From the sequence record PZ026127.1: a DNA stretch of 64,000 nt; one strand, written 5' to 3'. The notes beneath the pieces were generated by a model, which was not told the origin of the DNA, did no database searches, and was given only the letters and a program-made list of their open reading frames with translations. The number at the start of each line of letters is the position of its first letter. Within the stretch, counting starts at the first letter, position 1. The position numbers were made by a program, and so were the translations under genes. This DNA is from a phage. Positions 1-64,000 of the stretch are shown here, one piece after another.

Positions 1-254
1 TTCCAGGCTTTAGTAAATTTGTTCTGAAGGTCTTCGCCAAATAGCTGGTCTGGATTAACGTATTCACGTGGTATATAATAAAGCTCAATACCACGCATTT
101 GAATAGACTCAGCAACTAAAGCATCAGCCAATGTTTGGGTATTCTCATGCTTGTAGAAGTTGACGAACGGATTCATTATTTCAGTTTCGTTCGTGTTAGC
201 ATAGCCAGTATTATTTTCCAGCTTGGCAAATAAACTCGAATCGAAAGTAGCCAT
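1..254 (-). CDS. 14: neck protein gp14, N-terminal part (gene runs off window start)
   Basis: ATG (rc) at 254-252, two nt after gene 13 stop; hand translation [18 protein letters not shown]... stays open to position 1; follows 13 as in T4. Confidence 0.6.
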
Positions 255-256
255 AA

Positions 257-1192
257 TTATCCAATTAAAATAGGTGTTGGTGGGTCGAGTAAATCTAATT
301 CTTCGCGAAGGCGTTCTTTTTCTAAACGAGCTTCTTCAATCAATCGAATACCATCTACAGTGGTTCCACCCGCAAGTTGCATGCCTTGGTGTTTGGCCAA
401 AATATTACCATTGACTTCTTTAACCAATGCCGTCGCATAATCTTTGACCCAACGGTTATTATATGAACCATCTTGCAAACCAAGGTCTTCACCTGCCCTC
501 ATACCTGAAATACGACGAGCCGGGTTATCCCAAATAGCTCCGGGACTCCATTCATTTTCGTCGCACCCGCCAGAGGCATATCCATATCCTGCGGTATTTC
601 CTACCATAGAATCAACCCCATTAAAAGAGCGAGTATAAACTTCAATTACAATAAAATCACCTTTAACAAAGTTACCCATTACCTTCAATTGTTCGGTGGC
701 ATCGTTATACCAATAATCAGGCAATGGAACCAAAAGGTCCTGCATCATAGAACGATATTGCATTAATTGTGTAAAATAACCAAGGTCAGCACCGAAGGCA
801 TTAGGTCCAAAGCTATTACAAGAAGTTCCAAGACCGCCATTAATACCGGCCAAGCCTAATACAAAATCAGTAAACCACGGATAAGTCGCTTGGCCATCCA
901 TAGATGTTAAAGAACCTACATTAGTTCTCAAAATTTGTGTTACCGCAAATATATTACGGCCTTTAAGGTCAAATACGCCGTTACGGAATTTTTCTTCGTC
1001 ATCATGGCCTATATAAAAGGCCTGATAACCTTTGTTATAGCCGTTATAATGATACTCACCGTAGAGCTCCAGGGCGCGCTGGATGCAATCGTATACTTGG
1101 TCTGTAGTTACTTCAATATTCGTAATCGGCGCACCCAGGCGGCGCAGGATTGCGTCCTTGAGTTGCTTAGGGTTATATGATTCACTTGCCAT
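257..1192 (-). CDS. 13: neck protein gp13
   Basis: 311 aa (T4 gp13 about 309 aa); N-terminal ...[13 protein letters not shown]...[14 protein letters not shown] resembles recalled T4 gp13; late promoter and RBS upstream. Confidence 0.85.
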
Positions 1193-1213
1193 GGTTTATT
1201 CCTCTAATAACCG

Positions 1214-1221
1214 TATTTATA
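1214..1221 (-). promoter_or_regulatory. T4-type late promoter TATAAATA for gene 13
   Basis: minus-strand TATAAATA about 20 nt upstream of gene 13 RBS (GAGGAA) and ATG at 1192. Confidence 0.7.
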
Positions 1222-1223
1222 GC

Positions 1224-1245
1224 AAAAAAGGGCCGAAGCCCTTTT
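1224..1245 (-). terminator. intrinsic terminator after wac
   Basis: minus-strand hairpin GGGC-UUCG-GCCC followed by U6 directly after wac stop. Confidence 0.7.
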
Positions 1246-1246
1246 A

Positions 1247-3409
1247 TTATGGTTCTGAGTTTAAAGTCACAAAATCGGACAATAATACCCATGCATTATC
1301 AACAAGAACATACGGAAGTCCATCAGCAACTGGGGCCGCTGGCGGACGTTTACCAAGTTCGGTTTCTAGTGCAGTGATTTTAGCTTCGGCTTCAGTTAAA
1401 CGAGTAGTTAATCCTGCTACCTTATCAGATTCAACTTTAACAGCAGCTAAACCTGTTTCAAGAGTACCAACTTCACCTTCAACAGTGACTAAACGGGTAT
1501 CGATTCCTGCTACTTTATCCGATTCAACTTTAACAGCGGCAAGTCCTGTTTCTAAAGTAGTGATTTTACCTTCTGTCGTAGTAACTCTAGTTGTTAAAGG
1601 AGCAATTTTGGCGGTATCAACTTTAATTGCGTTAATTTCGCCTTCAGTAGAAGAAACTCTACCTGTTAAAGAAACGATATCGCCTTTGTTCTTGGTGATA
1701 TCCGCTTTAATAGGGGTCAACTGGTTTTCCAAATCGGTTACATCTAAAGCCAGTGCAGTAACATCATCATCAGTAGTATCTGTCTTAGTTTCAAGAGCGG
1801 CAATTTTACCGTTAATGGTTACATCACTAGATTCAAGTGCTGTTAAACGACCCTCCTGTTCAACGTCTTTAGCCTTTATAGTAACGATATCTGCTTTAAT
1901 CTCACCAACCGAAGTGTTTAATGCACCTGTACGAGTATCAAGAGAAGAAATTGAGGTATCATTATCATCGACTCTAGAAGTTAAAGCGGTCACTTTACCG
2001 TTAGTAACAACCAAATCATCCTTAACAGATTCTATTTCAGTAGAAACGTTAGGAACTTCGGTCCATGTAGCATTACGACGAGCATAAAGCTTACCATCGG
2101 AAGGGGCATCATTCAACTTACCTAACATCTGGGTTTCTAAAGAAGTAACCGCGTTAATAAGACCACGCTCTTCTACAGTAGCACCGTTAGGGTTTGTCCC
2201 GTCAACCTTATTGGTGAGTTTAAGTAAAGTACCCTTAATACCAGATTGGTTATTTCCAATTTCTACTTGAATATCCTGGATAGATGAAGTAGATTGGTTT
2301 GCTTGGATAATAACGTCATTTAAACGCTTATTAATGGTCCCAGCTGCCGGAGATACTTCACTACCTAAACGGCGGTTGATATCAGTAACTTGGAAACGTA
2401 AGCCATCACTTGAACTAGCGCCCACTACGGTTTTAAGGTCATTTACATCAGTACGAAGACCGCTTAAACGTCCATTAATAGAAGTAGGAGTTGATTCAGA
2501 ACCTATTTGGGTTTCAATTGATGTTACACGAGGTTTTAAATCAACGTTGACTGAATTTTCTAGGGTAAGAGTTTTGCTTTCTAAAGTAGTTACTCGGTCT
2601 TTTATAGGCATACCAGAGAAATCAATATTAGTCTTAATTTCGTCGATAGATGTATTGAAATTAATTGCAGCCGTTTCTAATACAGAAATTCGGGTATAAG
2701 CCTGTTGTTTACCTACCGTATCGGAATGGGGCCCGAGTTCAGCACGAATTTCATTTAATTTAATACCTAGTTGCCCGACGTCAGAATCTTCATAATTCCT
2801 TTCAAGGGTATCAATGCGAAGACGATGGTCGACCAATTGAGTGGTATTATCAATGATGCGTCGTTTCATACCGGTGGCTTCACTGGTTTCACCAGGAGGC
2901 AACGGATTACCATTTATATCCTGGTTTTCATAATGACCTATTTCGGTTTTAAGAAGAACAATATTTTCGCGTACAGTTAAATATGGGCCATCTTGTAAAG
3001 GGTCATGGTAGCCAACGTCTTCTTTTAGGTGGTCGAAATTTATGGTTAAATTGTTTAGCCCAGTAGTGGTTTCGCCTTCTACTCTCTTAAGCTCTACGAT
3101 ATCAACACGGTTTTTCTCAATTTGTTGGATGACGGAAATATCCGTAGCCATTTCTAAGGCATCATTGATATTATTAACGTTTTCTACCAGTTCGTTAACT
3201 TTATCTGCGGTTTTCAAATCATTCGCATCAAGAGCTTCAACGTTTTTCTGAACTCCTAAAGCAGCAGCGTTCAAATTACCTTCATTGCCGTATTTTGTTT
3301 TTGCTGCAGACATACAATCACCCTCGCGTATCCATTGGATACGCTTTTGAGGAGCATCAGGTACGCCGTCAACAAATGGTAACTCACTAAGTTCCAATTT
3401 GTTAATCAT
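1247..3409 (-). CDS. wac: fibritin (whisker/collar), expanded coiled coil
   Basis: 720 aa; N-term ...LSELPFVDG... and C-terminal foldon-like ...DGLPYVLVDNAWVLLS...; heptad-rich middle; sits between 13 and 12. Confidence 0.85.
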   Translation of the reverse strand: MINKLELSELPFVDGVPDAPQKRIQWIREGDCMSAAKTKYGNEGNLNAAALGVQKNVEALDANDLKTADKVNELVENVNNINDALEMATDISVIQQIEKNRVDIVELKRVEGETTTGLNNLTINFDHLKEDVGYHDPLQDGPYLTVRENIVLLKTEIGHYENQDINGNPLPPGETSEATGMKRRIIDNTTQLVDHRLRIDTLERNYEDSDVGQLGIKLNEIRAELGPHSDTVGKQQAYTRISVLETAAINFNTSIDEIKTNIDFSGMPIKDRVTTLESKTLTLENSVNVDLKPRVTSIETQIGSESTPTSINGRLSGLRTDVNDLKTVVGASSSDGLRFQVTDINRRLGSEVSPAAGTINKRLNDVIIQANQSTSSIQDIQVEIGNNQSGIKGTLLKLTNKVDGTNPNGATVEERGLINAVTSLETQMLGKLNDAPSDGKLYARRNATWTEVPNVSTEIESVKDDLVVTNGKVTALTSRVDDNDTSISSLDTRTGALNTSVGEIKADIVTIKAKDVEQEGRLTALESSDVTINGKIAALETKTDTTDDDVTALALDVTDLENQLTPIKADITKNKGDIVSLTGRVSSTEGEINAIKVDTAKIAPLTTRVTTTEGKITTLETGLAAVKVESDKVAGIDTRLVTVEGEVGTLETGLAAVKVESDKVAGLTTRLTEAEAKITALETELGKRPPAAPVADGLPYVLVDNAWVLLSDFVTLNSEP
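1413..1598 (-). repeat. 93-bp (31-codon) tandem duplication inside wac coiled-coil segment
   Basis: near-identical units beginning at 1413 and 1506 (cctgctac.ttatc.gattcaactttaacagc...); encodes LETGLAAVKVESDKVAG twice. Confidence 0.8.
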
Positions 3410-3418
3410 TTTTTACCC

Positions 3419-4945
3419 TTATTCTACTTTAATAATAAAAAGAACGGACATTGTCCATGGACGTGTTTCGTTGGCAATAAGACCTTCACTATTCAATGTG
3501 GTATGTCCATCACGGTTCCAAGGATCGGTGGTCTCAAAACCATCGTTGGTATAATAACTACGGTTATCCCAGTCAAGGCCTTTACGAGTACCAACATATC
3601 CGGAGTTAGCGGTGTTACCGAAGGCACCCGCATTATCATGTTCACCAAAACCACCAGCATGTTTATGATAACGTAATGCTTGGGCTTGAACGGAAGATTG
3701 CGGGAAAGAACCAACACCATTACCTAAACGGGCTTTACCTTTACCGTCTTCTCCTCGGTTACCGGCAATATGCGGGTTAACTTCGCCTTCAGAATATCCA
3801 CCGACCGTGTTAGCGCCACGAGGATATAATCCACGGAAATCTGGAATAGCACCCCACCATCCCCAACGCCCACCAACAGCATTTAAATATGCACCACCAG
3901 TGTAAGTCCCACCTACACAAGCACGCCATTTACCAGGTATATTACCTTCATTGCCACCCCACATGCAAATAGTACCCACCGGAACGCTATCTGATAATTG
4001 GTCATGGGTAACAACATCAACACCATTACGACGTAATGCTCCATTAACGTTTAAAGTACCCCATATTTCGCCGCCTGAAGTAGAAATAACGTTAGCATTA
4101 TAAGCCAGCGCCGTATTACCATCGCCTTGGCCTACAGTAGTAGATAAACGAACCAACCCAATACGTCCGGTATTACCTGTACGAGCTAACAAAGAAGCAG
4201 GTGTAACTGCGGTGGTATGGTCGGTACCATTAGATACCATATCCCAACCAGCGAGTTTAATAATACCACTTCTGGCTTCGGTGGAAGTTAATGTGGCTAA
4301 TCCTGCTGGAGAAATAGCGATACCTACCGAAAGACTTCCATTACCAACCTCGGCATTGGTCGCTAAACGAACTAAACCTTCATTTGTAGTCGTTGCTGTA
4401 GAATAAACCGGTAACGCTGCCGTCGCTGCACCAATTGCCTGAGATACTTTAAGCGGGGTCATTGCTGTGGTATCATCGGTACCAGCTAATGCGGCAGGTG
4501 TAGTTGAAATCTTGATAACGCCTGTGGCGTTCTCTGTTGATAAACGGTTCTCAAATGTATAATCCATTACCGCTTTCAAAGAGGTTGCTACGATTGCAGC
4601 CTGGGGCTCTGTGCCTGCTATGGCTTCAGCGTTAGTAGCATAACGGGTGATACCTACATAAGTTTCTGTTGCCTGAGTAGGAATATCTAAACGAGCTTTT
4701 AAAGTTGCTGGTGTCACTGCACTATAAGCATCCAGACCATCCATTACTTCTTGTGTGGTTGCAAGACGAATAATACCTTGGGATGTTTCTGTGGCTGAAG
4801 GAACATTACCTGTGACGCCGATTAATGAAATAGTGGCCAATGCTTCTTGAACATTAGTAATATCAGGCGGGAAATTCGACCCGGTAGGGTCGAATGATTT
4901 GAATTCCGATTTATCACTAATGTGTTTTAGTGTGTTTGTTGACAT
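3419..4945 (-). CDS. 12: short tail fibre protein gp12
   Basis: 508 aa (T4 gp12 about 527); repeated ...G(I/L)(I/V)(R/K)LAT... motifs; position between wac and 11. Confidence 0.8.
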   Translation of the reverse strand: MSTNTLKHISDKSEFKSFDPTGSNFPPDITNVQEALATISLIGVTGNVPSATETSQGIIRLATTQEVMDGLDAYSAVTPATLKARLDIPTQATETYVGITRYATNAEAIAGTEPQAAIVATSLKAVMDYTFENRLSTENATGVIKISTTPAALAGTDDTTAMTPLKVSQAIGAATAALPVYSTATTTNEGLVRLATNAEVGNGSLSVGIAISPAGLATLTSTEARSGIIKLAGWDMVSNGTDHTTAVTPASLLARTGNTGRIGLVRLSTTVGQGDGNTALAYNANVISTSGGEIWGTLNVNGALRRNGVDVVTHDQLSDSVPVGTICMWGGNEGNIPGKWRACVGGTYTGGAYLNAVGGRWGWWGAIPDFRGLYPRGANTVGGYSEGEVNPHIAGNRGEDGKGKARLGNGVGSFPQSSVQAQALRYHKHAGGFGEHDNAGAFGNTANSGYVGTRKGLDWDNRSYYTNDGFETTDPWNRDGHTTLNSEGLIANETRPWTMSVLFIIKVE

Positions 4946-5610
4946 TAATATAATCTCTTATAGTAATATAAAGGAATCGTGCCGTTAACTGTACCACCTG
5001 CTAACGATTGGGTAGAGTTACCTAAGTATTCCCACTTACCGTATCCAGCCCTTGGCTGTTGGACTATAGTATGGGAAATTGTACAACCCGATTGTTTATA
5101 TGGTGAAAAAATATGATTCTGATAGTCATTGTATTTAATATTCAAGGTAGATTGGTCTAAGGCATCAATAGCAGTTTCGGCCAAAATATAGCTATTAGCA
5201 ATAGCGTCTAAAAACACATCATTTACTTTAGATGCAACCAATACAGATGAATCGCCAACTAAGACCTCTACAGGAAGTCCGAACACTTTAATAATAACCG
5301 GGTCGCCAAGTTCACCGCCTGAAGAAATAGAACCGGTAAATGTAATTTTATCAGATTGCTGAATAAATCCAGGTGCTCTGTTTTCTGTGGTAATAATAAC
5401 AGAGTTCACAGGAAGCTCTGTTCTAAATGCAATATCATCTATTGCACTTTGGACTGTAGGAAAATAAACACCCTTCTGGGTTTGGTTTGCAGAAGGCCCA
5501 CCGATAGGACGTTGGTCAGCGACAGCAGTAGGCTTGTCACTAGTGTAAGATAATTCCAAATAATCGGCTAAGCGGGATTTTAACCCGCTTTTCATTTCAG
5601 TTAAAGTCAT
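4945..5610 (-). CDS. 11: baseplate wedge protein gp11 (short tail fibre attachment)
   Basis: 221 aa (T4 gp11 about 219); ATGA overlap with gp10 stop; synteny. Confidence 0.8.
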   Translation of the reverse strand: MTLTEMKSGLKSRLADYLELSYTSDKPTAVADQRPIGGPSANQTQKGVYFPTVQSAIDDIAFRTELPVNSVIITTENRAPGFIQQSDKITFTGSISSGGELGDPVIIKVFGLPVEVLVGDSSVLVASKVNDVFLDAIANSYILAETAIDALDQSTLNIKYNDYQNHIFSPYKQSGCTISHTIVQQPRAGYGKWEYLGNSTQSLAGGTVNGTIPLYYYKRLY

Positions 5611-7421
5611 TATGCAATCCTCATCCAGCGATGAACAGTTAAGTATGGTGGTAGAGTATTAACCGGGATAGGAGTGGTTCCTTGAGCCTTATTAATACTG
5701 GCTTTATCTTCACGATATTTTGTATAAGCTGGTCCTTGTGAATCAGGGTCAACTAAACATCCACCTACAAAAATAGGGCCATCGTTATCAGCAATAAGGA
5801 CTTTATCATCGGTATTAAGTTCAGGGATATTCTCATATTTCAAATTAGCCACATGAGCGCCACCAGTACCGCCAGCAGTTGACTGTGGAATACCAGCAGA
5901 ATCCAGATCGTTGTTATTTGCATTAAACAAAGAACTAGCGTCAGGAGACCAACCTACCAAGAACACATCAGATAAACGCTTCCATGAACCAAAGCCCATA
6001 TAAGTTTTAGGGTTATTAGGGTTCACCGTATTCTCATAGATGGTTCCTATTGGATAAACCAAATCAAAAAACGTTGCTGCTGTATCTATTGTAATATTGG
6101 ACGCGGCGACCGGTTCAACGTTAGGTGCAAAAGGATTGTCTACATCAGTGATACGAACTTGACCTGTTATATCAATCGATGGGCCTTTAGAAATATAGAT
6201 GTTGTTGGTATAATCCAAAATCTCATCAATTTCCATGGTAGTACCGATATCATTATTGTACCAAATTACCGTAAGAATATCGCCATGTTCAAAGCTACGT
6301 CCAAATTCAATAGATTCAATCTTATCTTCAGGAGTCAAATTAAAAATATAATCAGATTTAGATTGGGTCCATTGACCGCCTGCATTAAAACACTCGGTAG
6401 CAGTACGACCATCAGCGCCTTCACAATAAAACGAAGGAAGTCCGGCCGTACCAGCTTGATGAAGTAATGTGCTATTCAGCATAACTTGACAAGCATTTGG
6501 GTTGATAGGACTGTTAACAGAAATATTCAAATCTGCTGCCGATATAACATGTGAAGTATTCAAATCTCCGACGAAAGAAGAACCAGGAACAGAAACATTT
6601 TTAGTCAATTCTGAACTTTGGATTGTTATATCACGACGGTTATAAGAACTGCGCCATTGAGCAAGCCCGTCATTATACGATTTGATAATAACAGTATCAC
6701 CTGCTTCACAAGGATATTTTAAACGGATGTCCTTACCATTCAAGGCAACCAATTCACCTGGTTGAGCACCTGGGGAACCGAACTCTGCGGTAGCCGCATC
6801 AAAAATATCATCAATACCATAGAACAAATTGTTACCACGTTGTGAAACGCTTAAACTTGCTACGTTATAAGAAAGACCTGGGAAAACATCTAGAAAATCT
6901 GTTTGACCTTCGGTGGCAATAAACTGCTTGGTTGCTACAGTAGCAAGGTCGTTATTTGGAATACGGTTTACTTGCTTATTTTCAACATATTCCCATCGTC
7001 CTGGGGCACAATAAACTAATTCAAGGTCCGAGAAGTTGCGAGCAATTTCTACTTGAGTAGCTGAACCCTTAATGGTATCACCCGTGGCAGGGATTAGGGT
7101 TACAGGGTTAGCTTGCCATGAGGAATACACATCACGTACACGGATAACAAAGTTATATTCTTCAGGAGAGCCTTTAGGAAGCTGAACGTTAATACGCCCA
7201 CCTTGAGTATTAAGGGTATAGCTATGACCCATTACAGCGTTCAACAAAGCACCATCTGCAGTAGAATGCTGTTTCCAAGCGCCTGCTGCATGAGGGTTGT
7301 TGCCATCACCTAATTGGTAATAAAGCTCATTGAAGTTGTTATTAATTTTAAGACCACCTGCACGCAGGTAATCACCGGACCCGTCATCAACAGCGGAACC
7401 TACTTTTAAGTCTTGTTTCAT
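5610..7421 (-). CDS. 10: baseplate wedge protein gp10
   Basis: 603 aa (T4 gp10 about 602); synteny 9-10-11. Confidence 0.8.
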   Translation of the reverse strand: MKQDLKVGSAVDDGSGDYLRAGGLKINNNFNELYYQLGDGNNPHAAGAWKQHSTADGALLNAVMGHSYTLNTQGGRINVQLPKGSPEEYNFVIRVRDVYSSWQANPVTLIPATGDTIKGSATQVEIARNFSDLELVYCAPGRWEYVENKQVNRIPNNDLATVATKQFIATEGQTDFLDVFPGLSYNVASLSVSQRGNNLFYGIDDIFDAATAEFGSPGAQPGELVALNGKDIRLKYPCEAGDTVIIKSYNDGLAQWRSSYNRRDITIQSSELTKNVSVPGSSFVGDLNTSHVISAADLNISVNSPINPNACQVMLNSTLLHQAGTAGLPSFYCEGADGRTATECFNAGGQWTQSKSDYIFNLTPEDKIESIEFGRSFEHGDILTVIWYNNDIGTTMEIDEILDYTNNIYISKGPSIDITGQVRITDVDNPFAPNVEPVAASNITIDTAATFFDLVYPIGTIYENTVNPNNPKTYMGFGSWKRLSDVFLVGWSPDASSLFNANNNDLDSAGIPQSTAGGTGGAHVANLKYENIPELNTDDKVLIADNDGPIFVGGCLVDPDSQGPAYTKYREDKASINKAQGTTPIPVNTLPPYLTVHRWMRIA

Positions 7422-8281
7422 TATACTGGAACTCCAATAGTTTGGGTTTCTACGACCTTAATTGCAAGCCTCATAGGATTGACAGAAGAAGCGGTCGCGA
7501 TAATATAGTTTGATGTATCGAATTTAAAATCTAGGGAATAAATTTCGTCATCATCTGAAGTTTGCCCACGTTTAATAACAGCGTATTCGGTGGAATAAAT
7601 CTTTTTAGCTTGGTTGTCGATAAACACAAGATATTCTGAAGCTTTGTAAACGGTTTCGTTGGCATTCACTGCCGTAACTAAAAGTTTGACCAATGAATAC
7701 TGGCCGGAATAAACCACCGGAATATCACGAGCGACAGAAGATATATTATATGTCTTATTTAATGGAACTCGTTTATCACCAAACATACTTTCAATTGAAT
7801 AATCCCATACTGCAATGCCGTTTGTATCTGATACACACCATAAAAGAACTCGTGTATAAGGTGTTACGATACGCAAAGTCGAAGTTGAATGGCTTGCAAA
7901 AGTATCCAATATACGGATTTCAAGATAATTAGTGGAAGAAATACTCCCGTTAGAGTTGATAATCTCGATTCCTTCACCGACTGCACCTTTTACAGTGGTT
8001 AATACGATAGAACCGGTAGAAGCATCGATATCCACCAAAGAGCCTAAATCTACTGAGCTTGCTTGGTCCATATCACCAAATTTTTGATAATAACCTGTAG
8101 CGTGTAATTTCTGACCGGTTAATTCACCAGTTAAAGCGGTTTTGCGTTGGTCGCCGAAAGTATTATATATGTTGTTTAAGTCAGTGTTCAGTTTAACACC
8201 GCCATCATAAAGAATGTCGCCGGTGCTGGCATTACCAATTTCACCGACGTCAATTAGTTCTTTACCAGTTTGCTTAATCAT
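7421..8281 (-). CDS. 9: baseplate wedge protein gp9 (long tail fibre socket)
   Basis: 286 aa (T4 gp9 about 288); synteny. Confidence 0.8.
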   Translation of the reverse strand: MIKQTGKELIDVGEIGNASTGDILYDGGVKLNTDLNNIYNTFGDQRKTALTGELTGQKLHATGYYQKFGDMDQASSVDLGSLVDIDASTGSIVLTTVKGAVGEGIEIINSNGSISSTNYLEIRILDTFASHSTSTLRIVTPYTRVLLWCVSDTNGIAVWDYSIESMFGDKRVPLNKTYNISSVARDIPVVYSGQYSLVKLLVTAVNANETVYKASEYLVFIDNQAKKIYSTEYAVIKRGQTSDDDEIYSLDFKFDTSNYIIATASSVNPMRLAIKVVETQTIGVPV

Positions 8282-8307
8282 AGGTATGCCTCATTATTGA
8301 TATACTG

Positions 8308-8315
8308 TATTTATT
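8308..8315 (-). promoter_or_regulatory. late-promoter-like AATAAATA upstream of gene 9
   Basis: minus-strand AATAAATA (7/8 of TATAAATA) in the 61-bp gap between gene 8 stop and gene 9 start. Confidence 0.45.
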
Positions 8316-8316
8316 A

Positions 8317-8339
8317 AACCCGAAAGGGCCTTGCGGCCC
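8317..8339 (-). terminator. hairpin/terminator after gene 8
   Basis: minus-strand GGGCC-GCAA-GGCCC hairpin followed by UUUCGGGUUU. Confidence 0.5.
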
Positions 8340-8342
8340 TTA

Positions 8343-9347
8343 TTAGAATTCGAAGATAATGTTAATTTCTTCTGTTTGGTCCATGGAACGAATAACCGGA
8401 GGACGGTTTTCCATATAAATCATTTCACCTGAATGGCGGGAGAGGTCTATAACATCATAGTACTCTTTTTCGGCTTTAATGATCGGATCGGATGGGTGAG
8501 CTTTAGCTTCTAATGGATTAGAAATTATCGAAAGCTGTCTAAATCCTTTGTTACCAGGAAGACTAAATTCAGGGAAGTAAACTGAATCTAAGAATGCTTT
8601 AAAACGAATGGTATTGCCTTTAATACGATAAATCAATCCATAATCGTCTTGCTGCCAAGTAAGATTATTCTCGTATCCCCAACGTTCAGGGTCTTCGGCA
8701 ATTTCTTCTGGCCATGGTACTACAATATATTCATTAGTGCAACGGTTAATACTTACATCAGGTGGAATCTCATACAAATATTCCCAGAGATACCCATCAC
8801 CCGTATCAACCATACCTTCCGTATCACCTTGACCTGCTGGAGCTTTAACCGACTGTACATTTGAGGTCCATTTACCACCAAGTTTAATACACTCAGTTTT
8901 ATTATCAAGGGACAAAATAGAACATGTACCTGATTCTGGGATATCTACACAACGATAAACCATCCACCCGGCACCGACATCAGTACGGTTTTGCGGCTGG
9001 CTGTTCGCCACTACAATTTCACCAATCTGGAAAGTAAACGGATTAGGATAAGAGGTATCGCCCCAGTCTTTGCGCGGGACAACACAATCCAACATGCTCT
9101 TATAAACCTTAACGCATCCCATCATGTTTGTCCAGACGTCTTCTACGCCTTCAGAATCATCTACAGGATACGGCGGGGCAAAACCTGGGTCGTTTTCGTT
9201 ATCGGCCCATGGTCGGGCCCTTCCGAAAGATACATACATGGTGTTCTGGTCTTCACCATCACCTATTGTTCTGTAAAAGTTGTACATTTTTTCCGTTCTA
9301 AATTTTGAAGTAACAATAGAACGATAAACTACTGTAGAATTAATCAT
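8343..9347 (-). CDS. 8: baseplate wedge protein gp8
   Basis: 334 aa (T4 gp8 334 aa); overlaps gp7 stop by 8 nt; synteny. Confidence 0.8.
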   Translation of the reverse strand: MINSTVVYRSIVTSKFRTEKMYNFYRTIGDGEDQNTMYVSFGRARPWADNENDPGFAPPYPVDDSEGVEDVWTNMMGCVKVYKSMLDCVVPRKDWGDTSYPNPFTFQIGEIVVANSQPQNRTDVGAGWMVYRCVDIPESGTCSILSLDNKTECIKLGGKWTSNVQSVKAPAGQGDTEGMVDTGDGYLWEYLYEIPPDVSINRCTNEYIVVPWPEEIAEDPERWGYENNLTWQQDDYGLIYRIKGNTIRFKAFLDSVYFPEFSLPGNKGFRQLSIISNPLEAKAHPSDPIIKAEKEYYDVIDLSRHSGEMIYMENRPPVIRSMDQTEEINIIFEF

Positions 9348-12300
9348 TAATTTTTACCTGAGTTGGAACTTTAGGGTCTCTAGGATTTCCAATATCGTCT
9401 TTAAGACGCTTATCAACCAGTGCACGCCAATTGGCAAAGGTCACAGCACTTTGGTCAAACAATGGACTATGCTTTTTAATACGTTCGTGTGGTAATTGAC
9501 CTTGGAATACAGAGAAATCATTTTCCGCATCATAATCTGCAGGGATATCAAACGGTTCTCCTGCTTTAGGTCCAACGTTATAAACCGGAAGCCCTGTTCT
9601 AGGGTCTCGTTCTATATTACCATCAAAACCTATTACAGCAACTCTATCATACCATTCAGATGGCAAACCTGAGTCCCATTTGTAGTTCTTAAGGATATTA
9701 ATAATAGTTTCTGTATGTTTTAGCGTTAAACCTACGTTAACGAACATAGAAAGCAAAGTTATACCTACAAAGCCGAAACCTACTGGATGAACAAATCTCA
9801 AAACATCGTTGCGATAACGAGAAGTAGGGAGATTAGACTTAATGGTCATCACATAATAAGAACGGTTACGGTTGATATAGTCGATATTGTTACTCAAAAG
9901 CTCTTTACCACGTACGCCCTGAACAATCATACCCTTGAACGAAGTGCGTTCAGATTTAATCTCTTGTCCGACTATAAAACGGCCTAAAAGATTGTGAATG
10001 GTTAAACGCCATTGCAGTTTACCATCTTTGTAATTTCGTTCTATATAAGTAACATTACTACGACCTGTAGGAGTATAAATCGTTTGGCCTACGATATCTT
10101 CACTGATATTATCAGATTCTACGATGATATCATATTCGATAGAGTTCTTGGACTCGATATCAATTTCTACATCTTCATTGTAAAGCAATTTAAACAGGAA
10201 TTTATATGAAGCTTCGGTACCTTTTGTAGACCAAAAATCGGTTTGGCGCGCCTGGAAAAAACGAACTACTTCGTCGCGTTTTTCTTTCGACAAATAGATA
10301 TTACGCTTATAGATTTCCGACCACAAATATTCCCATGAATCTTCTTCACGTGGGTATTGGTTACGAATAAGATTCAACAAATTATTATAGTGTGTACCTG
10401 AGCCATCACTAATAAATTGGAGATAGTATTCACAGAATTTTTCAAAGTTGCTATCTTGAAGCAAATAACTATCTGGAATCATTTTAACCAGTAAAGGCTG
10501 GAGGTCCGGGTCTTGCTCACCAACTTCCTCTTTAGGTTTCCACGGGATTTCATGTTCTTGGTTTTGCAATTCAGCCGTAAACATAATTTCTTTAGGCTTC
10601 CAAATAACACGGACTTCATCGCGTACACGATAGTCGAATTCAAAATATCCAACCAATTCACCTGTAGATTTGTGAATCATCATTCCGGAAGAATATTTCT
10701 TAAAGCCGTTGAACTCTATATTAGGAGATGTGACTTTACAAAAACCTTTATTCCAAATCTCATGAACAATACGTTCAGGTGAAGAACCACTGTTCAGGTC
10801 GATAATTTTCTGGTATAAAGCATCATTATAAACAACCATCGCATGGTCGCTAGTAGTAATCCACGAACGGGTTCCATCGCGTCGAGACCAACTAAAGAAT
10901 GGTTCGGCATAATAAGCCATACGCCCAGGTTTAAATTCTTTGAAATCGGATTTAGAGTTAGACCTAAAACTCATCATCAAATAATGTTTATCGTGAATCC
11001 ATTGTTCATCTTTAACATATTTAACGGCGGAGGTGACAATTTCAGGGTATTCCAAAGGAAGCTCAGAATCAACCTCTACTTCATATCTAAAGTTGCTTGA
11101 ACTGAAAAATAATTCCTCTCCATCAGTAGACATGCTGGTATATCCATGCTCTATACGACGACGTTCTTCTTCAGTGTTTCCAAATACACGGGTCCATGTA
11201 TCAGTTGAAGTGTCTAACCAATAAACACCTTTGGATTCAGAATCAACCACATTGGATTCGACCGTAGGGTCCATTTTTTCTTCTTTAACTTCACCTGTAA
11301 TTAAAGCAAATGTATGGCCTTGGATAGAATCTAATTTATAACAAACAGCTTTAGGGTTCCCTGTGATAGTCGAATATCCGCTTTCAAATATCTTCTCTCC
11401 ATAAGTCGGAGAACTAGGGTCGGTGTCTATAGGGGCCTCAGATGTTTTTGCTTTATAAACTCTGTCTCTACCTGCAACATAAATGAAATCATCAGAAGCG
11501 CATATAGCTTCAGCAATAGTGGAAATAGGCAAAGGAAGTTTTGCATATGACCCAAATATCTCGATTTCAAATGGAAGGTCGATATCACTACCTATTTTAG
11601 CAAATGTTATATCTTGGGAGCTAAAACGGACATCATCAGCAGACCAACGAATATCACTTGATTTACGTCCGTAAAATATTTGGTCATAACCTAGAACATA
11701 CGTAGTAGTTTCAGTTTGGTAATGTGCCGTACGTGAAACAGGGTTACCTACTCGGTCATTAAACAAACGGATATAATGCCAGTTCTGCCCTTTATCATTA
11801 GAAACCTTAGCGGTACTTTGGAATCTTTCTAAAAGGTAAAGTACACCACCAAGTTCCATTAAAATAGAACGTTTAGGGTCTTTACAAACCGCTTGGATGC
11901 TTCCTTGGATTTCATGGAAACGGTCGGCTTTTAAAACATAATTTGATATAGATGACAAATGCGAATACGCTGGCGTAAAGTTAAAATCTTCACTCATCAA
12001 AGAAGCCATAATGGCGTCAGTATTAAAGTTCACATAATTCTGATTATTTTTTGTGAATTTTTCTTCAATAAATTTATTAGACAACGCGAATTCGCGCATA
12101 TGCTCAAATGTATATGCGTTGGTAGAGAAAGTTTCAAATTCTTCAGTGTAAACCCATTCAGACTGCTCAAACCCCTGGGCGGCCACCGCAACTCGCATTT
12201 TATAAAATGAATTAGGAGAAATGAATGCCTCTTCAAACCATTCGTTATTAGGGGTGTAACCTAAATTTCTCCAAAATAATCTATCGTCGGGAATTTCTAC

Positions 12301-12435
12301 ACCCGCATCCTTCGTTTGGGCCAGTTCTACGAAATAATAGAAGTTGGCGCCTACGTCATCCCAAAGAATGCTCACATGGTTAGCCGAGAGTTTATCAATT
12401 CTCAGACTAGTAACATAAGGCGCTTGTACAGACAT
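9340..12435 (-). CDS. 7: baseplate wedge protein gp7
   Basis: 1031 aa (T4 gp7 about 1032); synteny 6-7-8. Confidence 0.8.
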   Translation of the reverse strand: MSVQAPYVTSLRIDKLSANHVSILWDDVGANFYYFVELAQTKDAGVEIPDDRLFWRNLGYTPNNEWFEEAFISPNSFYKMRVAVAAQGFEQSEWVYTEEFETFSTNAYTFEHMREFALSNKFIEEKFTKNNQNYVNFNTDAIMASLMSEDFNFTPAYSHLSSISNYVLKADRFHEIQGSIQAVCKDPKRSILMELGGVLYLLERFQSTAKVSNDKGQNWHYIRLFNDRVGNPVSRTAHYQTETTTYVLGYDQIFYGRKSSDIRWSADDVRFSSQDITFAKIGSDIDLPFEIEIFGSYAKLPLPISTIAEAICASDDFIYVAGRDRVYKAKTSEAPIDTDPSSPTYGEKIFESGYSTITGNPKAVCYKLDSIQGHTFALITGEVKEEKMDPTVESNVVDSESKGVYWLDTSTDTWTRVFGNTEEERRRIEHGYTSMSTDGEELFFSSSNFRYEVEVDSELPLEYPEIVTSAVKYVKDEQWIHDKHYLMMSFRSNSKSDFKEFKPGRMAYYAEPFFSWSRRDGTRSWITTSDHAMVVYNDALYQKIIDLNSGSSPERIVHEIWNKGFCKVTSPNIEFNGFKKYSSGMMIHKSTGELVGYFEFDYRVRDEVRVIWKPKEIMFTAELQNQEHEIPWKPKEEVGEQDPDLQPLLVKMIPDSYLLQDSNFEKFCEYYLQFISDGSGTHYNNLLNLIRNQYPREEDSWEYLWSEIYKRNIYLSKEKRDEVVRFFQARQTDFWSTKGTEASYKFLFKLLYNEDVEIDIESKNSIEYDIIVESDNISEDIVGQTIYTPTGRSNVTYIERNYKDGKLQWRLTIHNLLGRFIVGQEIKSERTSFKGMIVQGVRGKELLSNNIDYINRNRSYYVMTIKSNLPTSRYRNDVLRFVHPVGFGFVGITLLSMFVNVGLTLKHTETIINILKNYKWDSGLPSEWYDRVAVIGFDGNIERDPRTGLPVYNVGPKAGEPFDIPADYDAENDFSVFQGQLPHERIKKHSPLFDQSAVTFANWRALVDKRLKDDIGNPRDPKVPTQVKIND

Positions 12436-12462
12436 TAAATCTCCTTAAACCTCCGAAGAGGC

Positions 12463-14421
12463 TTATATTGTAATTGGTTCCAACTCTATAGTTGTGTACT
12501 GAGGACGAAGGTCATCTTCAAATACGATTAAAGAACCGTCTTTGGTAAAGATGTTGTCTTGGTCTGGCCCTGCATAAAGTTCAATAGACTGGACTTCAAA
12601 ACGGTCGGAAGTAAGGCCTATTGCGGCAATATCCCAGAAAATAAAATCTGAGTAATAATCAATTTCGCCAATAACATAGTAGACTGATTGGTCTGCAGGC
12701 GCTGCCATTTTATCAAAGTCATCTCCAGTGTAAGGTTGGATGTATTGGTTTTCAATTACATCGCCAGGTCGGAAAGGACCTATAACCATTTTACCATCGC
12801 CTCGTTCGTCTTTATCTGTGGCAACAATACGTACGTTGTAAGATTTAACAACATCCGATACGTTTGTTGGGACGAACTCAAATTCACTAGAAGTTACAGA
12901 ACGGTTGGTGTATTGATTATAGTATTTAATACCCGCTTCAGGTGTTTTGAAGAAGTTTAATACCTCGCGAACCATTGTTACCGTAGCCGAAGAGCCAAGG
13001 ATACTGTGGTCTGCATTATCAATATAAGTCAACATTTTAGACTTGGCAAATCCATGGTTGAATATTTCAACTTCGTTAATATAATAACGGTCTATTTGAG
13101 AAAGGATTTGAGCCGTTAACCATTGTTCGGATTCCTGTAATTTGTTCAGTGCATATGAAACCTTAATTTTATGCTTCAAGAACAAGTAGTCAGGAGAAAT
13201 AACCGAAGGGGTAATAGGTGCCAAGTTAAATTCTGAAAGATAATTTTGGATATCTTCGCGTTGAACCGCAGTCAAATACAATCCTGATTTAGGTTTAATG
13301 GTAACAAAGGCGTAACCCGGTTTATTTGGGTCTGTAAAGGTTTGTACTGCTTGTACAATAGAACCAAATCGCTCCGAAACGAATGTATCGTAATCTGTAC
13401 CAGTTACAGCACGCATCTGGGCTTCACGTTTAACTACGGCCAATTCACGAATACGTTCAATATCTTCAGGGTCACCACCACCATCAGCACCTACATAATC
13501 CGGGTTTTCATCGTAGTTTTCTGTAATTTTTTCAACTGTAATATACGCCAAAGAATCCGCATAACTAAAGTCCACCGCCCCGTTAGCAACTTCACCGTCT
13601 GTACGAAGGTATTCTATAACAATGGTGGCATCTTTAACAGGTTTTAAACCACCAATATAATTAGCTTCTAATACCCCACCTGCAACTGATTTTTCAGCAA
13701 CACCTTCACCAAAGAAGAATTCAGTATTACCATCTACGGTTTCACGCATATAGTAAATTGTTGATGTACTACCAGCATGAACCATGGATTTATTAGTCCA
13801 GTTAGTCCATTCTGCGCCATCGACATAAAGTTTAACTTCCTGTCTATCAATATCCGGGTCACGAATAAGAATAGGAGTTTTAGGGTCATACTTAAGTTCA
13901 GTACGGATAATACGACCTTGTGCTAAAGATACGATAGGAAGATATTGGTTATTAACATCACGTACGGCAATAACGTTTTCCGTGGTAACAAAAGCATACG
14001 GGTCTGCTGAAGTATCACGGGCATAGGCCAAGAATTTAGTACCACGTGGGATACGAATATTCTTTTCATTCAGGGCTTGGGTACAGGTCAACATGATACT
14101 TGTTTTGGCTGCTGATTTAGAACTTGGCAAATAGCCGTTATCCTGTGCAGCCTGGACGACGGAGGAACGCAAGTTAGCAGTACCGATGAAAGATTCATAT
14201 ACCGCGGTATTAGCAAACTGCTGCATATACAGGGTGTTGTAAGCTAACATGTCAATCAGGATATTCATTCGCGAACCAACGAAATCGTAATCCTTAAATT
14301 CGTCCTGGCTAGAAAGCCAATCGATAATATTCTTTTTAATCTCTTCAAACGTAGCTCCCACAAATACTTTTGGGATAGCGTTAACGGTTCTTGTTAATTG
14401 GTAATTCGTAGGAGTAGCCAT
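12463..14421 (-). CDS. 6: baseplate wedge protein gp6
   Basis: 652 aa (T4 gp6 about 660); synteny. Confidence 0.8.
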   Translation of the reverse strand: MATPTNYQLTRTVNAIPKVFVGATFEEIKKNIIDWLSSQDEFKDYDFVGSRMNILIDMLAYNTLYMQQFANTAVYESFIGTANLRSSVVQAAQDNGYLPSSKSAAKTSIMLTCTQALNEKNIRIPRGTKFLAYARDTSADPYAFVTTENVIAVRDVNNQYLPIVSLAQGRIIRTELKYDPKTPILIRDPDIDRQEVKLYVDGAEWTNWTNKSMVHAGSTSTIYYMRETVDGNTEFFFGEGVAEKSVAGGVLEANYIGGLKPVKDATIVIEYLRTDGEVANGAVDFSYADSLAYITVEKITENYDENPDYVGADGGGDPEDIERIRELAVVKREAQMRAVTGTDYDTFVSERFGSIVQAVQTFTDPNKPGYAFVTIKPKSGLYLTAVQREDIQNYLSEFNLAPITPSVISPDYLFLKHKIKVSYALNKLQESEQWLTAQILSQIDRYYINEVEIFNHGFAKSKMLTYIDNADHSILGSSATVTMVREVLNFFKTPEAGIKYYNQYTNRSVTSSEFEFVPTNVSDVVKSYNVRIVATDKDERGDGKMVIGPFRPGDVIENQYIQPYTGDDFDKMAAPADQSVYYVIGEIDYYSDFIFWDIAAIGLTSDRFEVQSIELYAGPDQDNIFTKDGSLIVFEDDLRPQYTTIELEPITI

Positions 14422-14429
14422 TTTAATTC

Positions 14430-14723
14430 CTATTTTATGAATACTTTAGATGAGGCTTGTGCGACTGTATCTCCGCACGAAATAGGGTCTGCCATCTGGA
14501 CAGCCTTTTTGCCTGTAACATACACCTTTGATGTTCTAGGTTGGGTTACCCCACCATGGGTTTCATATGGTTTTTTAATTTCTGTGTGTTCTGTAATAGG
14601 GTCCCCGTCAACTAACACAGGAATACCACCTGTAAATACTTTACCTTGAGTGGCATTTATTACTGTAGGAGGCCACGCTTCATGACCTGCTGTTACGCAT
14701 TGGTTATAACTTAAGCCTGACAT
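14430..14723 (-). CDS. 5.4: PAAR-repeat spike tip protein gp5.4
   Basis: 97 aa, same length as T4 gp5.4; position between 5.1 and 6. Confidence 0.75.
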
Positions 14724-15245
14724 TTATGGCCTCGCATATACGTATTCTCTTAATTGATTTGCCCATTTGGACCAATTACCGACAATAACCTTGGTATAAA
14801 CCTTAGTAAGGGTTTTTCTTACAGGAGCCGGAGGAGGGTCTATTTCGCTACCGGCCCTAGAATTACTACCGCCTGAGTTCCCTGTATCACCTCCTGATGA
14901 CTCTTCTTGAAAGTCATAGATTAATGTGACTGTGTAAGAAAACGTCTTCTGGAGATTACTAGGGGCTTTCCAGAGGTATAATTGAGTGTTACTATCGCCT
15001 GGTAAGTCTTTCCATGAACCGGCTGTTTTAAATTCATCGTTTAATCGATATTTCAAGGCATCTTCAGAGAATCCAAATACCGATTCGTAGGTTCCATATA
15101 AATGAGCTCCATCGACAATAATGCCTTCTGTAGGCTCATATTCTGTTATATTTATTTCAACTAATGTTTCGTTTGTTTCTAATTGAGCAGTAAACGTAAC
15201 ATCGATTGAGGCTCCTTCCATGGAGTCTCCTAAATCTGTGCTCAT
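14724..15245 (-). CDS. gene 5.1-like hypothetical protein
   Basis: ORF downstream of gp5; ORF-track start (15305) overlaps gp5, internal ATG at 15245 lies 10 nt after gp5 stop. Confidence 0.55.
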   Translation of the reverse strand: MSTDLGDSMEGASIDVTFTAQLETNETLVEINITEYEPTEGIIVDGAHLYGTYESVFGFSEDALKYRLNDEFKTAGSWKDLPGDSNTQLYLWKAPSNLQKTFSYTVTLIYDFQEESSGGDTGNSGGSNSRAGSEIDPPPAPVRKTLTKVYTKVIVGNWSKWANQLREYVYARP

Positions 15246-15255
15246 AGGTAAAATA

Positions 15256-16998
15256 TTAGCCAATGTCAATCCTCGAACCATCAATAGTATATTGACCAGA
15301 TGCAATAGAACTCATTGAAGCCATAGTCTCGGACCACGCACCTGCACAAGTCCAAGAAACGGTACCGTTTACTGTCCAATTTAAATTACCATTGGTCGTA
15401 CGAGTTTCATTACCTTCAACTAAGGTAGTTGCATCACCCTTAACAGTAACATCAGCATTTCCTTCAACAATAACAGTAACATTTCCTTTAACAAGCAGAG
15501 TTCCGTCACCTTCTACAGTTTTGGTTTCATTACCGCGAATATGGATGGTTTCGTTTCCATCAGTCTGACGACGCACGTTTGCCATATTATAATAGGTTTC
15601 ATCGCCACCAACGTTGACTTTATTATTACCACCAACATAAGTATTTGAATCGCCTTGGGTCATATAATAACCATCGGCTACCGTCTTAGAAGTTTTACGT
15701 CCATCAGGAGCAACTTCTTCATAACTACCGGTAGGATGGATTAAACGATATCGTTCTTGCCCTGGGGTGTTATCAAATTCTTGGATATGCCCACCTTCAG
15801 TTTGCATGGTTTGGACATATGGATATTCGCCTTTATAACTAGAATCAGGTTCTTTAAAAAGAATCCTTGTGTCTTCTGGAGTCCACGGGTCGGCAGGGTC
15901 CGAATTTGTAGGGGCCGCAAAGGTTTGAATCATTCTATACGAACGACCATTAAATGACCTTTCTTTAGGGGCCATAATACCATATGATTCCATGTTACCT
16001 GTGAGGATAATCATTGACACCCTTGATGCACGGCCTTTAGTTTGGTTAAACCATACTGAATTACGAGCTTCCTCAAATGCCTTTTTATAATCGCCTATTA
16101 GCATTGCACTAAGCATTCCACGGAATTTAGCCAAGCCGCCCAATCCCATTTGGAAAGCCATGTTTTCAAGAGCCATTTGTCTCGAACGGTTTTCTTTATT
16201 ATAAACAGGACCTACAACACTATGCCTGCCTATATCGTTTTGGACTTTTTTAAGGTCGTCTTGGAATAATTTAGAAACCTCGTCCATTGATATTGCACCA
16301 GGGTTACCTTTAACTTCTCGTCCTACCTGATTAGATAATATTTTGTTTATTTGATTCATATCTCTAATAGGTTGTGGTGTAATAAGGTGACCTATACCGA
16401 TAGTAGGGTATCCTTCGGTGTCCCAATATACCTTCAGTCGAAGCCCTTCATCACGGTGAAGCATGTTTTCTATTGTGAAATTAGGATTATCATCAGGCTT
16501 AACCTGGCTCAAATCTAAACCATCAGGATTAATACCTACATCGGTGTTTGCATCTTGTATTACGTTGGAAGTGGCATCATATCCAACTTCACCACCCCGG
16601 TTTAGTGCAGCGGCATCGTTACCTAAATAAAGTGGATATTGACCTGTCGGGTCACTAAAACCTTCATTAGGATTAGCCTTTTGTCTTGAAGCGGAACCGT
16701 ATGTACCAAGGACAAGTCCGTTTAATTTCCACTTATCAAGAAAGTGCCCGTAAACCTGTGTACCGGGGACCATACCAGTCATAGCGGTTTGGATACCTGA
16801 AACAGAGGCAGAAGATGTAGGCATTAATACCGACATCCATGGTAAATCTTCTGTACGAAGGCCTTTTACAGGGCCTTGTACTTTTTCATATGGATGCATA
16901 CCCCATACGCGCACGCGTACTCGGCCTTGTTGGAGTGGGTCCATTCGGTCTTCAACTACACCGACGAACCAACTTACATTATCAGACATGTTAATCAT
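15256..16998 (-). CDS. 5: baseplate central spike / tail lysozyme gp5
   Basis: 580 aa (T4 gp5 575); N-terminal OB-fold region, internal T4-lysozyme-like domain (...HRDEGLRLKVYWDTEGYPTIGIGHL...), Gly/Val-rich C-terminal beta-helix repeats. Confidence 0.9.
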   Translation of the reverse strand: MINMSDNVSWFVGVVEDRMDPLQQGRVRVRVWGMHPYEKVQGPVKGLRTEDLPWMSVLMPTSSASVSGIQTAMTGMVPGTQVYGHFLDKWKLNGLVLGTYGSASRQKANPNEGFSDPTGQYPLYLGNDAAALNRGGEVGYDATSNVIQDANTDVGINPDGLDLSQVKPDDNPNFTIENMLHRDEGLRLKVYWDTEGYPTIGIGHLITPQPIRDMNQINKILSNQVGREVKGNPGAISMDEVSKLFQDDLKKVQNDIGRHSVVGPVYNKENRSRQMALENMAFQMGLGGLAKFRGMLSAMLIGDYKKAFEEARNSVWFNQTKGRASRVSMIILTGNMESYGIMAPKERSFNGRSYRMIQTFAAPTNSDPADPWTPEDTRILFKEPDSSYKGEYPYVQTMQTEGGHIQEFDNTPGQERYRLIHPTGSYEEVAPDGRKTSKTVADGYYMTQGDSNTYVGGNNKVNVGGDETYYNMANVRRQTDGNETIHIRGNETKTVEGDGTLLVKGNVTVIVEGNADVTVKGDATTLVEGNETRTTNGNLNWTVNGTVSWTCAGAWSETMASMSSIASGQYTIDGSRIDIG

Positions 16999-17597
16999 AG
17001 CGCTTTTTCCATTTCTCTAATTAAAGCGGAAACAAAGGACTCGATGTCGTTAGGGTCTATAATCTTTATTTCGCGCTTATATTCATTTTTACGAATGGCG
17101 TCCTCGTAAATATCTACTGCAGCCAAAGGACCTTCATATTGAGGATAACGTTTTTCTGTATCACCTTTATCGTACCAAGTATAAGGATTTTCCGGAGTAT
17201 TTACTAGATTCCAGAATTTCTCACCCTTTTCATTGACATGATAAAGGACTTGGTTTCCGCCTGCAGTAGCATAACGTTGAATAGCTGCTTGATACGCAGA
17301 TTCTTGGCCTGTAATCCAGCCGTAATAAGGGTCATATACGTTATTACACATCAATAAAACCCAATATAATTGCACGTTACCATAAAGTTGATGGGCTAAT
17401 TCTTCTGGACGAGGGGCCCCACTGATATAATATGTTTTAAGTGTATAATTTTTAGCCACTTTATCAAAATATTCTTTATAGTTTCTAAATATATCAGTCA
17501 TCGGTACGCTCAGTACATCGGCATCAGTTAATGAGCCGGAATCTGGCTTGACTGTTTTTGATTCGTAATCGATAGGATCGAAAAATGAGAAGAGCAT
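16995..17597 (-). CDS. 53: baseplate wedge protein gp53
   Basis: 200 aa (T4 gp53 about 196); ATGA overlap with gp5; first gene of the minus-strand late block. Confidence 0.75.
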   Translation of the reverse strand: MLFSFFDPIDYESKTVKPDSGSLTDADVLSVPMTDIFRNYKEYFDKVAKNYTLKTYYISGAPRPEELAHQLYGNVQLYWVLLMCNNVYDPYYGWITGQESAYQAAIQRYATAGGNQVLYHVNEKGEKFWNLVNTPENPYTWYDKGDTEKRYPQYEGPLAAVDIYEDAIRKNEYKREIKIIDPNDIESFVSALIREMEKAL

Positions 17598-17642
17598 AGT
17601 GCCTCCGAGTATAAATAATATTAATATTTATAAGGAGGCACT
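17598..17642. promoter_or_regulatory. palindromic divergent late-promoter module (TATAAATA on both strands) between genes 53 and 4
   Basis: plus TATAAATA 17610-17617, minus TATAAATA 17625-17632, flanked by 9-bp inverted repeat AGTGCCTCC/GGAGGCACT giving identical GGAGGCACU-AUG leaders for both genes. Confidence 0.75.
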
Positions 17643-18092
17643 ATGGCCTACTCAGGGAAATTTAAACCTACAAACTTACAAAAATATAAAGGTGATTGGA
17701 AGAAAATCCAATATCGTTCCTCTTGGGAAGCATGGCTTATGCGTTGGCTTGACAACCATCCTAATGTCGTCCAGTGGAACTCGGAAGAGGTTGTGATTCC
17801 ATATTTTAGTAACGCTGATGGAAAGAAACGTCGGTATTTTATGGACTTCTGGGTTAAATTTGATACGGGCCAACAATTCTTTTTTGAAGTCAAACCTTTT
17901 AAAGAAACCCATGCTCCTGCGGTGCCTGTTAAAATGACTACGGCTGCTAAAAAGAGATATATCAACGAACACTATACTTGGTCTGTTAATACTGATAAGT
18001 GGAAAGCAGCTAAAGCTACAGCAGATAAAATGGGTATCACCTTTAGATTGATTACCGAACATTCACTGAAAAAATTAGGATGGAAAGGATGA
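17643..18092 (+). CDS. 4: head completion protein gp4
   Basis: 149 aa; MAYSGKFKP...YRSSWE...[10 protein letters not shown]... matches recalled T4 gp4 (150 aa). Confidence 0.9.
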
Positions 18093-18916
18093 GTATATTT
18101 TCCTACATCAATGAGGCTACTGAAACCACAAAGGGTTCCAAGCCTACTCGTTCAGAACAACAATGGATAACTTTAGGCGTTGAATATGCCAACGCTAAGG
18201 CTAAAGGTGTCTCGGCTAAGAAATTCGCTGAAGATAAAGGCATCAAGTATTCTAGCTTTACATCTGCGATGTCTCGATACTCGAGTCGAATTAAAACTGC
18301 TGTACAGGTTGAAAAACTTCAGAAGAAACCTGGCAATAAATTAACCAAAGCCGAACGTCAATTAATTTTGGTGAATAGTTTTAGAAAGAGTATTCGTGAT
18401 AAGATTGCTAACGAAGGCGCCGCTGTAAACAATAAATCAGCTAAATGGTTTACAGAAACATTAAAGAAAGGAATTCGTGGACACCAGGTATCTAAACCGT
18501 CTCCTGGCAAGCTTTATGCTTATATCTATGACGCCAAGCACAAGGATACTCTACCGTATTGGGACAAATATCCTTTAATCATTTATCTTGGGTTAGGTAA
18601 GCATAATTTAATGTATGGGCTGAACTTACACTATATCCCGCCTAAAGCACGCCAACAATTTCTGGAAGAATTGCTGAAGCAATACGCGAGTACGCCTACC
18701 ATTACTAACTCGACTAAATTAAAAATCGATTGGAGTAAGGTAAAAGGATTCGCTGGTGCAGACGTGATGATTAAGGCTTATATCCCTGGAAATATCAAGG
18801 GCCCTTTAGTAGAGATAAAACCGTCTGATTGGGCTAATGTCGTAATGATGCCGCTCCAACAGTTCATGTCTAAAGGCAAGCGTTATTCAGCTCAGAAAGT
18901 ATGGAAGAATTCATAA
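18080..18916 (+). CDS. 2: DNA end protector protein gp2
   Basis: 278 aa (T4 gp2 about 274); overlaps gp4 end; synteny 4-2-3-1. Confidence 0.8.
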
Positions 18917-18998
18917 TCTATTATCCCAGCCAGTTATTGAATGGAACAGACCTAGGACCATTATACACTGTCTGGGACTTAAGCAATATAGGAACCCT

Positions 18999-19589
18999 AT
19001 GAACGGTTTATTTAACCAAACTAACACTACTAACTTTATCTTAGAGGTTAGTGACGCAGGAATGACACAGGCATTCAAATTGAACGTACAAGATGTAACA
19101 CTACCGGGTATCCATATTCCGGTCTCAGACGTCCCAGGATCGACCCAGGGCATACATCGTGCTAAGCTGCCAGGTTCTACTGTAGAATTCGACCCATTGA
19201 TTGTGAACTTTCTTGTGGACCGTGAATTGAAATCGTGGCTTGACGTTTATAAGTGGATGTTGTCATTAAACAACTATGTAACCCATGATTCAGAAGCCTG
19301 GCATCCTAAAGGTCAACCGGAAGCTATCACCCTCCACATCCTTGATAACAACAAACAGAAAATCGTAATGAGCATTCATTACTACGGTGGTTGGCCATCC
19401 GACCTCTCGGAAATCCAGTACTCTTATAAAGAGGATTCTGACCCGGCGATAATCGCCACAGCAACATTCAACTTCAAATCGTTTGCTGTAGAAATAGATG
19501 GTACAATAGTTACAGGTCGTCCACAAATTGATTCGTATGCCGAACAACGAGTGGCTCGTATGTCTATGCATCCATCTATGAGAAAATAA
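18999..19589 (+). CDS. 3: tail completion/sheath stabiliser gp3
   Basis: 196 aa (T4 gp3 about 176); synteny between 2 and 1; assignment by position only. Confidence 0.65.
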   Translation: MNGLFNQTNTTNFILEVSDAGMTQAFKLNVQDVTLPGIHIPVSDVPGSTQGIHRAKLPGSTVEFDPLIVNFLVDRELKSWLDVYKWMLSLNNYVTHDSEAWHPKGQPEAITLHILDNNKQKIVMSIHYYGGWPSDLSEIQYSYKEDSDPAIIATATFNFKSFAVEIDGTIVTGRPQIDSYAEQRVARMSMHPSMRK

Positions 19590-20342
19590 TGAAACTAATA
19601 TCAATTGTAGGAATCAAACGTAGCGGTAAGGATACCGTTGCTAACTATGTAATCGAAAATATGGATTCGGTAAAATTTCAGCTCGCAGGTCCTATTAAAA
19701 AGTATCTGGCTGAAGCCTATGAATACATCTCTGATGACCCTGTATTCGACCGTAGTTACATGCCTAAACTAGATTTTAACTGTTTTGAAGGTATCGGTTA
19801 CGACCGTGAAGAAATCATTCCTTTAAAACCATATGATGTGATTGATATCTTTGAAAATGCTATTGTCAAACTGAATAATATCCTTCCTATTCCAGGAATG
19901 GATGTTCGTACCGCATATCATTATGGTCTTACCCCAGCCCAGTATCTGTCTGAAGAAACAAAAGACCAACTGTTTGAAGTAATAAATAAAAATAACAATT
20001 GGTCAGTACGTCGTCTCATGCAGACCCTTGGGACTGATATTATTGTTAACCAATTTGATAAGATGTATTGGGTTAAGTTGTTCGCTTTAGACTATTTTGA
20101 TAAAATATACTCTGATGCGAAATACTATGTCGTACCTGATGTTCGTCAAACACACGAAATTGATTCGCTCAGAGCGATGGGTGCTACGATTATTCATGTA
20201 GTTCGCGCTGAAACCGGTCAAGTACAAGACTCGCACATCACTGAAGCGGGTCTACCAATTTTACCTGGTGACGTTGTTGTTGAAAATAACGGCACTCTTT
20301 CTGAACTATACACCACTATTGATAAATTATTAGGAAATAAAA

Positions 20343-20350
<8 letters not shown>
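19589..20350 (+). CDS. 1: deoxynucleoside monophosphate kinase gp1
   Basis: 253 aa; P-loop GIKRSGKDT, ...KFQLAGPIK...WSVRRLMQTLGTD...MYWVKLFALDY... matches recalled T4 gp1. Confidence 0.9.
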
Positions 20351-21043
<693 letters not shown>

Positions 21044-21050
21044 GAACAAA

Positions 21051-21380
21051 ATGAAAACATATAACGAATTTGTACAAACTGAAGCAATTAATGAAGTAGC
21101 CATCCCTAAACCGGCTAAAGCTGGCGGTACTGAGTACTACCATATTGAAACATCTTTTGATGCAGCTTCAGATATGGCTAACGGGCTTGGTGATTTCATC
21201 CGTCAAGCTAAGTCCGACCTGGCTAAATTTACAAAGACCCTTGATAAAGAGCAAAAGAAACCTTTCTCGGATCTGGCTAAAAAACTGGACGCGTTAAATG
21301 ACAAGGTCTTTAAAGAAGTTTACCACGGTATGATTGGTCTTACCCGTGAATTCAATGCTGAAGTTAAAAAACTTCCCTAA
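21051..21380 (+). CDS. internal head protein with capsid-targeting sequence (IPI-locus)
   Basis: 109 aa; N-term MKTYNEFVQTEAINE has T4 internal-protein CTS pattern MKTYxEF + (L/I)xE cleavage motif; sits next to 57B like T4 ipI. Confidence 0.7.
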   Translation: MKTYNEFVQTEAINEVAIPKPAKAGGTEYYHIETSFDAASDMANGLGDFIRQAKSDLAKFTKTLDKEQKKPFSDLAKKLDALNDKVFKEVYHGMIGLTREFNAEVKKLP

Positions 21381-21388
21381 GTACAGAT

Positions 21389-21412
21389 AAGGAGCCACAA
21401 AGCTCCTTTTTG
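21389..21412 (+). terminator. intrinsic terminator
   Basis: AAGGAGC-CACAAA-GCUCCUU hairpin followed by UUUUUG after IP gene. Confidence 0.7.
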
Positions 21413-21428
21413 TATCTAAACAAAAGGT

Positions 21429-21460
21429 GTTTACTTTCCTGGATAGCCGTGATACTATAG
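21429..21460 (+). promoter_or_regulatory. T4-type early promoter cassette (GTTTAC -35, TACTAT -10)
   Basis: GTTTAC at 21429, 16-17 bp spacer, GATACTATAGCCCTATCAA core shared with 9 other cassettes. Confidence 0.65.
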
Positions 21461-21494
21461 CCCTATCAAAACAAATGAGTGATTGGAGAATAAA

Positions 21495-21680
21495 ATGAAA
21501 CGTTGTGAATTAATTAGAAATGTTACTGCACTGGCCGCTGTTACCGCTTTTGGCTTTAGTATGTTTGCAGGATTCATGCTCGATATGCTTTCAACTTCCG
21601 AGAATATAATCTCTTTAGTAGTGGCATTTTTAATTGGTTCAATTTCTTTTGTTATGGATAAAATCTCTAAAGGTGAGTAA
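21495..21680 (+). CDS. small hydrophobic protein
   Basis: 61 aa, ATG 21495 (ORF-track start is a TTG); predicted TM segments; downstream of promoter. Confidence 0.5.
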   Translation: MKRCELIRNVTALAAVTAFGFSMFAGFMLDMLSTSENIISLVVAFLIGSISFVMDKISKGE

Positions 21681-21681
21681 A

Positions 21682-22062
21682 ATGTATAAAGTGTATGCAG
21701 ATTATCAGGCAAATCCATCTGAAAAACCAGATTGTCAAATTGGGTGGGCACACGACACCCTGCTTGAGGCGGTAGATAAAGCCCAGGAATTAGGGTATAG
21801 TTATGTGGATATTGTTCAACCCAATGGGACCGTTATTACACTTGAAGAATTCAAGAATATCAAAACAAACTTTTTGCTCTTTGCGGGTGATAACTATTAC
21901 CCTCGTGGCGGTTATGCCGACTTAATCGCAAAGGCCGCTACTGAAGATGAACTGCGCGATATCATTAAAGAAAATGAGAATAACCCTCTTTACGGTTCCA
22001 ATCGTTTTGACTGGTGGCAGATTGTTAATGCTAATACCCATACTATTGTAGACGAGGGTTAA
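21682..22062 (+). CDS. hypothetical protein
   Basis: 126 aa from internal ATG after GGTGAG RBS (ORF-track start 21634 overlaps upstream gene). Confidence 0.55.
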   Translation: MYKVYADYQANPSEKPDCQIGWAHDTLLEAVDKAQELGYSYVDIVQPNGTVITLEEFKNIKTNFLLFAGDNYYPRGGYADLIAKAATEDELRDIIKENENNPLYGSNRFDWWQIVNANTHTIVDEG

Positions 22063-22353
22063 ATGCTATACGTTAAGGTTACTAATCCAGAGAATGGATA
22101 TAATTCAGACCAGGTTGCAGCAGAGCTACTGATTCGCAACTTTGGCAAAGGTGCTGTGCTTGATGTCCAACAGGTTAATATTGGTCGTAGTTCAAGCGAC
22201 GTTAAACTAAAAGTTAATGGTCGCCGTTATAATTCTGTTAACTTTACTTTCTACACCGCAACTGAAAACGGATTGATCGAATACGACATCTTTAAAAATC
22301 CTTTGAAGATTGCTTCTATTAAACTTGATTACATTAATATGTGGCCACAATGA
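22063..22353 (+). CDS. hypothetical protein
   Basis: 96 aa ORF, ATG directly after upstream stop (TAAATG). Confidence 0.55.
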   Translation: MLYVKVTNPENGYNSDQVAAELLIRNFGKGAVLDVQQVNIGRSSSDVKLKVNGRRYNSVNFTFYTATENGLIEYDIFKNPLKIASIKLDYINMWPQ

Positions 22354-22390
22354 ATCAAATTTGACCAGACTATTCCTAAAAATAGTAATA

Positions 22391-22415
22391 TGCTTTAAGA
22401 GTAATGTGTTATTAT
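22391..22415 (+). promoter_or_regulatory. candidate MotA-dependent middle promoter
   Basis: MotA-box-like TATGCTTTA at 22389-22397, 12 bp spacer, -10 TATTAT at 22410; overlaps 8-bp inverted repeat AGAGTAAT/ATTACTCT. Confidence 0.45.
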
Positions 22416-22532
22416 TACTCTAACATTATTAAGTAACCCTCTATTACCAAAGGTTCTTCCCTCAAAGAGCCTTTCATAATAGACAAGGTCTATTAATCAA
22501 ACTTACTTTACTTAATTTTATTTGAGGTGTTT

Positions 22533-22799
22533 ATGTTAGTATTAAAATTAGCTTTTTACGACCCAGAAACCAAGACAACAACTACCAAACGTTGTTCTAT
22601 TTCATATGAATGTCAATTTGGCGAAGTTGAGACTGATGGCGAGCCCTTTATGGCAATTGCCGATAGCACATTCGCTAAACCAAAAATAATTCCACTAGTT
22701 AACGCTGCGGCTTATCTGGTTGCTCCTGAAGAAATGACTTATCATACAATTCAGCACATGGCTAAAGATGATAATGCTCCTGCTGGATTTGTAGTTTGA
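22533..22799 (+). CDS. hypothetical protein
   Basis: 88 aa from ATG 22533 (ORF-track start is a GTG); GAGGTG RBS. Confidence 0.5.
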   Translation: MLVLKLAFYDPETKTTTTKRCSISYECQFGEVETDGEPFMAIADSTFAKPKIIPLVNAAAYLVAPEEMTYHTIQHMAKDDNAPAGFVV

Positions 22800-22804
22800 T
22801 TTAA

Positions 22805-22875
22805 GGCCCTGTAGCTGGACGGTCGAGCGAGCGACTCATAATCGCTGGATGGTGGTTCGATTCCACCCAGGGCCA
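22805..22875 (+). tRNA. tRNA-Met (anticodon CAU; could also be a lysidine-modified Ile reader)
   Basis: hand fold: 7-bp acceptor GGCCCTG/CAGGGCC, anticodon stem AGCGA/TCGCT with loop CTCATAA, T-arm GGTGG-TTCGATT-CCACC, discriminator A. Confidence 0.85.
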
Positions 22876-22916
22876 TATTTTGAGAACATAAATACTCTTA
22901 GAAATAGGAGATATTT

Positions 22917-23582
22917 ATGTTCCATTACACTTATAAAATAACAAACAAAATTAATAATAAAATCTATATAGGTGCCCATTCAACCGAAAATTTGAATGAT
23001 GCATATTTTGGTTCCGGTAAACTCTTGAAAAGGGCCCAGGCCAAATACGGTATAGAAAATTTCTCTAAAGAAATATTAGAGTTCTTTGACGATAAAATCT
23101 CTATGTTTGAGTCAGAAAAGAATATTGTGACTGAAGAGTTTTTAAAGCGCCCCGATGTTTATAATTTGAAATTAGGCGGTGAAGGTGGTTGGGACCATTT
23201 AAACACCGAAGAATATTTAGATAAAAAGAAAGAAGCTTCCTTAAAAGGAGTTGCCGCTTTTAAAACCAGATTTGAGAACGACCCAGACCTTAAAGAAAAA
23301 TATCGTAAAATGGGTTCAGAAAGGTTTAAACAACTTTGGGATAATCCTAAGTATAGAGAGAAATTTTCAAATACTAAATCTTTCTTGGGTAAGACCCATT
23401 CAGATGAAACCAAAAATAAAATGAAAGAATCTCACGCCAGAAATAAACACCAACAAGGTGAAAATAATTCCGGATATGGAAAAATGTGGATTCATTCTTT
23501 AGAAGAAAAAGTTTCTAAACGTATTAACAAAACGGATATTATTCCTGAAGGTTGGAATAAAGGCCGTAAAATAAAATTTTGA
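22917..23582 (+). CDS. segB: GIY-YIG homing endonuclease (Seg-like) in tRNA cluster
   Basis: 221 aa; N-term YTYKITNKINNKIYIGAHS (GIY-x10-YIG variant), C-terminal NUMOD-like GKTHSDETKNKMKESH; lies between two tRNA genes like T4 segB. Confidence 0.75.
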   Translation: MFHYTYKITNKINNKIYIGAHSTENLNDAYFGSGKLLKRAQAKYGIENFSKEILEFFDDKISMFESEKNIVTEEFLKRPDVYNLKLGGEGGWDHLNTEEYLDKKKEASLKGVAAFKTRFENDPDLKEKYRKMGSERFKQLWDNPKYREKFSNTKSFLGKTHSDETKNKMKESHARNKHQQGENNSGYGKMWIHSLEEKVSKRINKTDIIPEGWNKGRKIKF

Positions 23583-23587
23583 ATTAC

Positions 23588-23662
23588 GTCCCGCTGGTGT
23601 AATGGATAGCATACGATCCTTCTAAGTTTGCGGTCCTGGTTCGATCCCAGGGCGGGATACCA
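23588..23662 (+). tRNA. tRNA-Arg (probable anticodon UCU), CCA encoded
   Basis: hand fold: acceptor GTCCCGC/GCGGGAT (one G-U), T-arm CCTGG-TTCGATC-CCAGG, anticodon loop CTTCTAA, 3' ACCA; anticodon stem has one mismatch. Confidence 0.7.
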
Positions 23663-23901
23663 AATGAAGACTATTATATAGTCAAGCCGTCGTATGAAGA
23701 CTGATTACCAGCATTCACCGGCGCAACAAACAAGAAACCGGGTCGCTACCGGTAAGTCGTCGGACTGATGTTCCCTGTTTAAGGACTGACATTAATAAAT
23801 CTTTACGATTTGTTGATGTCCCCTTATATCACAGCAGAAACGGCGCACCGAATTATCGATTCGAGGAAATATCTTTGCCGTAAGCCGAGTAGCGTTTTTG
23901 A

Positions 23902-23993
23902 CGGAACGTTCGGATATGGTCGAGATATGGCCTTTTAAAAATATTGAGTGGCGTCAACTACTTAATAACCGGGTTCGAATCCCGGCGTTTCGT
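23902..23993 (+). ncRNA. tRNA-like element / candidate small stable RNA
   Basis: 7-bp acceptor-like pairing CGGAACG/CGTTTCG enclosing a canonical T-arm CCGGG-TTCGAAT-CCCGG; D and anticodon arms could not be folded confidently. Confidence 0.3.
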
Positions 23994-24044
23994 ACAAACA
24001 CTTGCCTTAGCAGGTGGAACCCCGACAAGGTTGCCGCAAGGCAT

Positions 24045-24073
24045 AGCCCCTTCCGAAAGGTTGGGGCTTTTTG
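24045..24073 (+). terminator. intrinsic terminator
   Basis: AGCCCC...GGGGCU hairpin followed by UUUUUGG. Confidence 0.7.
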
Positions 24074-24113
24074 GCATAATAAATAGATAAGTTAATTAAC
24101 TTAGGAAATAACA

Positions 24114-24578
24114 ATGAAAACTTACAATGAATTTTTGACCGAACAATCTAGTTCAGATGTAAAAGCCGCCGCGATTGCAGCAATTCAAGCAGGTAAATAT
24201 TCTTACAAAGACGCCTCTGATGAAGAACGTTTCCGTTTTATTAAAGATTTTAAAGCCGAAGGTTTTACTAATGCTAATACTGTTAGCCGAGTTTTTAAAA
24301 GCCTAGCTGCATCAGGTGAATTGTTCCAGAAAGCCACAGGTAAAGCACCTGCGTCAAAAGCGGACCCTAAAGCCGCTCAAGAAAAAAATATCGCCAAAGG
24401 AATTATTTCTAAGTATGAAGCAATTCTTAAAGAGCTTTTAGTAATCAAAACAGAAGGCCAGAAACTGGCACGAGCACATAGCTTCAAAGATAATCCGCAT
24501 GCTCACGACTTAGAGTATGTTGAAGATATTCAGAAAATCATCAAAGACCGTATCTGGTCTGCTAAACAAATCAAATAA
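24114..24578 (+). CDS. internal head protein with capsid-targeting sequence
   Basis: 154 aa; N-term MKTYNEFLTE (CTS + LTE cleavage motif); strong RBS AGGAAATAACAATG. Confidence 0.7.
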   Translation: MKTYNEFLTEQSSSDVKAAAIAAIQAGKYSYKDASDEERFRFIKDFKAEGFTNANTVSRVFKSLAASGELFQKATGKAPASKADPKAAQEKNIAKGIISKYEAILKELLVIKTEGQKLARAHSFKDNPHAHDLEYVEDIQKIIKDRIWSAKQIK

Positions 24579-24585
24579 CGAAAGC

Positions 24586-24606
24586 CCCGTCTGGGGTTTT
24601 TTGGTT
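24586..24606 (+). terminator. intrinsic terminator
   Basis: AAAGCCCC-GUCU-GGGGUUUUUUGG directly after IP gene. Confidence 0.75.
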
Positions 24607-24692
24607 AACTTAGAGAAATATATGAAACTTTTAAAATAAAGCTATGTTAGCCTTCCATGTAAACCCGTTCCGGTTCTACAAGAACTGATTCT

Positions 24693-24722
24693 AGGCCCTT
24701 CCGAAAGGTTGGGCCTTTTTTG
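24693..24722 (+). terminator. intrinsic terminator (duplicate of the 24045 module)
   Basis: AGGCCC-UUCCGAAAGGUU-GGGCCU + U7; shares CCCTTCCGAAAGGTTGGG with 24048-24066. Confidence 0.7.
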
Positions 24723-24745
24723 TTTCTAAAAAGTTTAAAAAAGAT

Positions 24746-24776
24746 GTTTACTCTTTCGTAGAACATGATACTATAG
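24746..24776 (+). promoter_or_regulatory. T4-type early promoter cassette
   Basis: GTTTAC at 24746, -10 TACTAT at 24769, shared TGATACTATAGACCTATCAA core. Confidence 0.65.
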
Positions 24777-24809
24777 ACCTATCAAAACAACAGTGTGAAG
24801 GAGAGTAAA

Positions 24810-25073
24810 ATGGATAATTATGGTGAAGTGTTTAATTTCTTTATGAAATGTGTTCCGGAAGAATTTGGTGCTACAGTTAACGATATTAAAGTTATCGGTC
24901 CTGAACACCCAGTGTATGAAACCTATGCAGTAATGGGTAATGAAGATGGACAGTGGTATACAATTAAAGTTGTGATTAATATGTTCTCAGCTGAAGGCTA
25001 CGCCAAATCGTCTACCAAAGTTTACCATGATAACGATTTTGATGCGGAAGATTATTTCAATAATATGAAATAA
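24810..25073 (+). CDS. hypothetical protein
   Basis: 87 aa from ATG 24810 (ORF-track start is a GTG); AGGAGAG RBS. Confidence 0.55.
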   Translation: MDNYGEVFNFFMKCVPEEFGATVNDIKVIGPEHPVYETYAVMGNEDGQWYTIKVVINMFSAEGYAKSSTKVYHDNDFDAEDYFNNMK

Positions 25074-25131
25074 AATGTTTACATGGGCCCATGATTAAGA
25101 TATTATGAGCCCATAATTTGAGGAGAACATA

Positions 25132-25530
25132 ATGAATATCGAAGATAAAGAAATGCAAGAGTTGTATAATTCATTAACACCTGAACAACAAAAATATGCC
25201 AAAGAATTAGAGAAAGCCCTTGCTTTCAACTTGGCAAAAACTGATTGGGCCGCGATGTATGAAGAAAAAACTAGATTAGAACTTGAAGCTGCTGAGAGAA
25301 ATGAATGGATTGTCGAAACCAAGATTTCTGATGGTGGTTGCTCTGTTGAGGTGTCTGCTGTAATTAAAGGTACTCATGGCGAAAAATCATGGGGCTGGCA
25401 TAATGAAACAAACAAATGTATTGTTCTCTCAACGTCAAAAACTTATGGCCAAAGGGCCCCTGTATCCAAAGCTATTATTAAGCAAGCTCAATGGGAAGCC
25501 AATGAAATCTGCCTCGCAAAAATGAAATAA
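25132..25530 (+). CDS. hypothetical protein
   Basis: 132 aa; RBS GAGGAGAACATAATG. Confidence 0.6.
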   Translation: MNIEDKEMQELYNSLTPEQQKYAKELEKALAFNLAKTDWAAMYEEKTRLELEAAERNEWIVETKISDGGCSVEVSAVIKGTHGEKSWGWHNETNKCIVLSTSKTYGQRAPVSKAIIKQAQWEANEICLAKMK

Positions 25531-25534
25531 AAGT

Positions 25535-25564
25535 GTTTACAAACCTCAGAGGACAGGGTATAAT
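25535..25564 (+). promoter_or_regulatory. sigma70-type early promoter (TTTACA-17-TATAAT)
   Basis: GTTTACA at 25535, 17-bp spacer, TATAAT at 25559; 7-bp inverted repeat GAGGACA/TGTCCTC brackets the -10. Confidence 0.7.
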
Positions 25565-25606
25565 GTCCTCATGGATTATAAATCTTAATCAACTGAAGGA
25601 AATACT

Positions 25607-26200
25607 ATGAACACTTTAAAGAAAATCGTTGAATTCATCCGTTCTAAACTGGGTACCGCAATGACTCAGAACCTGTCAATCGAAGACCAATACACCAAAG
25701 CGGCTTCTACCCTGATTGATAAAATCACTGAACTCCAGACTGCCCATGTTAAGTCTGTGAATGAAGAAAAACGTATTCGTGCTTTGGCTAATGAAAAAGA
25801 CCAGCTCGCTGCTTCTAAAGAACGCGAAATTCGTAAACTGATTGCCGAAGGCGCTGATGTCCAGGTACATGCTAAACTTGGCCTCCTTTATCGTCGTACA
25901 GCTACTCAGCTTCGTAAGAAAGCCGATGATTATATCGAAATGCGTAATGAAATTAAACTGAAGGTTAAGGAACTTGATGACTCTCGTCAGGAACTGGCTG
26001 TTAAGCTCGAGTACATCCGTGAAACTCGTAATATGGCTGCCCTTGGTATTGCTACTGCCGATGATGTTGTTGAAATCGCTGCACTGACTAAGATTGATAT
26101 TGAAGACACCCTACTGCGTGTAGAAACGTTTAAAGGCCCACAAGTTGGAATGGATACGACTTCTGCTGATATCGAAGACTACATTAATTCACTTAAGTAA
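25607..26200 (+). CDS. coiled-coil protein, possibly PspA/IM30-like
   Basis: 197 aa, continuous heptad-like charged pattern; family assignment tentative. Confidence 0.5.
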
Positions 26201-26248
26201 TGTTACCGGGAGACTTCGGTCTCCCTATTTGGAGGAGAGGAGAATATT

Positions 26249-26785
26249 ATGAGTTTATATGATAACCTTATATCAAATATTGATTGGTTTAAAAATAGTG
26301 GTCTTTCCCATGAAACCAATTCAGTTCTTTATAGAATTCGCCAAGACCTAGGCTATTCAAACGATTTCTTAAGCAGAACATCTAGCCGTGGCGATACTAC
26401 CAAATTACCTTTTATTTTTGCTTTAGCTGAGGACCTTTCTTTTGCAGATGCTTTAGAAATTATTGACGTAAATCTGGCTATTCAACGAGTGGAATTCGCT
26501 GGGCTACGCTATTCAGTATACTCTTTAAATGAACCAAGCGATTATAAACAGCTTGTTGATGCCGACGATGATTACCATTTAGTATGCTATTTGATGTTAG
26601 AAAATGGTGACCACTTTGGTATGGTCGACCGCCGCCCGAGTTATTCGGATATTAAAAATTACGATAAAGATGAGCTTATTATTTTAGCCAATGAGTATAC
26701 ATCAGAGATTCGTAAACAACAACGTAAACTTAATCGTTTTATTACTGAATGTCGCGAATACGCTAAAGAGGTTCAAAATGCATAA
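26249..26785 (+). CDS. hypothetical protein with C-terminal FI(T/K)EC motif
   Basis: 178 aa; RBS GGAGGAGAGGAG; C-term ...KLNRFITECREY... Confidence 0.55.
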   Translation: MSLYDNLISNIDWFKNSGLSHETNSVLYRIRQDLGYSNDFLSRTSSRGDTTKLPFIFALAEDLSFADALEIIDVNLAIQRVEFAGLRYSVYSLNEPSDYKQLVDADDDYHLVCYLMLENGDHFGMVDRRPSYSDIKNYDKDELIILANEYTSEIRKQQRKLNRFITECREYAKEVQNA

Positions 26786-27131
26786 GCCTAGTAAAACCGA
26801 CCCTGGTTACGCATTAGCAGATTACGATATCTCTATTTCATTATTCCTCGGCATTGCTACTAGTATGACTGCAGGGATAATTGGATTTCTTGTCGGTGGG
26901 ATTATTAATGGTATGCCTCGCCATCCGTTTGAAGATATGAGCCTCGCGTGGATTTGGGTTCCGGCTTTAATAGGATTTTTTATCCCATGGGTCTTTGATA
27001 TTGCCCAAACTAATAAAATAAACAAGCCACGTAAAAAGAGATATGCTTTAGCTATGGCTAATTATAATGAGTATGTAAAACAAACTAAACGTAATGACCT
27101 TGAAACCTTTATTAAGGAATGTAAATCATGA
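26778..27131 (+). CDS. small membrane protein with C-terminal FIKEC motif
   Basis: 117 aa from ATG 26778; two predicted TM helices; C-term ...LETFIKECKS. Confidence 0.5.
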   Translation: MHKPSKTDPGYALADYDISISLFLGIATSMTAGIIGFLVGGIINGMPRHPFEDMSLAWIWVPALIGFFIPWVFDIAQTNKINKPRKKRYALAMANYNEYVKQTKRNDLETFIKECKS

Positions 27132-27418
27132 ATAAAATTGAAATTGAAATCCCGGAACACAATGACGAGAAATCTGCAGAAAAGGCTATCTATGCTCTTC
27201 TGAATAAAGTGAATACCATCGAACATGAATGTGAAGCTATTGCCGATAAGTATGGTATCCAATTCGGTACTGGTGATTATGGTTCAGGCCGTACATATTA
27301 TCCTGTCGGTTATGAATGCTCCCAGTGGTTTAAAGATGAAATTGAAAACAATGGTGGTGAAGTTGAAAATGGCGTCGTTACAGTTGGTGCTTGGATCTCC
27401 TCTTCGGCAATGTGCTAA
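27128..27418 (+). CDS. small protein, paralog 1 of 4 (C-terminal WISSSAMC)
   Basis: 96 aa; shares GxGxxYYxPG core and W-x-SS-x-x-C terminus with the next three ORFs. Confidence 0.6.
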   Translation: MNKIEIEIPEHNDEKSAEKAIYALLNKVNTIEHECEAIADKYGIQFGTGDYGSGRTYYPVGYECSQWFKDEIENNGGEVENGVVTVGAWISSSAMC

Positions 27419-27427
27419 GGAAACGCT

Positions 27428-27709
27428 ATGATGAATGATTACCATAAAAATAAAGAATTGGCTGAAGCAGTAAATGATATCCATAAAGCTATTCGTCGTG
27501 CCGAGGAAATTGCAAACAAATATGAGACTCATTTTAATATATACCCTGCTCGCGGTATGGGCGGTGACTATTATTCTCCTGGCGCCTTGAAAGCCGACCT
27601 TGCCCACTGGGAAGAATACGGTGAAGCTCAGTACGCTATTGTAAACCAACATGATTACACTACCAGCCTAGAAAATGGCGGTTGGGTGTCCTCTTCTTCT
27701 GAATGTTAA
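27428..27709 (+). CDS. small protein, paralog 2 of 4 (C-terminal WVSSSSEC)
   Basis: 93 aa; RBS TAAGGAAAC...ATG; conserved motifs as paralog 1. Confidence 0.6.
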   Translation: MMNDYHKNKELAEAVNDIHKAIRRAEEIANKYETHFNIYPARGMGGDYYSPGALKADLAHWEEYGEAQYAIVNQHDYTTSLENGGWVSSSSEC

Positions 27710-27718
27710 GGAAATAAA

Positions 27719-27931
27719 ATGACTATTGATGAAATTGAAAACCAAATCCGTGAATTAGTACGTAAAGGCCAGTCTGTGGCTGACGAAACGGGTGAAGAGT
27801 TCCGTGTTTCTGGTCGTGGAGAATACATTTCTCCAAAGAACCCGGAATATGATGATTACGAATGGGTCCGTGATGATTACGGCATTCCTGATGGTGATGG
27901 TTTCTGGTTTACTTCTTCTATGTCTTGCTAA
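27719..27931 (+). CDS. small protein, paralog 3 of 4 (C-terminal WFTSSMSC)
   Basis: 70 aa; RBS TAAGGAAATAAAATG. Confidence 0.6.
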   Translation: MTIDEIENQIRELVRKGQSVADETGEEFRVSGRGEYISPKNPEYDDYEWVRDDYGIPDGDGFWFTSSMSC

Positions 27932-27941
27932 GGAAATAAAA

Positions 27942-28166
27942 ATGTCTGATATTAATGAATTAGAAAAAGCTGCTCTTGAACTGGCTGCACTGTATAAGAA
28001 AGTAAAAGATATGGCTTCTGCCCAGGATTTCGGTGTTGAGCTCGATGATTATGACGGTGAAGTTCGTCTCGAAGATTGGCTGAATAGCTCTTGTTATGGT
28101 GAAGAAGCTGGTCGCACCTTCGTTGCTCAGGCCGATGGTAAAATCTGGTATCCGAGCTCATGCTAA
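27942..28166 (+). CDS. small protein, paralog 4 of 4 (C-terminal IWYPSSC)
   Basis: 74 aa from ATG 27942 after TAAGGAAATAAAAATG (ORF-track start 27792 would overlap paralog 3). Confidence 0.55.
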   Translation: MSDINELEKAALELAALYKKVKDMASAQDFGVELDDYDGEVRLEDWLNSSCYGEEAGRTFVAQADGKIWYPSSC

Positions 28167-28387
28167 AATTAAAGAAAAGATACATTCGTAAAATAAATGG
28201 TCTTCGCGATTATGCCAAAGGTTGGCCACTAAGTATTATTATGGCTGATAGACACCCGCGTTATAATACTGAGATGACTTATTACAAAAAGTACGATTCA
28301 TATTGTCGGTCTAAAGCAGGTCGTTTAGATGGTTCTTATGAAGACTATTTCGGTAAAAAACCTACTCGTATTTCGTTAGGAAAATAA
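28160..28387 (+). CDS. hypothetical protein
   Basis: 75 aa ORF, basic. Confidence 0.45.
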   Translation: MLKLKKRYIRKINGLRDYAKGWPLSIIMADRHPRYNTEMTYYKKYDSYCRSKAGRLDGSYEDYFGKKPTRISLGK

Positions 28388-28417
28388 TTTAACCACATGG
28401 ATGTGGTAGGAGGACTT

Positions 28418-28747
28418 ATGCATAAAGATTCAGTATTCAAATATCTTTTGAAAACAAATAAAGAATTCTATATGAATGGACAGGCCTTCTTGTTCGTTCG
28501 TGGTAAACGTGAGATGTTTTACAAATGCGACCTCTCAATGCACCATCATATGTATCACACCCGCGGTGAGCCTATACTGGGGTTCTCTGGTGACGAGACT
28601 AGACACATAGCTATGTACTACGACCATTTTAAGCTCAATGATTGTGGTGACAACGCTTTGGTCTGGAACCCGTCTTGGCGTCGTTGGGATACAGTAGACA
28701 ATGATAAATTATTTTTAGAATATTGCAGAAGTGATGTACAACTCTAG
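28418..28747 (+). CDS. hypothetical protein
   Basis: 109 aa from ATG 28418 after GGAGGA RBS. Confidence 0.5.
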   Translation: MHKDSVFKYLLKTNKEFYMNGQAFLFVRGKREMFYKCDLSMHHHMYHTRGEPILGFSGDETRHIAMYYDHFKLNDCGDNALVWNPSWRRWDTVDNDKLFLEYCRSDVQL

Positions 28748-28790
28748 AAAATCATGTTACTATTACCCTACACAAACATGAGGAGAACAT

Positions 28791-29030
28791 ATGTGGTATT
28801 ACGCTCCGATGTCCGATAAGTCTAATGAACCGGTACGCATTACTCGCGCCAAGTTTAAAAAGATTTATGGCTTCTCTTATAAGAAGTCTGATTACGGTGT
28901 TCGTTTTGAAGATGCCCACTGTATCAATGACCCTTATGCTGAAGAAATCTCTAATGAGATAATTCCTATCATTAAGAATAATTCTGATGATATGTGGGAA
29001 TTGCATAACGATTACGTCGCTGAAATTTAA
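28791..29030 (+). CDS. hypothetical protein
   Basis: 79 aa; RBS GAGGAGAACATATG. Confidence 0.55.
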   Translation: MWYYAPMSDKSNEPVRITRAKFKKIYGFSYKKSDYGVRFEDAHCINDPYAEEISNEIIPIIKNNSDDMWELHNDYVAEI

Positions 29031-29049
29031 GTTTACTGAGGAAAATATT

Positions 29050-30009
29050 ATGATGTTAGTTATTGGTTCTCGTGCACTGCACCACGCTGGTCTGATTGAA
29101 AGTAAGCATATCGAAAATTCTGATTGGGATTTCATTGCCGACCAAGGCTCATGGAATCACTTTAAAGCACGTATGTTCGGCGCCCATGTACACGTTGACA
29201 ATCCTGATGTCCAGGCTTTCAAATGTATGCATAATGGTAAAGAAACCTATTTTGAAGCTTATATCGTTCGTGCTCTGACTAACGTACGAGAAATTACCGG
29301 TGAGCTTCAAGACGAAGATTTCACTTCAAGCTATCGTCTCCTGAAATATGCTGAAAATCATATTAAAAAGGACCGTCTTACTGGTTTCTATTGGGCAACC
29401 CCTGATATCTGTCTGGCTATCAAAACCTCCCATCGTTTCCTTAAGAATAATCCGTTCTTCTTGAAAACCATGTCCCACATCAAATACCTTCGTAATAAAG
29501 GTATCACCCTTAACGAAGAACTCCAGGAAATTATGTTGCAACGTCAAAAAGAAACGTTGAGCTATTCCCACCCTAAATTGGATGTAAACAAATCATCGTT
29601 CTTTAATGATACCATTTATACGCTGGACCATGACTCTATTCATGAAGCAGTGGCATTGGCAGGGCGCCCTGCATATACCTTTTATATGAAGGAAGGTTCT
29701 GAAGTCATGACCTCTCGTGAGAAGTTCGAGGCTTTGCCTGAAGCTATTAAACTGGCTGGTGTATATGAAGAAACTTGTGTCCTGGCACTAGAACGTTCAC
29801 AGGTTCCTAATGACTTCAATATTTCACCATCATTAAGTTTCTATATGGCCCTTGAGAAAGTGTGCACCTCAATCACTTCAGGTTGGTTCCGCACTTATGC
29901 ATGGGAAAACTACCAAGCTGTGGTTAATATGTACAAGACTTTAGGTGAAAACGACTACATTGAACGGTTTAAGCGTAACCAACATTTAATTCGTCCTTTC
30001 GAAAAATAA
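29050..30009 (+). CDS. hypothetical protein
   Basis: 319 aa from ATG 29050 after GAGGAAAATATTATG. Confidence 0.6.
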   Translation: MMLVIGSRALHHAGLIESKHIENSDWDFIADQGSWNHFKARMFGAHVHVDNPDVQAFKCMHNGKETYFEAYIVRALTNVREITGELQDEDFTSSYRLLKYAENHIKKDRLTGFYWATPDICLAIKTSHRFLKNNPFFLKTMSHIKYLRNKGITLNEELQEIMLQRQKETLSYSHPKLDVNKSSFFNDTIYTLDHDSIHEAVALAGRPAYTFYMKEGSEVMTSREKFEALPEAIKLAGVYEETCVLALERSQVPNDFNISPSLSFYMALEKVCTSITSGWFRTYAWENYQAVVNMYKTLGENDYIERFKRNQHLIRPFEK

Positions 30010-30022
30010 TTGCACAAAACAG

Positions 30023-30052
30023 TGTACAAGGTCTATAGGTGTGATACTATAG
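30023..30052 (+). promoter_or_regulatory. early promoter cassette variant
   Basis: TGATACTATAGACCTATCAA core with degenerate -35 (TGTACA); 9-bp inverted repeat GGTCTATAG/CTATAGACC at 30030-30055. Confidence 0.5.
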
Positions 30053-30087
30053 ACCTATCAAAACAACAGAGTGAAATGGAGAATAAA

Positions 30088-30300
30088 ATGAAACTTTCTA
30101 ACCAAGCAATCAACATGTTAAACGAAGTTCGTGCAGCTGGTGCTAAATGCCTGATGGTTAACACTCGTGACGGTGACCTTCGTCAAGCATTTGGTGAATT
30201 GAAATCTGCTGACCTGGTTAAATGTTCAGTTGGTATTGGTAACGCACTTCGTGTATCCTTATCTCCTAAAGGTAAAATGTACTTTTTCAACAAAAAGTAA
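30088..30300 (+). CDS. hypothetical protein
   Basis: 70 aa from ATG 30088 after GGAGAATAAAATG. Confidence 0.5.
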   Translation: MKLSNQAINMLNEVRAAGAKCLMVNTRDGDLRQAFGELKSADLVKCSVGIGNALRVSLSPKGKMYFFNKK

Positions 30301-30314
30301 GTGAGGAAAATATT

Positions 30315-31001
30315 ATGAACGGTCTGAAAACTTTTAATTCTAAAGCTCGTGCTGTAGGCGGATTTGCAGGTCATATTTCTAATGATGATATTAAAAACGA
30401 GCCTATGTTCTTTAACTGTGATTTGAATTTTGCTGCACAAAATGGCGGCCCTATTACTCGCAGCTTTATCATGAACCTGCCTGACGATTGGAACACTGAC
30501 CAGGTTGTATTTGATTCTCGGGTTCATATGCTGATGCCTGGTTGGTATCCTGCTATCCCAGGTTATCACCATGATGATGTACCACGTCCGGATATTCCGG
30601 TGGGTCAACACTTTATTACCGCAGGGCAACCTGATTATGATAATCCTCGATACCATTCTGAACATATTCTTGGTCTTGTTAATGCTGATGTGTGTCCTAC
30701 TCATTTTGCAACCGGAACTGCACAGTTCAGTCAGATTCCTGAAGGCGAACTTATCTATCGCCAGTGGCATAAAGAAGTTCTGGAAAAAATTGAGTCTAAT
30801 GAATTAACCAAGTGGGATGCTCCTGACCGCACGTTACTCCAGTTTGATTGGCAAACATGGCATACAGGTTCTCGTGCAGTAAGTAACGGGTGGCGCTGGT
30901 TTGGTCGTGTGTCTCGTAATACAGACCGTGTTAAAAAGATTACAAATGAAATCCGCGTTAATGCTCAAGTATATCTGGAATTCCCTATGGAGGGCTGGTA
31001 A
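30315..31001 (+). CDS. hypothetical protein
   Basis: 228 aa, His/Trp-rich; RBS GAGGAAAATATTATG. Confidence 0.6.
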   Translation: MNGLKTFNSKARAVGGFAGHISNDDIKNEPMFFNCDLNFAAQNGGPITRSFIMNLPDDWNTDQVVFDSRVHMLMPGWYPAIPGYHHDDVPRPDIPVGQHFITAGQPDYDNPRYHSEHILGLVNADVCPTHFATGTAQFSQIPEGELIYRQWHKEVLEKIESNELTKWDAPDRTLLQFDWQTWHTGSRAVSNGWRWFGRVSRNTDRVKKITNEIRVNAQVYLEFPMEGW

Positions 31002-31588
31002 TGGCCCTTTATGAACCTGGTTGTATGGGTATTGATACAAACTTCATCCGTCGGTCGGAAAATGCTGGAATTATTATCCCAAGTGGTGAGACTATGATTA
31101 TTAAAAAGTCCTGGCGAAATATTGATGATGGTGATGAAGGAATTTCAGCCAGTACAATAGATTGGTCAGGTTGTACTGCCGAAATGAAACAGCTTTTAAT
31201 TGAGGAATATAAAATGGGCTATATCGTAAATGGCTGGCAAGCGGAACCACATAAAGAACAGACTCCAGACCCATTGATTTGTTATAGCAAAAAATACGGC
31301 TTCCGTGCATGGAGTGATGAATACGACAAATTGGTGAGTTCTAGATTCTATGTTTGGATGGGTATATTATTTTTCCCACTCCTAGGGTTTTTCCTGACAA
31401 CAGATAATGACCTGCCTATTTGTGTATTCGCTTCAGCGATGTCTGCTGCTATCTTAGGTCTTATCGCATCATTTTTATGGACCTCTGTTATCGAAGTACC
31501 TTTTCGTATTTCTAAAGTTAAAAAGGTATATGACGATATCACTAAGAAAAATACATTAAACTCTTTTATTAAGGAATGCCGTAAATGA
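31001..31588 (+). CDS. membrane protein with C-terminal FIKEC motif
   Basis: 195 aa; TM helices near residues 125-165; C-term ...LNSFIKECRK. Confidence 0.55.
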   Translation: MALYEPGCMGIDTNFIRRSENAGIIIPSGETMIIKKSWRNIDDGDEGISASTIDWSGCTAEMKQLLIEEYKMGYIVNGWQAEPHKEQTPDPLICYSKKYGFRAWSDEYDKLVSSRFYVWMGILFFPLLGFFLTTDNDLPICVFASAMSAAILGLIASFLWTSVIEVPFRISKVKKVYDDITKKNTLNSFIKECRK

Positions 31589-31821
31589 GCATTGCAATTT
31601 ATATTAAATCTGAGTCATGTGATTCTTATCTGTATTCCTATGATACCGGAACATCAGAAGAGAAAATTAAAGAAGACTTAGAAAGCGATATGGATATGTT
31701 CTGTCCTATTGGTGACTATATGCTTCAAGTGTCTGATAGTGAAAGTCCATCATCAGAAAATAGACTTCAAATTATTATGCAAGATATTTTTAAACAATCA
31801 TGGGAACGAGACGATGAGTAA
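31585..31821 (+). CDS. hypothetical acidic protein
   Basis: 78 aa ORF, overlapping start/stop with neighbours. Confidence 0.5.
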   Translation: MSIAIYIKSESCDSYLYSYDTGTSEEKIKEDLESDMDMFCPIGDYMLQVSDSESPSSENRLQIIMQDIFKQSWERDDE

Positions 31822-32263
31822 GAAAGCTAAGGAATTATCGGCAGGTATTTTGTTCATGACCGTTGATAAAGAACTAGTTATGGGTCGTGTAACAGGCTCT
31901 CGTAATCCAGAGAATATGCGTCATAAATGGGACATTCCTAAGGGTCATGTCGAACCAGGCGAAGAGCCTATTCAAGCGGCAATGCGCGAAACCGAAGAAG
32001 AGATTGGATTCACAGCATACGATCCTGCGTTCCTGAAAGACCTAGGTGAGTTCAAATATTCAAGCAATAAGAATCTACATCTGTTCTTATATACAGTGCC
32101 TGTGGAACACGAGCAGTTCAAGGATTGCAAATGTACGGCTTACCATACGTTCCCTGATGGTCGTACTATTCCTGAATTCGATGCGTTCGCTTTGATTAAA
32201 CGTCCGCAATGGGAATATGTCATGGGCCAGTCGATGTTTAAGGTTTTAGATTCACTCTTTTGA
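31814..32263 (+). CDS. nudE: Nudix hydrolase (NudE.1-like)
   Basis: 149 aa; Nudix box GHVEPGEEPIQAAMRETEEEIG (GX5EX7REUXEEXGU); directly upstream of lysozyme e as in T4. Confidence 0.85.
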   Translation: MSKKAKELSAGILFMTVDKELVMGRVTGSRNPENMRHKWDIPKGHVEPGEEPIQAAMRETEEEIGFTAYDPAFLKDLGEFKYSSNKNLHLFLYTVPVEHEQFKDCKCTAYHTFPDGRTIPEFDAFALIKRPQWEYVMGQSMFKVLDSLF

Positions 32264-32293
32264 TATAAATACCTCCTATACTCAGGAGGTATT
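32264..32293 (+). promoter_or_regulatory. late promoter TATAAATA embedded in SD-sequestering hairpin upstream of e
   Basis: TATAAATA 32264-32271; 10-bp stem 32268-32277 / 32284-32293 pairs AGGAGG SD; same layout as the known T4 lysozyme translational control. Confidence 0.8.
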
Positions 32294-32782
32294 ATGGATA
32301 TTTTTGATATGTTACGTCAAGACGAAGGTCTTGATTTAAATCTTTATAAAGACACTGAAGGTTATTGGACTATTGGTATTGGCCAATTGATTACTAAGAA
32401 CCCATCTAAAGACGTTGCTCGCGCTGAACTTGATAAGCTTATGGGTCGAGTTTGTAATGGTCGTATTACTATGGCTGAAGCCGAACAACTCTTTAACCGG
32501 TCGGTTGAAAATGCTCGTAGAGCTATTCTGCGTAATCCTAAATTGAAACCTGTTTATGATGTATTGGACGAAGTTCGTCGTTGTGCTTTAATTAACATGG
32601 TCTTCCAAATGGGTGAAGCAGGTGTAGCAGGGTTCACTAACTCTTTACGTATGCTCCAACAGAAACGTTGGGACGATGCGGCAGTTAACCTGGCTCAATC
32701 CCGTTGGTATAAACAAACTCCAAATCGTGCTAAGCGCGTGATTTCAACATTTAAAACCGGCACATGGGCTGCTTATAGATAA
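32294..32782 (+). CDS. e: endolysin (T4 lysozyme e)
   Basis: 162 aa; [26 protein letters not shown]...[31 protein letters not shown] matches T4 lysozyme; catalytic E11, D20, T26 present. Confidence 0.95.
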
Positions 32783-32787
32783 AAGCA

Positions 32788-32818
32788 GTTTACATCTCCT
32801 AGAATTGTGATAGTATAT
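32788..32818 (+). promoter_or_regulatory. T4-type early promoter cassette
   Basis: AAAGCAGTTTACATCTCCT... with -10 TAGTAT about 16 bp downstream. Confidence 0.55.
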
Positions 32819-32869
32819 CTACAGTTACTTGAACAGACCAATTAAAATATTTACCTTTAAGGAACCCGT

Positions 32870-33466
32870 ATGAAAACGTATAAAGAATTTATCGCCGAAG
32901 CTTCTGTAGGAAAGGTCCAAGGCATTAATAAAGATGAGTGGACTTACAAAGGAAACGGCGTTGACAACCCAGGAAACGGTTTTGACGCTAAAACAGCTCC
33001 TATTGAACGGTATTTAGCTACAAAGGCTTCCGACTTTAAAGCTTTCGCCTGGGAAGGACTTCGCTGGCGTAACGACCTAAATATTGAAGCTGATGGACTT
33101 AAATTTGCCCATATCCAAGATGTTGTTGCTAGTAACTTGGACGCAGCTTTTGTTAAAGCTGACGGTGACCTTCGTCGCTGGAATTTAAAACTGTTCTCTA
33201 AACAGAAAGGTCCTGTATTTGTACCTAAAGCAGGTAAATGGACTATTGATAATAAATTGGCTAAGGCGGTCAACTTCGCCGGTCTTGAATTTGCCAAGCA
33301 TAAATCCGCATGGAAAGGTCTTGATGCAATGACTTTCCGTAAAGAATTTGCCGATGTTATGGTTAAAGGCGGCTTTAAGGCAGAGATAGATACCTCTAAA
33401 GGTACGTTTAAAGACGCTAATATTCAGTACGCTTACGCCGTTGCTAATGCAGCCCGTGGTAATTAA
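32870..33466 (+). CDS. ipIII: internal head protein IPIII-like with capsid-targeting sequence
   Basis: 198 aa (T4 IPIII about 194); N-term MKTYKEFIAEA with IAE cleavage motif; between e and denV. Confidence 0.7.
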   Translation: MKTYKEFIAEASVGKVQGINKDEWTYKGNGVDNPGNGFDAKTAPIERYLATKASDFKAFAWEGLRWRNDLNIEADGLKFAHIQDVVASNLDAAFVKADGDLRRWNLKLFSKQKGPVFVPKAGKWTIDNKLAKAVNFAGLEFAKHKSAWKGLDAMTFRKEFADVMVKGGFKAEIDTSKGTFKDANIQYAYAVANAARGN

Positions 33467-33491
33467 TAAAGCTGATACTTGATAAAAAGCA

Positions 33492-33542
33492 GTTTACATC
33501 TCCTGTAGTCATGATACTATAGACCTATCAACTACAGGAGAT
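33492..33542 (+). promoter_or_regulatory. early promoter cassette with SD-complementary spacer
   Basis: GTTTAC 33492, -10 TACTAT 33515; 11-nt ATCTCCTGTAG (33498-33508) is exact reverse complement of CTACAGGAGAT (33532-33542) containing the denV SD. Confidence 0.7.
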
Positions 33543-33548
33543 TAAAAA

Positions 33549-33956
33549 ATGACTCGTATCAACCTTACCTTAGTATCTGAATTGGCTGACCAACACTTAA
33601 TGGCTGAATACCGTGAACTCCCACGGATTTTTGGTGCGGTTCGCGAACGTATTGCCAAAGGGCAAGGCTTCTCTGATATCCCTAAAGACTTCCGCCTTGG
33701 TGCAGGGCACGTCAAGTTCTTTTATGACAAAATTGGATTTTTGTTCTTGCGACAAAATGCAATAATTGAGGAACTTCTGAAGCGTGGTTACCAGATTCAA
33801 AATACCCATGTAGACGTAGCGGATATTCCATTACGGCTCATGAACGATTTCACCCCATCCGAAGCTGATATAGCTTTAAGCCAAGCTCGTCTGGACGAAA
33901 AAATTGCACAGCGTCCTACCTGGTACAAACATTACGGCAAGGCTATTTACGCTTAA
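33549..33956 (+). CDS. denV: endonuclease V, pyrimidine-dimer DNA glycosylase
   Basis: 135 aa; [26 protein letters not shown]...LGAGHV.FFYDK...[24 protein letters not shown] matches T4 DenV. Confidence 0.95.
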
Positions 33957-33998
33957 TTAAATCCGTGATAGAATATTTCTATCAACTTAAGGAATAAT

Positions 33999-34358
33999 AT
34001 GAAAACTTACCAACAATTTATTACTGAATCTACTCAGCGCATTAACGAAGCTATGTCTCCTGAACAATTGGCTAAGGCTAAAGAAGGGCTGAACCCATCT
34101 GAAGTTTTTAAAGTTACAGGTAAAGACTTTGCTTCCATGGCCACTAACCAAAGTCTGGCTAAAGAACTTAAATCTAAATCTAACTTCATTCATGCTACAT
34201 GGAATGGTGATTCTCTTACTTCAATAAGCGTGTACAATAAAAAAGGTCTCCTTAAGAGCTCTTATGGCGCTGATGCCATCCGTGTTTCTAAATCAGATTG
34301 GCATAAAAACACTACTAAAGCAGAAAAACCTCATAACCCAGCCCTTGACCATCTTTAA
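33999..34358 (+). CDS. internal head protein with capsid-targeting sequence
   Basis: 119 aa; N-term MKTYQQFITES; RBS AAGGAATAATATG. Confidence 0.65.
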   Translation: MKTYQQFITESTQRINEAMSPEQLAKAKEGLNPSEVFKVTGKDFASMATNQSLAKELKSKSNFIHATWNGDSLTSISVYNKKGLLKSSYGADAIRVSKSDWHKNTTKAEKPHNPALDHL

Positions 34359-34366
34359 GGAATAAT

Positions 34367-34624
34367 ATGAAAACTTATCAAGAATTTATTACAGAATCCA
34401 CTTTAGTTTCTAAACGTTGGAATATGATTGTAAACGTTAAACCTTCCGGCACTGAAGTTTCTATGGCCGACCCTAATGATGACGAACTTGAGCACGCTTT
34501 TAGCTCTAAAGAAACTGACGAGAAAGTGGTTAAGCAACTGGTTGCTGATGCAGACCAACTTCGTAAAGTAGCAGATGTTGTTAAGCTGTTTACTAAGAAA
34601 GGTTTTAAACACGAAGAACGTTAA
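34367..34624 (+). CDS. internal head protein with capsid-targeting sequence
   Basis: 85 aa; N-term MKTYQEFITES; RBS AAGGAATAATATG identical to the preceding gene. Confidence 0.65.
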   Translation: MKTYQEFITESTLVSKRWNMIVNVKPSGTEVSMADPNDDELEHAFSSKETDEKVVKQLVADADQLRKVADVVKLFTKKGFKHEER

Positions 34625-34773
34625 TTAGCATTTTAAATGGGAGCAACCTGGACCTCACAATTCTGTGAGGGACTCCCGCCAACCTGTAATAAGGTCGAGC
34701 CCAAGTGCGGTAATGGGTAAATGCAGAAAGGGACGAATTAATGTGCCAAGGAACGGCCCTCAAAGGAAATACT

Positions 34774-35301
34774 ATGAAATTTTTAACTCCCATTTATCTA
34801 ACCTTAATGCACGCCTTCGCTGAACGCGCCATTGAACGTTTAGACTCAGACCAATATACCTGGTATGAACCTGCTTCAAGAATGCAAGAGTTTGGTACTC
34901 TTCGACTTGATGGCGGACGCCAAACAGGTAAAACAAGTGCCCTTGCTCAGTTCGCCGCTGATTGGGTTTCCAAGGGTAATGATGTGATTGTTATGTCGAG
35001 TTCTTCGCATCGCTCGCGAGAAATTTGTAATGTAATAAAACAGGTTTCTAAGGCACACCCACATCTCCAAGTCGAAGGTCCTGGTTTTGTTGTCTATGAT
35101 ACTGTGCGCAGTTTCCTTGATGAAGACAATTTCCATAAGTATCGTGGACTATCTGTTACTCGATTATTGATTATTATCGAAGAGCCAATGCGCCTTCCAG
35201 CGATGGATAAGTTCTATGAAGCTTACCAGGTAATGATTAATAAATTTATGTGCCAAGGCGACAAGCCTTTGCCTCTGTTCTTTGTGATAGGAATGCAATG
35301 A
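34774..35301 (+). CDS. small P-loop NTPase-like protein
   Basis: 175 aa from ATG 34774; Walker A-like GGRQTGKTS and Walker B-like LLIIIEE. Confidence 0.55.
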   Translation: MKFLTPIYLTLMHAFAERAIERLDSDQYTWYEPASRMQEFGTLRLDGGRQTGKTSALAQFAADWVSKGNDVIVMSSSSHRSREICNVIKQVSKAHPHLQVEGPGFVVYDTVRSFLDEDNFHKYRGLSVTRLLIIIEEPMRLPAMDKFYEAYQVMINKFMCQGDKPLPLFFVIGMQ

Positions 35302-35594
35302 TGACTGATGAAGAACTTTTTGAGTTCTGTTATTTCTCACGTAAGGTTCGAAGAGAGGACCTTACTGCAAATTTCGAATATGCTTATTTCTACCCATTGG
35401 AATATGTATTCATGACAGGGCCCTTTAAGGGCCCTCGTTTTAGATGTCATGCCCCAAGCATCCGATTAATGAAACAGGTTCCTTACTTCACCCTCGAGTT
35501 CATCTCAGGGCCTTGTAAGGGTATTATTACTCGCAGTCTCTTAACTTATGACCAAGAGATTCATATGATTTCTGATTGGAAAAAATATGTCTAA
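35298..35594 (+). CDS. hypothetical protein
   Basis: 98 aa, ATG overlapping upstream stop (ATGATGA). Confidence 0.5.
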   Translation: MMTDEELFEFCYFSRKVRREDLTANFEYAYFYPLEYVFMTGPFKGPRFRCHAPSIRLMKQVPYFTLEFISGPCKGIITRSLLTYDQEIHMISDWKKYV

Positions 35595-35805
35595 ATTGAC
35601 AATTGAAGGTTCTGAAGAAGCTCTGAAAAGATTTGTTGAATGGCTTAATGGACCAGGTGAACAAGACTTTCTGGAAGTCTGGGATGGCGGTCGGTGGAAT
35701 GGTAAAGAAATGATTTACCCGACTACCTATATCTCCGTGCAAGGTTGGACTGAAGGCCTTCGTTTGGTAGAATATGATATCGCAACTGGCGAGGAAGTGA
35801 AATGA
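35587..35805 (+). CDS. hypothetical protein
   Basis: 72 aa, overlapping start/stop with neighbours. Confidence 0.5.
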   Translation: MSKLTIEGSEEALKRFVEWLNGPGEQDFLEVWDGGRWNGKEMIYPTTYISVQGWTEGLRLVEYDIATGEEVK

Positions 35806-36080
35806 TTGAAGATATCAAGGGTTACAAACCACATACCGACGATAAAATCGGTAAAGTGAATGCTATTAAAGATGCCGAAATTCGGTTAGGGCTGATGTTT
35901 AAAGCTCTAGAAGAAGAACATGTTACCTATTATATGAACTTAGATACCGAAGAGGTTTCTGAACAAGAACTAGACCAGGCTCATGAACGCATTACCCAGA
36001 TTCGTAATGCAATTGACCGTCTGAAAGAAGCAAGCATGTGGGCGTGTCGTTCCGTTTTCCAACCCGAGGAAAAATACTGA
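35802..36080 (+). CDS. hypothetical protein
   Basis: 92 aa, ATGA overlap with upstream gene. Confidence 0.5.
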   Translation: MIEDIKGYKPHTDDKIGKVNAIKDAEIRLGLMFKALEEEHVTYYMNLDTEEVSEQELDQAHERITQIRNAIDRLKEASMWACRSVFQPEEKY

Positions 36081-36289
36081 TGAAAATTGAAAGTTTACAA
36101 GATTTCCAGCGTATCATCGGTGAAGCCTGTACTGGCTACCACAAATACTTGCTTGACGACCAAATGGCTTGTCTCGAAGAAGGTGAAGTACAGTATGCAG
36201 CCCAACGCCTTGAACAAGTGAAAGAGTTTTACCCTGTACTGGTAGAAATTTGTTCAGCTGCTGGAAAACTTACCCCATTCCAAGAATAA
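36080..36289 (+). CDS. hypothetical protein
   Basis: 69 aa from ATG 36080 (ORF-track start 36038 overlaps upstream gene). Confidence 0.5.
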   Translation: MKIESLQDFQRIIGEACTGYHKYLLDDQMACLEEGEVQYAAQRLEQVKEFYPVLVEICSAAGKLTPFQE

Positions 36290-36293
36290 AGCA

Positions 36294-36344
36294 GTTTACA
36301 TCTCCTGTAGACGTGGTACTATAGACCTATCAACTACAGGAGAT
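36294..36344 (+). promoter_or_regulatory. early promoter cassette with SD-complementary spacer
   Basis: GTTTAC 36294, -10 TACTAT 36317; ATCTCCTGTAG (36300-36310) complementary to CTACAGGAGAT (36334-36344) containing the regB SD. Confidence 0.7.
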
Positions 36345-36350
36345 TACAAA

Positions 36351-36809
36351 ATGTCAGAAATTAATTCAGAAGTATTCATCCGCCGCAATAAATTACGTCG
36401 TCAGTTCGAAACCGAATTCCGTGAACTGAATACGTCCATCAAAAAAGCCGCCATCAAGAGCGGAGTCCCAGCCTTCTTTATTAAGTACTCTAATCACTTG
36501 TTGGACCGTGCTATCCAACGTGAAATCGACGAAAAATACGTTTTTGCTTTATTCAAGCAACTCCATAACCATGTTAAAGAAATTCATGAATTTTTAATCC
36601 AGGAACCTCTACCTGATGTAGAATCCGAAATTGTCCCTGGTAAAGTGTATCGTCCATTGCGTCTCGAAATTACCGATAAAACCTTATGGCTAGGTATGAC
36701 AGTAGACCGTAAACATCCTGATAAAGGATATTCCCTTAAATGTCGTATGGCATTTGTTAACTCTAAACGTTTAGAAGGTAAAACCAGCACGAAAGTAATC
36801 TATCTTTAA
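36351..36809 (+). CDS. regB: endoribonuclease RegB
   Basis: 152 aa; ...EVFIRRNKLRR.FE.EFR.....I..........YS.HLLDRAIQREIDE.YVF.LF... matches recalled T4 RegB (153 aa). Confidence 0.9.
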   Translation: MSEINSEVFIRRNKLRRQFETEFRELNTSIKKAAIKSGVPAFFIKYSNHLLDRAIQREIDEKYVFALFKQLHNHVKEIHEFLIQEPLPDVESEIVPGKVYRPLRLEITDKTLWLGMTVDRKHPDKGYSLKCRMAFVNSKRLEGKTSTKVIYL

Positions 36810-36821
36810 TAATGAGGTCTC

Positions 36822-37361
36822 ATGAAAAAAGTATTAGCCACTTTACTATTGACAGTTAGTATGTCTGCCCATAGCGTAGAGCCTACTTTCAGTAATGAAC
36901 AACTCGATAATTTACATTATGCGTATGCTTTCGGTGAACAATACCAAAAGTCGGGAAAGTTCAAAGAAACCCCTAATCAAAAAGGATTAGGATATATCAT
37001 GGCCGGATTACTATGGCAGGAATCATCTGCCGGAATTAATCAGGGTTTAAATAAAGATAAGCACCATGCTTATGGCATGTTCCAAAATTACTTGCCTACG
37101 TTAAGAAGTCGTGTTCAACAGGTAGGTTGGAAGATGTCTGACAAAGAAATAATTCGTATGGTCCAAAAACGACAGAACAGTGCCTCTTGGGCCTACATTG
37201 AACTGTCTTATTGGATTGATGTTCACAAAGGTGACCTGAGAAAAGCGATTGCTTCTTATAATGCGGGCTGGAACGCCAAAGCAGGCAGTAAATATGCTTC
37301 TGAAGTTCTAGAAAAGGCCAATTACCTAAAATCTAAAAAGATGTTTGAGGCGGTGTATTAA
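36822..37361 (+). CDS. secreted lytic transglycosylase-like (SLT domain) protein
   Basis: 179 aa; N-terminal signal peptide MKKVLATLLLTVSMSAHS; family-1 LT motifs WQESS and SYNAGW. Confidence 0.6.
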   Translation: MKKVLATLLLTVSMSAHSVEPTFSNEQLDNLHYAYAFGEQYQKSGKFKETPNQKGLGYIMAGLLWQESSAGINQGLNKDKHHAYGMFQNYLPTLRSRVQQVGWKMSDKEIIRMVQKRQNSASWAYIELSYWIDVHKGDLRKAIASYNAGWNAKAGSKYASEVLEKANYLKSKKMFEAVY

Positions 37362-37718
37362 ATGATTAAGCAGATGACTATAGCGCTTATGTTGATTGCT
37401 CCGGGAGTATTAGCGTCACAAGTTTATGATAGTAATAATTCAATTGTCGAGTATGCTACCCGTACAGCAAAAGATTATTGTCATCCGAGTAATACTGAAT
37501 GCATTATCGAATTCAGTTCAAAAATCACAGCTGCTTTTAAAGATGGCCAGAACGACGTAGAGCATCGCCGAATGAAAGAGAAAACTCTTTCTAAAAGATA
37601 CGAGCAACGTCTAAACGTTACTGAATGTATTCCATCTGATAAAAAGTACAAAGAAATGTGCGCGTCTATGGTAGACAGACTCGTTGACTCATACAACCGA
37701 GGATTAAACTCTAAATGA
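37362..37718 (+). CDS. secreted/periplasmic hypothetical protein
   Basis: 118 aa; signal-peptide-like MIKQMTIALMLIAPGVLAS; 4 Cys. Confidence 0.55.
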   Translation: MIKQMTIALMLIAPGVLASQVYDSNNSIVEYATRTAKDYCHPSNTECIIEFSSKITAAFKDGQNDVEHRRMKEKTLSKRYEQRLNVTECIPSDKKYKEMCASMVDRLVDSYNRGLNSK

Positions 37719-38182
37719 TTATTGATTATATTAAGGGCGATATCGTCGCCCTGTTTCTTCAAGGTAATAATGTTGCACACGGGTGCAACTGTTTCCACAC
37801 AATGGGTTCAGGTGTAGCTGGGCAATTGGCTAAGGCTTATCCGCCTATTCTCGCTATTGATAAAACAACTTGTTTAGGTGATTTGGCAAAACTTGGTACG
37901 TTTACTCAAGCTACAGGTAATAAGGGTCAAATTTGCTATAATTTATACACCCAATACGAACCGGGCCCTAATCTTGATTACGGTGCTTTAGTAAACTGTA
38001 TGATAGAATTAAACCGTACCGCAAAGGGTCTTTTGTTTAAACCAAGAATTTATATCCCTCGCATCGGTTGTGGTATTGCTGGTGGTGATTGGGACAAGGT
38101 TTATCAATTGATTAATTTGTTTACTCCTGATATTAATTTAGTGGTGGTAGATTATGAAAGCCCATTACCCACATCCGTTTGA
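37715..38182 (+). CDS. macro-domain protein (ADP-ribose binding/hydrolase-like)
   Basis: 155 aa; motifs NNVAHGCNCFHTMGSGVAGQL (N..G.GVA..L) and IPRIGCGIAGGDWD (G.GI.GG) typical of macro domains. Confidence 0.65.
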   Translation: MIIDYIKGDIVALFLQGNNVAHGCNCFHTMGSGVAGQLAKAYPPILAIDKTTCLGDLAKLGTFTQATGNKGQICYNLYTQYEPGPNLDYGALVNCMIELNRTAKGLLFKPRIYIPRIGCGIAGGDWDKVYQLINLFTPDINLVVVDYESPLPTSV

Positions 38183-38366
38183 CCCTAAAAACAAAGCGGA
38201 AATTATTCGACGCTGGACCGAAACCCGAGTAACTAAATGCCCTATAAAAAGTCAACACAACACCGATAAATGGTATATTGGCGAATATGTTGAATATACT
38301 TTTATAGATAAAAATAAACGTAAACAGCATGTAGAAGAATATTGCTTAAAGGTGCAATGGTTATGA
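38154..38366 (+). CDS. hypothetical protein
   Basis: 70 aa ORF overlapping end of macro gene. Confidence 0.45.
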   Translation: MKAHYPHPFDPKNKAEIIRRWTETRVTKCPIKSQHNTDKWYIGEYVEYTFIDKNKRKQHVEEYCLKVQWL

Positions 38367-38548
38367 GTCTGAGTAAAGAACAGAAAGATAAATTGTTTGA
38401 GCTTATCCATGAACTTCTAGATGAGCATGCAGAAGCAAATTCTTTTTATGATGAATATGGCCCTATAGATGCCGAACACCTGGAAGAATTTGCCAATCGA
38501 TTTGATGAGAAAGAAAATGAATTAATAGCTTATGTAAATAGTCTTTAA
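38357..38548 (+). CDS. hypothetical acidic protein
   Basis: 63 aa from ATG 38357 (second ATG at 38363). Confidence 0.5.
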   Translation: MVMSLSKEQKDKLFELIHELLDEHAEANSFYDEYGPIDAEHLEEFANRFDEKENELIAYVNSL

Positions 38549-38557
38549 GAAGGTATT

Positions 38558-39130
38558 ATGGCCCAACTTTATTTTCACTACGCAGCAATGAATTCCGGGA
38601 AGACCGCTTCATTGCTAACAGCCGCTCATAACTACAAAGAACGTGGTATGGGCGTACTCCTTTTAAAGCCTGCGATAGACAATAGAGAATCAAGCCATAG
38701 CATTTCGTCTCGTATAGGGATTAGCCAAGAGGCTAATGCAGTGACTCCGGATATGGACCTATACGAGTTCTATCGTTGGGCTGAATCTCAAAAAGATATC
38801 CACTGTGTGTTTGTGGATGAAGCGCAGTTCTTAGAACCTGTACAGATAAAACAACTGGCAAAGATAGTAGACAATTATAATGTTCCAGTTATGTGCTATG
38901 GACTAAGAACTGATTTTCAGGGTAAACTGTTTCCTGGCTCTGCTGAATTACTCGCTACAGCAGATAAACTCGTTGAGTACAAAGGTGTGTGCCATTGTGG
39001 CCGTAAAGCTACTATGACTGCTAGGGTCCAGGATGGTATCGCAATTAAGGACGGCGCCCAAGTTTCTATAGGTGGCAACGATTCTTACGTGTCATTGTGC
39101 AGGAAGCACTGGATAGAAATAACGAGTTGA
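38558..39130 (+). CDS. tk: thymidine kinase
   Basis: 190 aa; P-loop AAMNSGKTASLL, ...CVFVDEAQFL...VPVM.YGLRTDF.GKLF.GS.ELLA.ADKL.E.K.VCHCG.KA.MTAR... matches recalled T4 Tk. Confidence 0.9.
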   Translation: MAQLYFHYAAMNSGKTASLLTAAHNYKERGMGVLLLKPAIDNRESSHSISSRIGISQEANAVTPDMDLYEFYRWAESQKDIHCVFVDEAQFLEPVQIKQLAKIVDNYNVPVMCYGLRTDFQGKLFPGSAELLATADKLVEYKGVCHCGRKATMTARVQDGIAIKDGAQVSIGGNDSYVSLCRKHWIEITS

Positions 39131-39137
39131 GGGTATT

Positions 39138-39416
39138 ATGGACCTAAATTCAAAGATTTTAATTCTAGCGTTCGCTGTGGCTATTTCTTATATTGTTCTT
39201 TCGCCTATCATGGATGATGTGGCTTACAAAAGAGAGATAGAGGTTGTAGCAGCGACGTATAATGCTAATAATAAAGAGTGTCCTAATAAAAACGGGATGG
39301 ATTTAATTAAAGCGCATTATATGCTTTCCATTACCTCGCCTATACAGAGGAATTGGGTTGAATATAATTTTAACGACGTGTTCTATTCTTATTGTCGTAA
39401 GCTTAAAAAGCTATAA
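39138..39416 (+). CDS. small membrane protein
   Basis: 92 aa; N-terminal TM helix ILILAFAVAISYIVLSPI. Confidence 0.5.
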   Translation: MDLNSKILILAFAVAISYIVLSPIMDDVAYKREIEVVAATYNANNKECPNKNGMDLIKAHYMLSITSPIQRNWVEYNFNDVFYSYCRKLKKL

Positions 39417-39508
39417 ATAATAATACTAACCGTAGAGCTTTAGCTTTTGGTAATCGCTATCGGTTAAGGCCGAAAGGCAAATAGTATAAAACAACAAAGG
39501 ACTTTTGT

Positions 39509-39802
39509 ATGGATATTTTCCGTACAGCGGCTTGTATCCTTATGGCGGGATGTTTAAGCCCTACAGTTTCACTAGCAAATGGTGCCAATGATAAATTGAT
39601 GGATGCATTTGCTAGTAGTGCGATGCCTGTTTATGCGCAAATGAGTAGACCCAGCGTAAAGGCCTCCGAAGACTATTGGGCCTATGTTACGGCTTCCTGG
39701 AAGATTTCAAGTTGTCGGACTATAGAAGCGTGCTCAATTGAAGGTCGGGCCATCGGAGAGCGTTATGTAAAACTAATGAAGGTGGAAGATGAAGTTCAAT
39801 GA
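39509..39802 (+). CDS. putative lipoprotein
   Basis: 97 aa; signal peptide with lipobox-like ILMAGC. Confidence 0.5.
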   Translation: MDIFRTAACILMAGCLSPTVSLANGANDKLMDAFASSAMPVYAQMSRPSVKASEDYWAYVTASWKISSCRTIEACSIEGRAIGERYVKLMKVEDEVQ

Positions 39803-40172
39803 TTTCGTACCCAGTCGAGGGTCTGAAGTGGATTCTTATATTGGTTGGCTACTGGTTTCTTTAGCCTATTTTAAGTCAGCCCATTTAGAAACCAAAAGCT
39901 ATGCAAGACACAAAGCGTATGACTTCTATTATGTAGAAGTTCAAGGACCACTGGACCAATTTAGTGAGCAATATCTTGGATTCAGTGGCAAAGAATATAA
40001 AGCATCATTACCGTCTGCTTCAGACTTGCCTAAGGACCCGGTAGATTTTCTTGACGAGCTTCTTAAAGCATCTGATAAAATCTATGACACCCTTCCTAAG
40101 GCCATCCAGTCGACTTTGGACGATATCACTGGCGTCTTTTACCAGACTAAGTATTTGCTGACGTTAGAATAA
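39789..40172 (+). CDS. hypothetical protein
   Basis: 127 aa ORF overlapping upstream stop. Confidence 0.5.
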   Translation: MKFNDFVPSRGSEVDSYIGWLLVSLAYFKSAHLETKSYARHKAYDFYYVEVQGPLDQFSEQYLGFSGKEYKASLPSASDLPKDPVDFLDELLKASDKIYDTLPKAIQSTLDDITGVFYQTKYLLTLE

Positions 40173-40175
40173 TCA

Positions 40176-40204
40176 AAGGTCTCACTTCGGTGGGACCTTT
40201 TTTC
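40176..40204 (+). terminator. intrinsic terminator
   Basis: GGUCUCAC-UUCG-GUGGGACC (8-bp stem, one G-U) followed by U6. Confidence 0.8.
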
Positions 40205-40212
40205 GTTTAGGT

Positions 40213-40243
40213 GTTTACATCCTCTAGGAACATGATACTATAG
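40213..40243 (+). promoter_or_regulatory. T4-type early promoter cassette
   Basis: GTTTAC 40213, -10 TACTAT 40236, TGATACTATAGACCTATCAA core; 9 nt after terminator (PeSL-like). Confidence 0.7.
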
Positions 40244-40269
40244 ACCTATCAACTAATGAGGAGAACAGT

Positions 40270-40506
40270 ATGAAACTTACAAGTACTACGGTTTCATTAG
40301 AATATGAAATCAACGGTCGTATCCTTGAGATTAAGATATTCGACGACCGAAGTATCTTCGCTGATTATCGAGGATACAGAATTCGTCTAGAAAAGGACGA
40401 GCTCAAGGAACCATGGCTCCTTAAAGACACATTAAAGGGTTGTGGATGTAAACTGAAGACTACCCAAGCCCAAGAATTAATTTCTACTATCAACAAATAC
40501 TGGTGA
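40270..40506 (+). CDS. hypothetical protein
   Basis: 78 aa; RBS GAGGAGAACAGTATG. Confidence 0.55.
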   Translation: MKLTSTTVSLEYEINGRILEIKIFDDRSIFADYRGYRIRLEKDELKEPWLLKDTLKGCGCKLKTTQAQELISTINKYW

Positions 40507-40510
40507 TATT

Positions 40511-40693
40511 ATGTTAACTACTGAACAGATTGAACAAATCCTTAAACTAGCTACTGCTATTGAACGTGATTCTTATGATAGTGCAGTAGAACATTGCGAA
40601 GGCTATTCATATTCCGGAATAGAGCAGTGTAAACGTGATTTGGCTAATTCTAAAGCGGCCTTGGTTGAGTATCTTAATGAGTTGAAAGCATAA
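40511..40693 (+). CDS. hypothetical protein
   Basis: 60 aa ORF. Confidence 0.45.
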   Translation: MLTTEQIEQILKLATAIERDSYDSAVEHCEGYSYSGIEQCKRDLANSKAALVEYLNELKA

Positions 40694-40814
40694 TGGCTGA
40701 TGGCACAGGAGCCTGAAGATGATTTACTATCTTGAACCTTGGGCTTGGTCAACAATGATTATAGGCCCTATTTTAATCGGTTTATTCTTTTCATGGTTAG
40801 TGAGGAAATTGTAA

Positions 40815-41012
40815 ATGTTATACGATCCAAATGGTTGTTCTGAAGATGGTGTGATTGCCCTTTTAGCAGATGTTGAAGAATCTGACGATGACGTCTTTGT
40901 TAAAGATTGGGAAGAAAAAGGTGGAATTACGCTCCAACAAGAAAATGATATGATTTGTCTGAATGCAGACCAAGTCGAAGAGCTTTATAGTATTTTAAAA
41001 CATAACCGTTGA
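40815..41012 (+). CDS. small acidic protein
   Basis: 65 aa; RBS GTGAGGAAATTGTAAATG; strongly acidic. Confidence 0.5.
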   Translation: MLYDPNGCSEDGVIALLADVEESDDDVFVKDWEEKGGITLQQENDMICLNADQVEELYSILKHNR

Positions 41013-41022
41013 GGAATAGAAA

Positions 41023-41583
41023 ATGATTATTGAAACAACTGAATTGTTTGGCGAACTGTCCGCTGAAGTAGTTAATAACGCAATTGAGCTTTCACAAGAA
41101 GACGATAAAATCGTACTGACTATCGCTGATATTAAACCGCTTTATGATTTAATGGTTTTAGATAGACACGATTATCTTAACGGTCGGGCTAGTGCTCCTA
41201 TCGATATCAATGATGATATGTTTGCCTATATCTATAAAAATGAAACCGGGTTTAATCTGGAAAATGGTATTGAATGTCTGAGCATCAGCGATTCTGATAA
41301 ATTCTTTGATTGTATTTTCAAACTGTTCCAGGAAGAATGCAAGCCGGAAGTTGAATGGAAAGTCCCTGGCCAAGATGCCGTGATTCGTTCTAGTGAAACC
41401 TTTGAAGGTGATGAAGAAGAACTGAATTATGATACTGAATTAACCGTGTATCAACATCAGGGCCGTGATTTGTTATCCTTGACCCAAAGACACGATGGTG
41501 AAAGTGAAGTGGTATTTACTAAAGACGAACTAAAAGTTTTAGTCTCTTATCTGAACTCTGTTATCCCAACTATGAACTCTTAA
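41023..41583 (+). CDS. highly acidic protein
   Basis: 186 aa; RBS GAGGAATAGAAAATG; by eye many more D/E than K/R. Confidence 0.55.
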   Translation: MIIETTELFGELSAEVVNNAIELSQEDDKIVLTIADIKPLYDLMVLDRHDYLNGRASAPIDINDDMFAYIYKNETGFNLENGIECLSISDSDKFFDCIFKLFQEECKPEVEWKVPGQDAVIRSSETFEGDEEELNYDTELTVYQHQGRDLLSLTQRHDGESEVVFTKDELKVLVSYLNSVIPTMNS

Positions 41584-41593
41584 GGAAAATATT

Positions 41594-42052
41594 ATGATTA
41601 TGATTATCAATGCAAACTCTTGGCACGCTAAACTTCATGACCGTTTTTATGACAGTCATTCTCGACCGCACTCTTTATGTGCTTACTTCTGGAAAATGGT
41701 TTGGGCTTGTTTTGCTTGTGCTGTTGTTGCAGGTAGTACGCTTTTTGGATTAACTGTTGCAGGTGTTGGTGTATTAGAGCATTTCTTTGTATTAAGTACC
41801 CCTGTTCTGTTGAGTCTAGGGTTTGTTTTAGGATTGGTTGCAATAGCTCTTATTATTGCGCTATCCATTGGTTTGGCATTCGGTGCGATGAATTTACACG
41901 CATGGTATGATGCCCGTAGAGAAGAAAAGGAACGGCAACGTATTCAAGCTGAGCGTGAAGGCCGAGAAACTAAAGAAAACATCGTTATTCAATACATTAA
42001 AGCTCGTAAATCTAAGGTCTGTCCGGTAATCCACTTCGAGGACAAAGAATGA
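41594..42052 (+). CDS. membrane protein
   Basis: 152 aa; two long hydrophobic helices then basic C-terminal tail. Confidence 0.55.
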   Translation: MIMIINANSWHAKLHDRFYDSHSRPHSLCAYFWKMVWACFACAVVAGSTLFGLTVAGVGVLEHFFVLSTPVLLSLGFVLGLVAIALIIALSIGLAFGAMNLHAWYDARREEKERQRIQAEREGRETKENIVIQYIKARKSKVCPVIHFEDKE

Positions 42053-43059
42053 GAACAGTTATGAAAGGCTACTTCGGTAGCCACCTTTATGGAACAAGTA
42101 CTCCAGAATCTGATGTTGATTTTAAAGAAATCTTTGTTCCACATCCGCGTGATATTCTGTTAGGTACGGCTATGAACCATACCAACCTGAATACGAATAA
42201 CACAGCTTCTAAAAACACTAAAGATGATGTTGACCACGAGCTTTACAGCCTGAAATATTTCTTTAAACTGGCTGCTGATGGCGAAACCGTTGCTCTGGAT
42301 ATGCTCCACACTCCACCTGAAATGGTGGTTAAATCTGATTTACCTGATGTATGGAAATTTATCCAAGACAATCGTTCTCGGTTCTATACGACTAACATGA
42401 AAGCCTATTTAGGGTACGTCCGTAAGCAAGCTTCTAAATATGGTGTTAAGGGTTCTCGACTAGCTGCACTGCGTGGTGTACTGGCTATTGTTAACCAGAT
42501 TCCTGAACAGTGGGTTGACTATCAAGAAGGAATCCCTGATAGACTTCGTCGTACTAAGGTAGAAGATATCAAACACAGACTCCCTGAAAATGAGTTCTGT
42601 GAATGGGTATTCCATAACCATGAGAAAACAGGCCCTCAAACGTTCTATACTGTTCTAGGACGTAAGTACCAAACTACTTTGTCTTTAATCGAGCTCAAGC
42701 AATCTCTGAATAAGCTTGATGCTGAATATGGCGAACGTGCTCGTAAGGCTGAAGCTAATGAAGGTATCGATTGGAAAGCTCTGAGCCATGCTTATCGTGC
42801 CGGTTATCAGTTGAAGGAAATCTATATGACCGGCGATCTCAAATATCCTTTACGTACAGCACCGTTTATCCTTGAAATCAAACAAGGGCTACATGCTTTT
42901 AAAGATGTGCAGGCTGAACTTGAAGCTATTGTAGATGAAGTCGAAACTAATGCTATCTGGGCCGCTAAGAATGGTATGCCTGATAAGGTAGACATGAAAT
43001 TCTGGGACAAGTTCGTTGAAGAGGTGTACCTAGAAAACCATAACTCGTATTATAAATGA
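42049..43059 (+). CDS. pol-beta-superfamily nucleotidyltransferase-like protein
   Basis: 336 aa; N-terminal YFGSHLYGTSTPESDVDF fits the G[GS]x9-13[DE]h[DE] NTase motif with a further acidic VALDMLH about 60 aa later. Confidence 0.5.
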   Translation: MRTVMKGYFGSHLYGTSTPESDVDFKEIFVPHPRDILLGTAMNHTNLNTNNTASKNTKDDVDHELYSLKYFFKLAADGETVALDMLHTPPEMVVKSDLPDVWKFIQDNRSRFYTTNMKAYLGYVRKQASKYGVKGSRLAALRGVLAIVNQIPEQWVDYQEGIPDRLRRTKVEDIKHRLPENEFCEWVFHNHEKTGPQTFYTVLGRKYQTTLSLIELKQSLNKLDAEYGERARKAEANEGIDWKALSHAYRAGYQLKEIYMTGDLKYPLRTAPFILEIKQGLHAFKDVQAELEAIVDEVETNAIWAAKNGMPDKVDMKFWDKFVEEVYLENHNSYYK

Positions 43060-43060
43060 T

Positions 43061-43082
43061 AAAAGGCCTTCGGGCCTTTTTT
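43061..43082 (+). terminator. intrinsic terminator
   Basis: AAGGCC-UUCG-GGCCUU followed by UUUUGGG directly after the NTase-like gene. Confidence 0.8.
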
Positions 43083-43101
43083 GGGTTTAGTGCAAAAAAG
43101 A

Positions 43102-43132
43102 GTTTACACTCTCGTAGAGCATGTTATTATGG
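43102..43132 (+). promoter_or_regulatory. T4-type early promoter cassette
   Basis: GTTTACA 43102, 16-bp spacer, TATTAT 43125; 20 nt after terminator (PeSL-like). Confidence 0.65.
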
Positions 43133-43167
43133 ACCTATCAAATCTACTGAGTGAAATGGAGAATATA

Positions 43168-44148
43168 ATGTTAACTATCAAAATCAACAAAGGTGTCTAT
43201 CGCGGTAATGAAATCTCTGGTACGTTCATGAGTTCAGGTAAAACCTGGTTCCCTAATAAAATTCATGAATCTGAAGCTCACCTCGGTGATGGTAAGGTAT
43301 TCGTACAGATTGATGGTGTTGAACGTGGTGTATGGGTATTCAAATCTGATATCGAAACCGAAGGTGCTGAAGCTCCTGTAGTGGTTACCGAATCTTCTGA
43401 AGAAATGAAACACCGCATCAACAAACGTTTTAAAGTAATGAACATGATGACTAATGGAATCATCGATGGTAAAATTCGTTCCCTTATCATCTCTGGTGCC
43501 GCAGGTATTGGTAAAACATATTCTTTGGATAAAGCATTACAGAATGCCCACGAAAATGAAACTATCGAATATAAATCAATCAACGGAAAGATTAGTGGAA
43601 TCGGTCTTTACGAGCAGCTTTGGAATAACCGCGGCCCTAATAGTGTTCTTCTTATTGATGATGTTGATGTATTCTCTGATATGGATATCCTGAACCTGTT
43701 AAAAGCAGCATTGGATACCGGTGAAAAACGTAAGGTGTGCTGGAGCACTTCAAGTTCTTACCTCGATGATAAAAATATCGATAAAGAATTCGAATACGAA
43801 GGCACCATCGTGTTCATCACCAACGTTGATATCGACCGTGAATTAGAGCGCGGAACTAAACTTGCTCCACACCTCCAGGCTTTAGTATCTCGTTCAGTTT
43901 ACTTAGACCTCGGAGTTCACTCTAACGAAGAGATTATGGTCCGTGTTGAAGACGTTATCCTGTCCACTGATATGATGCAAAACCGTGGTCTGACTGATGC
44001 CGAGACTTATCAAGCACTGTCCTGGATGAAGGCTAATGTATCTCGTCTTCGTAACGTATCATTACGTACAGCTCTTTATCTGGCGGACTTCATTGCCACC
44101 GATAAAAATGACTGGAGCGAAATCGCTGAAGTTACACTTCTGAAATAA
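43168..44148 (+). CDS. AAA+ ATPase
   Basis: 326 aa from ATG 43168; Walker A GAAGIGKTYSL, Walker B VLLIDDVDVF, sensor-1-like IVFITN. Confidence 0.65.
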   Translation: MLTIKINKGVYRGNEISGTFMSSGKTWFPNKIHESEAHLGDGKVFVQIDGVERGVWVFKSDIETEGAEAPVVVTESSEEMKHRINKRFKVMNMMTNGIIDGKIRSLIISGAAGIGKTYSLDKALQNAHENETIEYKSINGKISGIGLYEQLWNNRGPNSVLLIDDVDVFSDMDILNLLKAALDTGEKRKVCWSTSSSYLDDKNIDKEFEYEGTIVFITNVDIDRELERGTKLAPHLQALVSRSVYLDLGVHSNEEIMVRVEDVILSTDMMQNRGLTDAETYQALSWMKANVSRLRNVSLRTALYLADFIATDKNDWSEIAEVTLLK

Positions 44149-44158
44149 AGGTGAAATT

Positions 44159-44500
44159 ATGTTCGAACAATTTATTTACAATCTTTATAACGCAGGTCAG
44201 ACTTTTTCCAAAGCTATGAAACAGTCTGTTGAAGACTATATTAATGAATGTAGTACTAAGTTTTCTGAGAAATTCTATAAAAATCCGTGTAGTGGAGGAG
44301 ACTTCAGGAGACTGCGCTTGGCCGTTAACACCCAGGCCTTAATAAATCTAGACCGCAAGCAGGTAAAGTTGGCAGGCGACTTCCGAGATGAACTCTGCGC
44401 CATCAGGAATGAATATCGCATTCGTATTGAACACCAACGGAAAGAGAACACTCAATCCGCATGGTTTAGTGGTCAAGCCGGTGAAAAAAGTTTCTATTAG
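44159..44500 (+). CDS. hypothetical protein
   Basis: 113 aa ORF. Confidence 0.5.
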   Translation: MFEQFIYNLYNAGQTFSKAMKQSVEDYINECSTKFSEKFYKNPCSGGDFRRLRLAVNTQALINLDRKQVKLAGDFRDELCAIRNEYRIRIEHQRKENTQSAWFSGQAGEKSFY

Positions 44501-44502
44501 TT

Positions 44503-44553
44503 GTTTACATCTCCAGTAGAAATGATACTATAGACCTATCAACTACTGGAGGT
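44503..44553 (+). promoter_or_regulatory. early promoter cassette with SD-complementary spacer (compensatory variant)
   Basis: GTTTAC 44503, -10 TACTAT 44526; ATCTCCAGTAG (44509-44519) pairs with CTACTGGAGGT (44543-44553); paired G/A and C/T changes relative to the 33492 and 36294 copies. Confidence 0.7.
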
Positions 44554-44557
44554 TATC

Positions 44558-45082
44558 ATGAACGCTAAAGATATTTTTTCACTGATTAATTTCAACAACG
44601 GTAATTTCAAATCTGAAAAACAAAGCAAGTTCTTTAACGACGTTGCTTGTGGTAATGAGATTACCGTATCTGGAGGAGAGATTTACAAAAGCCGTTGGAA
44701 CTGGATTGTTATCATCGATTCAGTTGGTATTGTAGAGCTCTATAAAAACACTAACAAAAAACGTACTCTTCACTGGAGTCGTGAAACCAATCAAGCTTAT
44801 CAAGCTGAACGTAACAAACGTTTAATGCCTACCGAATCTGACCTGGCAAACGTTAAATCTGATATCGCTTATTTCGATAATCTGATTGCTGAACAACAAG
44901 CAGTTATTGATAAGTTTGACGAAATCAAAGCTTGTAAAGAGATTCCTGAATTTATGCGGGAATCAGTAAACGAACAGTACGCCCTCACTTCAGGTCGTAT
45001 CGAGCAGTACAAATCACAACGAGCTGAACGCCAAGCTCTGCTTCATAAATTTGAAGAGCGTTTAAAGACGGTTCTCGCATAA
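44558..45082 (+). CDS. hypothetical protein
   Basis: 174 aa ORF. Confidence 0.55.
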   Translation: MNAKDIFSLINFNNGNFKSEKQSKFFNDVACGNEITVSGGEIYKSRWNWIVIIDSVGIVELYKNTNKKRTLHWSRETNQAYQAERNKRLMPTESDLANVKSDIAYFDNLIAEQQAVIDKFDEIKACKEIPEFMRESVNEQYALTSGRIEQYKSQRAERQALLHKFEERLKTVLA

Positions 45083-45108
45083 ACGCTTTATACCAAGGAT
45101 GGTATAAT
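45082..45108 (+). promoter_or_regulatory. candidate middle/early promoter
   Basis: MotA-box-like AACGCTTTA, 12 bp, TATAAT at 45103; palindrome ATACCA/TGGTAT within spacer. Confidence 0.45.
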
Positions 45109-45145
45109 GGTTCTAGGTTCTTAATTACTTACTGAGGAAATTATT

Positions 45146-45988
45146 ATGTCACAGGCAATTAATCAAATTCGTTCTGAAGTTAAAAAAGTTATTAAATTTG
45201 GTCGTATTCCACTGAATAAAGAAGTGGTTGAAAAGGTTTTGGCCATGATGTGGGAAAAGTTTGAAGTTTGTATTTCTGTAGATGAATTCACTAAAATATT
45301 TGACAAGACTAAAGGTTTGTTTACGTTAGAAGACCGAGTCATGAAATCTCTTCACAGGGCCGGTATGTTGACTCGTGCTAACGCCAGAATTATTCTTAGA
45401 AATTATAACAAAGGCTATGACCTCTATGGTCGTTTAATTCCAGCGATGTCATTTGATGAAGTTGTTAAAGACCTTCGTACTAACCAACGTCGTTTACTAG
45501 CACTGGGTGCTCGCCTTGCAAAAGGTCAAGATAAGCAAATGCCATTTAAGACTAATGGTTCAGGCGATTGGATTATCTTTAATATTGTCAACCAACCAGG
45601 TAACGAAAACGAGTATCTTACTTCAACTTTTAGTGGTTGTCAATATGACAACTGGAAATTCCATCTTCGATTGGCTTTGTCCGAACTCGAACGTAGTGGT
45701 ATTCTTACCTTCGATAATGTTAATACCAGTACAGGCTGGCGTATTAAACTTGTTAAGCCAGGTAATGATGTTAAGAGTCATTCAGAAGCTCCTAAACCGG
45801 AACCTGTACCAGTGCGCAGCAATGAGAAGCACCAAGCTCAAATCGAGTATTTTAGCAATTTGCTTACTTGTCTTAATGTTACAATTCAACAACAAGATGA
45901 TGAGATTTTCCGACTCTCTGGTCTGAATGCTAAAGCCGAGGCTGAACGTCAAAAATATATCGATATCCTAAATCTTCTTAAGGATTAA
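45146..45988 (+). CDS. hypothetical protein with C-terminal coiled coil
   Basis: 280 aa; RBS GAGGAAATTATTATG. Confidence 0.6.
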   Translation: MSQAINQIRSEVKKVIKFGRIPLNKEVVEKVLAMMWEKFEVCISVDEFTKIFDKTKGLFTLEDRVMKSLHRAGMLTRANARIILRNYNKGYDLYGRLIPAMSFDEVVKDLRTNQRRLLALGARLAKGQDKQMPFKTNGSGDWIIFNIVNQPGNENEYLTSTFSGCQYDNWKFHLRLALSELERSGILTFDNVNTSTGWRIKLVKPGNDVKSHSEAPKPEPVPVRSNEKHQAQIEYFSNLLTCLNVTIQQQDDEIFRLSGLNAKAEAERQKYIDILNLLKD

Positions 45989-45990
45989 TT

Positions 45991-46206
45991 ATGGAAATTA
46001 TTGGTTTTATTCTTGCTTATCTTGTGATAGGATTTATTACTGCTTTGATTGCGCATAAAACAGGCGCGTGGAACCCGGTTAAAATTGAATCAAGCTATGA
46101 TGCGGTATTCATTACATTTGTATGGCCAGTATTTTGCTTTGCCTGGTTATGTATGCTAATTCTGTGGCCTATCGCTAAACTCTATGAAAAATTATTTGGA
46201 CTCTGA
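45991..46206 (+). CDS. small membrane protein
   Basis: 71 aa, two hydrophobic helices. Confidence 0.5.
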   Translation: MEIIGFILAYLVIGFITALIAHKTGAWNPVKIESSYDAVFITFVWPVFCFAWLCMLILWPIAKLYEKLFGL

Positions 46207-46207
46207 T

Positions 46208-47077
46208 ATGAACATTAAAACACGTAAAGAATATTCCATCTATGACCATGACACGACTCGTCGTATCGCTATCGATCGGCTGGCCGACTTCGGTCATATT
46301 TGTAATGGTAATTATACTTATGGTGTAGGTCGTAAAGGGACTTATATTAGTTCTTTGAACGATTATTGCCGTTGCCCTGCTCATTTATTTGGTGCAACAC
46401 TGCGAGCTAATATCAAAGACCTCTTGGCTACTGCAGGACGTATTTCTACGGTTCCTGTCAATATCAAGAATATTAATTTTACGGCTCGTAACCTAGTCAT
46501 TAATATTCTGCCTGACGGTATTCAAGTTCGTTTCCGTCCTACCTCAAAAGGTAATAAGGCCCTTCGTGAAGCATTCGAAACCTTATTCAGAGAGGCAATG
46601 ACCCGTATTAAGGCAGTAGAATCATATAAAGTTACAACCGATGAATATGCTGATTGTTTTGAGCGGGCTGATGCAGTGTATTTTAATGTTAAACTAACTC
46701 GTGAATATCTTTTGTCTTATGCCCCTTATCAATCCCAACAAAAGGAACCACAAATGGAACGTCGTATCTCTACCGCATCATATGGGCCCGTAGGCCAGTA
46801 TGCAGCCTATGACAGATTCAAAACCACGGCTGTACCGAGTCCATTCAATTCTGAACCGTATCATTGGAAAATTAAACCCGAGAATTCTTTGGTGGTTACT
46901 AACCCTACGATGAAACCTATCGAGAAGTATCATGAGGACCACCTCCAGGAATCAATCCACCGTTTAAACGGCCAGATCGAAGATGAGAAAAAGAGTATCC
47001 AAGACGTATTGATTCGCATCAAGAACATGGAACTCCAGCGTGACAAGCTCCGCGCGGCAGTATTAGCTCTAAAATAA
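46208..47077 (+). CDS. hypothetical protein with C-terminal coiled coil
   Basis: 289 aa from ATG 46208 (ORF-track start 46184 overlaps upstream gene). Confidence 0.55.
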   Translation: MNIKTRKEYSIYDHDTTRRIAIDRLADFGHICNGNYTYGVGRKGTYISSLNDYCRCPAHLFGATLRANIKDLLATAGRISTVPVNIKNINFTARNLVINILPDGIQVRFRPTSKGNKALREAFETLFREAMTRIKAVESYKVTTDEYADCFERADAVYFNVKLTREYLLSYAPYQSQQKEPQMERRISTASYGPVGQYAAYDRFKTTAVPSPFNSEPYHWKIKPENSLVVTNPTMKPIEKYHEDHLQESIHRLNGQIEDEKKSIQDVLIRIKNMELQRDKLRAAVLALK

Positions 47078-47078
47078 T

Positions 47079-47108
47079 GTTTACATCCAAGGATGGATGG
47101 AGTATAAT
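47079..47108 (+). promoter_or_regulatory. sigma70-type early promoter (TTTACA-17-TATAAT)
   Basis: GTTTACA 47079, 17-bp spacer, TATAAT 47103. Confidence 0.7.
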
Positions 47109-47134
47109 CTTTTAAATCTACTGAGGAGAATATC

Positions 47135-48145
47135 ATGACTCGTACTGAATACATCAATGCCTTTACTACGTATATCACTACCAACACCCCTCCGTTAACC
47201 CCATACGAGGTAATAGTTTCTAATATCAATAAATGGGTCGACCAAATTGATGATGCATTATCGCGCTGTTTCAAAGCTGAAATCGAAAAGATTGCAGGCC
47301 GTTTGTGCATTCATGATATCATTAAAACATTTAAAGGTTCTCGACTGCTTTCGCGCCTGGTCAATAAGGACATCCTTTCTGAGTTCGGTAAAGAGAAATA
47401 TCCAGGTTCCAACCGTGTTGTTAGCTACAAATGGTTTGGTGATACCATAAAAGGTTATATCAAAATTAAAGGTATGGACCCTAATAGTTTATTTCCGCAA
47501 CGTTGGGTTAGCGAATTCAAGGCTAACTCTGCATTAATTCTCAAAGCGGCCTCTAAAACTATAGTTTCCGGTGATTGTCGTACTATTCACCCGATGGCTA
47601 ATTGCATGATTAAAACAAATAGTTATAAAGGAAAAGCTATTATTTCTGTTATTTGGTCACCTAATAGGAAACCTAAAGATGATGTGGAAGTTGTAAAGTA
47701 TCAAGATATTGCTTACGATACCTTGAATACTATCGAACAAGCTTTAGCTCTGATGGATACCGTAGAGAAATATGAGACCCAAGAAGTTAAACACCACTTA
47801 GGCTGGAAAGGATATGAAGTCTTAGTAACAGTCCGTGAAATCAAATGTACCGTTCCAAAAACTGATGCTGAAATTTACCAAGAAAAATGTGAGGAAATTG
47901 TGAACACTGATAAAGAGCCTGCTACATTAGAAGATTTGATTAACGACTTGAACAGCCCTATCATGGCCCCTACACCAATTACTAAATCCAAGTTACCGGA
48001 AATCGTGGCCTTAGAAAAAGCGTATAAAGATGCCCTTGCTATTAACAAAAAACTGACTGGGCAATATACCGCTGCCAAGAAACTTTGGGAAGAGTCTACC
48101 AATCGTTTAGACCGTCTTGAACAAGCTCTGGAGCTGTTGAAATGA
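47135..48145 (+). CDS. hypothetical protein with C-terminal coiled coil
   Basis: 336 aa; RBS GAGGAGAATATCATG. Confidence 0.6.
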   Translation: MTRTEYINAFTTYITTNTPPLTPYEVIVSNINKWVDQIDDALSRCFKAEIEKIAGRLCIHDIIKTFKGSRLLSRLVNKDILSEFGKEKYPGSNRVVSYKWFGDTIKGYIKIKGMDPNSLFPQRWVSEFKANSALILKAASKTIVSGDCRTIHPMANCMIKTNSYKGKAIISVIWSPNRKPKDDVEVVKYQDIAYDTLNTIEQALALMDTVEKYETQEVKHHLGWKGYEVLVTVREIKCTVPKTDAEIYQEKCEEIVNTDKEPATLEDLINDLNSPIMAPTPITKSKLPEIVALEKAYKDALAINKKLTGQYTAAKKLWEESTNRLDRLEQALELLK

Positions 48146-48363
48146 AATACCAATTAGCTGAAGATATTGACCAAACTATTCCTGATTGGAATGCCATTAT
48201 TAAAATTGTCGCACGACGAGAACAAGCTTCTAAGAACGTTCCGAACTGTCCGGAATGTGGAACTGAACAGGTTCAATTGGTCCATTGGCAGACTAGTAAT
48301 CTTCGTTACAAATGCCGCCATTGTAAACATAAATTTGAGCGAGAAGAAAATGGCAAAGCGTAA
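48142..48363 (+). CDS. small zinc-ribbon protein
   Basis: 73 aa; CPECG ... CRHCKH Cys pairs. Confidence 0.5.
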
Positions 48364-48586
48364 AGAATATGTAGAGGCTGCCGATAAGGCAGTCCGCGAA
48401 CTTACTCTAGCTTATTATAAAGAGCACGGTAAATTTCCGGACAGTTATTCAGTATTGAAATCTGCTTTAACTCGCTCGTATAATAATATACTATCTGATG
48501 TGTATAATTTAAAATATGAGCACATGGAAAAATACGGAACAGAACTCGACCGTTCTGAAGCATTCAAACAAATATTAGGAATTTAA
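48350..48586 (+). CDS. hypothetical protein
   Basis: 78 aa from ATG 48350 (ORF-track start 48167 overlaps upstream genes). Confidence 0.45.
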
Positions 48587-48587
48587 A

Positions 48588-48851
48588 ATGTTTAAAGTTT
48601 ATGGTTATGATTCAAATATTCACCGTTGTGTTTTCTGTGATAATGCCAAACGACTGCTTGATGTTAAGAAACAACCTTACGAATTCATTAACGTGATGCC
48701 GGAAAAAGGTGTATTTGATGATGAGAAGATTGCTCAACTCCTGGCTGCGCTTGGTCGCGAATCTCAAATCGGTTTGACCATGCCGCAAGTATTTGCCCCT
48801 GATGGAAGTCATATTGGTGGCTTTGACCAACTGCGAGCGTATTTCAAATGA
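48588..48851 (+). CDS. nrdC: thioredoxin/glutaredoxin NrdC
   Basis: 87 aa; MFKVYGYDSNIH.CV.CDNAKRLL.VKKQP.EFIN.MPEKGVFDDEKIA.LL..LGR..QIGLTMPQVFAPDGSHIGGFDQLR.YFK matches recalled T4 NrdC. Confidence 0.95.
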   Translation: MFKVYGYDSNIHRCVFCDNAKRLLDVKKQPYEFINVMPEKGVFDDEKIAQLLAALGRESQIGLTMPQVFAPDGSHIGGFDQLRAYFK

Positions 48852-49009
48852 TTGAATTAATGTTGGTTGTTTTGTATCTTATCATCGGTATTGGTTATGC
48901 TAAGACCCTAGCTAAATTAGATGATTCAGGTGACTTTTGTTCATGGCTGACGTCTATGATTTGTTGGCCTTTATTTCTGGTTGGTGCTTCATTCTGGAAC
49001 TTCAAATGA
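48848..49009 (+). CDS. small membrane protein
   Basis: 53 aa ORF (below ORF-track cutoff), ATGA overlap with nrdC stop; hydrophobic. Confidence 0.4.
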   Translation: MIELMLVVLYLIIGIGYAKTLAKLDDSGDFCSWLTSMICWPLFLVGASFWNFK

Positions 49010-49194
49010 CTGAATTTGATACAGCTTATGGAACCTGCGCAAGAGAGTTTACAAGTGAGTTTGATACTCCTGCGCCTAGTAAAGAAACCGTATTGGCAAA
49101 TCTCCCGGATTGGTTAAAAGAAGAAGCCAACGAATGGGGCTGGACTGATACTTGTGTACGTGACCAGCTATTTGAATTTATGGTGGAATTATGA
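49006..49194 (+). CDS. small acidic protein
   Basis: 62 aa from ATG 49006 (ORF-track start 48937 overlaps upstream ORF). Confidence 0.45.
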   Translation: MTEFDTAYGTCAREFTSEFDTPAPSKETVLANLPDWLKEEANEWGWTDTCVRDQLFEFMVEL

Positions 49195-49499
49195 TTGAAT
49201 TAAACGAACAAACCATTTTTCTAGGTGATGGTACCGAAGATGACCTGGAATATAAACTATACGAATATATGGTTTGGTTGGCTAAAGCAGAAGGTATAGA
49301 CTTTGCTGTAGCCCATCCATATGGCGAGAACACTGTTGTAATCGGCGGCACCGCTTACGAAGTCCAATGGCAATACGTTGGGCTTGAATCCGAAGAATTT
49401 GAAGAAGATGAACACGGCGATTGGCATCCGGTTGGTCCTTGGTACTGGGACAACGGTGAACCTGATTTTGAAGTAAGTTGTTATTGGTGTGACCGATAA
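49191..49499 (+). CDS. small very acidic protein
   Basis: 102 aa; E/D-rich with C-terminal CYWCDR. Confidence 0.55.
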   Translation: MIELNEQTIFLGDGTEDDLEYKLYEYMVWLAKAEGIDFAVAHPYGENTVVIGGTAYEVQWQYVGLESEEFEEDEHGDWHPVGPWYWDNGEPDFEVSCYWCDR

Positions 49500-49512
49500 G
49501 CCATGGTATGTC

Positions 49513-49575
49513 GCTCGGTGGAAAACTACCGAGCCAGAGGAACCTGTTTACAACGATTCCGAAATAGAGTATAAT
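49513..49575 (+). promoter_or_regulatory. stem-loop plus early promoter (PeSL-like)
   Basis: hairpin GCTCGGT/ACCGAGC 49513-49534, then GTTTACA 49546, 17 bp, TATAAT 49570. Confidence 0.65.
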
Positions 49576-49615
49576 GAACCTTCAAACAATGATTTAATCG
49601 ATATGGAGTTTGGAT

Positions 49616-49789
49616 ATGAGTACCAAAATTGAAGTTGGCCGTCATAAAGGCCGTCTGATTGAACATTCGCTTTACGAATTGTCGGATTCGGGTTCTTTAC
49701 CTGACTTAGAATCCGATTTGATTAAAGCTGCAGCCGATTATATTCATTGGCTTGAAGCTCAACTTCGCTTTTCCGATGGGGCCTTCTGA
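49616..49789 (+). CDS. hypothetical protein
   Basis: 57 aa ORF (below ORF-track cutoff) downstream of promoter; stop overlaps next ATG. Confidence 0.45.
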   Translation: MSTKIEVGRHKGRLIEHSLYELSDSGSLPDLESDLIKAAADYIHWLEAQLRFSDGAF

Positions 49790-50091
49790 TGAATTTATTT
49801 GAATTTGAAGGTAAAACTGTTCGTATTACTGAAGAAGATGTCGACCACTATGTTGACTGGCCTGAATTAAACGGCAATCGCGGCTTTGAATCAGGCGAGC
49901 TTTGTGAAGGCGCCGAAGTTAAAATCCTTAAGGTGGAGATTTCTCCCTGGGGCGACCCTGAAATCATCGGCGTAACTGCTATCGAATTTAATGGTAAGGT
50001 ATACGAATACACTAAAGAAATGTTTGAAGATACTAAAGCTTCATTCTGGTGTTTTTGGACTAACGATGATAATGAATTTGAGGTCGCATGA
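49789..50091 (+). CDS. small acidic protein
   Basis: 100 aa ORF. Confidence 0.55.
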   Translation: MNLFEFEGKTVRITEEDVDHYVDWPELNGNRGFESGELCEGAEVKILKVEISPWGDPEIIGVTAIEFNGKVYEYTKEMFEDTKASFWCFWTNDDNEFEVA

Positions 50092-50264
50092 AAACTGTAT
50101 TAGTCTATACCGAAAAATTAAATGGCGGTAAGGTCTGGAAACTTCTTATTAAAGGAAGTCCTACTGACCAGTTTATGGCCACTTGTGTAGGGTTATACAC
50201 CCGTCCTACTAAAAAGATGATTCGACAATTTAAACGTTTGCATCGTTCGTTCTATAAGGACTAA
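50088..50264 (+). CDS. small basic protein
   Basis: 58 aa ORF (below ORF-track cutoff), ATGA overlap with upstream stop. Confidence 0.4.
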   Translation: MKTVLVYTEKLNGGKVWKLLIKGSPTDQFMATCVGLYTRPTKKMIRQFKRLHRSFYKD

Positions 50265-50266
50265 TT

Positions 50267-50410
50267 ATGGACGCCTTATTAGATATGAGAATAGGTCCTG
50301 ATGGTAATCCTTTTGTTATGGTGTTTTGGATTGCTGTTTCTCTATTAGGTTCTTTAGCTTTAGCCTGGATTGTTGCCAAGCTAGAAGGTTATCCTGGAAA
50401 GAAATCTTAA
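50267..50410 (+). CDS. small membrane protein
   Basis: 47 aa hydrophobic ORF. Confidence 0.35.
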   Translation: MDALLDMRIGPDGNPFVMVFWIAVSLLGSLALAWIVAKLEGYPGKKS

Positions 50411-50440
50411 TAAATACCCTTATCTAATAATGGTAAGGGT
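50409..50440 (+). promoter_or_regulatory. late-promoter-like AATAAATA within hairpin upstream of gene 49
   Basis: AATAAATA 50409-50416; inverted repeat ACCCTTA (50416-50422) / TAAGGGT (50434-50440) covers the weak SD; layout like T4 gene 49. Confidence 0.55.
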
Positions 50441-50445
50441 TTATT

Positions 50446-50919
50446 ATGTTGCTGACTGGCAAGCTTTATAAAGAACAAAAAGAACAGATGTACAAAGAAC
50501 AACAGGGCTTGTGTTTAGTATGTAAACAGCATCTAAATACAGATGTTCAAAGTAACCACTTAGACCACTCTCATGATTTAGAAGGGTCACAAGCCGGACG
50601 AGTTCGTGGGTTGCTCTGTAATCTTTGTAATGCCTGGGAAGGGCGCAGCAGACACCAATTTGTACGCTCTGGTCTTAAAGGTCGTGGAAACGACTACCTC
50701 GAGTGTCTTAAAAATCTGGTTGCGTACCTCGAGAATGATTGCTCAAAGAATCCTATTCACCCTACCTTTGTAACTGACAAAACCAAAGAGTTCAGCAGGT
50801 TGGGTAAGGATGAAATGATTGCTGAAATGCTTTCGCATGGAATGACTTATAATGAATCTGATACTAAGAAACAAATGGTCGATTCGTTTAAAAAACAACT
50901 GAGGAAATCGCTTAAATGA
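50446..50919 (+). CDS. 49: endonuclease VII (Holliday junction resolvase)
   Basis: 157 aa; MLLTGKLYKE...C..C...LN.DVQ.NHLDH.H.L.G..AG.VRGLLCNLCNA.EG...H.F.RSGLKG.G.DYLE...NL..YL matches T4 gp49. Confidence 0.9.
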   Translation: MLLTGKLYKEQKEQMYKEQQGLCLVCKQHLNTDVQSNHLDHSHDLEGSQAGRVRGLLCNLCNAWEGRSRHQFVRSGLKGRGNDYLECLKNLVAYLENDCSKNPIHPTFVTDKTKEFSRLGKDEMIAEMLSHGMTYNESDTKKQMVDSFKKQLRKSLK

Positions 50920-51029
50920 TTAATTTTTATGCCTTAACCGAATCTATGAATGATATTATCCGGCGCATGGGTGTTGAGTATCCTGCTCAATGGTTATTTG
51001 TTGTAACTAATACATGGACTATCGTATGA
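50916..51029 (+). CDS. small hypothetical protein
   Basis: 37 aa ORF, ATGA overlap with gene 49 stop and with next gene. Confidence 0.3.
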   Translation: MINFYALTESMNDIIRRMGVEYPAQWLFVVTNTWTIV

Positions 51030-51241
51030 ACAAATTTCGTAATGCTGTTTCTGATATCCTGGCCAATATTACATTTGTCTTGTTTATCGTGTGCCTTTTA
51101 ATCCTGGTCGTCCCATTTGGATTGCTGTTTATGATTATTGGTGCCCTGAGTACTGAAAAAGGTCTTGAAGGGTCCGAGTTCGACAAACGAATCCAGGCTG
51201 TTCATAGTGTTATTGCAAAAATGATGAAGGTGAAAGAATGA
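51026..51241 (+). CDS. small membrane protein
   Basis: 71 aa from ATG 51026; one long hydrophobic helix. Confidence 0.5.
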   Translation: MNKFRNAVSDILANITFVLFIVCLLILVVPFGLLFMIIGALSTEKGLEGSEFDKRIQAVHSVIAKMMKVKE

Positions 51242-51534
51242 AACGTTTTGAAGAATATGTAGCTTTGAATTGGACCGCTTGGGACAAGTTTGGTGATGAT
51301 TGGTACTTCCATGACTGTGACCTGAACCCTGAATTCTTTAAAGGTAAGGAAGACGACCTCAAGGACATCTATGCTCTGTCAGAGATTCATGGTATTAAAC
51401 CTACTGTCTATTTCTCTTTTGATGATACCGGGTTCCTTATCCAGATTTACGTCCCATACGGAACTAATGAAGACGAAGTTCTAAAAACTTGGGACTACCA
51501 AGGAGTTATTTCCTGTGGACCAAAAGTTAACTAA
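51238..51534 (+). CDS. hypothetical acidic protein
   Basis: 98 aa ORF. Confidence 0.55.
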   Translation: MKRFEEYVALNWTAWDKFGDDWYFHDCDLNPEFFKGKEDDLKDIYALSEIHGIKPTVYFSFDDTGFLIQIYVPYGTNEDEVLKTWDYQGVISCGPKVN

Positions 51535-51832
51535 AATTGAGATTTACGGTATCCCTGAGACAGTCATGCGCTGTCCAGGGTGCATTGCTGTTCTATCGCT
51601 CCTAAATTCCCTTTCTATCCCACATACTTTCTATCCTGTGATTAATCAGACGCCGTCAGGCGCAGTATATGACAAGCCTCTTATAGTATCATTGGCCAAA
51701 CGTGCAGGCTTCAAGAGCTTAGCGATACGCTATCCTGCCATATTTGTCGATAATAAGAAAATAGAAAATATTCCTGCCTTCAAATCGCTTTTGATTGAAC
51801 TTGGTTATGACCGAGATTTAATTGAAGATTAG
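51515..51832 (+). CDS. redoxin-fold protein with CPGC motif
   Basis: 105 aa; probable GTG start after AGGAG; beta-strand KIEIYG followed by CPGC. Confidence 0.45.
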   Translation: MDQKLTKIEIYGIPETVMRCPGCIAVLSLLNSLSIPHTFYPVINQTPSGAVYDKPLIVSLAKRAGFKSLAIRYPAIFVDNKKIENIPAFKSLLIELGYDRDLIED

Positions 51833-51833
51833 T

Positions 51834-51885
51834 GTTTACTTCCTCTCCTCACGTGTTATAGTCTATCCTATCAACACATGAGGAG
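51834..51885 (+). promoter_or_regulatory. early promoter cassette with SD-complementary spacer
   Basis: GTTTAC 51834, -10 TATAGT 51857; CTCCTCACGTGTT (51845-51857) complementary (12/13) to AACACATGAGGAG (51873-51885) containing the SD. Confidence 0.65.
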
Positions 51886-51891
51886 AACATT

Positions 51892-52074
51892 ATGACTATC
51901 CAAGATAAAGAAATTAAAGCCGACCAGTATTATTTGGTAAATGGGCGTGCGGTTCGTGTAATTGCTGCTAGCGATTCAGACGTATGGTACCGTGTACTAG
52001 ACCATAGAAATATTCCATTGATGGTATGTGACCGTAGTTTGTTTTGTTCGATAGCTAAGGAAATTAAATTATGA
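51892..52074 (+). CDS. hypothetical protein
   Basis: 60 aa; RBS GAGGAGAACATTATG. Confidence 0.5.
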   Translation: MTIQDKEIKADQYYLVNGRAVRVIAASDSDVWYRVLDHRNIPLMVCDRSLFCSIAKEIKL

Positions 52075-52325
52075 GCCTGAAATTACACTCAATGAAAAAT
52101 ATCATTACCCTTAATCTGGATGATGAGCGCCTGATTTTTCTCACCGTCACTGATAAGAATATTGAAATCGCCAACGGCCCGAAAACTTATTGCTGTCCTG
52201 TTAAGAATTGGAAACGCGTAACATTTCTTACTCTGACCGAACGCCTGAAAGATATTAAGTTGGATTTGGATGTCAAAGATGTCCAATACATTAAAAATCT
52301 TATTGGATACAAACTGCTGAGGTAA
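52071..52325 (+). CDS. hypothetical protein
   Basis: 84 aa ORF. Confidence 0.5.
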   Translation: MSLKLHSMKNIITLNLDDERLIFLTVTDKNIEIANGPKTYCCPVKNWKRVTFLTLTERLKDIKLDLDVKDVQYIKNLIGYKLLR

Positions 52326-52327
52326 CT

Positions 52328-52621
52328 ATGGGTAAAACTATTCGTCGTAAAGAATTGTCTGTAAAAGATTTTTATTATTCCGGACGTCGTAAAGCACCGG
52401 ACGGCGTAAGTCAGGAACTGGTTGAAGAAAATATCTTCCGTTCCGACAAGTGGAAACGTATGCGCGGTGTTGATTCTGAAGTTAAGAACGAAATGAACCG
52501 CCAGCTTCGTAAAGAAGTGAGAAAGCTGAAAAAAGATGTTTACAATGACGATGAACCTGATTACAATACTTCTCATCGAGTTGCAAAACGTAAATCAAAC
52601 GAATGTTATCGTTATAGCTGA
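52328..52621 (+). CDS. hypothetical basic protein
   Basis: 97 aa ORF, K/R-rich. Confidence 0.5.
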   Translation: MGKTIRRKELSVKDFYYSGRRKAPDGVSQELVEENIFRSDKWKRMRGVDSEVKNEMNRQLRKEVRKLKKDVYNDDEPDYNTSHRVAKRKSNECYRYS

Positions 52622-52628
52622 GGAAAAT

Positions 52629-52760
52629 ATGAATATCAAACGAATGCTTTTTAAGCAAGGACTATACACTTTAAATGTTAGTCCAAAGGGCGATACAACC
52701 ACGTGGTCAGTAAATGACTGGATTAAATTCATTGATAAACACGGAAACTGGAAAATTTAA
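52629..52760 (+). CDS. small hypothetical protein
   Basis: 43 aa from ATG 52629 after GAGGAAAAT. Confidence 0.35.
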   Translation: MNIKRMLFKQGLYTLNVSPKGDTTTWSVNDWIKFIDKHGNWKI

Positions 52761-52961
52761 ATGAATCCTGAATCTAAATTATCACAGCGAATTGCTGAAG
52801 CTCGTCGTCAGTTCTTTGAAAATATGATAGCCCAAGGTATTGATGACGAAGTTTTTCTGAACTGGTTTTGGAACCACAAATATTCAAGTTGTTCAGGCGC
52901 TTTATTAATTTCAGCTGCATCTATGTACGAAGGCTGGAAAGGTGCAATGAGTCAAAAATAG
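52761..52961 (+). CDS. hypothetical protein
   Basis: 66 aa ORF. Confidence 0.45.
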   Translation: MNPESKLSQRIAEARRQFFENMIAQGIDDEVFLNWFWNHKYSSCSGALLISAASMYEGWKGAMSQK

Positions 52962-52990
52962 TTTACAAACTCTTGGGACCAGAGTATAAT
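52961..52990 (+). promoter_or_regulatory. sigma70-type early promoter (TTTACA-17-TATAAT)
   Basis: GTTTACA 52961, TATAAT 52985; inverted repeat GGGACC/GGTCC brackets the -10. Confidence 0.7.
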
Positions 52991-53029
52991 GGTCCTACGG
53001 ATTATAACTTTAAAACTGAGGAAATTATT

Positions 53030-53359
53030 ATGTCACAAGCTATTAAAAACGTACTGAACTCTTTCGCTTTCGATAAAGTAAACGAACTGATGAATACCGG
53101 TTTTGTGACTCCTCAGGTTCTTGACCAATGGGTTGCTGAACTGCTGCCAATCATGCACTCTAAAGACCAGAAAATTGGTAAGAACGGTATTCGTGAAATC
53201 CTGGTTCAATATATCCTTGATGAATTCGATGTCGCTGCCTTTGGTGTTGAATCCAAAGCTTGGTGCCCTGGTGAAATCACGGATAAAACTATCCGTCGTA
53301 TGAAAAACCAACGTAAGAAAAAATTCGTTGACCTGAAAATTGTTAAGGCAGCGAAATGA
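53030..53359 (+). CDS. hypothetical protein
   Basis: 109 aa from ATG 53030 after GAGGAAATTATTATG. Confidence 0.55.
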   Translation: MSQAIKNVLNSFAFDKVNELMNTGFVTPQVLDQWVAELLPIMHSKDQKIGKNGIREILVQYILDEFDVAAFGVESKAWCPGEITDKTIRRMKNQRKKKFVDLKIVKAAK

Positions 53360-53622
53360 TTAAAATAAAACTCTCTAATTACGATAAAAACTTGGAAATG
53401 ATTGCTATGAAAGAAGAACTCTTGAATGATGTCCGCTTTACCGGTTATGCAGTTCAATTTAATGGTGATGGGACTCTCCAGATTGAGGGTGACCACTTTA
53501 TCATCGAATACGAATTTAAACAGTACTGGCTTTATGCGAAGGATGAAGTTGGCGGTGTTGATTACGTCGACGAGTTCGATAACCTAGATGATGCCTTGGA
53601 AGGAGCTCGATTCCTACAATGA
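53356..53622 (+). CDS. hypothetical protein
   Basis: 88 aa ORF. Confidence 0.5.
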   Translation: MIKIKLSNYDKNLEMIAMKEELLNDVRFTGYAVQFNGDGTLQIEGDHFIIEYEFKQYWLYAKDEVGGVDYVDEFDNLDDALEGARFLQ

Positions 53623-53882
53623 AACCCATATCCACCACCCTCGCCTACGAAGGTCTCGGATTTTTCTTAATAGATAACTGTATGGATGTTGAGTTTGTTT
53701 GTGGTGAGACTTCTTTAGTATGGAAGTCTCATATTTCCAAATACAACCATCGCGAATATCCAGGTCTTTTTAAAGAATTTTGTGGATATATGTCTGAACA
53801 TGGATGTACTGATACAATTTCTTATTCCGAGTTCACACAAATCCTTGAAACCGTATTTCAGGCTTATTGCTTACTCCGTTGA
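53619..53882 (+). CDS. hypothetical protein
   Basis: 87 aa ORF. Confidence 0.5.
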   Translation: MKPISTTLAYEGLGFFLIDNCMDVEFVCGETSLVWKSHISKYNHREYPGLFKEFCGYMSEHGCTDTISYSEFTQILETVFQAYCLLR

Positions 53883-53917
53883 TGCTTTAAAAGGGTCTTC
53901 AAATACTATGATATAAT
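53883..53917 (+). promoter_or_regulatory. candidate promoter for gene 55 (MotA-box-like plus TATAAT)
   Basis: TGCTTTA at 53883; -10 candidates TACTAT 53904 / TATAAT 53912; TGATATAATAGACCTATGA resembles the early cassette core. Confidence 0.45.
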
Positions 53918-53948
53918 AGACCTATGATTTGAGTTATCTGAGGTAACA

Positions 53949-54506
53949 ATGACCGAAATTAAACTGACTAAAAATAACTATGTAAATAATAAGGAGCTTC
54001 TGAAAGCTATCACCCAATGGAAAACAGAACTCAGAGAAAATACCGATCCTAATAAAATAGTTCGCCAGAACGACGTTATCGGCTTGGCTATTATGCTCAT
54101 TGCTGAAGGACTAAGTAAACGTTTCAACTTCTCAGGATATACCCAATCTTGGAAGCAAGAAATGATTGCTGATGGAATCGAAGCTTCGATTAAAGGTCTT
54201 CACAACTTCGACGAAACAAAATACGACAACCCACATGCATATATCACTATGGCTTGTTTTAATGCCTTCGTTCAGCGTATCAAAAAAGAACGTAAAGAAA
54301 TGGCAAAGAAATATAGCTACTTCGTCCATAATGTCTATGACAGTAATGATGACGACATGGTAGGTATTGCAGATGAAACCTTTATCCAAGATATCTACGA
54401 CAAAATGACTCAGTATGAAACCTCTTTAACTAAAGCACCAGGGTCTGATAAGAGTGCCGAACCTAAAGTTGGTGAACTGGATTTTTTATATGGAACATCA
54501 GATTAA
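53949..54506 (+). CDS. 55: late-transcription sigma factor gp55
   Basis: 185 aa; ...[82 protein letters not shown]... and C-terminal LDFLY clamp-binding tail match T4 gp55. Confidence 0.95.
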
Positions 54507-54720
54507 TATCACTCCACTTTTAGATGGAATGGAAGACTTCGAAGCACTCCCTTATTTTATTAAATTGATATTACGGGATGTTAAAGGTCTTCCTATTGAT
54601 ATTGACCCACTTAACGTCAGGAATATTGAATTCACTTCTCCTGACAATAACGTAGATTACCGTTATCATGTTGAGAACGCTAATTTCTACTTCACTATTG
54701 AATTGACTCCAAAGGATTAA
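54490..54720 (+). CDS. hypothetical protein
   Basis: 76 aa from ATG 54490, overlapping the gp55 end. Confidence 0.45.
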
Positions 54721-54721
54721 T

Positions 54722-55033
54722 ATGCAAAGCCATGACATTTCTCAATTGACTGATGAGCAAATTGAAGAAGCCCAGCAACGTTTAGAAGAGCACAATATTA
54801 AAGAAGCTAATTCTCAAGCGGCTAAGATTCTTAAGAAGAATGCTCGTGAAATCCGTCGTTTAAATCTCCATGCCCAAGGCGCTGTACTTGAAAACAACTT
54901 TGAAGCATATAAGTACGCTTTAATTAAATTACGTGGTATTTACCGTCAACCTGTTACTGATGAACTTGTTCAATTGATGTGGGAATCTACCCGCAAACAA
55001 ATTTGGGAAATCGTCAATGGCCCTAGTAAATAA
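54722..55033 (+). CDS. hypothetical protein
   Basis: 103 aa ORF. Confidence 0.5.
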   Translation: MQSHDISQLTDEQIEEAQQRLEEHNIKEANSQAAKILKKNAREIRRLNLHAQGAVLENNFEAYKYALIKLRGIYRQPVTDELVQLMWESTRKQIWEIVNGPSK

Positions 55034-55217
55034 ACCCTTTAAACGGCTTCTTATTGGAGCCGCCTTTAGACTTCGCTCATACGGTAATATCTGTATTAAG
55101 CAGTCCGAAACCGAATATAAAATGGTCGGCCAGTATTCCGATGGAATTTTTCGGATTGAGCCCGTAGCCAAGGTTTGGGTGGATTCACACCAACTTAAGA
55201 AATGGTGGCAACGATGA
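55017..55217 (+). CDS. hypothetical protein
   Basis: 66 aa ORF. Confidence 0.4.
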   Translation: MALVNKPFKRLLIGAAFRLRSYGNICIKQSETEYKMVGQYSDGIFRIEPVAKVWVDSHQLKKWWQR

Positions 55218-55275
55218 TAACATGGACAGGCGGCTAATGAAAGACGAATACGAAAAAGTTTAAGAGGTTGTATGA

Positions 55276-55449
55276 ATGACGAATTCGATGGATTTTGATA
55301 AGATTAAATCTGACAAAAACGAGATGATTCTTCAATTTGAAGCCGCTCGTATTAAAGCAGAAAACGAAGGTACTATTACATATAAGCCTATCAAGTTCAG
55401 GTCTAATCACGAACCTCTGTACGGTGTATTAGTTGGTAAAGGAGCTTAG
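55276..55449 (+). CDS. small hypothetical protein
   Basis: 57 aa ORF after AAGAGG RBS (below ORF-track cutoff). Confidence 0.4.
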   Translation: MTNSMDFDKIKSDKNEMILQFEAARIKAENEGTITYKPIKFRSNHEPLYGVLVGKGA

Positions 55450-55483
55450 GCTCCTTTTTTGCTTTATATTCGGATGATAAAAT
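55438..55483 (+). promoter_or_regulatory. intrinsic terminator followed by candidate MotA-dependent middle promoter for gene 47
   Basis: AAAGGAGC-UUAG-GCUCCUUU + U-run (55438-55460); TGCTTTA 55460-55466, 11 bp, TAAAAT 55478-55483. Confidence 0.55.
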
Positions 55484-55503
55484 GAACCAACTGAGGAGAA
55501 CAT

Positions 55504-55647
55504 ATGGAACTACTTTTAGGATATGTCGTGTTATTCATGGCATTCTACACATTCACACGAGCCTGTTGGATAGGATTCTTTTCTACTCCTGATGGGTTCA
55601 TCTCAATAATTTTATTTTGCATTGCGATAACGGTGCTCGGCTTATGA
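55504..55647 (+). CDS. small membrane protein
   Basis: 47 aa hydrophobic ORF after GAGGAGAACATATG; stop overlaps gp47 ATG (ATGA). Confidence 0.45.
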   Translation: MELLLGYVVLFMAFYTFTRACWIGFFSTPDGFISIILFCIAITVLGL

Positions 55648-56666
55648 AAATATTAAACACAGGTGACTGGCACCTTGGAGTGAAGAACGACGACCCTTGG
55701 GTGCAAAATATTCAATTGGCAGGCATTAAAGACGCCATCAATTATTCTAAAGCAAATGGTATCACTGTCTGGATTCAGTATGGTGATATTTTTGATGTTC
55801 GTAAAGCAATTACTCATAAGTGCATGGAATTTGCCAGACATATTTCAGATTTGCTTAAAGAAAATGGCATTACCATGTATACTGTTGTTGGTAACCATGA
55901 TGCACACTACAAAAATACCTTGACTCCGAACGCTGCTTCTGAAGTTCTGGGTAAATACGACCATATCAAGGTTATTGAGAAACCTACTACGGTTAATTTT
56001 GATGGTACAGAAATTGATTTGATTCCATGGATGTGTGAAGAAAACACGACCGATATCATGGACCATATCAAAAATACTACTGCCGATTTCTGTATTGGCC
56101 ACTGGGAATTAAATGGTTTCTATTTCTATAAAGGAATGAAATCACATGGTTTAGAACCTGATTTCCTTAAGAAGTATAAGCAAGTATGGTCTGGTCACTT
56201 CCACACCATTTCTGATGCAGCAAACGTCAAGTATATTGGTACGCCATGGACCCTGACTGCAGGTGATGAGAACGACCCTCGTGGCTTCTGGATTTTCGAT
56301 ACAGAAACCCATAAAATGGATTTCATCATCAATGAAACTTGTTGGCATCGTAAGATTCATTATCCGAATGCGACTATCGATTACAAAGATTTTACAAATA
56401 TTGCGGTTCGTGTTATAGTCGATAAAATTGATGACGGGCTTACCAAGTTCGAATCTGAACTTGAAAAGGTTGTTCACTCTTTACGTATTGTGTCTAAGGT
56501 AGATAACAGTGTTGATATCGATGATTCTGAAGAGGAAGATGAAGTTAAGTCCCTCTTGGATATGATGTATGATTATATCGATGCCCTTCCTGATGGCCGC
56601 ACTGAAGACGATGTTAAAGCCCTTAAGACTATGGCCGCACAACTTTATAATGAGGTTACACGATGA
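55644..56666 (+). CDS. 47: recombination endonuclease subunit gp47 (Mre11-like)
   Basis: 340 aa from ATG 55644; MKILNTGDWHLG phosphoesterase motif, GNHD motif; upstream of 46 as in T4. Confidence 0.85.
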   Translation: MKILNTGDWHLGVKNDDPWVQNIQLAGIKDAINYSKANGITVWIQYGDIFDVRKAITHKCMEFARHISDLLKENGITMYTVVGNHDAHYKNTLTPNAASEVLGKYDHIKVIEKPTTVNFDGTEIDLIPWMCEENTTDIMDHIKNTTADFCIGHWELNGFYFYKGMKSHGLEPDFLKKYKQVWSGHFHTISDAANVKYIGTPWTLTAGDENDPRGFWIFDTETHKMDFIINETCWHRKIHYPNATIDYKDFTNIAVRVIVDKIDDGLTKFESELEKVVHSLRIVSKVDNSVDIDDSEEEDEVKSLLDMMYDYIDALPDGRTEDDVKALKTMAAQLYNEVTR

Positions 56667-56926
56667 CTTTAGATGAATTCAAAAAATCGGGACTTGAACT
56701 AGAACACGACTGCATCGTTATTGATGACGACGGACAAACGAGTATTATTAAGTTCTGGTTTGAAGCCGTGAGCACTCGCGACACCAACGAGCTTATTAAA
56801 GTTTATGTTGCTACTGATTGGGCTGTGGAATTTAGCTTTAATGTAATGGTAGATGATACTCCAGAAACATTAATTCATATGGCTGAATCATGCATCAAGG
56901 ATGCTTATAACGATGAAGACTTTTAA
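56663..56926 (+). CDS. hypothetical protein (46.1-like position)
   Basis: 87 aa ORF between 47 and 46, ATGA overlap. Confidence 0.5.
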   Translation: MTLDEFKKSGLELEHDCIVIDDDGQTSIIKFWFEAVSTRDTNELIKVYVATDWAVEFSFNVMVDDTPETLIHMAESCIKDAYNDEDF

Positions 56927-58595
56927 GTTAAAGAAAGTAACGTATAAAAATATTATGTCGGTAGGGCAGCAGCCCATTACAATTCAACTTGACAAGGTCC
57001 AAAAGACCTTAGTCACCGGTAAAAATGGTGCAGGGAAATCTACTTTCCTTGAAGCCGTTACATTTGCTCTGTTCGGTAAGCCTTTTCGTGATGTTAAGAA
57101 AGGGCAGTTGATTAACTCAAGTAATAAGAAAGACCTTTTGGTCGAACTGTGGATGGAATATGATGGCAAAGAATACTATATCAAGCGCGGGCAAAAACCC
57201 AATATTTTTGAAATCTCTTGTGGCGGTGAACGTCTTGATGAATCTGCCAGCAGTAAAGACTTCCAAGCAGAATTTGAACAGCTTATCGGAATGTCATATA
57301 CCAGTTTCAAACAGATTGTCGTACTTGGTACAGCAGGGTATACCCCTTTCATGGGTTTGTCGACCCCTGCGCGCCGAAAGCTTGTGGAAGACCTCTTAGA
57401 GGTTTCTGTATTAGCGGATATGGACAAGTTGAACAAATCTTTGATTCGTGAGACTAATAGCCAAATCCAAGTAATCGACGTTAAACAGGATTCTATTATC
57501 CAGCAAATTAAAATTTATAATGACAACGAAGAACGTCAGCGTAAATTATCAGGTGAGAACGCAGCACGTCTACAAACAATGTACGATGAGCTCGTTAAAG
57601 AAGCCAGGACTGCGAAGGGCAATATAGAAAAACTGACTGATGAATTACTCAATGTCATCGTCGATGATGACCCTAGCAACTCTATGAGTGACCTGAGCAA
57701 TAAAGGATTTGCAATCAAGAATGATATGGCAACCTTTACTAAGGTCGTGAAATTATACGAAACCGGTGGTAGTTGTCCTACATGTATGCAAGGACTGGAA
57801 GAGCATGGGAACATCCTTACTAAAATTAAGGACAAGAACTTTGAACTTCAAAAATCTTTGGATAAGATTAATGAGCAGTACCAAGAACTCAAGCTCATTA
57901 AGGACCAAGTAACCGAACAACGTAATAAAGCGCTGGCTATTAAATCTCAGATAGCTACTCATAAGCAACAAGCCATTACTGCCGTAGAGAAAGCTAAAAA
58001 AGTTAAAGTATTAATCGACCAAGCAGCTGCTGAGTTCGTAAGTAATGCCGAAGAGATTGCCACGCTTCAAGCAGAGCTTGATAAAATCGTCTCTACCAAA
58101 TCGTCCTTGGTAATGGAAAAATACCATCGTGGAATTCTGACAGAAATGTTGAAGGATACTGGTATTAAAGGTTCCATTATTAAGAAATACATTCCTATCT
58201 TTAATAAGCAGATAAATTCTTATTTGAAGATTATGGAAGCGGACTACGTCTTTACACTAGACGAAGAGTTCAATGAGACGATTAAATCACGTGGACGTGA
58301 AGACTTTAGTTATGCTTCATTTTCACAGGGTGAGAAAGCACGTATTGATATCGCACTACTTTTTACATGGCGCGATATTGCTTCTAAGGTATCAGGTGTT
58401 AATATCAGCACGTTAATTCTTGATGAGGTATTTGACAGTGCTACTGACGCTGAAGGCGTTAAGACCATTGCAACCATCTTGAATAGCCTTGAGGATACGA
58501 ACGTGTTCATTATCTCTCACCGAGACCATGACCCACAAGCTTATGGCCAACATCTTCAAATGAAGAAAGTTGGACGATTCACGGTGATGGAATGA
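56913..58595 (+). CDS. 46: recombination endonuclease subunit gp46 (Rad50/SbcC-like)
   Basis: 560 aa from ATG 56913 (T4 gp46 560 aa); Walker A GKNGAGKST, long coiled coil, signature SGGE and Walker B LILDE. Confidence 0.9.
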   Translation: MKTFKLKKVTYKNIMSVGQQPITIQLDKVQKTLVTGKNGAGKSTFLEAVTFALFGKPFRDVKKGQLINSSNKKDLLVELWMEYDGKEYYIKRGQKPNIFEISCGGERLDESASSKDFQAEFEQLIGMSYTSFKQIVVLGTAGYTPFMGLSTPARRKLVEDLLEVSVLADMDKLNKSLIRETNSQIQVIDVKQDSIIQQIKIYNDNEERQRKLSGENAARLQTMYDELVKEARTAKGNIEKLTDELLNVIVDDDPSNSMSDLSNKGFAIKNDMATFTKVVKLYETGGSCPTCMQGLEEHGNILTKIKDKNFELQKSLDKINEQYQELKLIKDQVTEQRNKALAIKSQIATHKQQAITAVEKAKKVKVLIDQAAAEFVSNAEEIATLQAELDKIVSTKSSLVMEKYHRGILTEMLKDTGIKGSIIKKYIPIFNKQINSYLKIMEADYVFTLDEEFNETIKSRGREDFSYASFSQGEKARIDIALLFTWRDIASKVSGVNISTLILDEVFDSATDAEGVKTIATILNSLEDTNVFIISHRDHDPQAYGQHLQMKKVGRFTVME

Positions 58596-58783
58596 GTGAT
58601 TTTATAACAGGCCAGCATTTGTTGGCCGTTCCTGAACTAAAGCGGTATGTTTTAGTTAATAACTTCTCTGGAGACGAACATCTTGTTACTGAAGATTATC
58701 TCCGAAATGCTTTTAAGTCAGAGTATGATAGAATCATGTCGAACAGGAATCCTGCCTGGTTCGTTTATGAATACTTTGATTAA
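58592..58783 (+). CDS. hypothetical protein
   Basis: 63 aa ORF, ATGA overlap with gp46 stop. Confidence 0.5.
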   Translation: MSDFITGQHLLAVPELKRYVLVNNFSGDEHLVTEDYLRNAFKSEYDRIMSNRNPAWFVYEYFD

Positions 58784-58843
58784 ATTAAGTGCTTTAAAAT
58801 ATTGATTTATAATACATCTACCAACCAAATGAGAGAAAATATT

Positions 58844-59257
58844 ATGTTTGCTAACGCTATTACTGTTAAAGATATCCAAGTTAAAACCATTCGTACTGAT
58901 TCCAACCCACATAATCAAAACCGTATCCGTAAATCATGGGTACTGAATATTGATACCGACTCTGCACGTCGTCTGCAGTCTCTTCCACAAGAAACTAAGT
59001 TCATGCTCTACGGTATCATTGATAACGACGTATCCGATAAGTGGGTAGAAATTATGCGTCGCCACTATAATGATTCACTGGCCGCAGGTGCTAAACTGGT
59101 TATCGACCGTGATGGTTCTGAACGTCTCGAAGATGATTATTGTGTAGATTTTGACGAACAACTGCTTGAAGCTGGTGCTATTGTTGCTTCCCAGATTCCA
59201 GAGTATATTGAATCTCTGCCTGAATCCATTCGTAAACAAATGATCGTTATTGCTTAA
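58844..59257 (+). CDS. rpbA: RpbA-like protein (by position between 46 and 45)
   Basis: 137 aa from ATG 58844 after GAGAGAAAATATTATG; assignment by synteny only. Confidence 0.45.
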   Translation: MFANAITVKDIQVKTIRTDSNPHNQNRIRKSWVLNIDTDSARRLQSLPQETKFMLYGIIDNDVSDKWVEIMRRHYNDSLAAGAKLVIDRDGSERLEDDYCVDFDEQLLEAGAIVASQIPEYIESLPESIRKQMIVIA

Positions 59258-59281
59258 TTTTTGACTTGATAAGGAAACATT

Positions 59282-59980
59282 ATGAAATTCTCTAAAGAAA
59301 CTCTGAACATTCTGAAAAACTTCTCCAGTATTAACCCAGGTATCATGCTTAAGCCTGGTAACACTATTCTAACTCGTTCAGTAACGGGTGCAAGTTATGG
59401 TGAAGCTACTGTAAGCGATACCTTTGATATCGAAGCCGCAATCTACGACCTGAACGGCTTCTTAAGTATTCTGTCATTGGTATCCGATAGTGCTGAAGTT
59501 TCAGTAAGTGAAGACCAAACCACTTTAATTATTAAAGACCAACGTTCAACTATTAAGTGGCCTATTGCTGACCCAAGTACAATTGCATTCCCAAGCAAAG
59601 CTATTCCATTCCCGGTGGCTGAAGTTATTTTTGACCTTAAAGCCGAAGATTACCAACAGTTGATGCGTGTGTCCTCTGGATTGAGTATTGATACATTTGC
59701 TATCACTGTAGACAACGGTAAAATTGTAATCAATGGCTACAAACAAGTTGATGATAAGGACCTGGCACGTCCATTGTATTCCTTAGTGGTTGCAGACCAT
59801 GATGGTCCTGAATTCAAATTCATTATCAACAAAACCAATATGAAAATGATGCCTGCTGATTACCATGTATTGCTATGGGCTCGTGGTGAAGGTCAGGATG
59901 CTCGTTTCGCAGCCAAGTTTGAAGGTTCACAAGCTTCTTATGTATTGGCTATGGAAGCAGGCTCAAGCCACTCGTTCTAA
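59282..59980 (+). CDS. 45: sliding clamp gp45
   Basis: 232 aa; MKFSK.T...LKNF..IN.GIMLK.G......V.G..Y.EA..SD..D...AIYDLNGFL.ILSLV.D.AE.S.SED... matches T4 gp45. Confidence 0.9.
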   Translation: MKFSKETLNILKNFSSINPGIMLKPGNTILTRSVTGASYGEATVSDTFDIEAAIYDLNGFLSILSLVSDSAEVSVSEDQTTLIIKDQRSTIKWPIADPSTIAFPSKAIPFPVAEVIFDLKAEDYQQLMRVSSGLSIDTFAITVDNGKIVINGYKQVDDKDLARPLYSLVVADHDGPEFKFIINKTNMKMMPADYHVLLWARGEGQDARFAAKFEGSQASYVLAMEAGSSHSF

Positions 59981-60546
59981 TGTACATTTGCTATCATAAT
60001 ACAATAACAAATACCAAAACTAAGGATGTCTACCATTATTTCGGTAGACACCGTGTTACTCCTGAAGAATATTATGGTACTGGTAAATTTGTTAAGAAAT
60101 GCAAACGAGAAAATGCTATAACTCCTGGTGTTTGGGAGTTTAGTATTGAGATTGTCCACAAAACGGATACATTTAAAGAAGCCAAACTTATTGAAGAGGC
60201 CCTTGTTAAAGAAGGTATTGCCAAGTATGGTTCACTTTGTGTTAATAAAGCTCCCGGCGGTCCGGGTGGCGTAGATTTCCACAGTGCTGAATCTAAACGT
60301 AAGATGTCTATCACCCGAACCGGAAAATCAAGAACATTTTCCGAAAGCCATAAGCTTAATTGCTCTAAATGGCAACGCTCTGAAATATGGCAGAATTATG
60401 AAGAGCTCCATAAGATTTGGATAGAACTTGGTATGCCTAAAAAGGGTAGATTTAGTACGCTTTTACAAAATTATGGATATAATTATTCTGCAAACGAATT
60501 GAATAAAATTGTTAAACATTTTAATGAGGAAAATAATAATGAGTAA
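59980..60546 (+). CDS. GIY-YIG-like homing endonuclease (Seg-like, divergent)
   Basis: 188 aa; N-term YICYHNTITNTKTKDVYHYFGRH (GIY...YIG variant, Arg after YIG), NUMOD-like SAESKRKMSITRTGKSRTFSESHK; inserted between 45 and 44. Confidence 0.55.
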   Translation: MYICYHNTITNTKTKDVYHYFGRHRVTPEEYYGTGKFVKKCKRENAITPGVWEFSIEIVHKTDTFKEAKLIEEALVKEGIAKYGSLCVNKAPGGPGGVDFHSAESKRKMSITRTGKSRTFSESHKLNCSKWQRSEIWQNYEELHKIWIELGMPKKGRFSTLLQNYGYNYSANELNKIVKHFNEENNNE

Positions 60547-61516
60547 AGTGGTAAATGGTTTAACTATTAATGAAAATGACTTCATGTGGGAACAGAAATA
60601 TCGTCCAGGTACTTTATCTGAGTGTATTCTGCCGGCGCATGATAAAGAAACCCTCCAAGCCATTGTTAATAAGGGTCTAATCCCTAACATTATCCTAGTC
60701 TCTGCTTCACCAGGCACAGGTAAAACTACCGTAGCTAAAGCATTGTGTGCTGATACAAATTCAGATATGCTGTTTGTTAACGGTTCTGACTGCCGTATTG
60801 ATTTCGTTCGTAATGAACTTACTCGTTTTGCATCTTCCAAATCTATCGAAGGTAAACGTAAGGTAATTGTTATCGACGAATTCGACCGCGCCGGTGTTGC
60901 TGAAGCTCAACGTCACCTTCGTTCGTTCTTAGAAGCCTATTCCTCAAACTGTTCTGTAATTATTACAGCAAACAATATTGATGGTATTATCGGCCCACTT
61001 CAATCCCGTTGTCGTGTTATTAAATTTGGTGAAGCCACTCCGGCCGACCAAACATCCATGATGAAAGAAATGATTCATCGTGCTGTAGCAATCTGTAAAA
61101 ACGAAAATATCGAAGTCGAAGACCTTAAAGTTATTGCTGCCTTAGTTAAACAAAACTTTCCTGACTTCCGTAAAACAGTTAACCAACTGGACCGTTACTC
61201 ATCCAGTGGTAAAATCGATACAGGCATTTTGAGTATTGTAATGAATACCAATTCGCCTATCGATGAAGTAGTGGCTGCACTTAAAGATAAAAACTTTAAA
61301 GAACTCCGTGCATTAGCTCCACGTCATGTCAACGATTATTCCAACTTTATTATGTCGCTGGCTAACGAACTCTATGGTAAATTGCCTGGACCAAGCATTG
61401 TTAGAATGTACGAAATTGTCGGTGAAAATAACCAATACCACGGTATTGCGGCTAACCCAGAAATTCACATGACTTATCTGTTCATCCAACTTGCTCTGGA
61501 GCTCCAATGGCTATAA
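60539..61516 (+). CDS. 44: clamp loader large subunit gp44
   Basis: 325 aa from ATG 60539; ...EQKYRP......LPA.DKET......KG.IP.I.L.S.SPGTGKTTVAKALC.D.N.DM.FVNGSDC.IDFVR... matches T4 gp44. Confidence 0.9.
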   Translation: MSKVVNGLTINENDFMWEQKYRPGTLSECILPAHDKETLQAIVNKGLIPNIILVSASPGTGKTTVAKALCADTNSDMLFVNGSDCRIDFVRNELTRFASSKSIEGKRKVIVIDEFDRAGVAEAQRHLRSFLEAYSSNCSVIITANNIDGIIGPLQSRCRVIKFGEATPADQTSMMKEMIHRAVAICKNENIEVEDLKVIAALVKQNFPDFRKTVNQLDRYSSSGKIDTGILSIVMNTNSPIDEVVAALKDKNFKELRALAPRHVNDYSNFIMSLANELYGKLPGPSIVRMYEIVGENNQYHGIAANPEIHMTYLFIQLALELQWL

Positions 61517-62079
61517 GTCTTTTTGATGATGACGTTGAACTGAACGAACATGAAGTTGCTTGGAAATCACGTAACGACGCTGCAATTCAAGCCTTGGCCG
61601 ATTCATTTAAAGAAAAGGCTGAAAACGAACTGTTCGCCATTATGAACGATATCACATATGGTAAGAACCAACGTAACTTGGCTCAGTCGGAAAACTACAA
61701 TCAATTTTGGCTCGATAATAGTTTGAGCCAACATGTGGATTGTATTATGCAGGCTGCAATGGTTAACTGTCTGAAACTTGATGACCAAAGTCATTTCAAC
61801 TATCTTTTACACGCTGTTCCTAAGGGTAAGAGGTTTGGTAAATGGGCTAAGGCCCATGATGATGAAGTTAGTGTAGTTTTTATTACTCGTTTATTGATGA
61901 AATACCATTCAATTAATAATGATGACGCTTATCGTTATCTCGAGACTTATAAAATTAAAGGCCATCTTCCAGCAGTGCTTAAGAAGATGAAAGGGTTGGT
62001 TACGGACGAATTCCTGAAATCCGTAACTAAAAATGTTAAAGAACAAAAAGACTTGAAAAAGAAAGCATTGGAATGGTAA
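61507..62079 (+). CDS. 62: clamp loader small subunit gp62
   Basis: 190 aa; ...LNEH.VAW.S......ADSFKEKAENE... and C-term ...KGLVTD.FLK.VTKNVKEQK.LKK.ALEW match recalled T4 gp62. Confidence 0.85.
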   Translation: MAISLFDDDVELNEHEVAWKSRNDAAIQALADSFKEKAENELFAIMNDITYGKNQRNLAQSENYNQFWLDNSLSQHVDCIMQAAMVNCLKLDDQSHFNYLLHAVPKGKRFGKWAKAHDDEVSVVFITRLLMKYHSINNDDAYRYLETYKIKGHLPAVLKKMKGLVTDEFLKSVTKNVKEQKDLKKKALEW

Positions 62080-62085
62080 ATTAAA

Positions 62086-62448
62086 ATGATTGAAATTACT
62101 CTGAAACAACCTGAAGACTTCTTGAAAGTTAAAGAGACCCTAACTCGTATGGGTATCGCTAATAATAAAGAAAAGAAACTATATCAATCCTGCCACATTC
62201 TGCAAAAGCAAGGGCTATATTATATCGTCCACTTTAAAGAGATGTTACGTATGGATGGCCGCCAAGTTGATATCGATGGTGAAGACTATCAACGTCGAGA
62301 TTCAATTGCCCAGCTTCTTAAGGAGTGGGGACTGATTGATATCGTAGACGACTCTGAGCTGTTCGAAATCACTAATAATTTCCGTGTCATTTCCTTTAAG
62401 CAGAAAAATGACTGGGAACTACTGTCTAAGTATACCATCGGTAATTAA
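62086..62448 (+). CDS. regA: translational repressor RegA
   Basis: 120 aa; MIEITLK.PEDFLKVKETLTRMGIANNK.K.LYQSCHILQK.GLYYIVHFKEMLRMDGRQV... matches T4 RegA. Confidence 0.95.
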   Translation: MIEITLKQPEDFLKVKETLTRMGIANNKEKKLYQSCHILQKQGLYYIVHFKEMLRMDGRQVDIDGEDYQRRDSIAQLLKEWGLIDIVDDSELFEITNNFRVISFKQKNDWELLSKYTIGN

Positions 62449-62449
62449 T

Positions 62450-62665
62450 ATGATTCTTGAAATTGAAATGTGTGAACGTCTTAAAGAGGTATACGGACTT
62501 TCCCCAACTCAAACGATTTTTGACCTTTCCGAAGAGCTCCAAATAGAATTTCAAAAAGAACTCCATAAGTTGCTACATCCAGGTCAGAAAGTCTTCCAGG
62601 CTATGATTAAAACTAAAGACGAAGATGGTAATTCAACCATTAAACGTCAAACAATAGAAATTTAA
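62450..62665 (+). CDS. hypothetical protein between regA and 43
   Basis: 71 aa from ATG 62450, 1 nt after regA stop (ORF-track start 62384 lies inside regA). Confidence 0.5.
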   Translation: MILEIEMCERLKEVYGLSPTQTIFDLSEELQIEFQKELHKLLHPGQKVFQAMIKTKDEDGNSTIKRQTIEI

Positions 62666-62667
62666 GC

Positions 62668-62690
62668 AAAGGGACTTCGGTCCCTTTTGG
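62668..62690 (+). promoter_or_regulatory. stable UUCG-tetraloop hairpin upstream of gene 43 (terminator or translational operator candidate)
   Basis: AAGGGAC-UUCG-GUCCCUU 7-bp stem, followed by UUGGAGUAUAAUG; about 60 nt before gene 43 ATG. Confidence 0.5.
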
Positions 62691-62751
62691 AGTATAATGA
62701 TTCATCAACAAACAAAAGACAATCACTCGTCTATAAAGGAAATGAAATGAA

Positions 62752-64000
62752 ATGCAAGAATTCTATTTGACAGTCGAACAAATCGGTGATAATATTCTCG
62801 AACGTTACATCGATAAAAATGGTAACGAACGTAGTCGTGAAGTTCCATACAAGCCTACAATGTTTATGCATGCTAATCCAGAGCAAGCCGTAAAATACAT
62901 TGATATCTATGGTAAGGGTTGTGTTAAGAAAGAATTCGATTCTATGCGTGATGCATCCCAATGGATGAAACGTATGGATGATATGGGTCTCGAAGCCCTG
63001 GGTATGGACGACTATAAATTAGCCTATTTGTCTGATACCTATCGTAAAGAAATCAAATATGATTCTTCTAAGATTCGTATTGCTAACTTCGACATCGAGG
63101 TAACATCTCCTGATGGATTCCCTGAACCAGCTCAGGCTAAACATCCTATCGATGCCATTACCCACTACGACTCGATTGACGATAAATTCTATGTATTCGA
63201 CCTTTTAGTTTCGCCTTATGGTACTGTTGAAGAGTGGTCGATTAAAATCGCTGAGAAACTCCAAGACGAAGGTGGTGACGAAGTTCCACAGGAAATCATT
63301 GACAAAATCGTTTATCTTCCGTTTAATTCTGAAGAAGAAATGATGCTTGAGTACTTGAATTTCTGGCAACAGAAAACTCCTGTGATTTTGACTGGATGGA
63401 ACGTTGAGTCGTTTGACGTACCGTACGTTTATAACCGTCTGAAAAATCTGTTCGGTGAGAACACTGCTAAGCGATTAAGCCCACATCGTAAAACTCGTGT
63501 TAAAGTTATTGAGAACATGTACGGTGCTCGTGAAATCATTACATTGTTCGGTATCTCTGTTCTGGATTATATCGACCTCTATAAAAAATTCAGCTTCACC
63601 AACCAGCCTTCTTATTCTCTGGATTATGTTTCTGAATATGAATTGAAAGTAGGTAAGTTGAAATATGATGGTCCAATCTCCAAGTTACGTGAGACGAACC
63701 ACCAACGATATATTTCCTATAATATTATCGACGTATATCGTGTAGTGCAGATTGATATGAAACGCCAGTTCATTCTTCTGAGTTTGGACATGGGTTATTA
63801 TGCCAAGATGCAGATTCAGTCGGTGTTCAGTCCAATTAAGACTTGGGACGCTATTATCTTTAATAGCCTTAAAGAGCAAGGCAAGGTAATTCCACAAGCT
63901 CGTTCACACGTGGTCCAACCTTATCCTGGTGCTTTCGTTAAGGAACCGATTCCTAACGCTTACAAATATGTAATGAGTTTCGACCTTACATCTCTGTATC
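62752..64000 (+). CDS. 43: DNA polymerase gp43, N-terminal part (runs off window end)
   Basis: ATG 62752; MQEFYLTVEQIGDNILERYIDKNGNERSREV.Y.PTMF.H...DIYGK.C..K.F.SM.DA..WMKRM.D.GLEALGM.D.KLAY.SDTY... matches T4 gp43 N-terminal exonuclease domain. Confidence 0.95.
   Translation, partial: MQEFYLTVEQIGDNILERYIDKNGNERSREVPYKPTMFMHANPEQAVKYIDIYGKGCVKKEFDSMRDASQWMKRMDDMGLEALGMDDYKLAYLSDTYRKEIKYDSSKIRIANFDIEVTSPDGFPEPAQAKHPIDAITHYDSIDDKFYVFDLLVSPYGTVEEWSIKIAEKLQDEGGDEVPQEIIDKIVYLPFNSEEEMMLEYLNFWQQKTPVILTGWNVESFDVPYVYNRLKNLFGENTAKRLSPHRKTRVKVIENMYGAREIITLFGISVLDYIDLYKKFSFTNQPSYSLDYVSEYELKVGKLKYDGPISKLRETNHQRYISYNIIDVYRVVQIDMKRQFILLSLDMGYYAKMQIQSVFSPIKTWDAIIFNSLKEQGKVIPQARSHVVQPYPGAFVKEPIPNAYKYVMSFDLTSLY

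Follow-up and report, generated by a model that had tools for sequence, protein, structure and literature searches.

Two adjacent genes lie on the + strand of the stretch analysed here (the window, 64,000 nucleotides of record PZ026127.1), which belongs to a JS98-like T-even phage. One, at 42049-43059, encodes a 336-aa protein with a nucleotidyltransferase (NTase) signature, and the next, at 43168-44148, a 326-aa protein with the motifs of an AAA+ ATPase. The question that this locus raises is whether the two genes work together. The initial annotation could assign neither product from T4 and regarded the pair as typical of nucleotide-signalling or nucleic-acid-modifying systems. Actually, both genes are already known as nrdC.11 and nrdC.10 of the T4 family, and both are conserved among T4-like phages, though in T4, the founding model for RNA repair, their roles are only predicted. 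The explanation that we favour, and consider reasonably probable, is that these are two independent early T-even genes, an RlaP-type NTase and a separate AAA+ ATPase, that are adjacent by chance.

Identity of the two genes

The 336-aa protein (N-terminus MRTVMKGYFGSHLYGTSTPESDVDF) carries the signature of the pol-beta superfamily as it had been described initially, with G10-S11, ten residues and D22-x-D24 (codons at 42076-42120, + strand), and by this signature it is a nucleotidyltransferase of that superfamily. In the family alignment, which comprised 61 sequences at 33-52% identity, G10, D22 and D24 were invariant, while S11, D60 and the further acidic residues D62 (42232-42234, + strand) and D84 (42298-42300, + strand) were conserved in at least 90% of the sequences. 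The only Pfam family over its cutoff was RlaP (PF10127), with 41.3 bits against a gathering cutoff of 23 bits (E = 1.9e-10, residues 8-135); the same family was above cutoff in 60 of 61 diverse full-length relatives, and the close homologs had all been annotated beforehand as PF10127. Furthermore, the protein matched phrog_388 at 7e-133 and was 97.6% identical to NrdC.11 of JS98. Since the Pfam score exceeds the gathering cutoff and the catalytic motif is invariant, we place the protein, on its sequence, in the RlaP family, of which it is a divergent member. It is the ortholog of T4 NrdC.11.

Regarding this divergence, the Pfam match spans profile positions 25-143 of 249. An hhalign comparison placed the motifs in register with the canonical RlaP motifs ESGS, SDYDVRF and LDxxGWD and ended at query column 137, no homology to canonical RlaP being detected for the C-terminal helical domain. 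In the AF2 model, built on a shallow alignment (28 sequences at least 68% identical) and with pLDDT below 50 at residues 1-57, the C-terminal half is helical with a beta insert. Foldseek searches of this model against the PDB returned only noise, and neither a single-sequence search nor two profiles found relatives in the PDB, where the PfRlaP crystal structure is apparently either missing from the copy searched or too remote for these methods.

The ATPase gene appears in the program-made list of open reading frames as a TTG-started frame from 43081. The 326-aa form starts at the ATG at 43168, has GGAG ahead of it and ends at 44148, and the alignment of PHROG 1250 (phrog_1250, of unknown function) begins exactly at the Met of this ATG. 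The Walker motifs reported initially are present on the + strand: Walker A, GAAGIGKT, at residues 110-117 (43495-43518) and Walker B, VLLIDD, at residues 159-165 (43642-43662), with G110, G113, G115, K116, T117, D164 and D165 invariant in the homologs. Also invariant, and supported by their strand positions in the fold model, are the sensor-1 residue N219 (43822-43824, + strand) and, in the ALVSRS box, R242 (43891-43893, + strand). Together with an alpha/beta core and a helical lid, these motifs and the confident fold prediction identify the protein as an AAA+ ATPase, and by sequence comparison it is the ortholog of T4 NrdC.10, an orphan stand-alone AAA+. Every match of NrdC.10 to Pfam and NCBIfam was under cutoff, so that it falls into no curated family of these collections, and its C-terminal lid matched only HTH_37 in Pfam, weakly (E = 0.006).

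An N-terminal domain of roughly 110 aa had been proposed for this protein. The extra domain does exist in the fold model, as a five-strand beta module, but it takes up only about 65 aa (residues 1-65, 43168-43362, + strand); after it come a linker and the N-terminal helix of the AAA+ domain, whose first core strand begins near residue 105. The isolated beta domain had no match in Pfam, and homologs from jumbo phages align to NrdC.10 only downstream of it.

Possible role of NrdC.10

In divergent uncultured T4-like phages the ATPase gene is found among the genes of gp32, UvsX, UvsY and an UvsW-type helicase. This location is the sole contextual clue to its function, and our best guess from it is that NrdC.10 may use ATP to load or remodel a target in DNA replication or recombination, acting with no NTase partner. 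Attention for NrdC.10 is thereby redirected to DNA recombination and replication. Alternatively, NrdC.10 could be a chaperone-like AAA+ of the MoxR/CbbQ/NorQ type and not a replication or recombination factor. Its task would be the maturation or remodelling of a protein complex, for example of an enzyme encoded by one of the nucleotide-metabolism genes nearby. We find this alternative unlikely.

Conservation of the gene pair

If NrdC.10 and NrdC.11 formed a joint nucleic-acid-modifying module in T-even phages, the ATPase might recognise or unfold a damaged RNA or RNP, such as a tRNA or ribosome, and pass it to the NTase. The point in favour of such a module is the stable local synteny, because in all 37 T-even-type loci with both genes the two share a strand, with the NTase first and the ATPase following at a distance of 7 bp to 2.3 kb. 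Nevertheless, the pair dissolves outside the T-even lineage and sometimes inside it. Both genes were present in 37 of the 78 loci anchored on the NTase, the remaining 41 being without the ATPase, and in only 9 of the 80 anchored on the ATPase, with 71 lacking the NTase; nearly all loci holding both are of the T-even type. The NTase occurs without the ATPase in RB43-type phages and in many Klebsiella and Aeromonas phages, and the reverse, an ATPase without the NTase, was seen at 71 environmental loci and in jumbo and Vibrio phages. Of the 80 cellular NTase loci, none contained the ATPase. Even among the VR-type Dhakavirus relatives, where the NTase (95% identical) and the flanking genes are retained, nrdC.10 alone is missing.

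The sequence between the genes also speaks against a module. As the initial annotation had stated, a terminator-like and a promoter-like signal separate them, both of which are consensus matches only. Directly 3' of the nrdC.11 stop there is an intrinsic-terminator-like hairpin (43061-43080, + strand) with an 8-bp stem, a UUCG loop and a U run (AAAAGGCC-uucg-GGCCUUUU plus the U run), at -13.4 kcal/mol and z = -2.97 against shuffled sequences, which is kept in JS98-type relatives. Ahead of nrdC.10 lies a match to a sigma-70 or T4-early-like promoter, TTTACA-16-TATTAT with an upstream TG (43103-43130, + strand; 10 of 12 positions), in a scan in which the number of sites was about equal to that in shuffled sequence. 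Moreover, in some phages homing-endonuclease genes have been inserted between nrdC.11 and nrdC.10.

The genes adjoining the NTase belong to the phrog_944 membrane-protein family and the phrog_1250 AAA+ family. The stop codon of the phrog_944 gene, located 5' of nrdC.11 (41594-42052, + strand), overlaps the nrdC.11 start (ATGA), and therefore this is the gene actually coupled to nrdC.11. We also considered DUF7203 (44159-44500) as the true partner of the ATPase. A first tblastn search seemed to indicate its loss along with nrdC.10 in VR-type phages, but a more sensitive profile detected divergent copies there, and we rejected this candidate because each of the two genes also occurs alone (2x2 table).

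Thus, as the co-occurrence test failed, a functional NTase-ATPase pair is unsupported: nrdC.11 and nrdC.10 are neighbours in T-even phages only and do not constitute a conserved two-gene system. We regard the joint module as very unlikely, and a false 'system' annotation is avoided by not treating the ATPase as a partner of the NTase. As one of two independent genes, nrdC.10 has its own promoter-like site, and its gains and losses do not follow those of the NTase.

Possible role of NrdC.11

That NrdC.11 belongs to the RlaP family and has kept the catalytic residues is shown here, whereas an RNA substrate and an anti-nuclease role are what we infer as likely. The protein is probably an RlaP-type RNA-end nucleotidyltransferase used in tRNA repair. 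Its substrate would likely be the 5' half of a host tRNA cut by a base-removing anticodon nuclease, for example one of the RloC type; PseT (polynucleotide kinase/phosphatase) and RNA ligase 1, whose genes are located in other parts of the phage genome, could then reseal the full-length tRNA. The placement of NrdC.11 in RlaP therefore raises the question of whether T-even phages escape in this way from RloC-type nucleases, which defeat kinase-and-ligase repair.

The case for RNA repair is strengthened by the bacterial members of the subfamily. Cellular NrdC.11-type genes adjoin Pnkp, Hen1, RtcB or a second RlaP, and one of the first three was near in 12 of 47 well-flanked cellular loci (Pfam-verified). 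Among phages, an RNA ligase adjoins the NTase in phiN3, and RtcB is near it in L084. Adjacency to an RNA ligase was rejected as a general phage rule because it did not recur in 34 phage loci without the ATPase. The neighbours in those loci were ordinary T4-region genes, which we take to be tk, the tk.4 macro domain and NadR-like and NAMPT-like proteins. At the T-even locus the RNA repair genes pseT and rnlA are distant from nrdC.11, not adjacent to it.

In bacteria the NrdC.11-type RlaP is often found in tandem with a canonical RlaP, an arrangement which suggests that the two are non-redundant. On a wider reading of both genes, which we hold to be doubtful, NrdC.11 would be a distinct, second kind of RNA-end NTase, and its non-redundancy with canonical RlaP would account for the frequent bacterial tandems. 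It would also complete T4 tRNA repair where the anticodon nuclease has excised a nucleotide. NrdC.10 would be an unrecognised accessory of T4-type recombination-dependent replication or repair, possibly a loader or remodeller that cooperates with UvsW, a helicase, and with the presynaptic machinery of UvsX, UvsY and gp32, and its gene would have been relocated to the nrdC-tk region in T-even phages.

Least probable of all is that the NTase, in place of repairing RNA, produces a nucleotide second messenger or acts as an enzyme of the toxin-antitoxin type (CD-NTase/cGAS-like, OAS-like, MNT/MntA or AbiEii/MenT-like, most of which had been named initially): the generic G-S ... D-x-D signature is common to all those families and there are weak sub-threshold matches to NTP_transf_2 (E = 0.079) and MntA (E = 0.066), but NF047752 MntA reached 13.1 bits against a cutoff of 60, RlaP is the family found instead, no PADLOC model, including those of CD-NTase or cGAS-DncV-like (CBASS) and AbiEii enzymes, matched at E <= 1, no such Pfam family was found, and the genes nearby in cellular genomes encode RNA ligase and enzymes of end healing rather than effectors, HEPN domains or toxins. 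PADLOC is a library that models defence systems against phages, both known and candidate ones, and we rejected a defence-system assignment for either gene, as the search was null for the NTase and gave only P-loop-level matches for the ATPase (GajB, SspF and PtuA, E 0.002 or weaker). Our preferred reading remains that of two independent genes.

Comparison with known systems

The NTase and AAA domain matches of T4 nrdC.11 and nrdC.10 were already published in 2006 (PMC1524935). NrdC.10 has the same fold as the group formed by MCM, MoxR (NorQ, CbbQ) and the sigma-54 activators and as the Cdc6/Orc/DnaA/RFC clades, with which it shares Walker A, Walker B, the sensor-1 Asn, a helical lid and, ahead of strand 5, a conserved Arg. 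Unlike these initiators, loaders and activators, it possesses an N-terminal beta domain that is unique, and its sequence is 10-18% identical to those of solved structures.

RlaP is an RNA-repair family, and bacterial members were recently found to extend RNA 3' ends by one or two nucleotides (PMC12776372). The enzymes of Pseudomonas fluorescens and P. aeruginosa, encoded in RtcB-RtcA operons, transfer 1-2 NMP onto the RNA 3'-OH with a preference for Mn2+ and are inactive on DNA or protein (bioRxiv 2025, PMC12776372). The same preprint proposes that RlaP provides the step that is lacking where the nuclease has excised a nucleotide as well, and assigns T4 NrdC.11 to the family in a sequence cluster of its own, cluster 5 (PMC12776372). 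NrdC.11 resembles these enzymes in its Pfam family and in the signature, which is in register (G-S, D-x-D and a third Asp), and cellular members of its subfamily have RNA-repair genes (Pnkp, Hen1, RtcB) as neighbours. In contrast, only the N-terminal ~130 residues align, NrdC.11 exceeds these enzymes in length by about 70 aa, its C-terminal region differs and contains a beta-rich insert, and T-even nrdC.11 adjoins no ligase gene. Furthermore, the measured activity is that of Pseudomonas RlaP, whereas the NrdC.11 subtype is known by sequence.

Regarding tRNA repair in T4, the enzymes that act against the anticodon nuclease PrrC are PseT and RNA ligase 1 (Amitsur et al. 1987, as cited in PMC12776372). 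In this system nrdC.11 is set apart by its distance of 85-90 kb from pseT, rnlA and the Stp-like gene; NrdC.11 is dispensable on laboratory hosts, and its role in the pathway is putative. The same phage lineage that carries nrdC.11 also has pseT, rnlA and a Stp-like activator of PrrC.

Identity and layout of the two genes

Over this region the window matches JS98-group T-even phages (Straboviridae, Tevenvirinae, Dhakavirus) at 92-97% identity. In JS98 the gene order is the usual one of T4, that is tk, rI, mobD.x, nrdC.11, nrdC.10 and on to nrdC; the RefSeq record calls the product of nrdC.11 a 'nucleotidyltransferase' and describes that of nrdC.10 as 'similar to bacteriophage T4 NrdC.10 conserved hypothetical protein'. 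The initial annotation regarded the nucleotidyltransferase (NTase) and the AAA+ ATPase as not assignable from T4. When we examined whether both were conserved T4-like genes, they were matched through the JS98-group phages to nrdC.11 and nrdC.10, which are T4-family genes catalogued before. Actually, the AAA match of nrdC.10 and the COG3541-NTase match of nrdC.11 were reported in 2006 (PMC1524935).

Both reading frames and the motifs quoted for them are present in the window. nrdC.11 (42049-43059, + strand, 336 aa) has the N-terminus MRTVMKGYFGSHLYGTSTPESDVDF, and its start codon shares bases with the stop codon of the membrane-protein gene just upstream (ATGA, 42049-42052). Because of this overlap, the NTase is coupled to that membrane-protein gene and not to the ATPase. 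nrdC.10 (43168-44148, + strand, 326 aa) is best read from the ATG at 43168, which has GGAG ahead of it. The terminator-like and promoter-like signals described between the genes are also there, namely a hairpin at 43061-43080 (8-bp stem, UUCG loop and U run; free energy -13.4 kcal/mol, z ~ -3), kept after nrdC.11 in JS98-type relatives, and a T4-early-like promoter match, TTTACA-16-TATTAT, at 43103-43130.

Regarding the spacer between the two genes, it measures 108 bp in the window (43060-43167), around 420 bp in JS98 (locus L001, 6055-6473) and from 7 bp to 2.3 kb elsewhere in T-even phages. Homing or intron-like endonuclease genes are annotated at or beside it in some of them (T6, RB3), and the spacer has the appearance of a hot spot for insertions. 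Around 19 kb upstream of the two genes lie tRNA-Met(CAT) and tRNA-Arg(TCT) genes (22805-22875 and 23588-23662, + strand), a pair that fits a T4-type tRNA region. Many GenBank phage records label homologs of both genes 'thioredoxin', and the label spreads into UniRef names; it appears to be an annotation error inherited from the nrdC gene-name prefix.

Co-occurrence of NrdC.11 and NrdC.10

The NTase and the ATPase were also proposed to work as a pair, in nucleotide signalling or nucleic-acid modification, and their co-occurrence in other phages contradicts this. Among 78 NTase-anchored viral loci (flank up to ±10 kb) the ATPase was present in 37 and absent in 41. All 37 two-gene loci were of T-even type, always with the NTase followed by the ATPase on the same strand and a gap of 7 bp to 2.3 kb. 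In three of the 41 loci lacking the ATPase (L008, L010 and L041) the NTase was 95-96% identical and only nrdC.10 had gone from the synteny, the order MobD.1, membrane protein, NrdC.11, DUF7203-like gene, NrdC.8 and NrdC.6 being kept. The NTase was found in only 9 of 80 ATPase-anchored loci, seven of them of T-even type, and a NrdC.10-like gene in none of 80 cellular NTase loci.

Within ±8 kb, phage phiN3 had the NTase only, and 121Q and PAC2 the ATPase only. An RB43-type NTase locus was without ATPase, Vibrio phage BX-1 had no annotated NTase near its ATPase gene, and two Aeromonas-type contigs carried both genes around 111 kb and 39 kb apart. The record counts were unequal in opposite directions in Klebsiella phages (286 NTase and 149 ATPase) and Vibrio phages (59 and 121), which argues against pairing. 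In the 2006 comparison nrdC.10 was present in only three of six T4-like genomes (PMC1524935). The proposed NTase-ATPase system is a product of chance gene order in T-even phages.

A small DUF7203 gene (44159-44500, + strand) begins 10 nt past nrdC.10. It was rejected as a partner of the ATPase: 32 loci had both genes, 5 the ATPase only and 6 DUF7203 only.

The NrdC.10 ATPase

NrdC.10 has homologs in 1,312 phage records and belongs to phrog_1250, labelled 'unknown function'. All its Pfam and NCBIfam matches were sub-threshold, to P-loop or AAA families. The invariant residues are Walker A GxxGxGKT (110-117), the Walker B DD (164-165), sensor-1 N219 and an ALVSR242S box ahead of strand 5. The protein was modelled by AlphaFold with confidence (pLDDT 88.8), and the model consists of a five-stranded beta domain (1-65), a linker, a long helix (77-99), an alpha/beta core (105 to around 250) and a helical lid (253-324); on this model the predicted fold is certainly AAA+. 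The N-terminal beta domain had no Pfam match, and the alignment of jumbo-phage homologs begins past it, around residue 75-83.

We also assigned, through PHROGs, the neighbours of the ATPase gene in 71 divergent environmental viral loci (L094-L164, IMG/VR contigs; median pairwise identity of the ATPases 54%, minimum 31%). In these uncultured T4-like phages the gene lies inside a recombination/replication cluster, all on one strand, with a gp32-type SSB, UvsX and UvsY upstream (around -4.8, -3.5 and -2.2 kb) and a UvsW-type helicase downstream (around +2.2 kb), as in locus L108 (1631-2602 and 2968-4473). The helicase was found in 49 of the 71 loci; among the loci whose downstream flank reached 3.5 kb or more, likewise 49 in number, 36 had it. 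This context may be synteny inherited inside a single broad clade; it was not seen in T-even phages, and no close cultured relative of the environmental phages was found. A functional link of the NrdC.10-type ATPase to recombination or replication is a tentative and rather unlikely hypothesis.

NrdC.11 and the RlaP family

NrdC.11 matches Pfam RlaP (PF10127, 'RNA repair pathway DNA polymerase beta family') with 41.3 bits (cutoff 23) and is a full-length member of phrog_388. Homologs were found in 1,551 phage records by tblastn, and searching 1.84 billion representatives with a profile gave 3,911 clusters, of which the best 150 listed were nearly all full-length (around 310-350 aa). In an alignment of 61 members with just 33-52% identity to the window protein, no variation occurs at G10, D22 and D24, conservation reaches 90% or more at S11, D60, D62 and D84, and a second conserved block comprises K130-Y-G-x-K-G-x-R137 plus R230, D241, H247 and R250; 60 of the 61 match RlaP individually. 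Against canonical RlaP paralogs, hhalign gave 91% probability (E = 1e-6), placing G10-S11 over ESGS, D22-x-D24 over SDYDVRF and D62 on the LDxxGWD strand, with demonstrable homology limited to the N-terminal 130 residues or so. The AlphaFold model, from a shallow alignment, has pLDDT < 50 at residues 1-57 and leaves the catalytic core unresolved. Membership in the RlaP family is well supported. By sequence, the pol-beta assignment of the initial annotation is supported. The rival NTase families failed: PADLOC gave no match and the MntA model only 13 bits (cutoff 60).

In the 80 bacterial and archaeal loci (L166-L245), with NrdC.11-type genes at 32-52% identity, the recurring neighbours were full-length canonical RlaP, Pnkp, Hen1 and RtcB, each verified with Pfam. 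A canonical RlaP paralog (253 bits) was near the NTase in 21 loci, and in 18 of these it follows the NTase gene immediately, in the same orientation and with almost no gap (for example, L240 8001-8945 and 8976-9767); two subtypes in tandem suggest non-redundant roles or a heteromer. Pnkp, with kinase, phosphatase and ligase domains, occurred in 8 loci, in several abutting the NTase; RtcB was present in 7 loci and Hen1 in 6. When only the 47 loci flanked by 4 kb or more on both sides are counted, 12 had at least one of these three and 16 the tandem RlaP.

The NrdC.11 homolog of Sinorhizobium phage phiN3 (L002 3646-13101; gene at 7995-8969) is flanked by two annotated RNA ligases, at 3646-4710 and, Rnl1-like, at 11869-13101. 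Next to it there are also genes for a nudix hydrolase and a homing endonuclease. No RNA-repair neighbour was recurrent in the T-even-type and related phage loci analysed; JS98 has pseT, rnlA and a Stp-like PrrC activator, but 85-90 kb from nrdC.11. We infer that NrdC.11 may have a tRNA-repair role in this phage.

A T4 fragment that spans nrdC.11 to mobD.3 can be deleted (PMC9825161). Burroughs and Aravind (2016) chose the name RlaP for the association of the family with RNA ligases (cited in PMC12776372 and PMC7824862). The chemistry of the family is now known. A preprint of December 2025 places T4 NrdC.11 explicitly in PF10127, in its cluster 5, tagged 'unknown function', and reports that two Pseudomonas RlaP enzymes add one or two NMPs onto RNA 3'-OH ends, are inactive on DNA and protein, and have a preference for Mn2+ and, on a cleaved-tRNA mimic, for the broken end (PMC12776372). 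With RlaP, a tRNA minus one anticodon-loop nucleotide partly regained aminoacylation, and the authors of the preprint propose RlaP as an antidote to cut-then-trim tRNA nucleases such as RloC (PMC12776372).

Follow-up and report, generated by a model that had tools for sequence, protein, structure and literature searches.

Whether a small open reading frame lying between the sliding clamp and clamp-loader genes of a T4-type phage is a mobile homing endonuclease gene, the decaying remnant of one or a domesticated component of the replication operon is the question raised by this locus. The window, meaning here the whole stretch of 64,000 nucleotides that was analysed (PZ026127.1), comes from a JS98-like T4-type phage of the genus Dhakavirus. 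Its 45-44 region is 98.5% identical to that of Escherichia phage LQ5 and 92-99% identical to those of about 50 other Dhakavirus records. Our preferred reading, to which we assign a probability of about 0.72, is that the frame encodes a predicted functional, free-standing Seg-type GIY-YIG homing endonuclease, which a Dhakavirus carries between genes 45 and 44 as a mobile cassette.

Position, family and domain layout of the gene

The predicted free-standing Seg-like GIY-YIG homing endonuclease gene occupies positions 59980-60546 (+) and codes for a protein of 188 amino acids. The left homology arm is gene 45, coding for the sliding clamp (59282-59980, +), as delimited from the list of open reading frames and from the gp45 annotation in MX01, JS98 and Bp7. 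The right homology arm is gene 44, coding for the large subunit of the clamp loader (60539-61516, +), as delimited from the same list and from annotations. The ATG of the endonuclease gene (59980-59982) and the TAA stop of gene 45 (59978-59980) have one base in common, forming a TAATG stop/start overlap (59978-59982, +). At the other end, the endonuclease stop codon TAA (60544-60546) is situated 5 nt beyond the gene 44 ATG (60539), an overlap of 8 nt. The Shine-Dalgarno sequence GAGG (60526-60529) and the ATG (60539-60541) of gene 44 are contained within the last codons of the endonuclease gene (60526-60541, +), and this ribosome binding site doubles as the final codons AAT GAG GAA AAT AAT AAT GAG (N-E-E-N-N-N-E). 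The TGAGGAAA..ATG element also precedes gene 44 in every relative free of the ORF.

An initial annotation had described a 188-amino acid reading frame at this position with a TAATG start and a gene 44 overlap, which is exactly what the list of open reading frames and the sequence contain, and both of the motifs that it quoted, YICYH and VYHYFGRH, are found in the protein. It had also stated that T4 carries no gene between 45 and 44, and a 50-nt spacer alone is indeed present there. Its proposal of a homing-endonuclease insertion in the 45-44-62 replication operon is supported, T4 and other relatives being free of the ORF.

The attribution to a family came from profiles of relatives. Neither of the Pfam GIY-YIG models (PF01541 and PF19835, SegE_GIY-YIG) matched the window protein even at E<=10, a search of NCBIfam with the window protein returned no match, and the family profile gave no meaningful match to PDB sequences. 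PHROG 314, "homing endonuclease", matched residues 1-185 (E 6.5e-16). A profile built from the five closest homologs retrieved 498 relatives at E<=0.001 among 1.84 billion representative proteins, and a 70-member family alignment was made of the window protein and 69 of them. Among the 70 aligned members, PF19835 was found in 23, PF01541 in 14 and NUMOD3 in 40. In the ten nearest distant relatives the Pfam scan revealed NUMOD3 and did not reach the GIY-YIG models; these proteins therefore constitute a divergent subclade, and the transitive argument rests on more distant members and on hhalign. The six annotated GIY-YIG enzymes of the T4 record (SegA, SegD, SegE, SegF, SegG and I-TevI) served as an independent reference set, to which hhalign aligned the close-family profile with a probability of 97.5% (E 5.7e-12, 113 columns, residues 8-139). 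The GIY-YIG likeness noticed initially is thus borne out by profile-profile comparison and not by direct Pfam search.

Structure prediction is in agreement with this attribution. An AlphaFold model made from 5 sequences was too weak (pLDDT 60), and the 70-sequence input was used instead, with which the DNA-binding domain reached pLDDT 90-96. The predicted structure contains a beta-beta-alpha-beta-alpha fold resembling solved GIY-YIG domains. BFVD yielded 101 matches at E<=0.001; among the matches listed, those with names are nearly all Seg/GIY-YIG endonucleases, the neighbour names being those of Seg, GIY-YIG or NUMOD3 proteins. Foldseek against PDB gave a weak match, 1ln0 at E 0.37. As judged from sequence profiles and a model, the 188-codon gene is a putative Seg-type GIY-YIG endonuclease, divergent in sequence.

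Three parts can be distinguished in the protein. Residues 1-95 (59980-60264, +) are predicted to form the GIY-YIG catalytic domain, with beta-beta-alpha-beta-alpha topology. They are followed by a NUMOD3-like linker at residues about 100-133 (SAESKRKMSITRTGKSRTFSESHKLNCS; 60277-60378, +), placed by a sub-threshold Pfam NUMOD3 match and by alignment to the NUMOD region of T4 Seg proteins. Residues about 135-187 (60382-60540, +) form a predicted C-terminal three-helix DNA-binding domain with an HTH-like fold in the predicted structure. The NUMOD-like segment of the initial annotation is recovered as a match to NUMOD3 at residues 100-116, which stays below the threshold (E 0.068, 13.5 bits against a cut-off of 20.4).

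The Seg signature is present in the catalytic domain as YYGTGK, then N89 and, three residues later, GGPGG (93-97). Key residues are Y5 (59992-59994), Y20-F-G22 (60037-60045), Y31-x-G-T-G35, E72 (60193-60195), N89 (60244-60246) and G93-G94. Ten of the 11 columns that are invariant or nearly invariant in the Seg-like family (70-sequence alignment) are kept, namely Y5, Y20, G22, Y31, G33, G35, E72, N89, G93 and G94, the eleventh, S34, being Thr. The close family shows no variation at R23, H24, R25 and K39. As to the catalytic residues whose conservation was in question, Glu (E72) and Asn (N89) fall, like Y5, Y20 and G22, on invariant or nearly invariant columns, and the Arg could not be placed from the alignment: Arg27 of I-TevI is without a clear positional equivalent, its segment being gapped in the canonical T4 SegA, SegD, SegE and SegG. 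The N-terminus, which had been called degenerate, is better described as the ICY/YFG variant of a divergent Seg subclade.

The window protein resembles T4 SegA-SegG in its GIY-YIG domain with a YxGSG-type motif, its Asn followed by GGxGG, its NUMOD3 linker and its C-terminal DNA-binding module, and the sizes are similar (188 amino acids against about 205-224). As with the T4 seg genes, the gene is intergenic between conserved essential genes, is patchy among close relatives and is linked to recoded flanking sequence, comparable to the co-conversion associated with SegF and SegG. In contrast to these enzymes, to which it is only about 20-25% identical, the protein falls below the Pfam and NCBIfam thresholds and has the motifs ICY/YFG and GTG for GSG; the gene occupies the 45/44 site, which is empty in T4, has no promoter or Shine-Dalgarno sequence of its own and overlaps its neighbours at both ends. 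I-TevI, the T4 td intron endonuclease and structural reference for GIY-YIG domains (PDB 1LN0), is 16% identical to the window protein; it is intron-encoded whereas the window gene is free-standing, and the window linker is without zinc finger. The C-terminal DNA-binding half of T4 MobD is 33.6% identical to residues 76-188 (E 2e-5), but the catalytic domains are unrelated, that of MobD being HNH. DNA-binding tails are shuffled as modules between nuclease families, and the MobD match fits this pattern.

The C-terminal domain is also where the two Dhakavirus alleles differ most, the last ~30 codons excepted. The last ~90 nt of the ORF (60456-60546) are 93-97% identical to Bp7 and 85% to VR20, the identity of the remaining ORF being lower (45-80% to Bp7, 55-70% to VR20). 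Conservation of synonymous sites in this 3' end is in modest excess only, and no claim is made for an overlapping element there beyond the gene 44 ribosome binding site. Conservation of the 3' end beyond the embedded site could reflect a recombination boundary, a recognition helix, or control of gene 44 or by RegA.

Distribution and anatomy of the junction

Comparison of the 45-44 junction in related phages revealed that the ORF is sporadic and not common to all of them. It is present in 9 of ~51 Dhakavirus records (6 phages) and, within Gaprivervirus, in VR20 only, one of ~30 phages. The amino acid identity to the window ORF is 97-98% in the carriers LQ5, SHP1 and MX01 and 78% in Bp7 and PSD2002. 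The ORF is truncated in vB_EcoM_005 and absent from T4, JS98, JS10, IME08, QL01, WG01, ABTNLS3 and most other Dhakaviruses; JS98 and JS10 are listed without homing endonuclease genes (Petrov et al. 2010, PMC2993671). On the flank (backbone) tree, carriers are interleaved with ORF-free phages. Wherever it occurs, the ORF sits at the 45/44 junction, and two metagenomic T4-like contigs are no exception. One of these, a 169-kb contig from a human gut metagenome, carries between genes 45 and 44 a distant homolog that is 55% identical, and a second one, of 154 amino acids, is located between the same genes of a Logan contig. Homologs occupy the same junction in two T4-like lineages besides the two genera.

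All empty sites (T4, JS98, ABTNLS3, QL01, VR7 and SP18) have one layout: after the stop codon of gene 45 come a stable hairpin, then ~25 nt of conserved spacer and the TGAGGAAA...ATG of gene 44. The conserved spacer reads GGAGTAyAAwGTA-AAAC in Dhakavirus and Gaprivervirus. At the VR20 junction, which otherwise equals the SP18-type empty site, the ORF has taken the place of only 18 nt, with the hairpin/GGAG on one side and the Shine-Dalgarno sequence of gene 44 on the other; the native GGAG serves as Shine-Dalgarno sequence for the ORF. This replacement localises the ancestral insertion point. The Dhakavirus carriers, including the window, are more compact: hairpin and spacer are gone, and the ORF begins with an ATG fused to the stop codon of gene 45.

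Junction alignments with ABTNLS3, the nearest ORF-free phage, delimited the whole swapped cassette at 59981-60580 (+). It takes the place of the 60-nt spacer of ABTNLS3 (hairpin and ribosome binding site; 61 nt in JS98 and QL01) and also of the 8 initial gene 44 codons. Its boundaries are clean, there being zero differences to ABTNLS3 over 366 nt on the left (59615-59980) and 191 nt on the right (60581-60771). An extended co-conversion gradient was not found in the flanks in comparison with ABTNLS3, the differences being few and unclustered near the junction.

The right end of the cassette consists of the first 14 codons of gene 44 in a "long" form (MSKVVNGLTINEND; 60539-60580, +), seen in ORF-carrying Dhakaviruses; in the ORF-free JS98, ABTNLS3 and QL01, gp44 starts with MLTVNNNE. 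Within Dhakavirus the long form is linked to the ORF. A strict linkage was considered and rejected, SP18 being ORF-free with the long form and the ORF-carrying metagenomic locus L013 having a near-short MKLTVNEADF; the long N-terminus is therefore a co-transferred flank and not a requirement.

Two forms of gene 44 were observed among the ORF-free Gapriverviruses, the SP18-type long form MTTVINGLTVNESDF and the VR7-type short form MLTVNDKE. The SP18-type ribosome binding site ATGAGGAAAATAATAATG is that of the endonuclease-carrying phages (SP18: L009, 1197-1300; VR7: L010). This split may go back to an ancestral polymorphism, or mark an immune allele or a precise loss.

The ORF also has a history that conflicts with that of its flanking genes. 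Gene 45 of the window differs at 5 of 699 nt from that of the ORF-free ABTNLS3, at 15 from that of Bp7 and at 55 of 699 from that of MX01; the identity of the window ORF is 98-100% to MX01 and 45-92% to Bp7. Relative to Bp7, dS is 0.84 in the ORF and 0.03-0.09 in the flanks. By these comparisons, the ORF behaves as a mobile cassette which comes and goes among close relatives.

Altered copies were seen in two sequences. In vB_EcoM_005 (L003, 2199-3635), a 111-bp in-frame deletion takes out the last 37 codons of the ORF with the ribosome binding site and start of gene 44, and joins the first ~156 endonuclease codons to gene 44; RefSeq and UniProt list the fusion as a 478-aa "clamp loader". A gp44 of normal length could still be started from an internal ATG (MLLNGLTINEND...), and the fusion is possibly a genuine decaying copy, possibly an artefact of assembly. 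In the Logan contig SRR28261677_793533 (L014, 2861-3465), the homolog between genes 45 and 44 has kept the upstream hairpin (GAGGAGCTTTGCTCCTC). Its 5' end is apparently frameshifted, with MYNCYHNK.. in one frame and ..ITNTHTNEIFHYFGRH in another, which is why the called protein starts at an internal Met and has 154 amino acids; the copy is a pseudogene, or else the assembly is wrong here. Empty sites and decayed copies fit the usual homing-endonuclease cycle of invasion, decay and loss.

Expression and proposed homing

Neither a TATAAATA late promoter near the endonuclease start nor any notable RNA structure or hairpin at either overlap was found (z = 0.23 for the TAATG overlap). Since the window sequence has no Shine-Dalgarno sequence upstream of the endonuclease ATG, we infer translation by termination-reinitiation. 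The endonuclease would then be made at a low level by reinitiation at the TAATG from the 45-44-62 polycistronic mRNA. T4 homing endonuclease genes are typically under tight down-regulation, and low-level translation is consistent with this.

During a mixed infection, the enzyme would cut the DNA of an ORF-free relative in or near the 45-44 spacer or at the gene 44 start. The T4-type recombination machinery would mend the break from the ORF-carrying genome, and by this repair the ORF would be brought in, the first gene 44 codons next to it being co-converted. We propose that loss of the spacer (hairpin and about 25 nt), together with recoding at the 5' end of gene 44, makes the carrier immune, and that simple deletion of the element is constrained because the last codons of the ORF supply the gene 44 ribosome binding site. 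Cleavage activity, target site and drive are putative for the window protein and for its family; the scheme is that of the intronless homing and marker exclusion described for SegF and SegG in work cited in PMC2993671.

An unlikely elaboration of this scheme is that the element may be structurally locked into the core replication operon, homing drive actively altering the N-terminus of an essential clamp loader and the way in which its expression is organised. The element may borrow gene 45 translation via the TAATG, and the deleted conserved hairpin, the encoded gene 44 ribosome binding site and a gp44 N-terminus longer by 6 residues may be read in the same way. If this were true, the in-frame Seg-gp44 fusion of vB_EcoM_005 and the SP18-type long gp44 without ORF would be footprints of the process, and the SP18-type long-form phages possibly immune alleles or precise losses.

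State of the gene, alternatives and wider context

Between alleles with dS of 0.07 to about 2, from four phage lineages, dN/dS of the ORF is 0.10-0.22. Because of these values and of the 498 relatives found by the profile, the ORF is more than a chance reading frame; it is under purifying selection, and the window copy is intact and not decaying. The initial suggestion that the gene is domesticated or decaying is not supported for this copy, given the low dN/dS, the ten of 11 family columns kept and the patchy distribution. A fixed domesticated gene would be expected to show the reverse of this patchy presence amid ORF-free phages on the backbone tree.

An inactive remnant or decaying homing endonuclease gene, kept only for the gene 44 ribosome binding site in its 3' end and the difficulty of a clean deletion, would be in agreement with the failure of curated GIY-YIG models to detect the protein, with the variants ICY for GIY and YFG for YIG, with the overlap of essential genes at both ends and with the decayed copies known in vB_EcoM_005 and L014. 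However, dN/dS stays low over the full length of the ORF, also where dS reaches about 0.8-2, the family-invariant residues are retained, Glu and Asn included, and the DNA-binding domain is modelled with high pLDDT. The very recent presence/absence polymorphism on near-identical backbones moreover points to ongoing spread or exchange, and we regard a remnant as quite improbable.

A domesticated DNA- or RNA-binding regulator, or a nuclease serving the phage in the tuning of 45/44, the exclusion of competitors or help to replication and not purely selfish, is just as doubtful. The tight fit into the replication operon, where the ORF overlaps both neighbours, the purifying selection, the same location in four lineages and the replacement of a conserved intergenic hairpin by the ORF are in its favour. 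Yet T4 and most close relatives grow without the ORF, whereas a beneficial gene should be fixed within the genus, and site-specific homing equally predicts a conserved location. Nothing sets the window protein apart from ordinary Seg enzymes, and marker exclusion is a normal outcome of homing, not a separate function.

Finally, patchiness generated by ordinary homologous recombination and deletion in co-infecting phages, the ORF being a passenger with or without an active nuclease, is compatible with cassette ends that meet highly conserved flanks able to support general recombination, with two divergent alleles in near-identical backbones and with the absent co-conversion gradient relative to ABTNLS3, but it is very unlikely, as the same gene family is found at exactly the 45/44 junction in at least four diverged lineages and purifying selection is unexpected on a functionless passenger.

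Under the preferred reading of a Seg-type homing endonuclease gene, this is an ordinary mobile gene of a well-known kind, uncharacterised and at a previously undescribed site, and it is no surprise to a T4 specialist; the concept of homing endonucleases is left unchanged by it. A literature search for a description of a 45/44 endonuclease gene found none. Members of the family are annotated as "hypothetical protein" in every GenBank/RefSeq record examined, the MX01 copy being named "Homing endonuclease" in UniProt. Naming the family corrects these records as well as the "clamp loader" merger of vB_EcoM_005, and the 45/44 junction joins the sites held by selfish endonucleases in T4-like phages. 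The series of states encountered at this junction (empty, clean insertion, compacted, truncated, frameshifted) offers possible material for mapping a Seg target site and for asking how elements of this sort become established in an essential, translationally coupled operon. The case also indicates that curated domain models miss divergent Seg subclades.

Other endonuclease genes were observed in the window and its relatives. MX01 (L001, 45-761) and Bp7 (L004, 44-760) carry on the minus strand an annotated 717-bp homing endonuclease gene between gene 46 and 45.2/rpbA; this gene is missing from the window, in which gene 46 (56901-58595) overlaps gene 45.2 (58592-58783) directly. The window has a second Seg-like GIY-YIG gene, of canonical type, at 22917-23582 (+), encoding 221 amino acids (YKITNKINNKIYIGAHS...YFGSGK...YNLKLGGEGG). 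Its product shares 34.5% identity with T4 SegE (residues 1-195, E 6e-28), and its N-terminal domain is about 50% identical to those of SegA and SegD.
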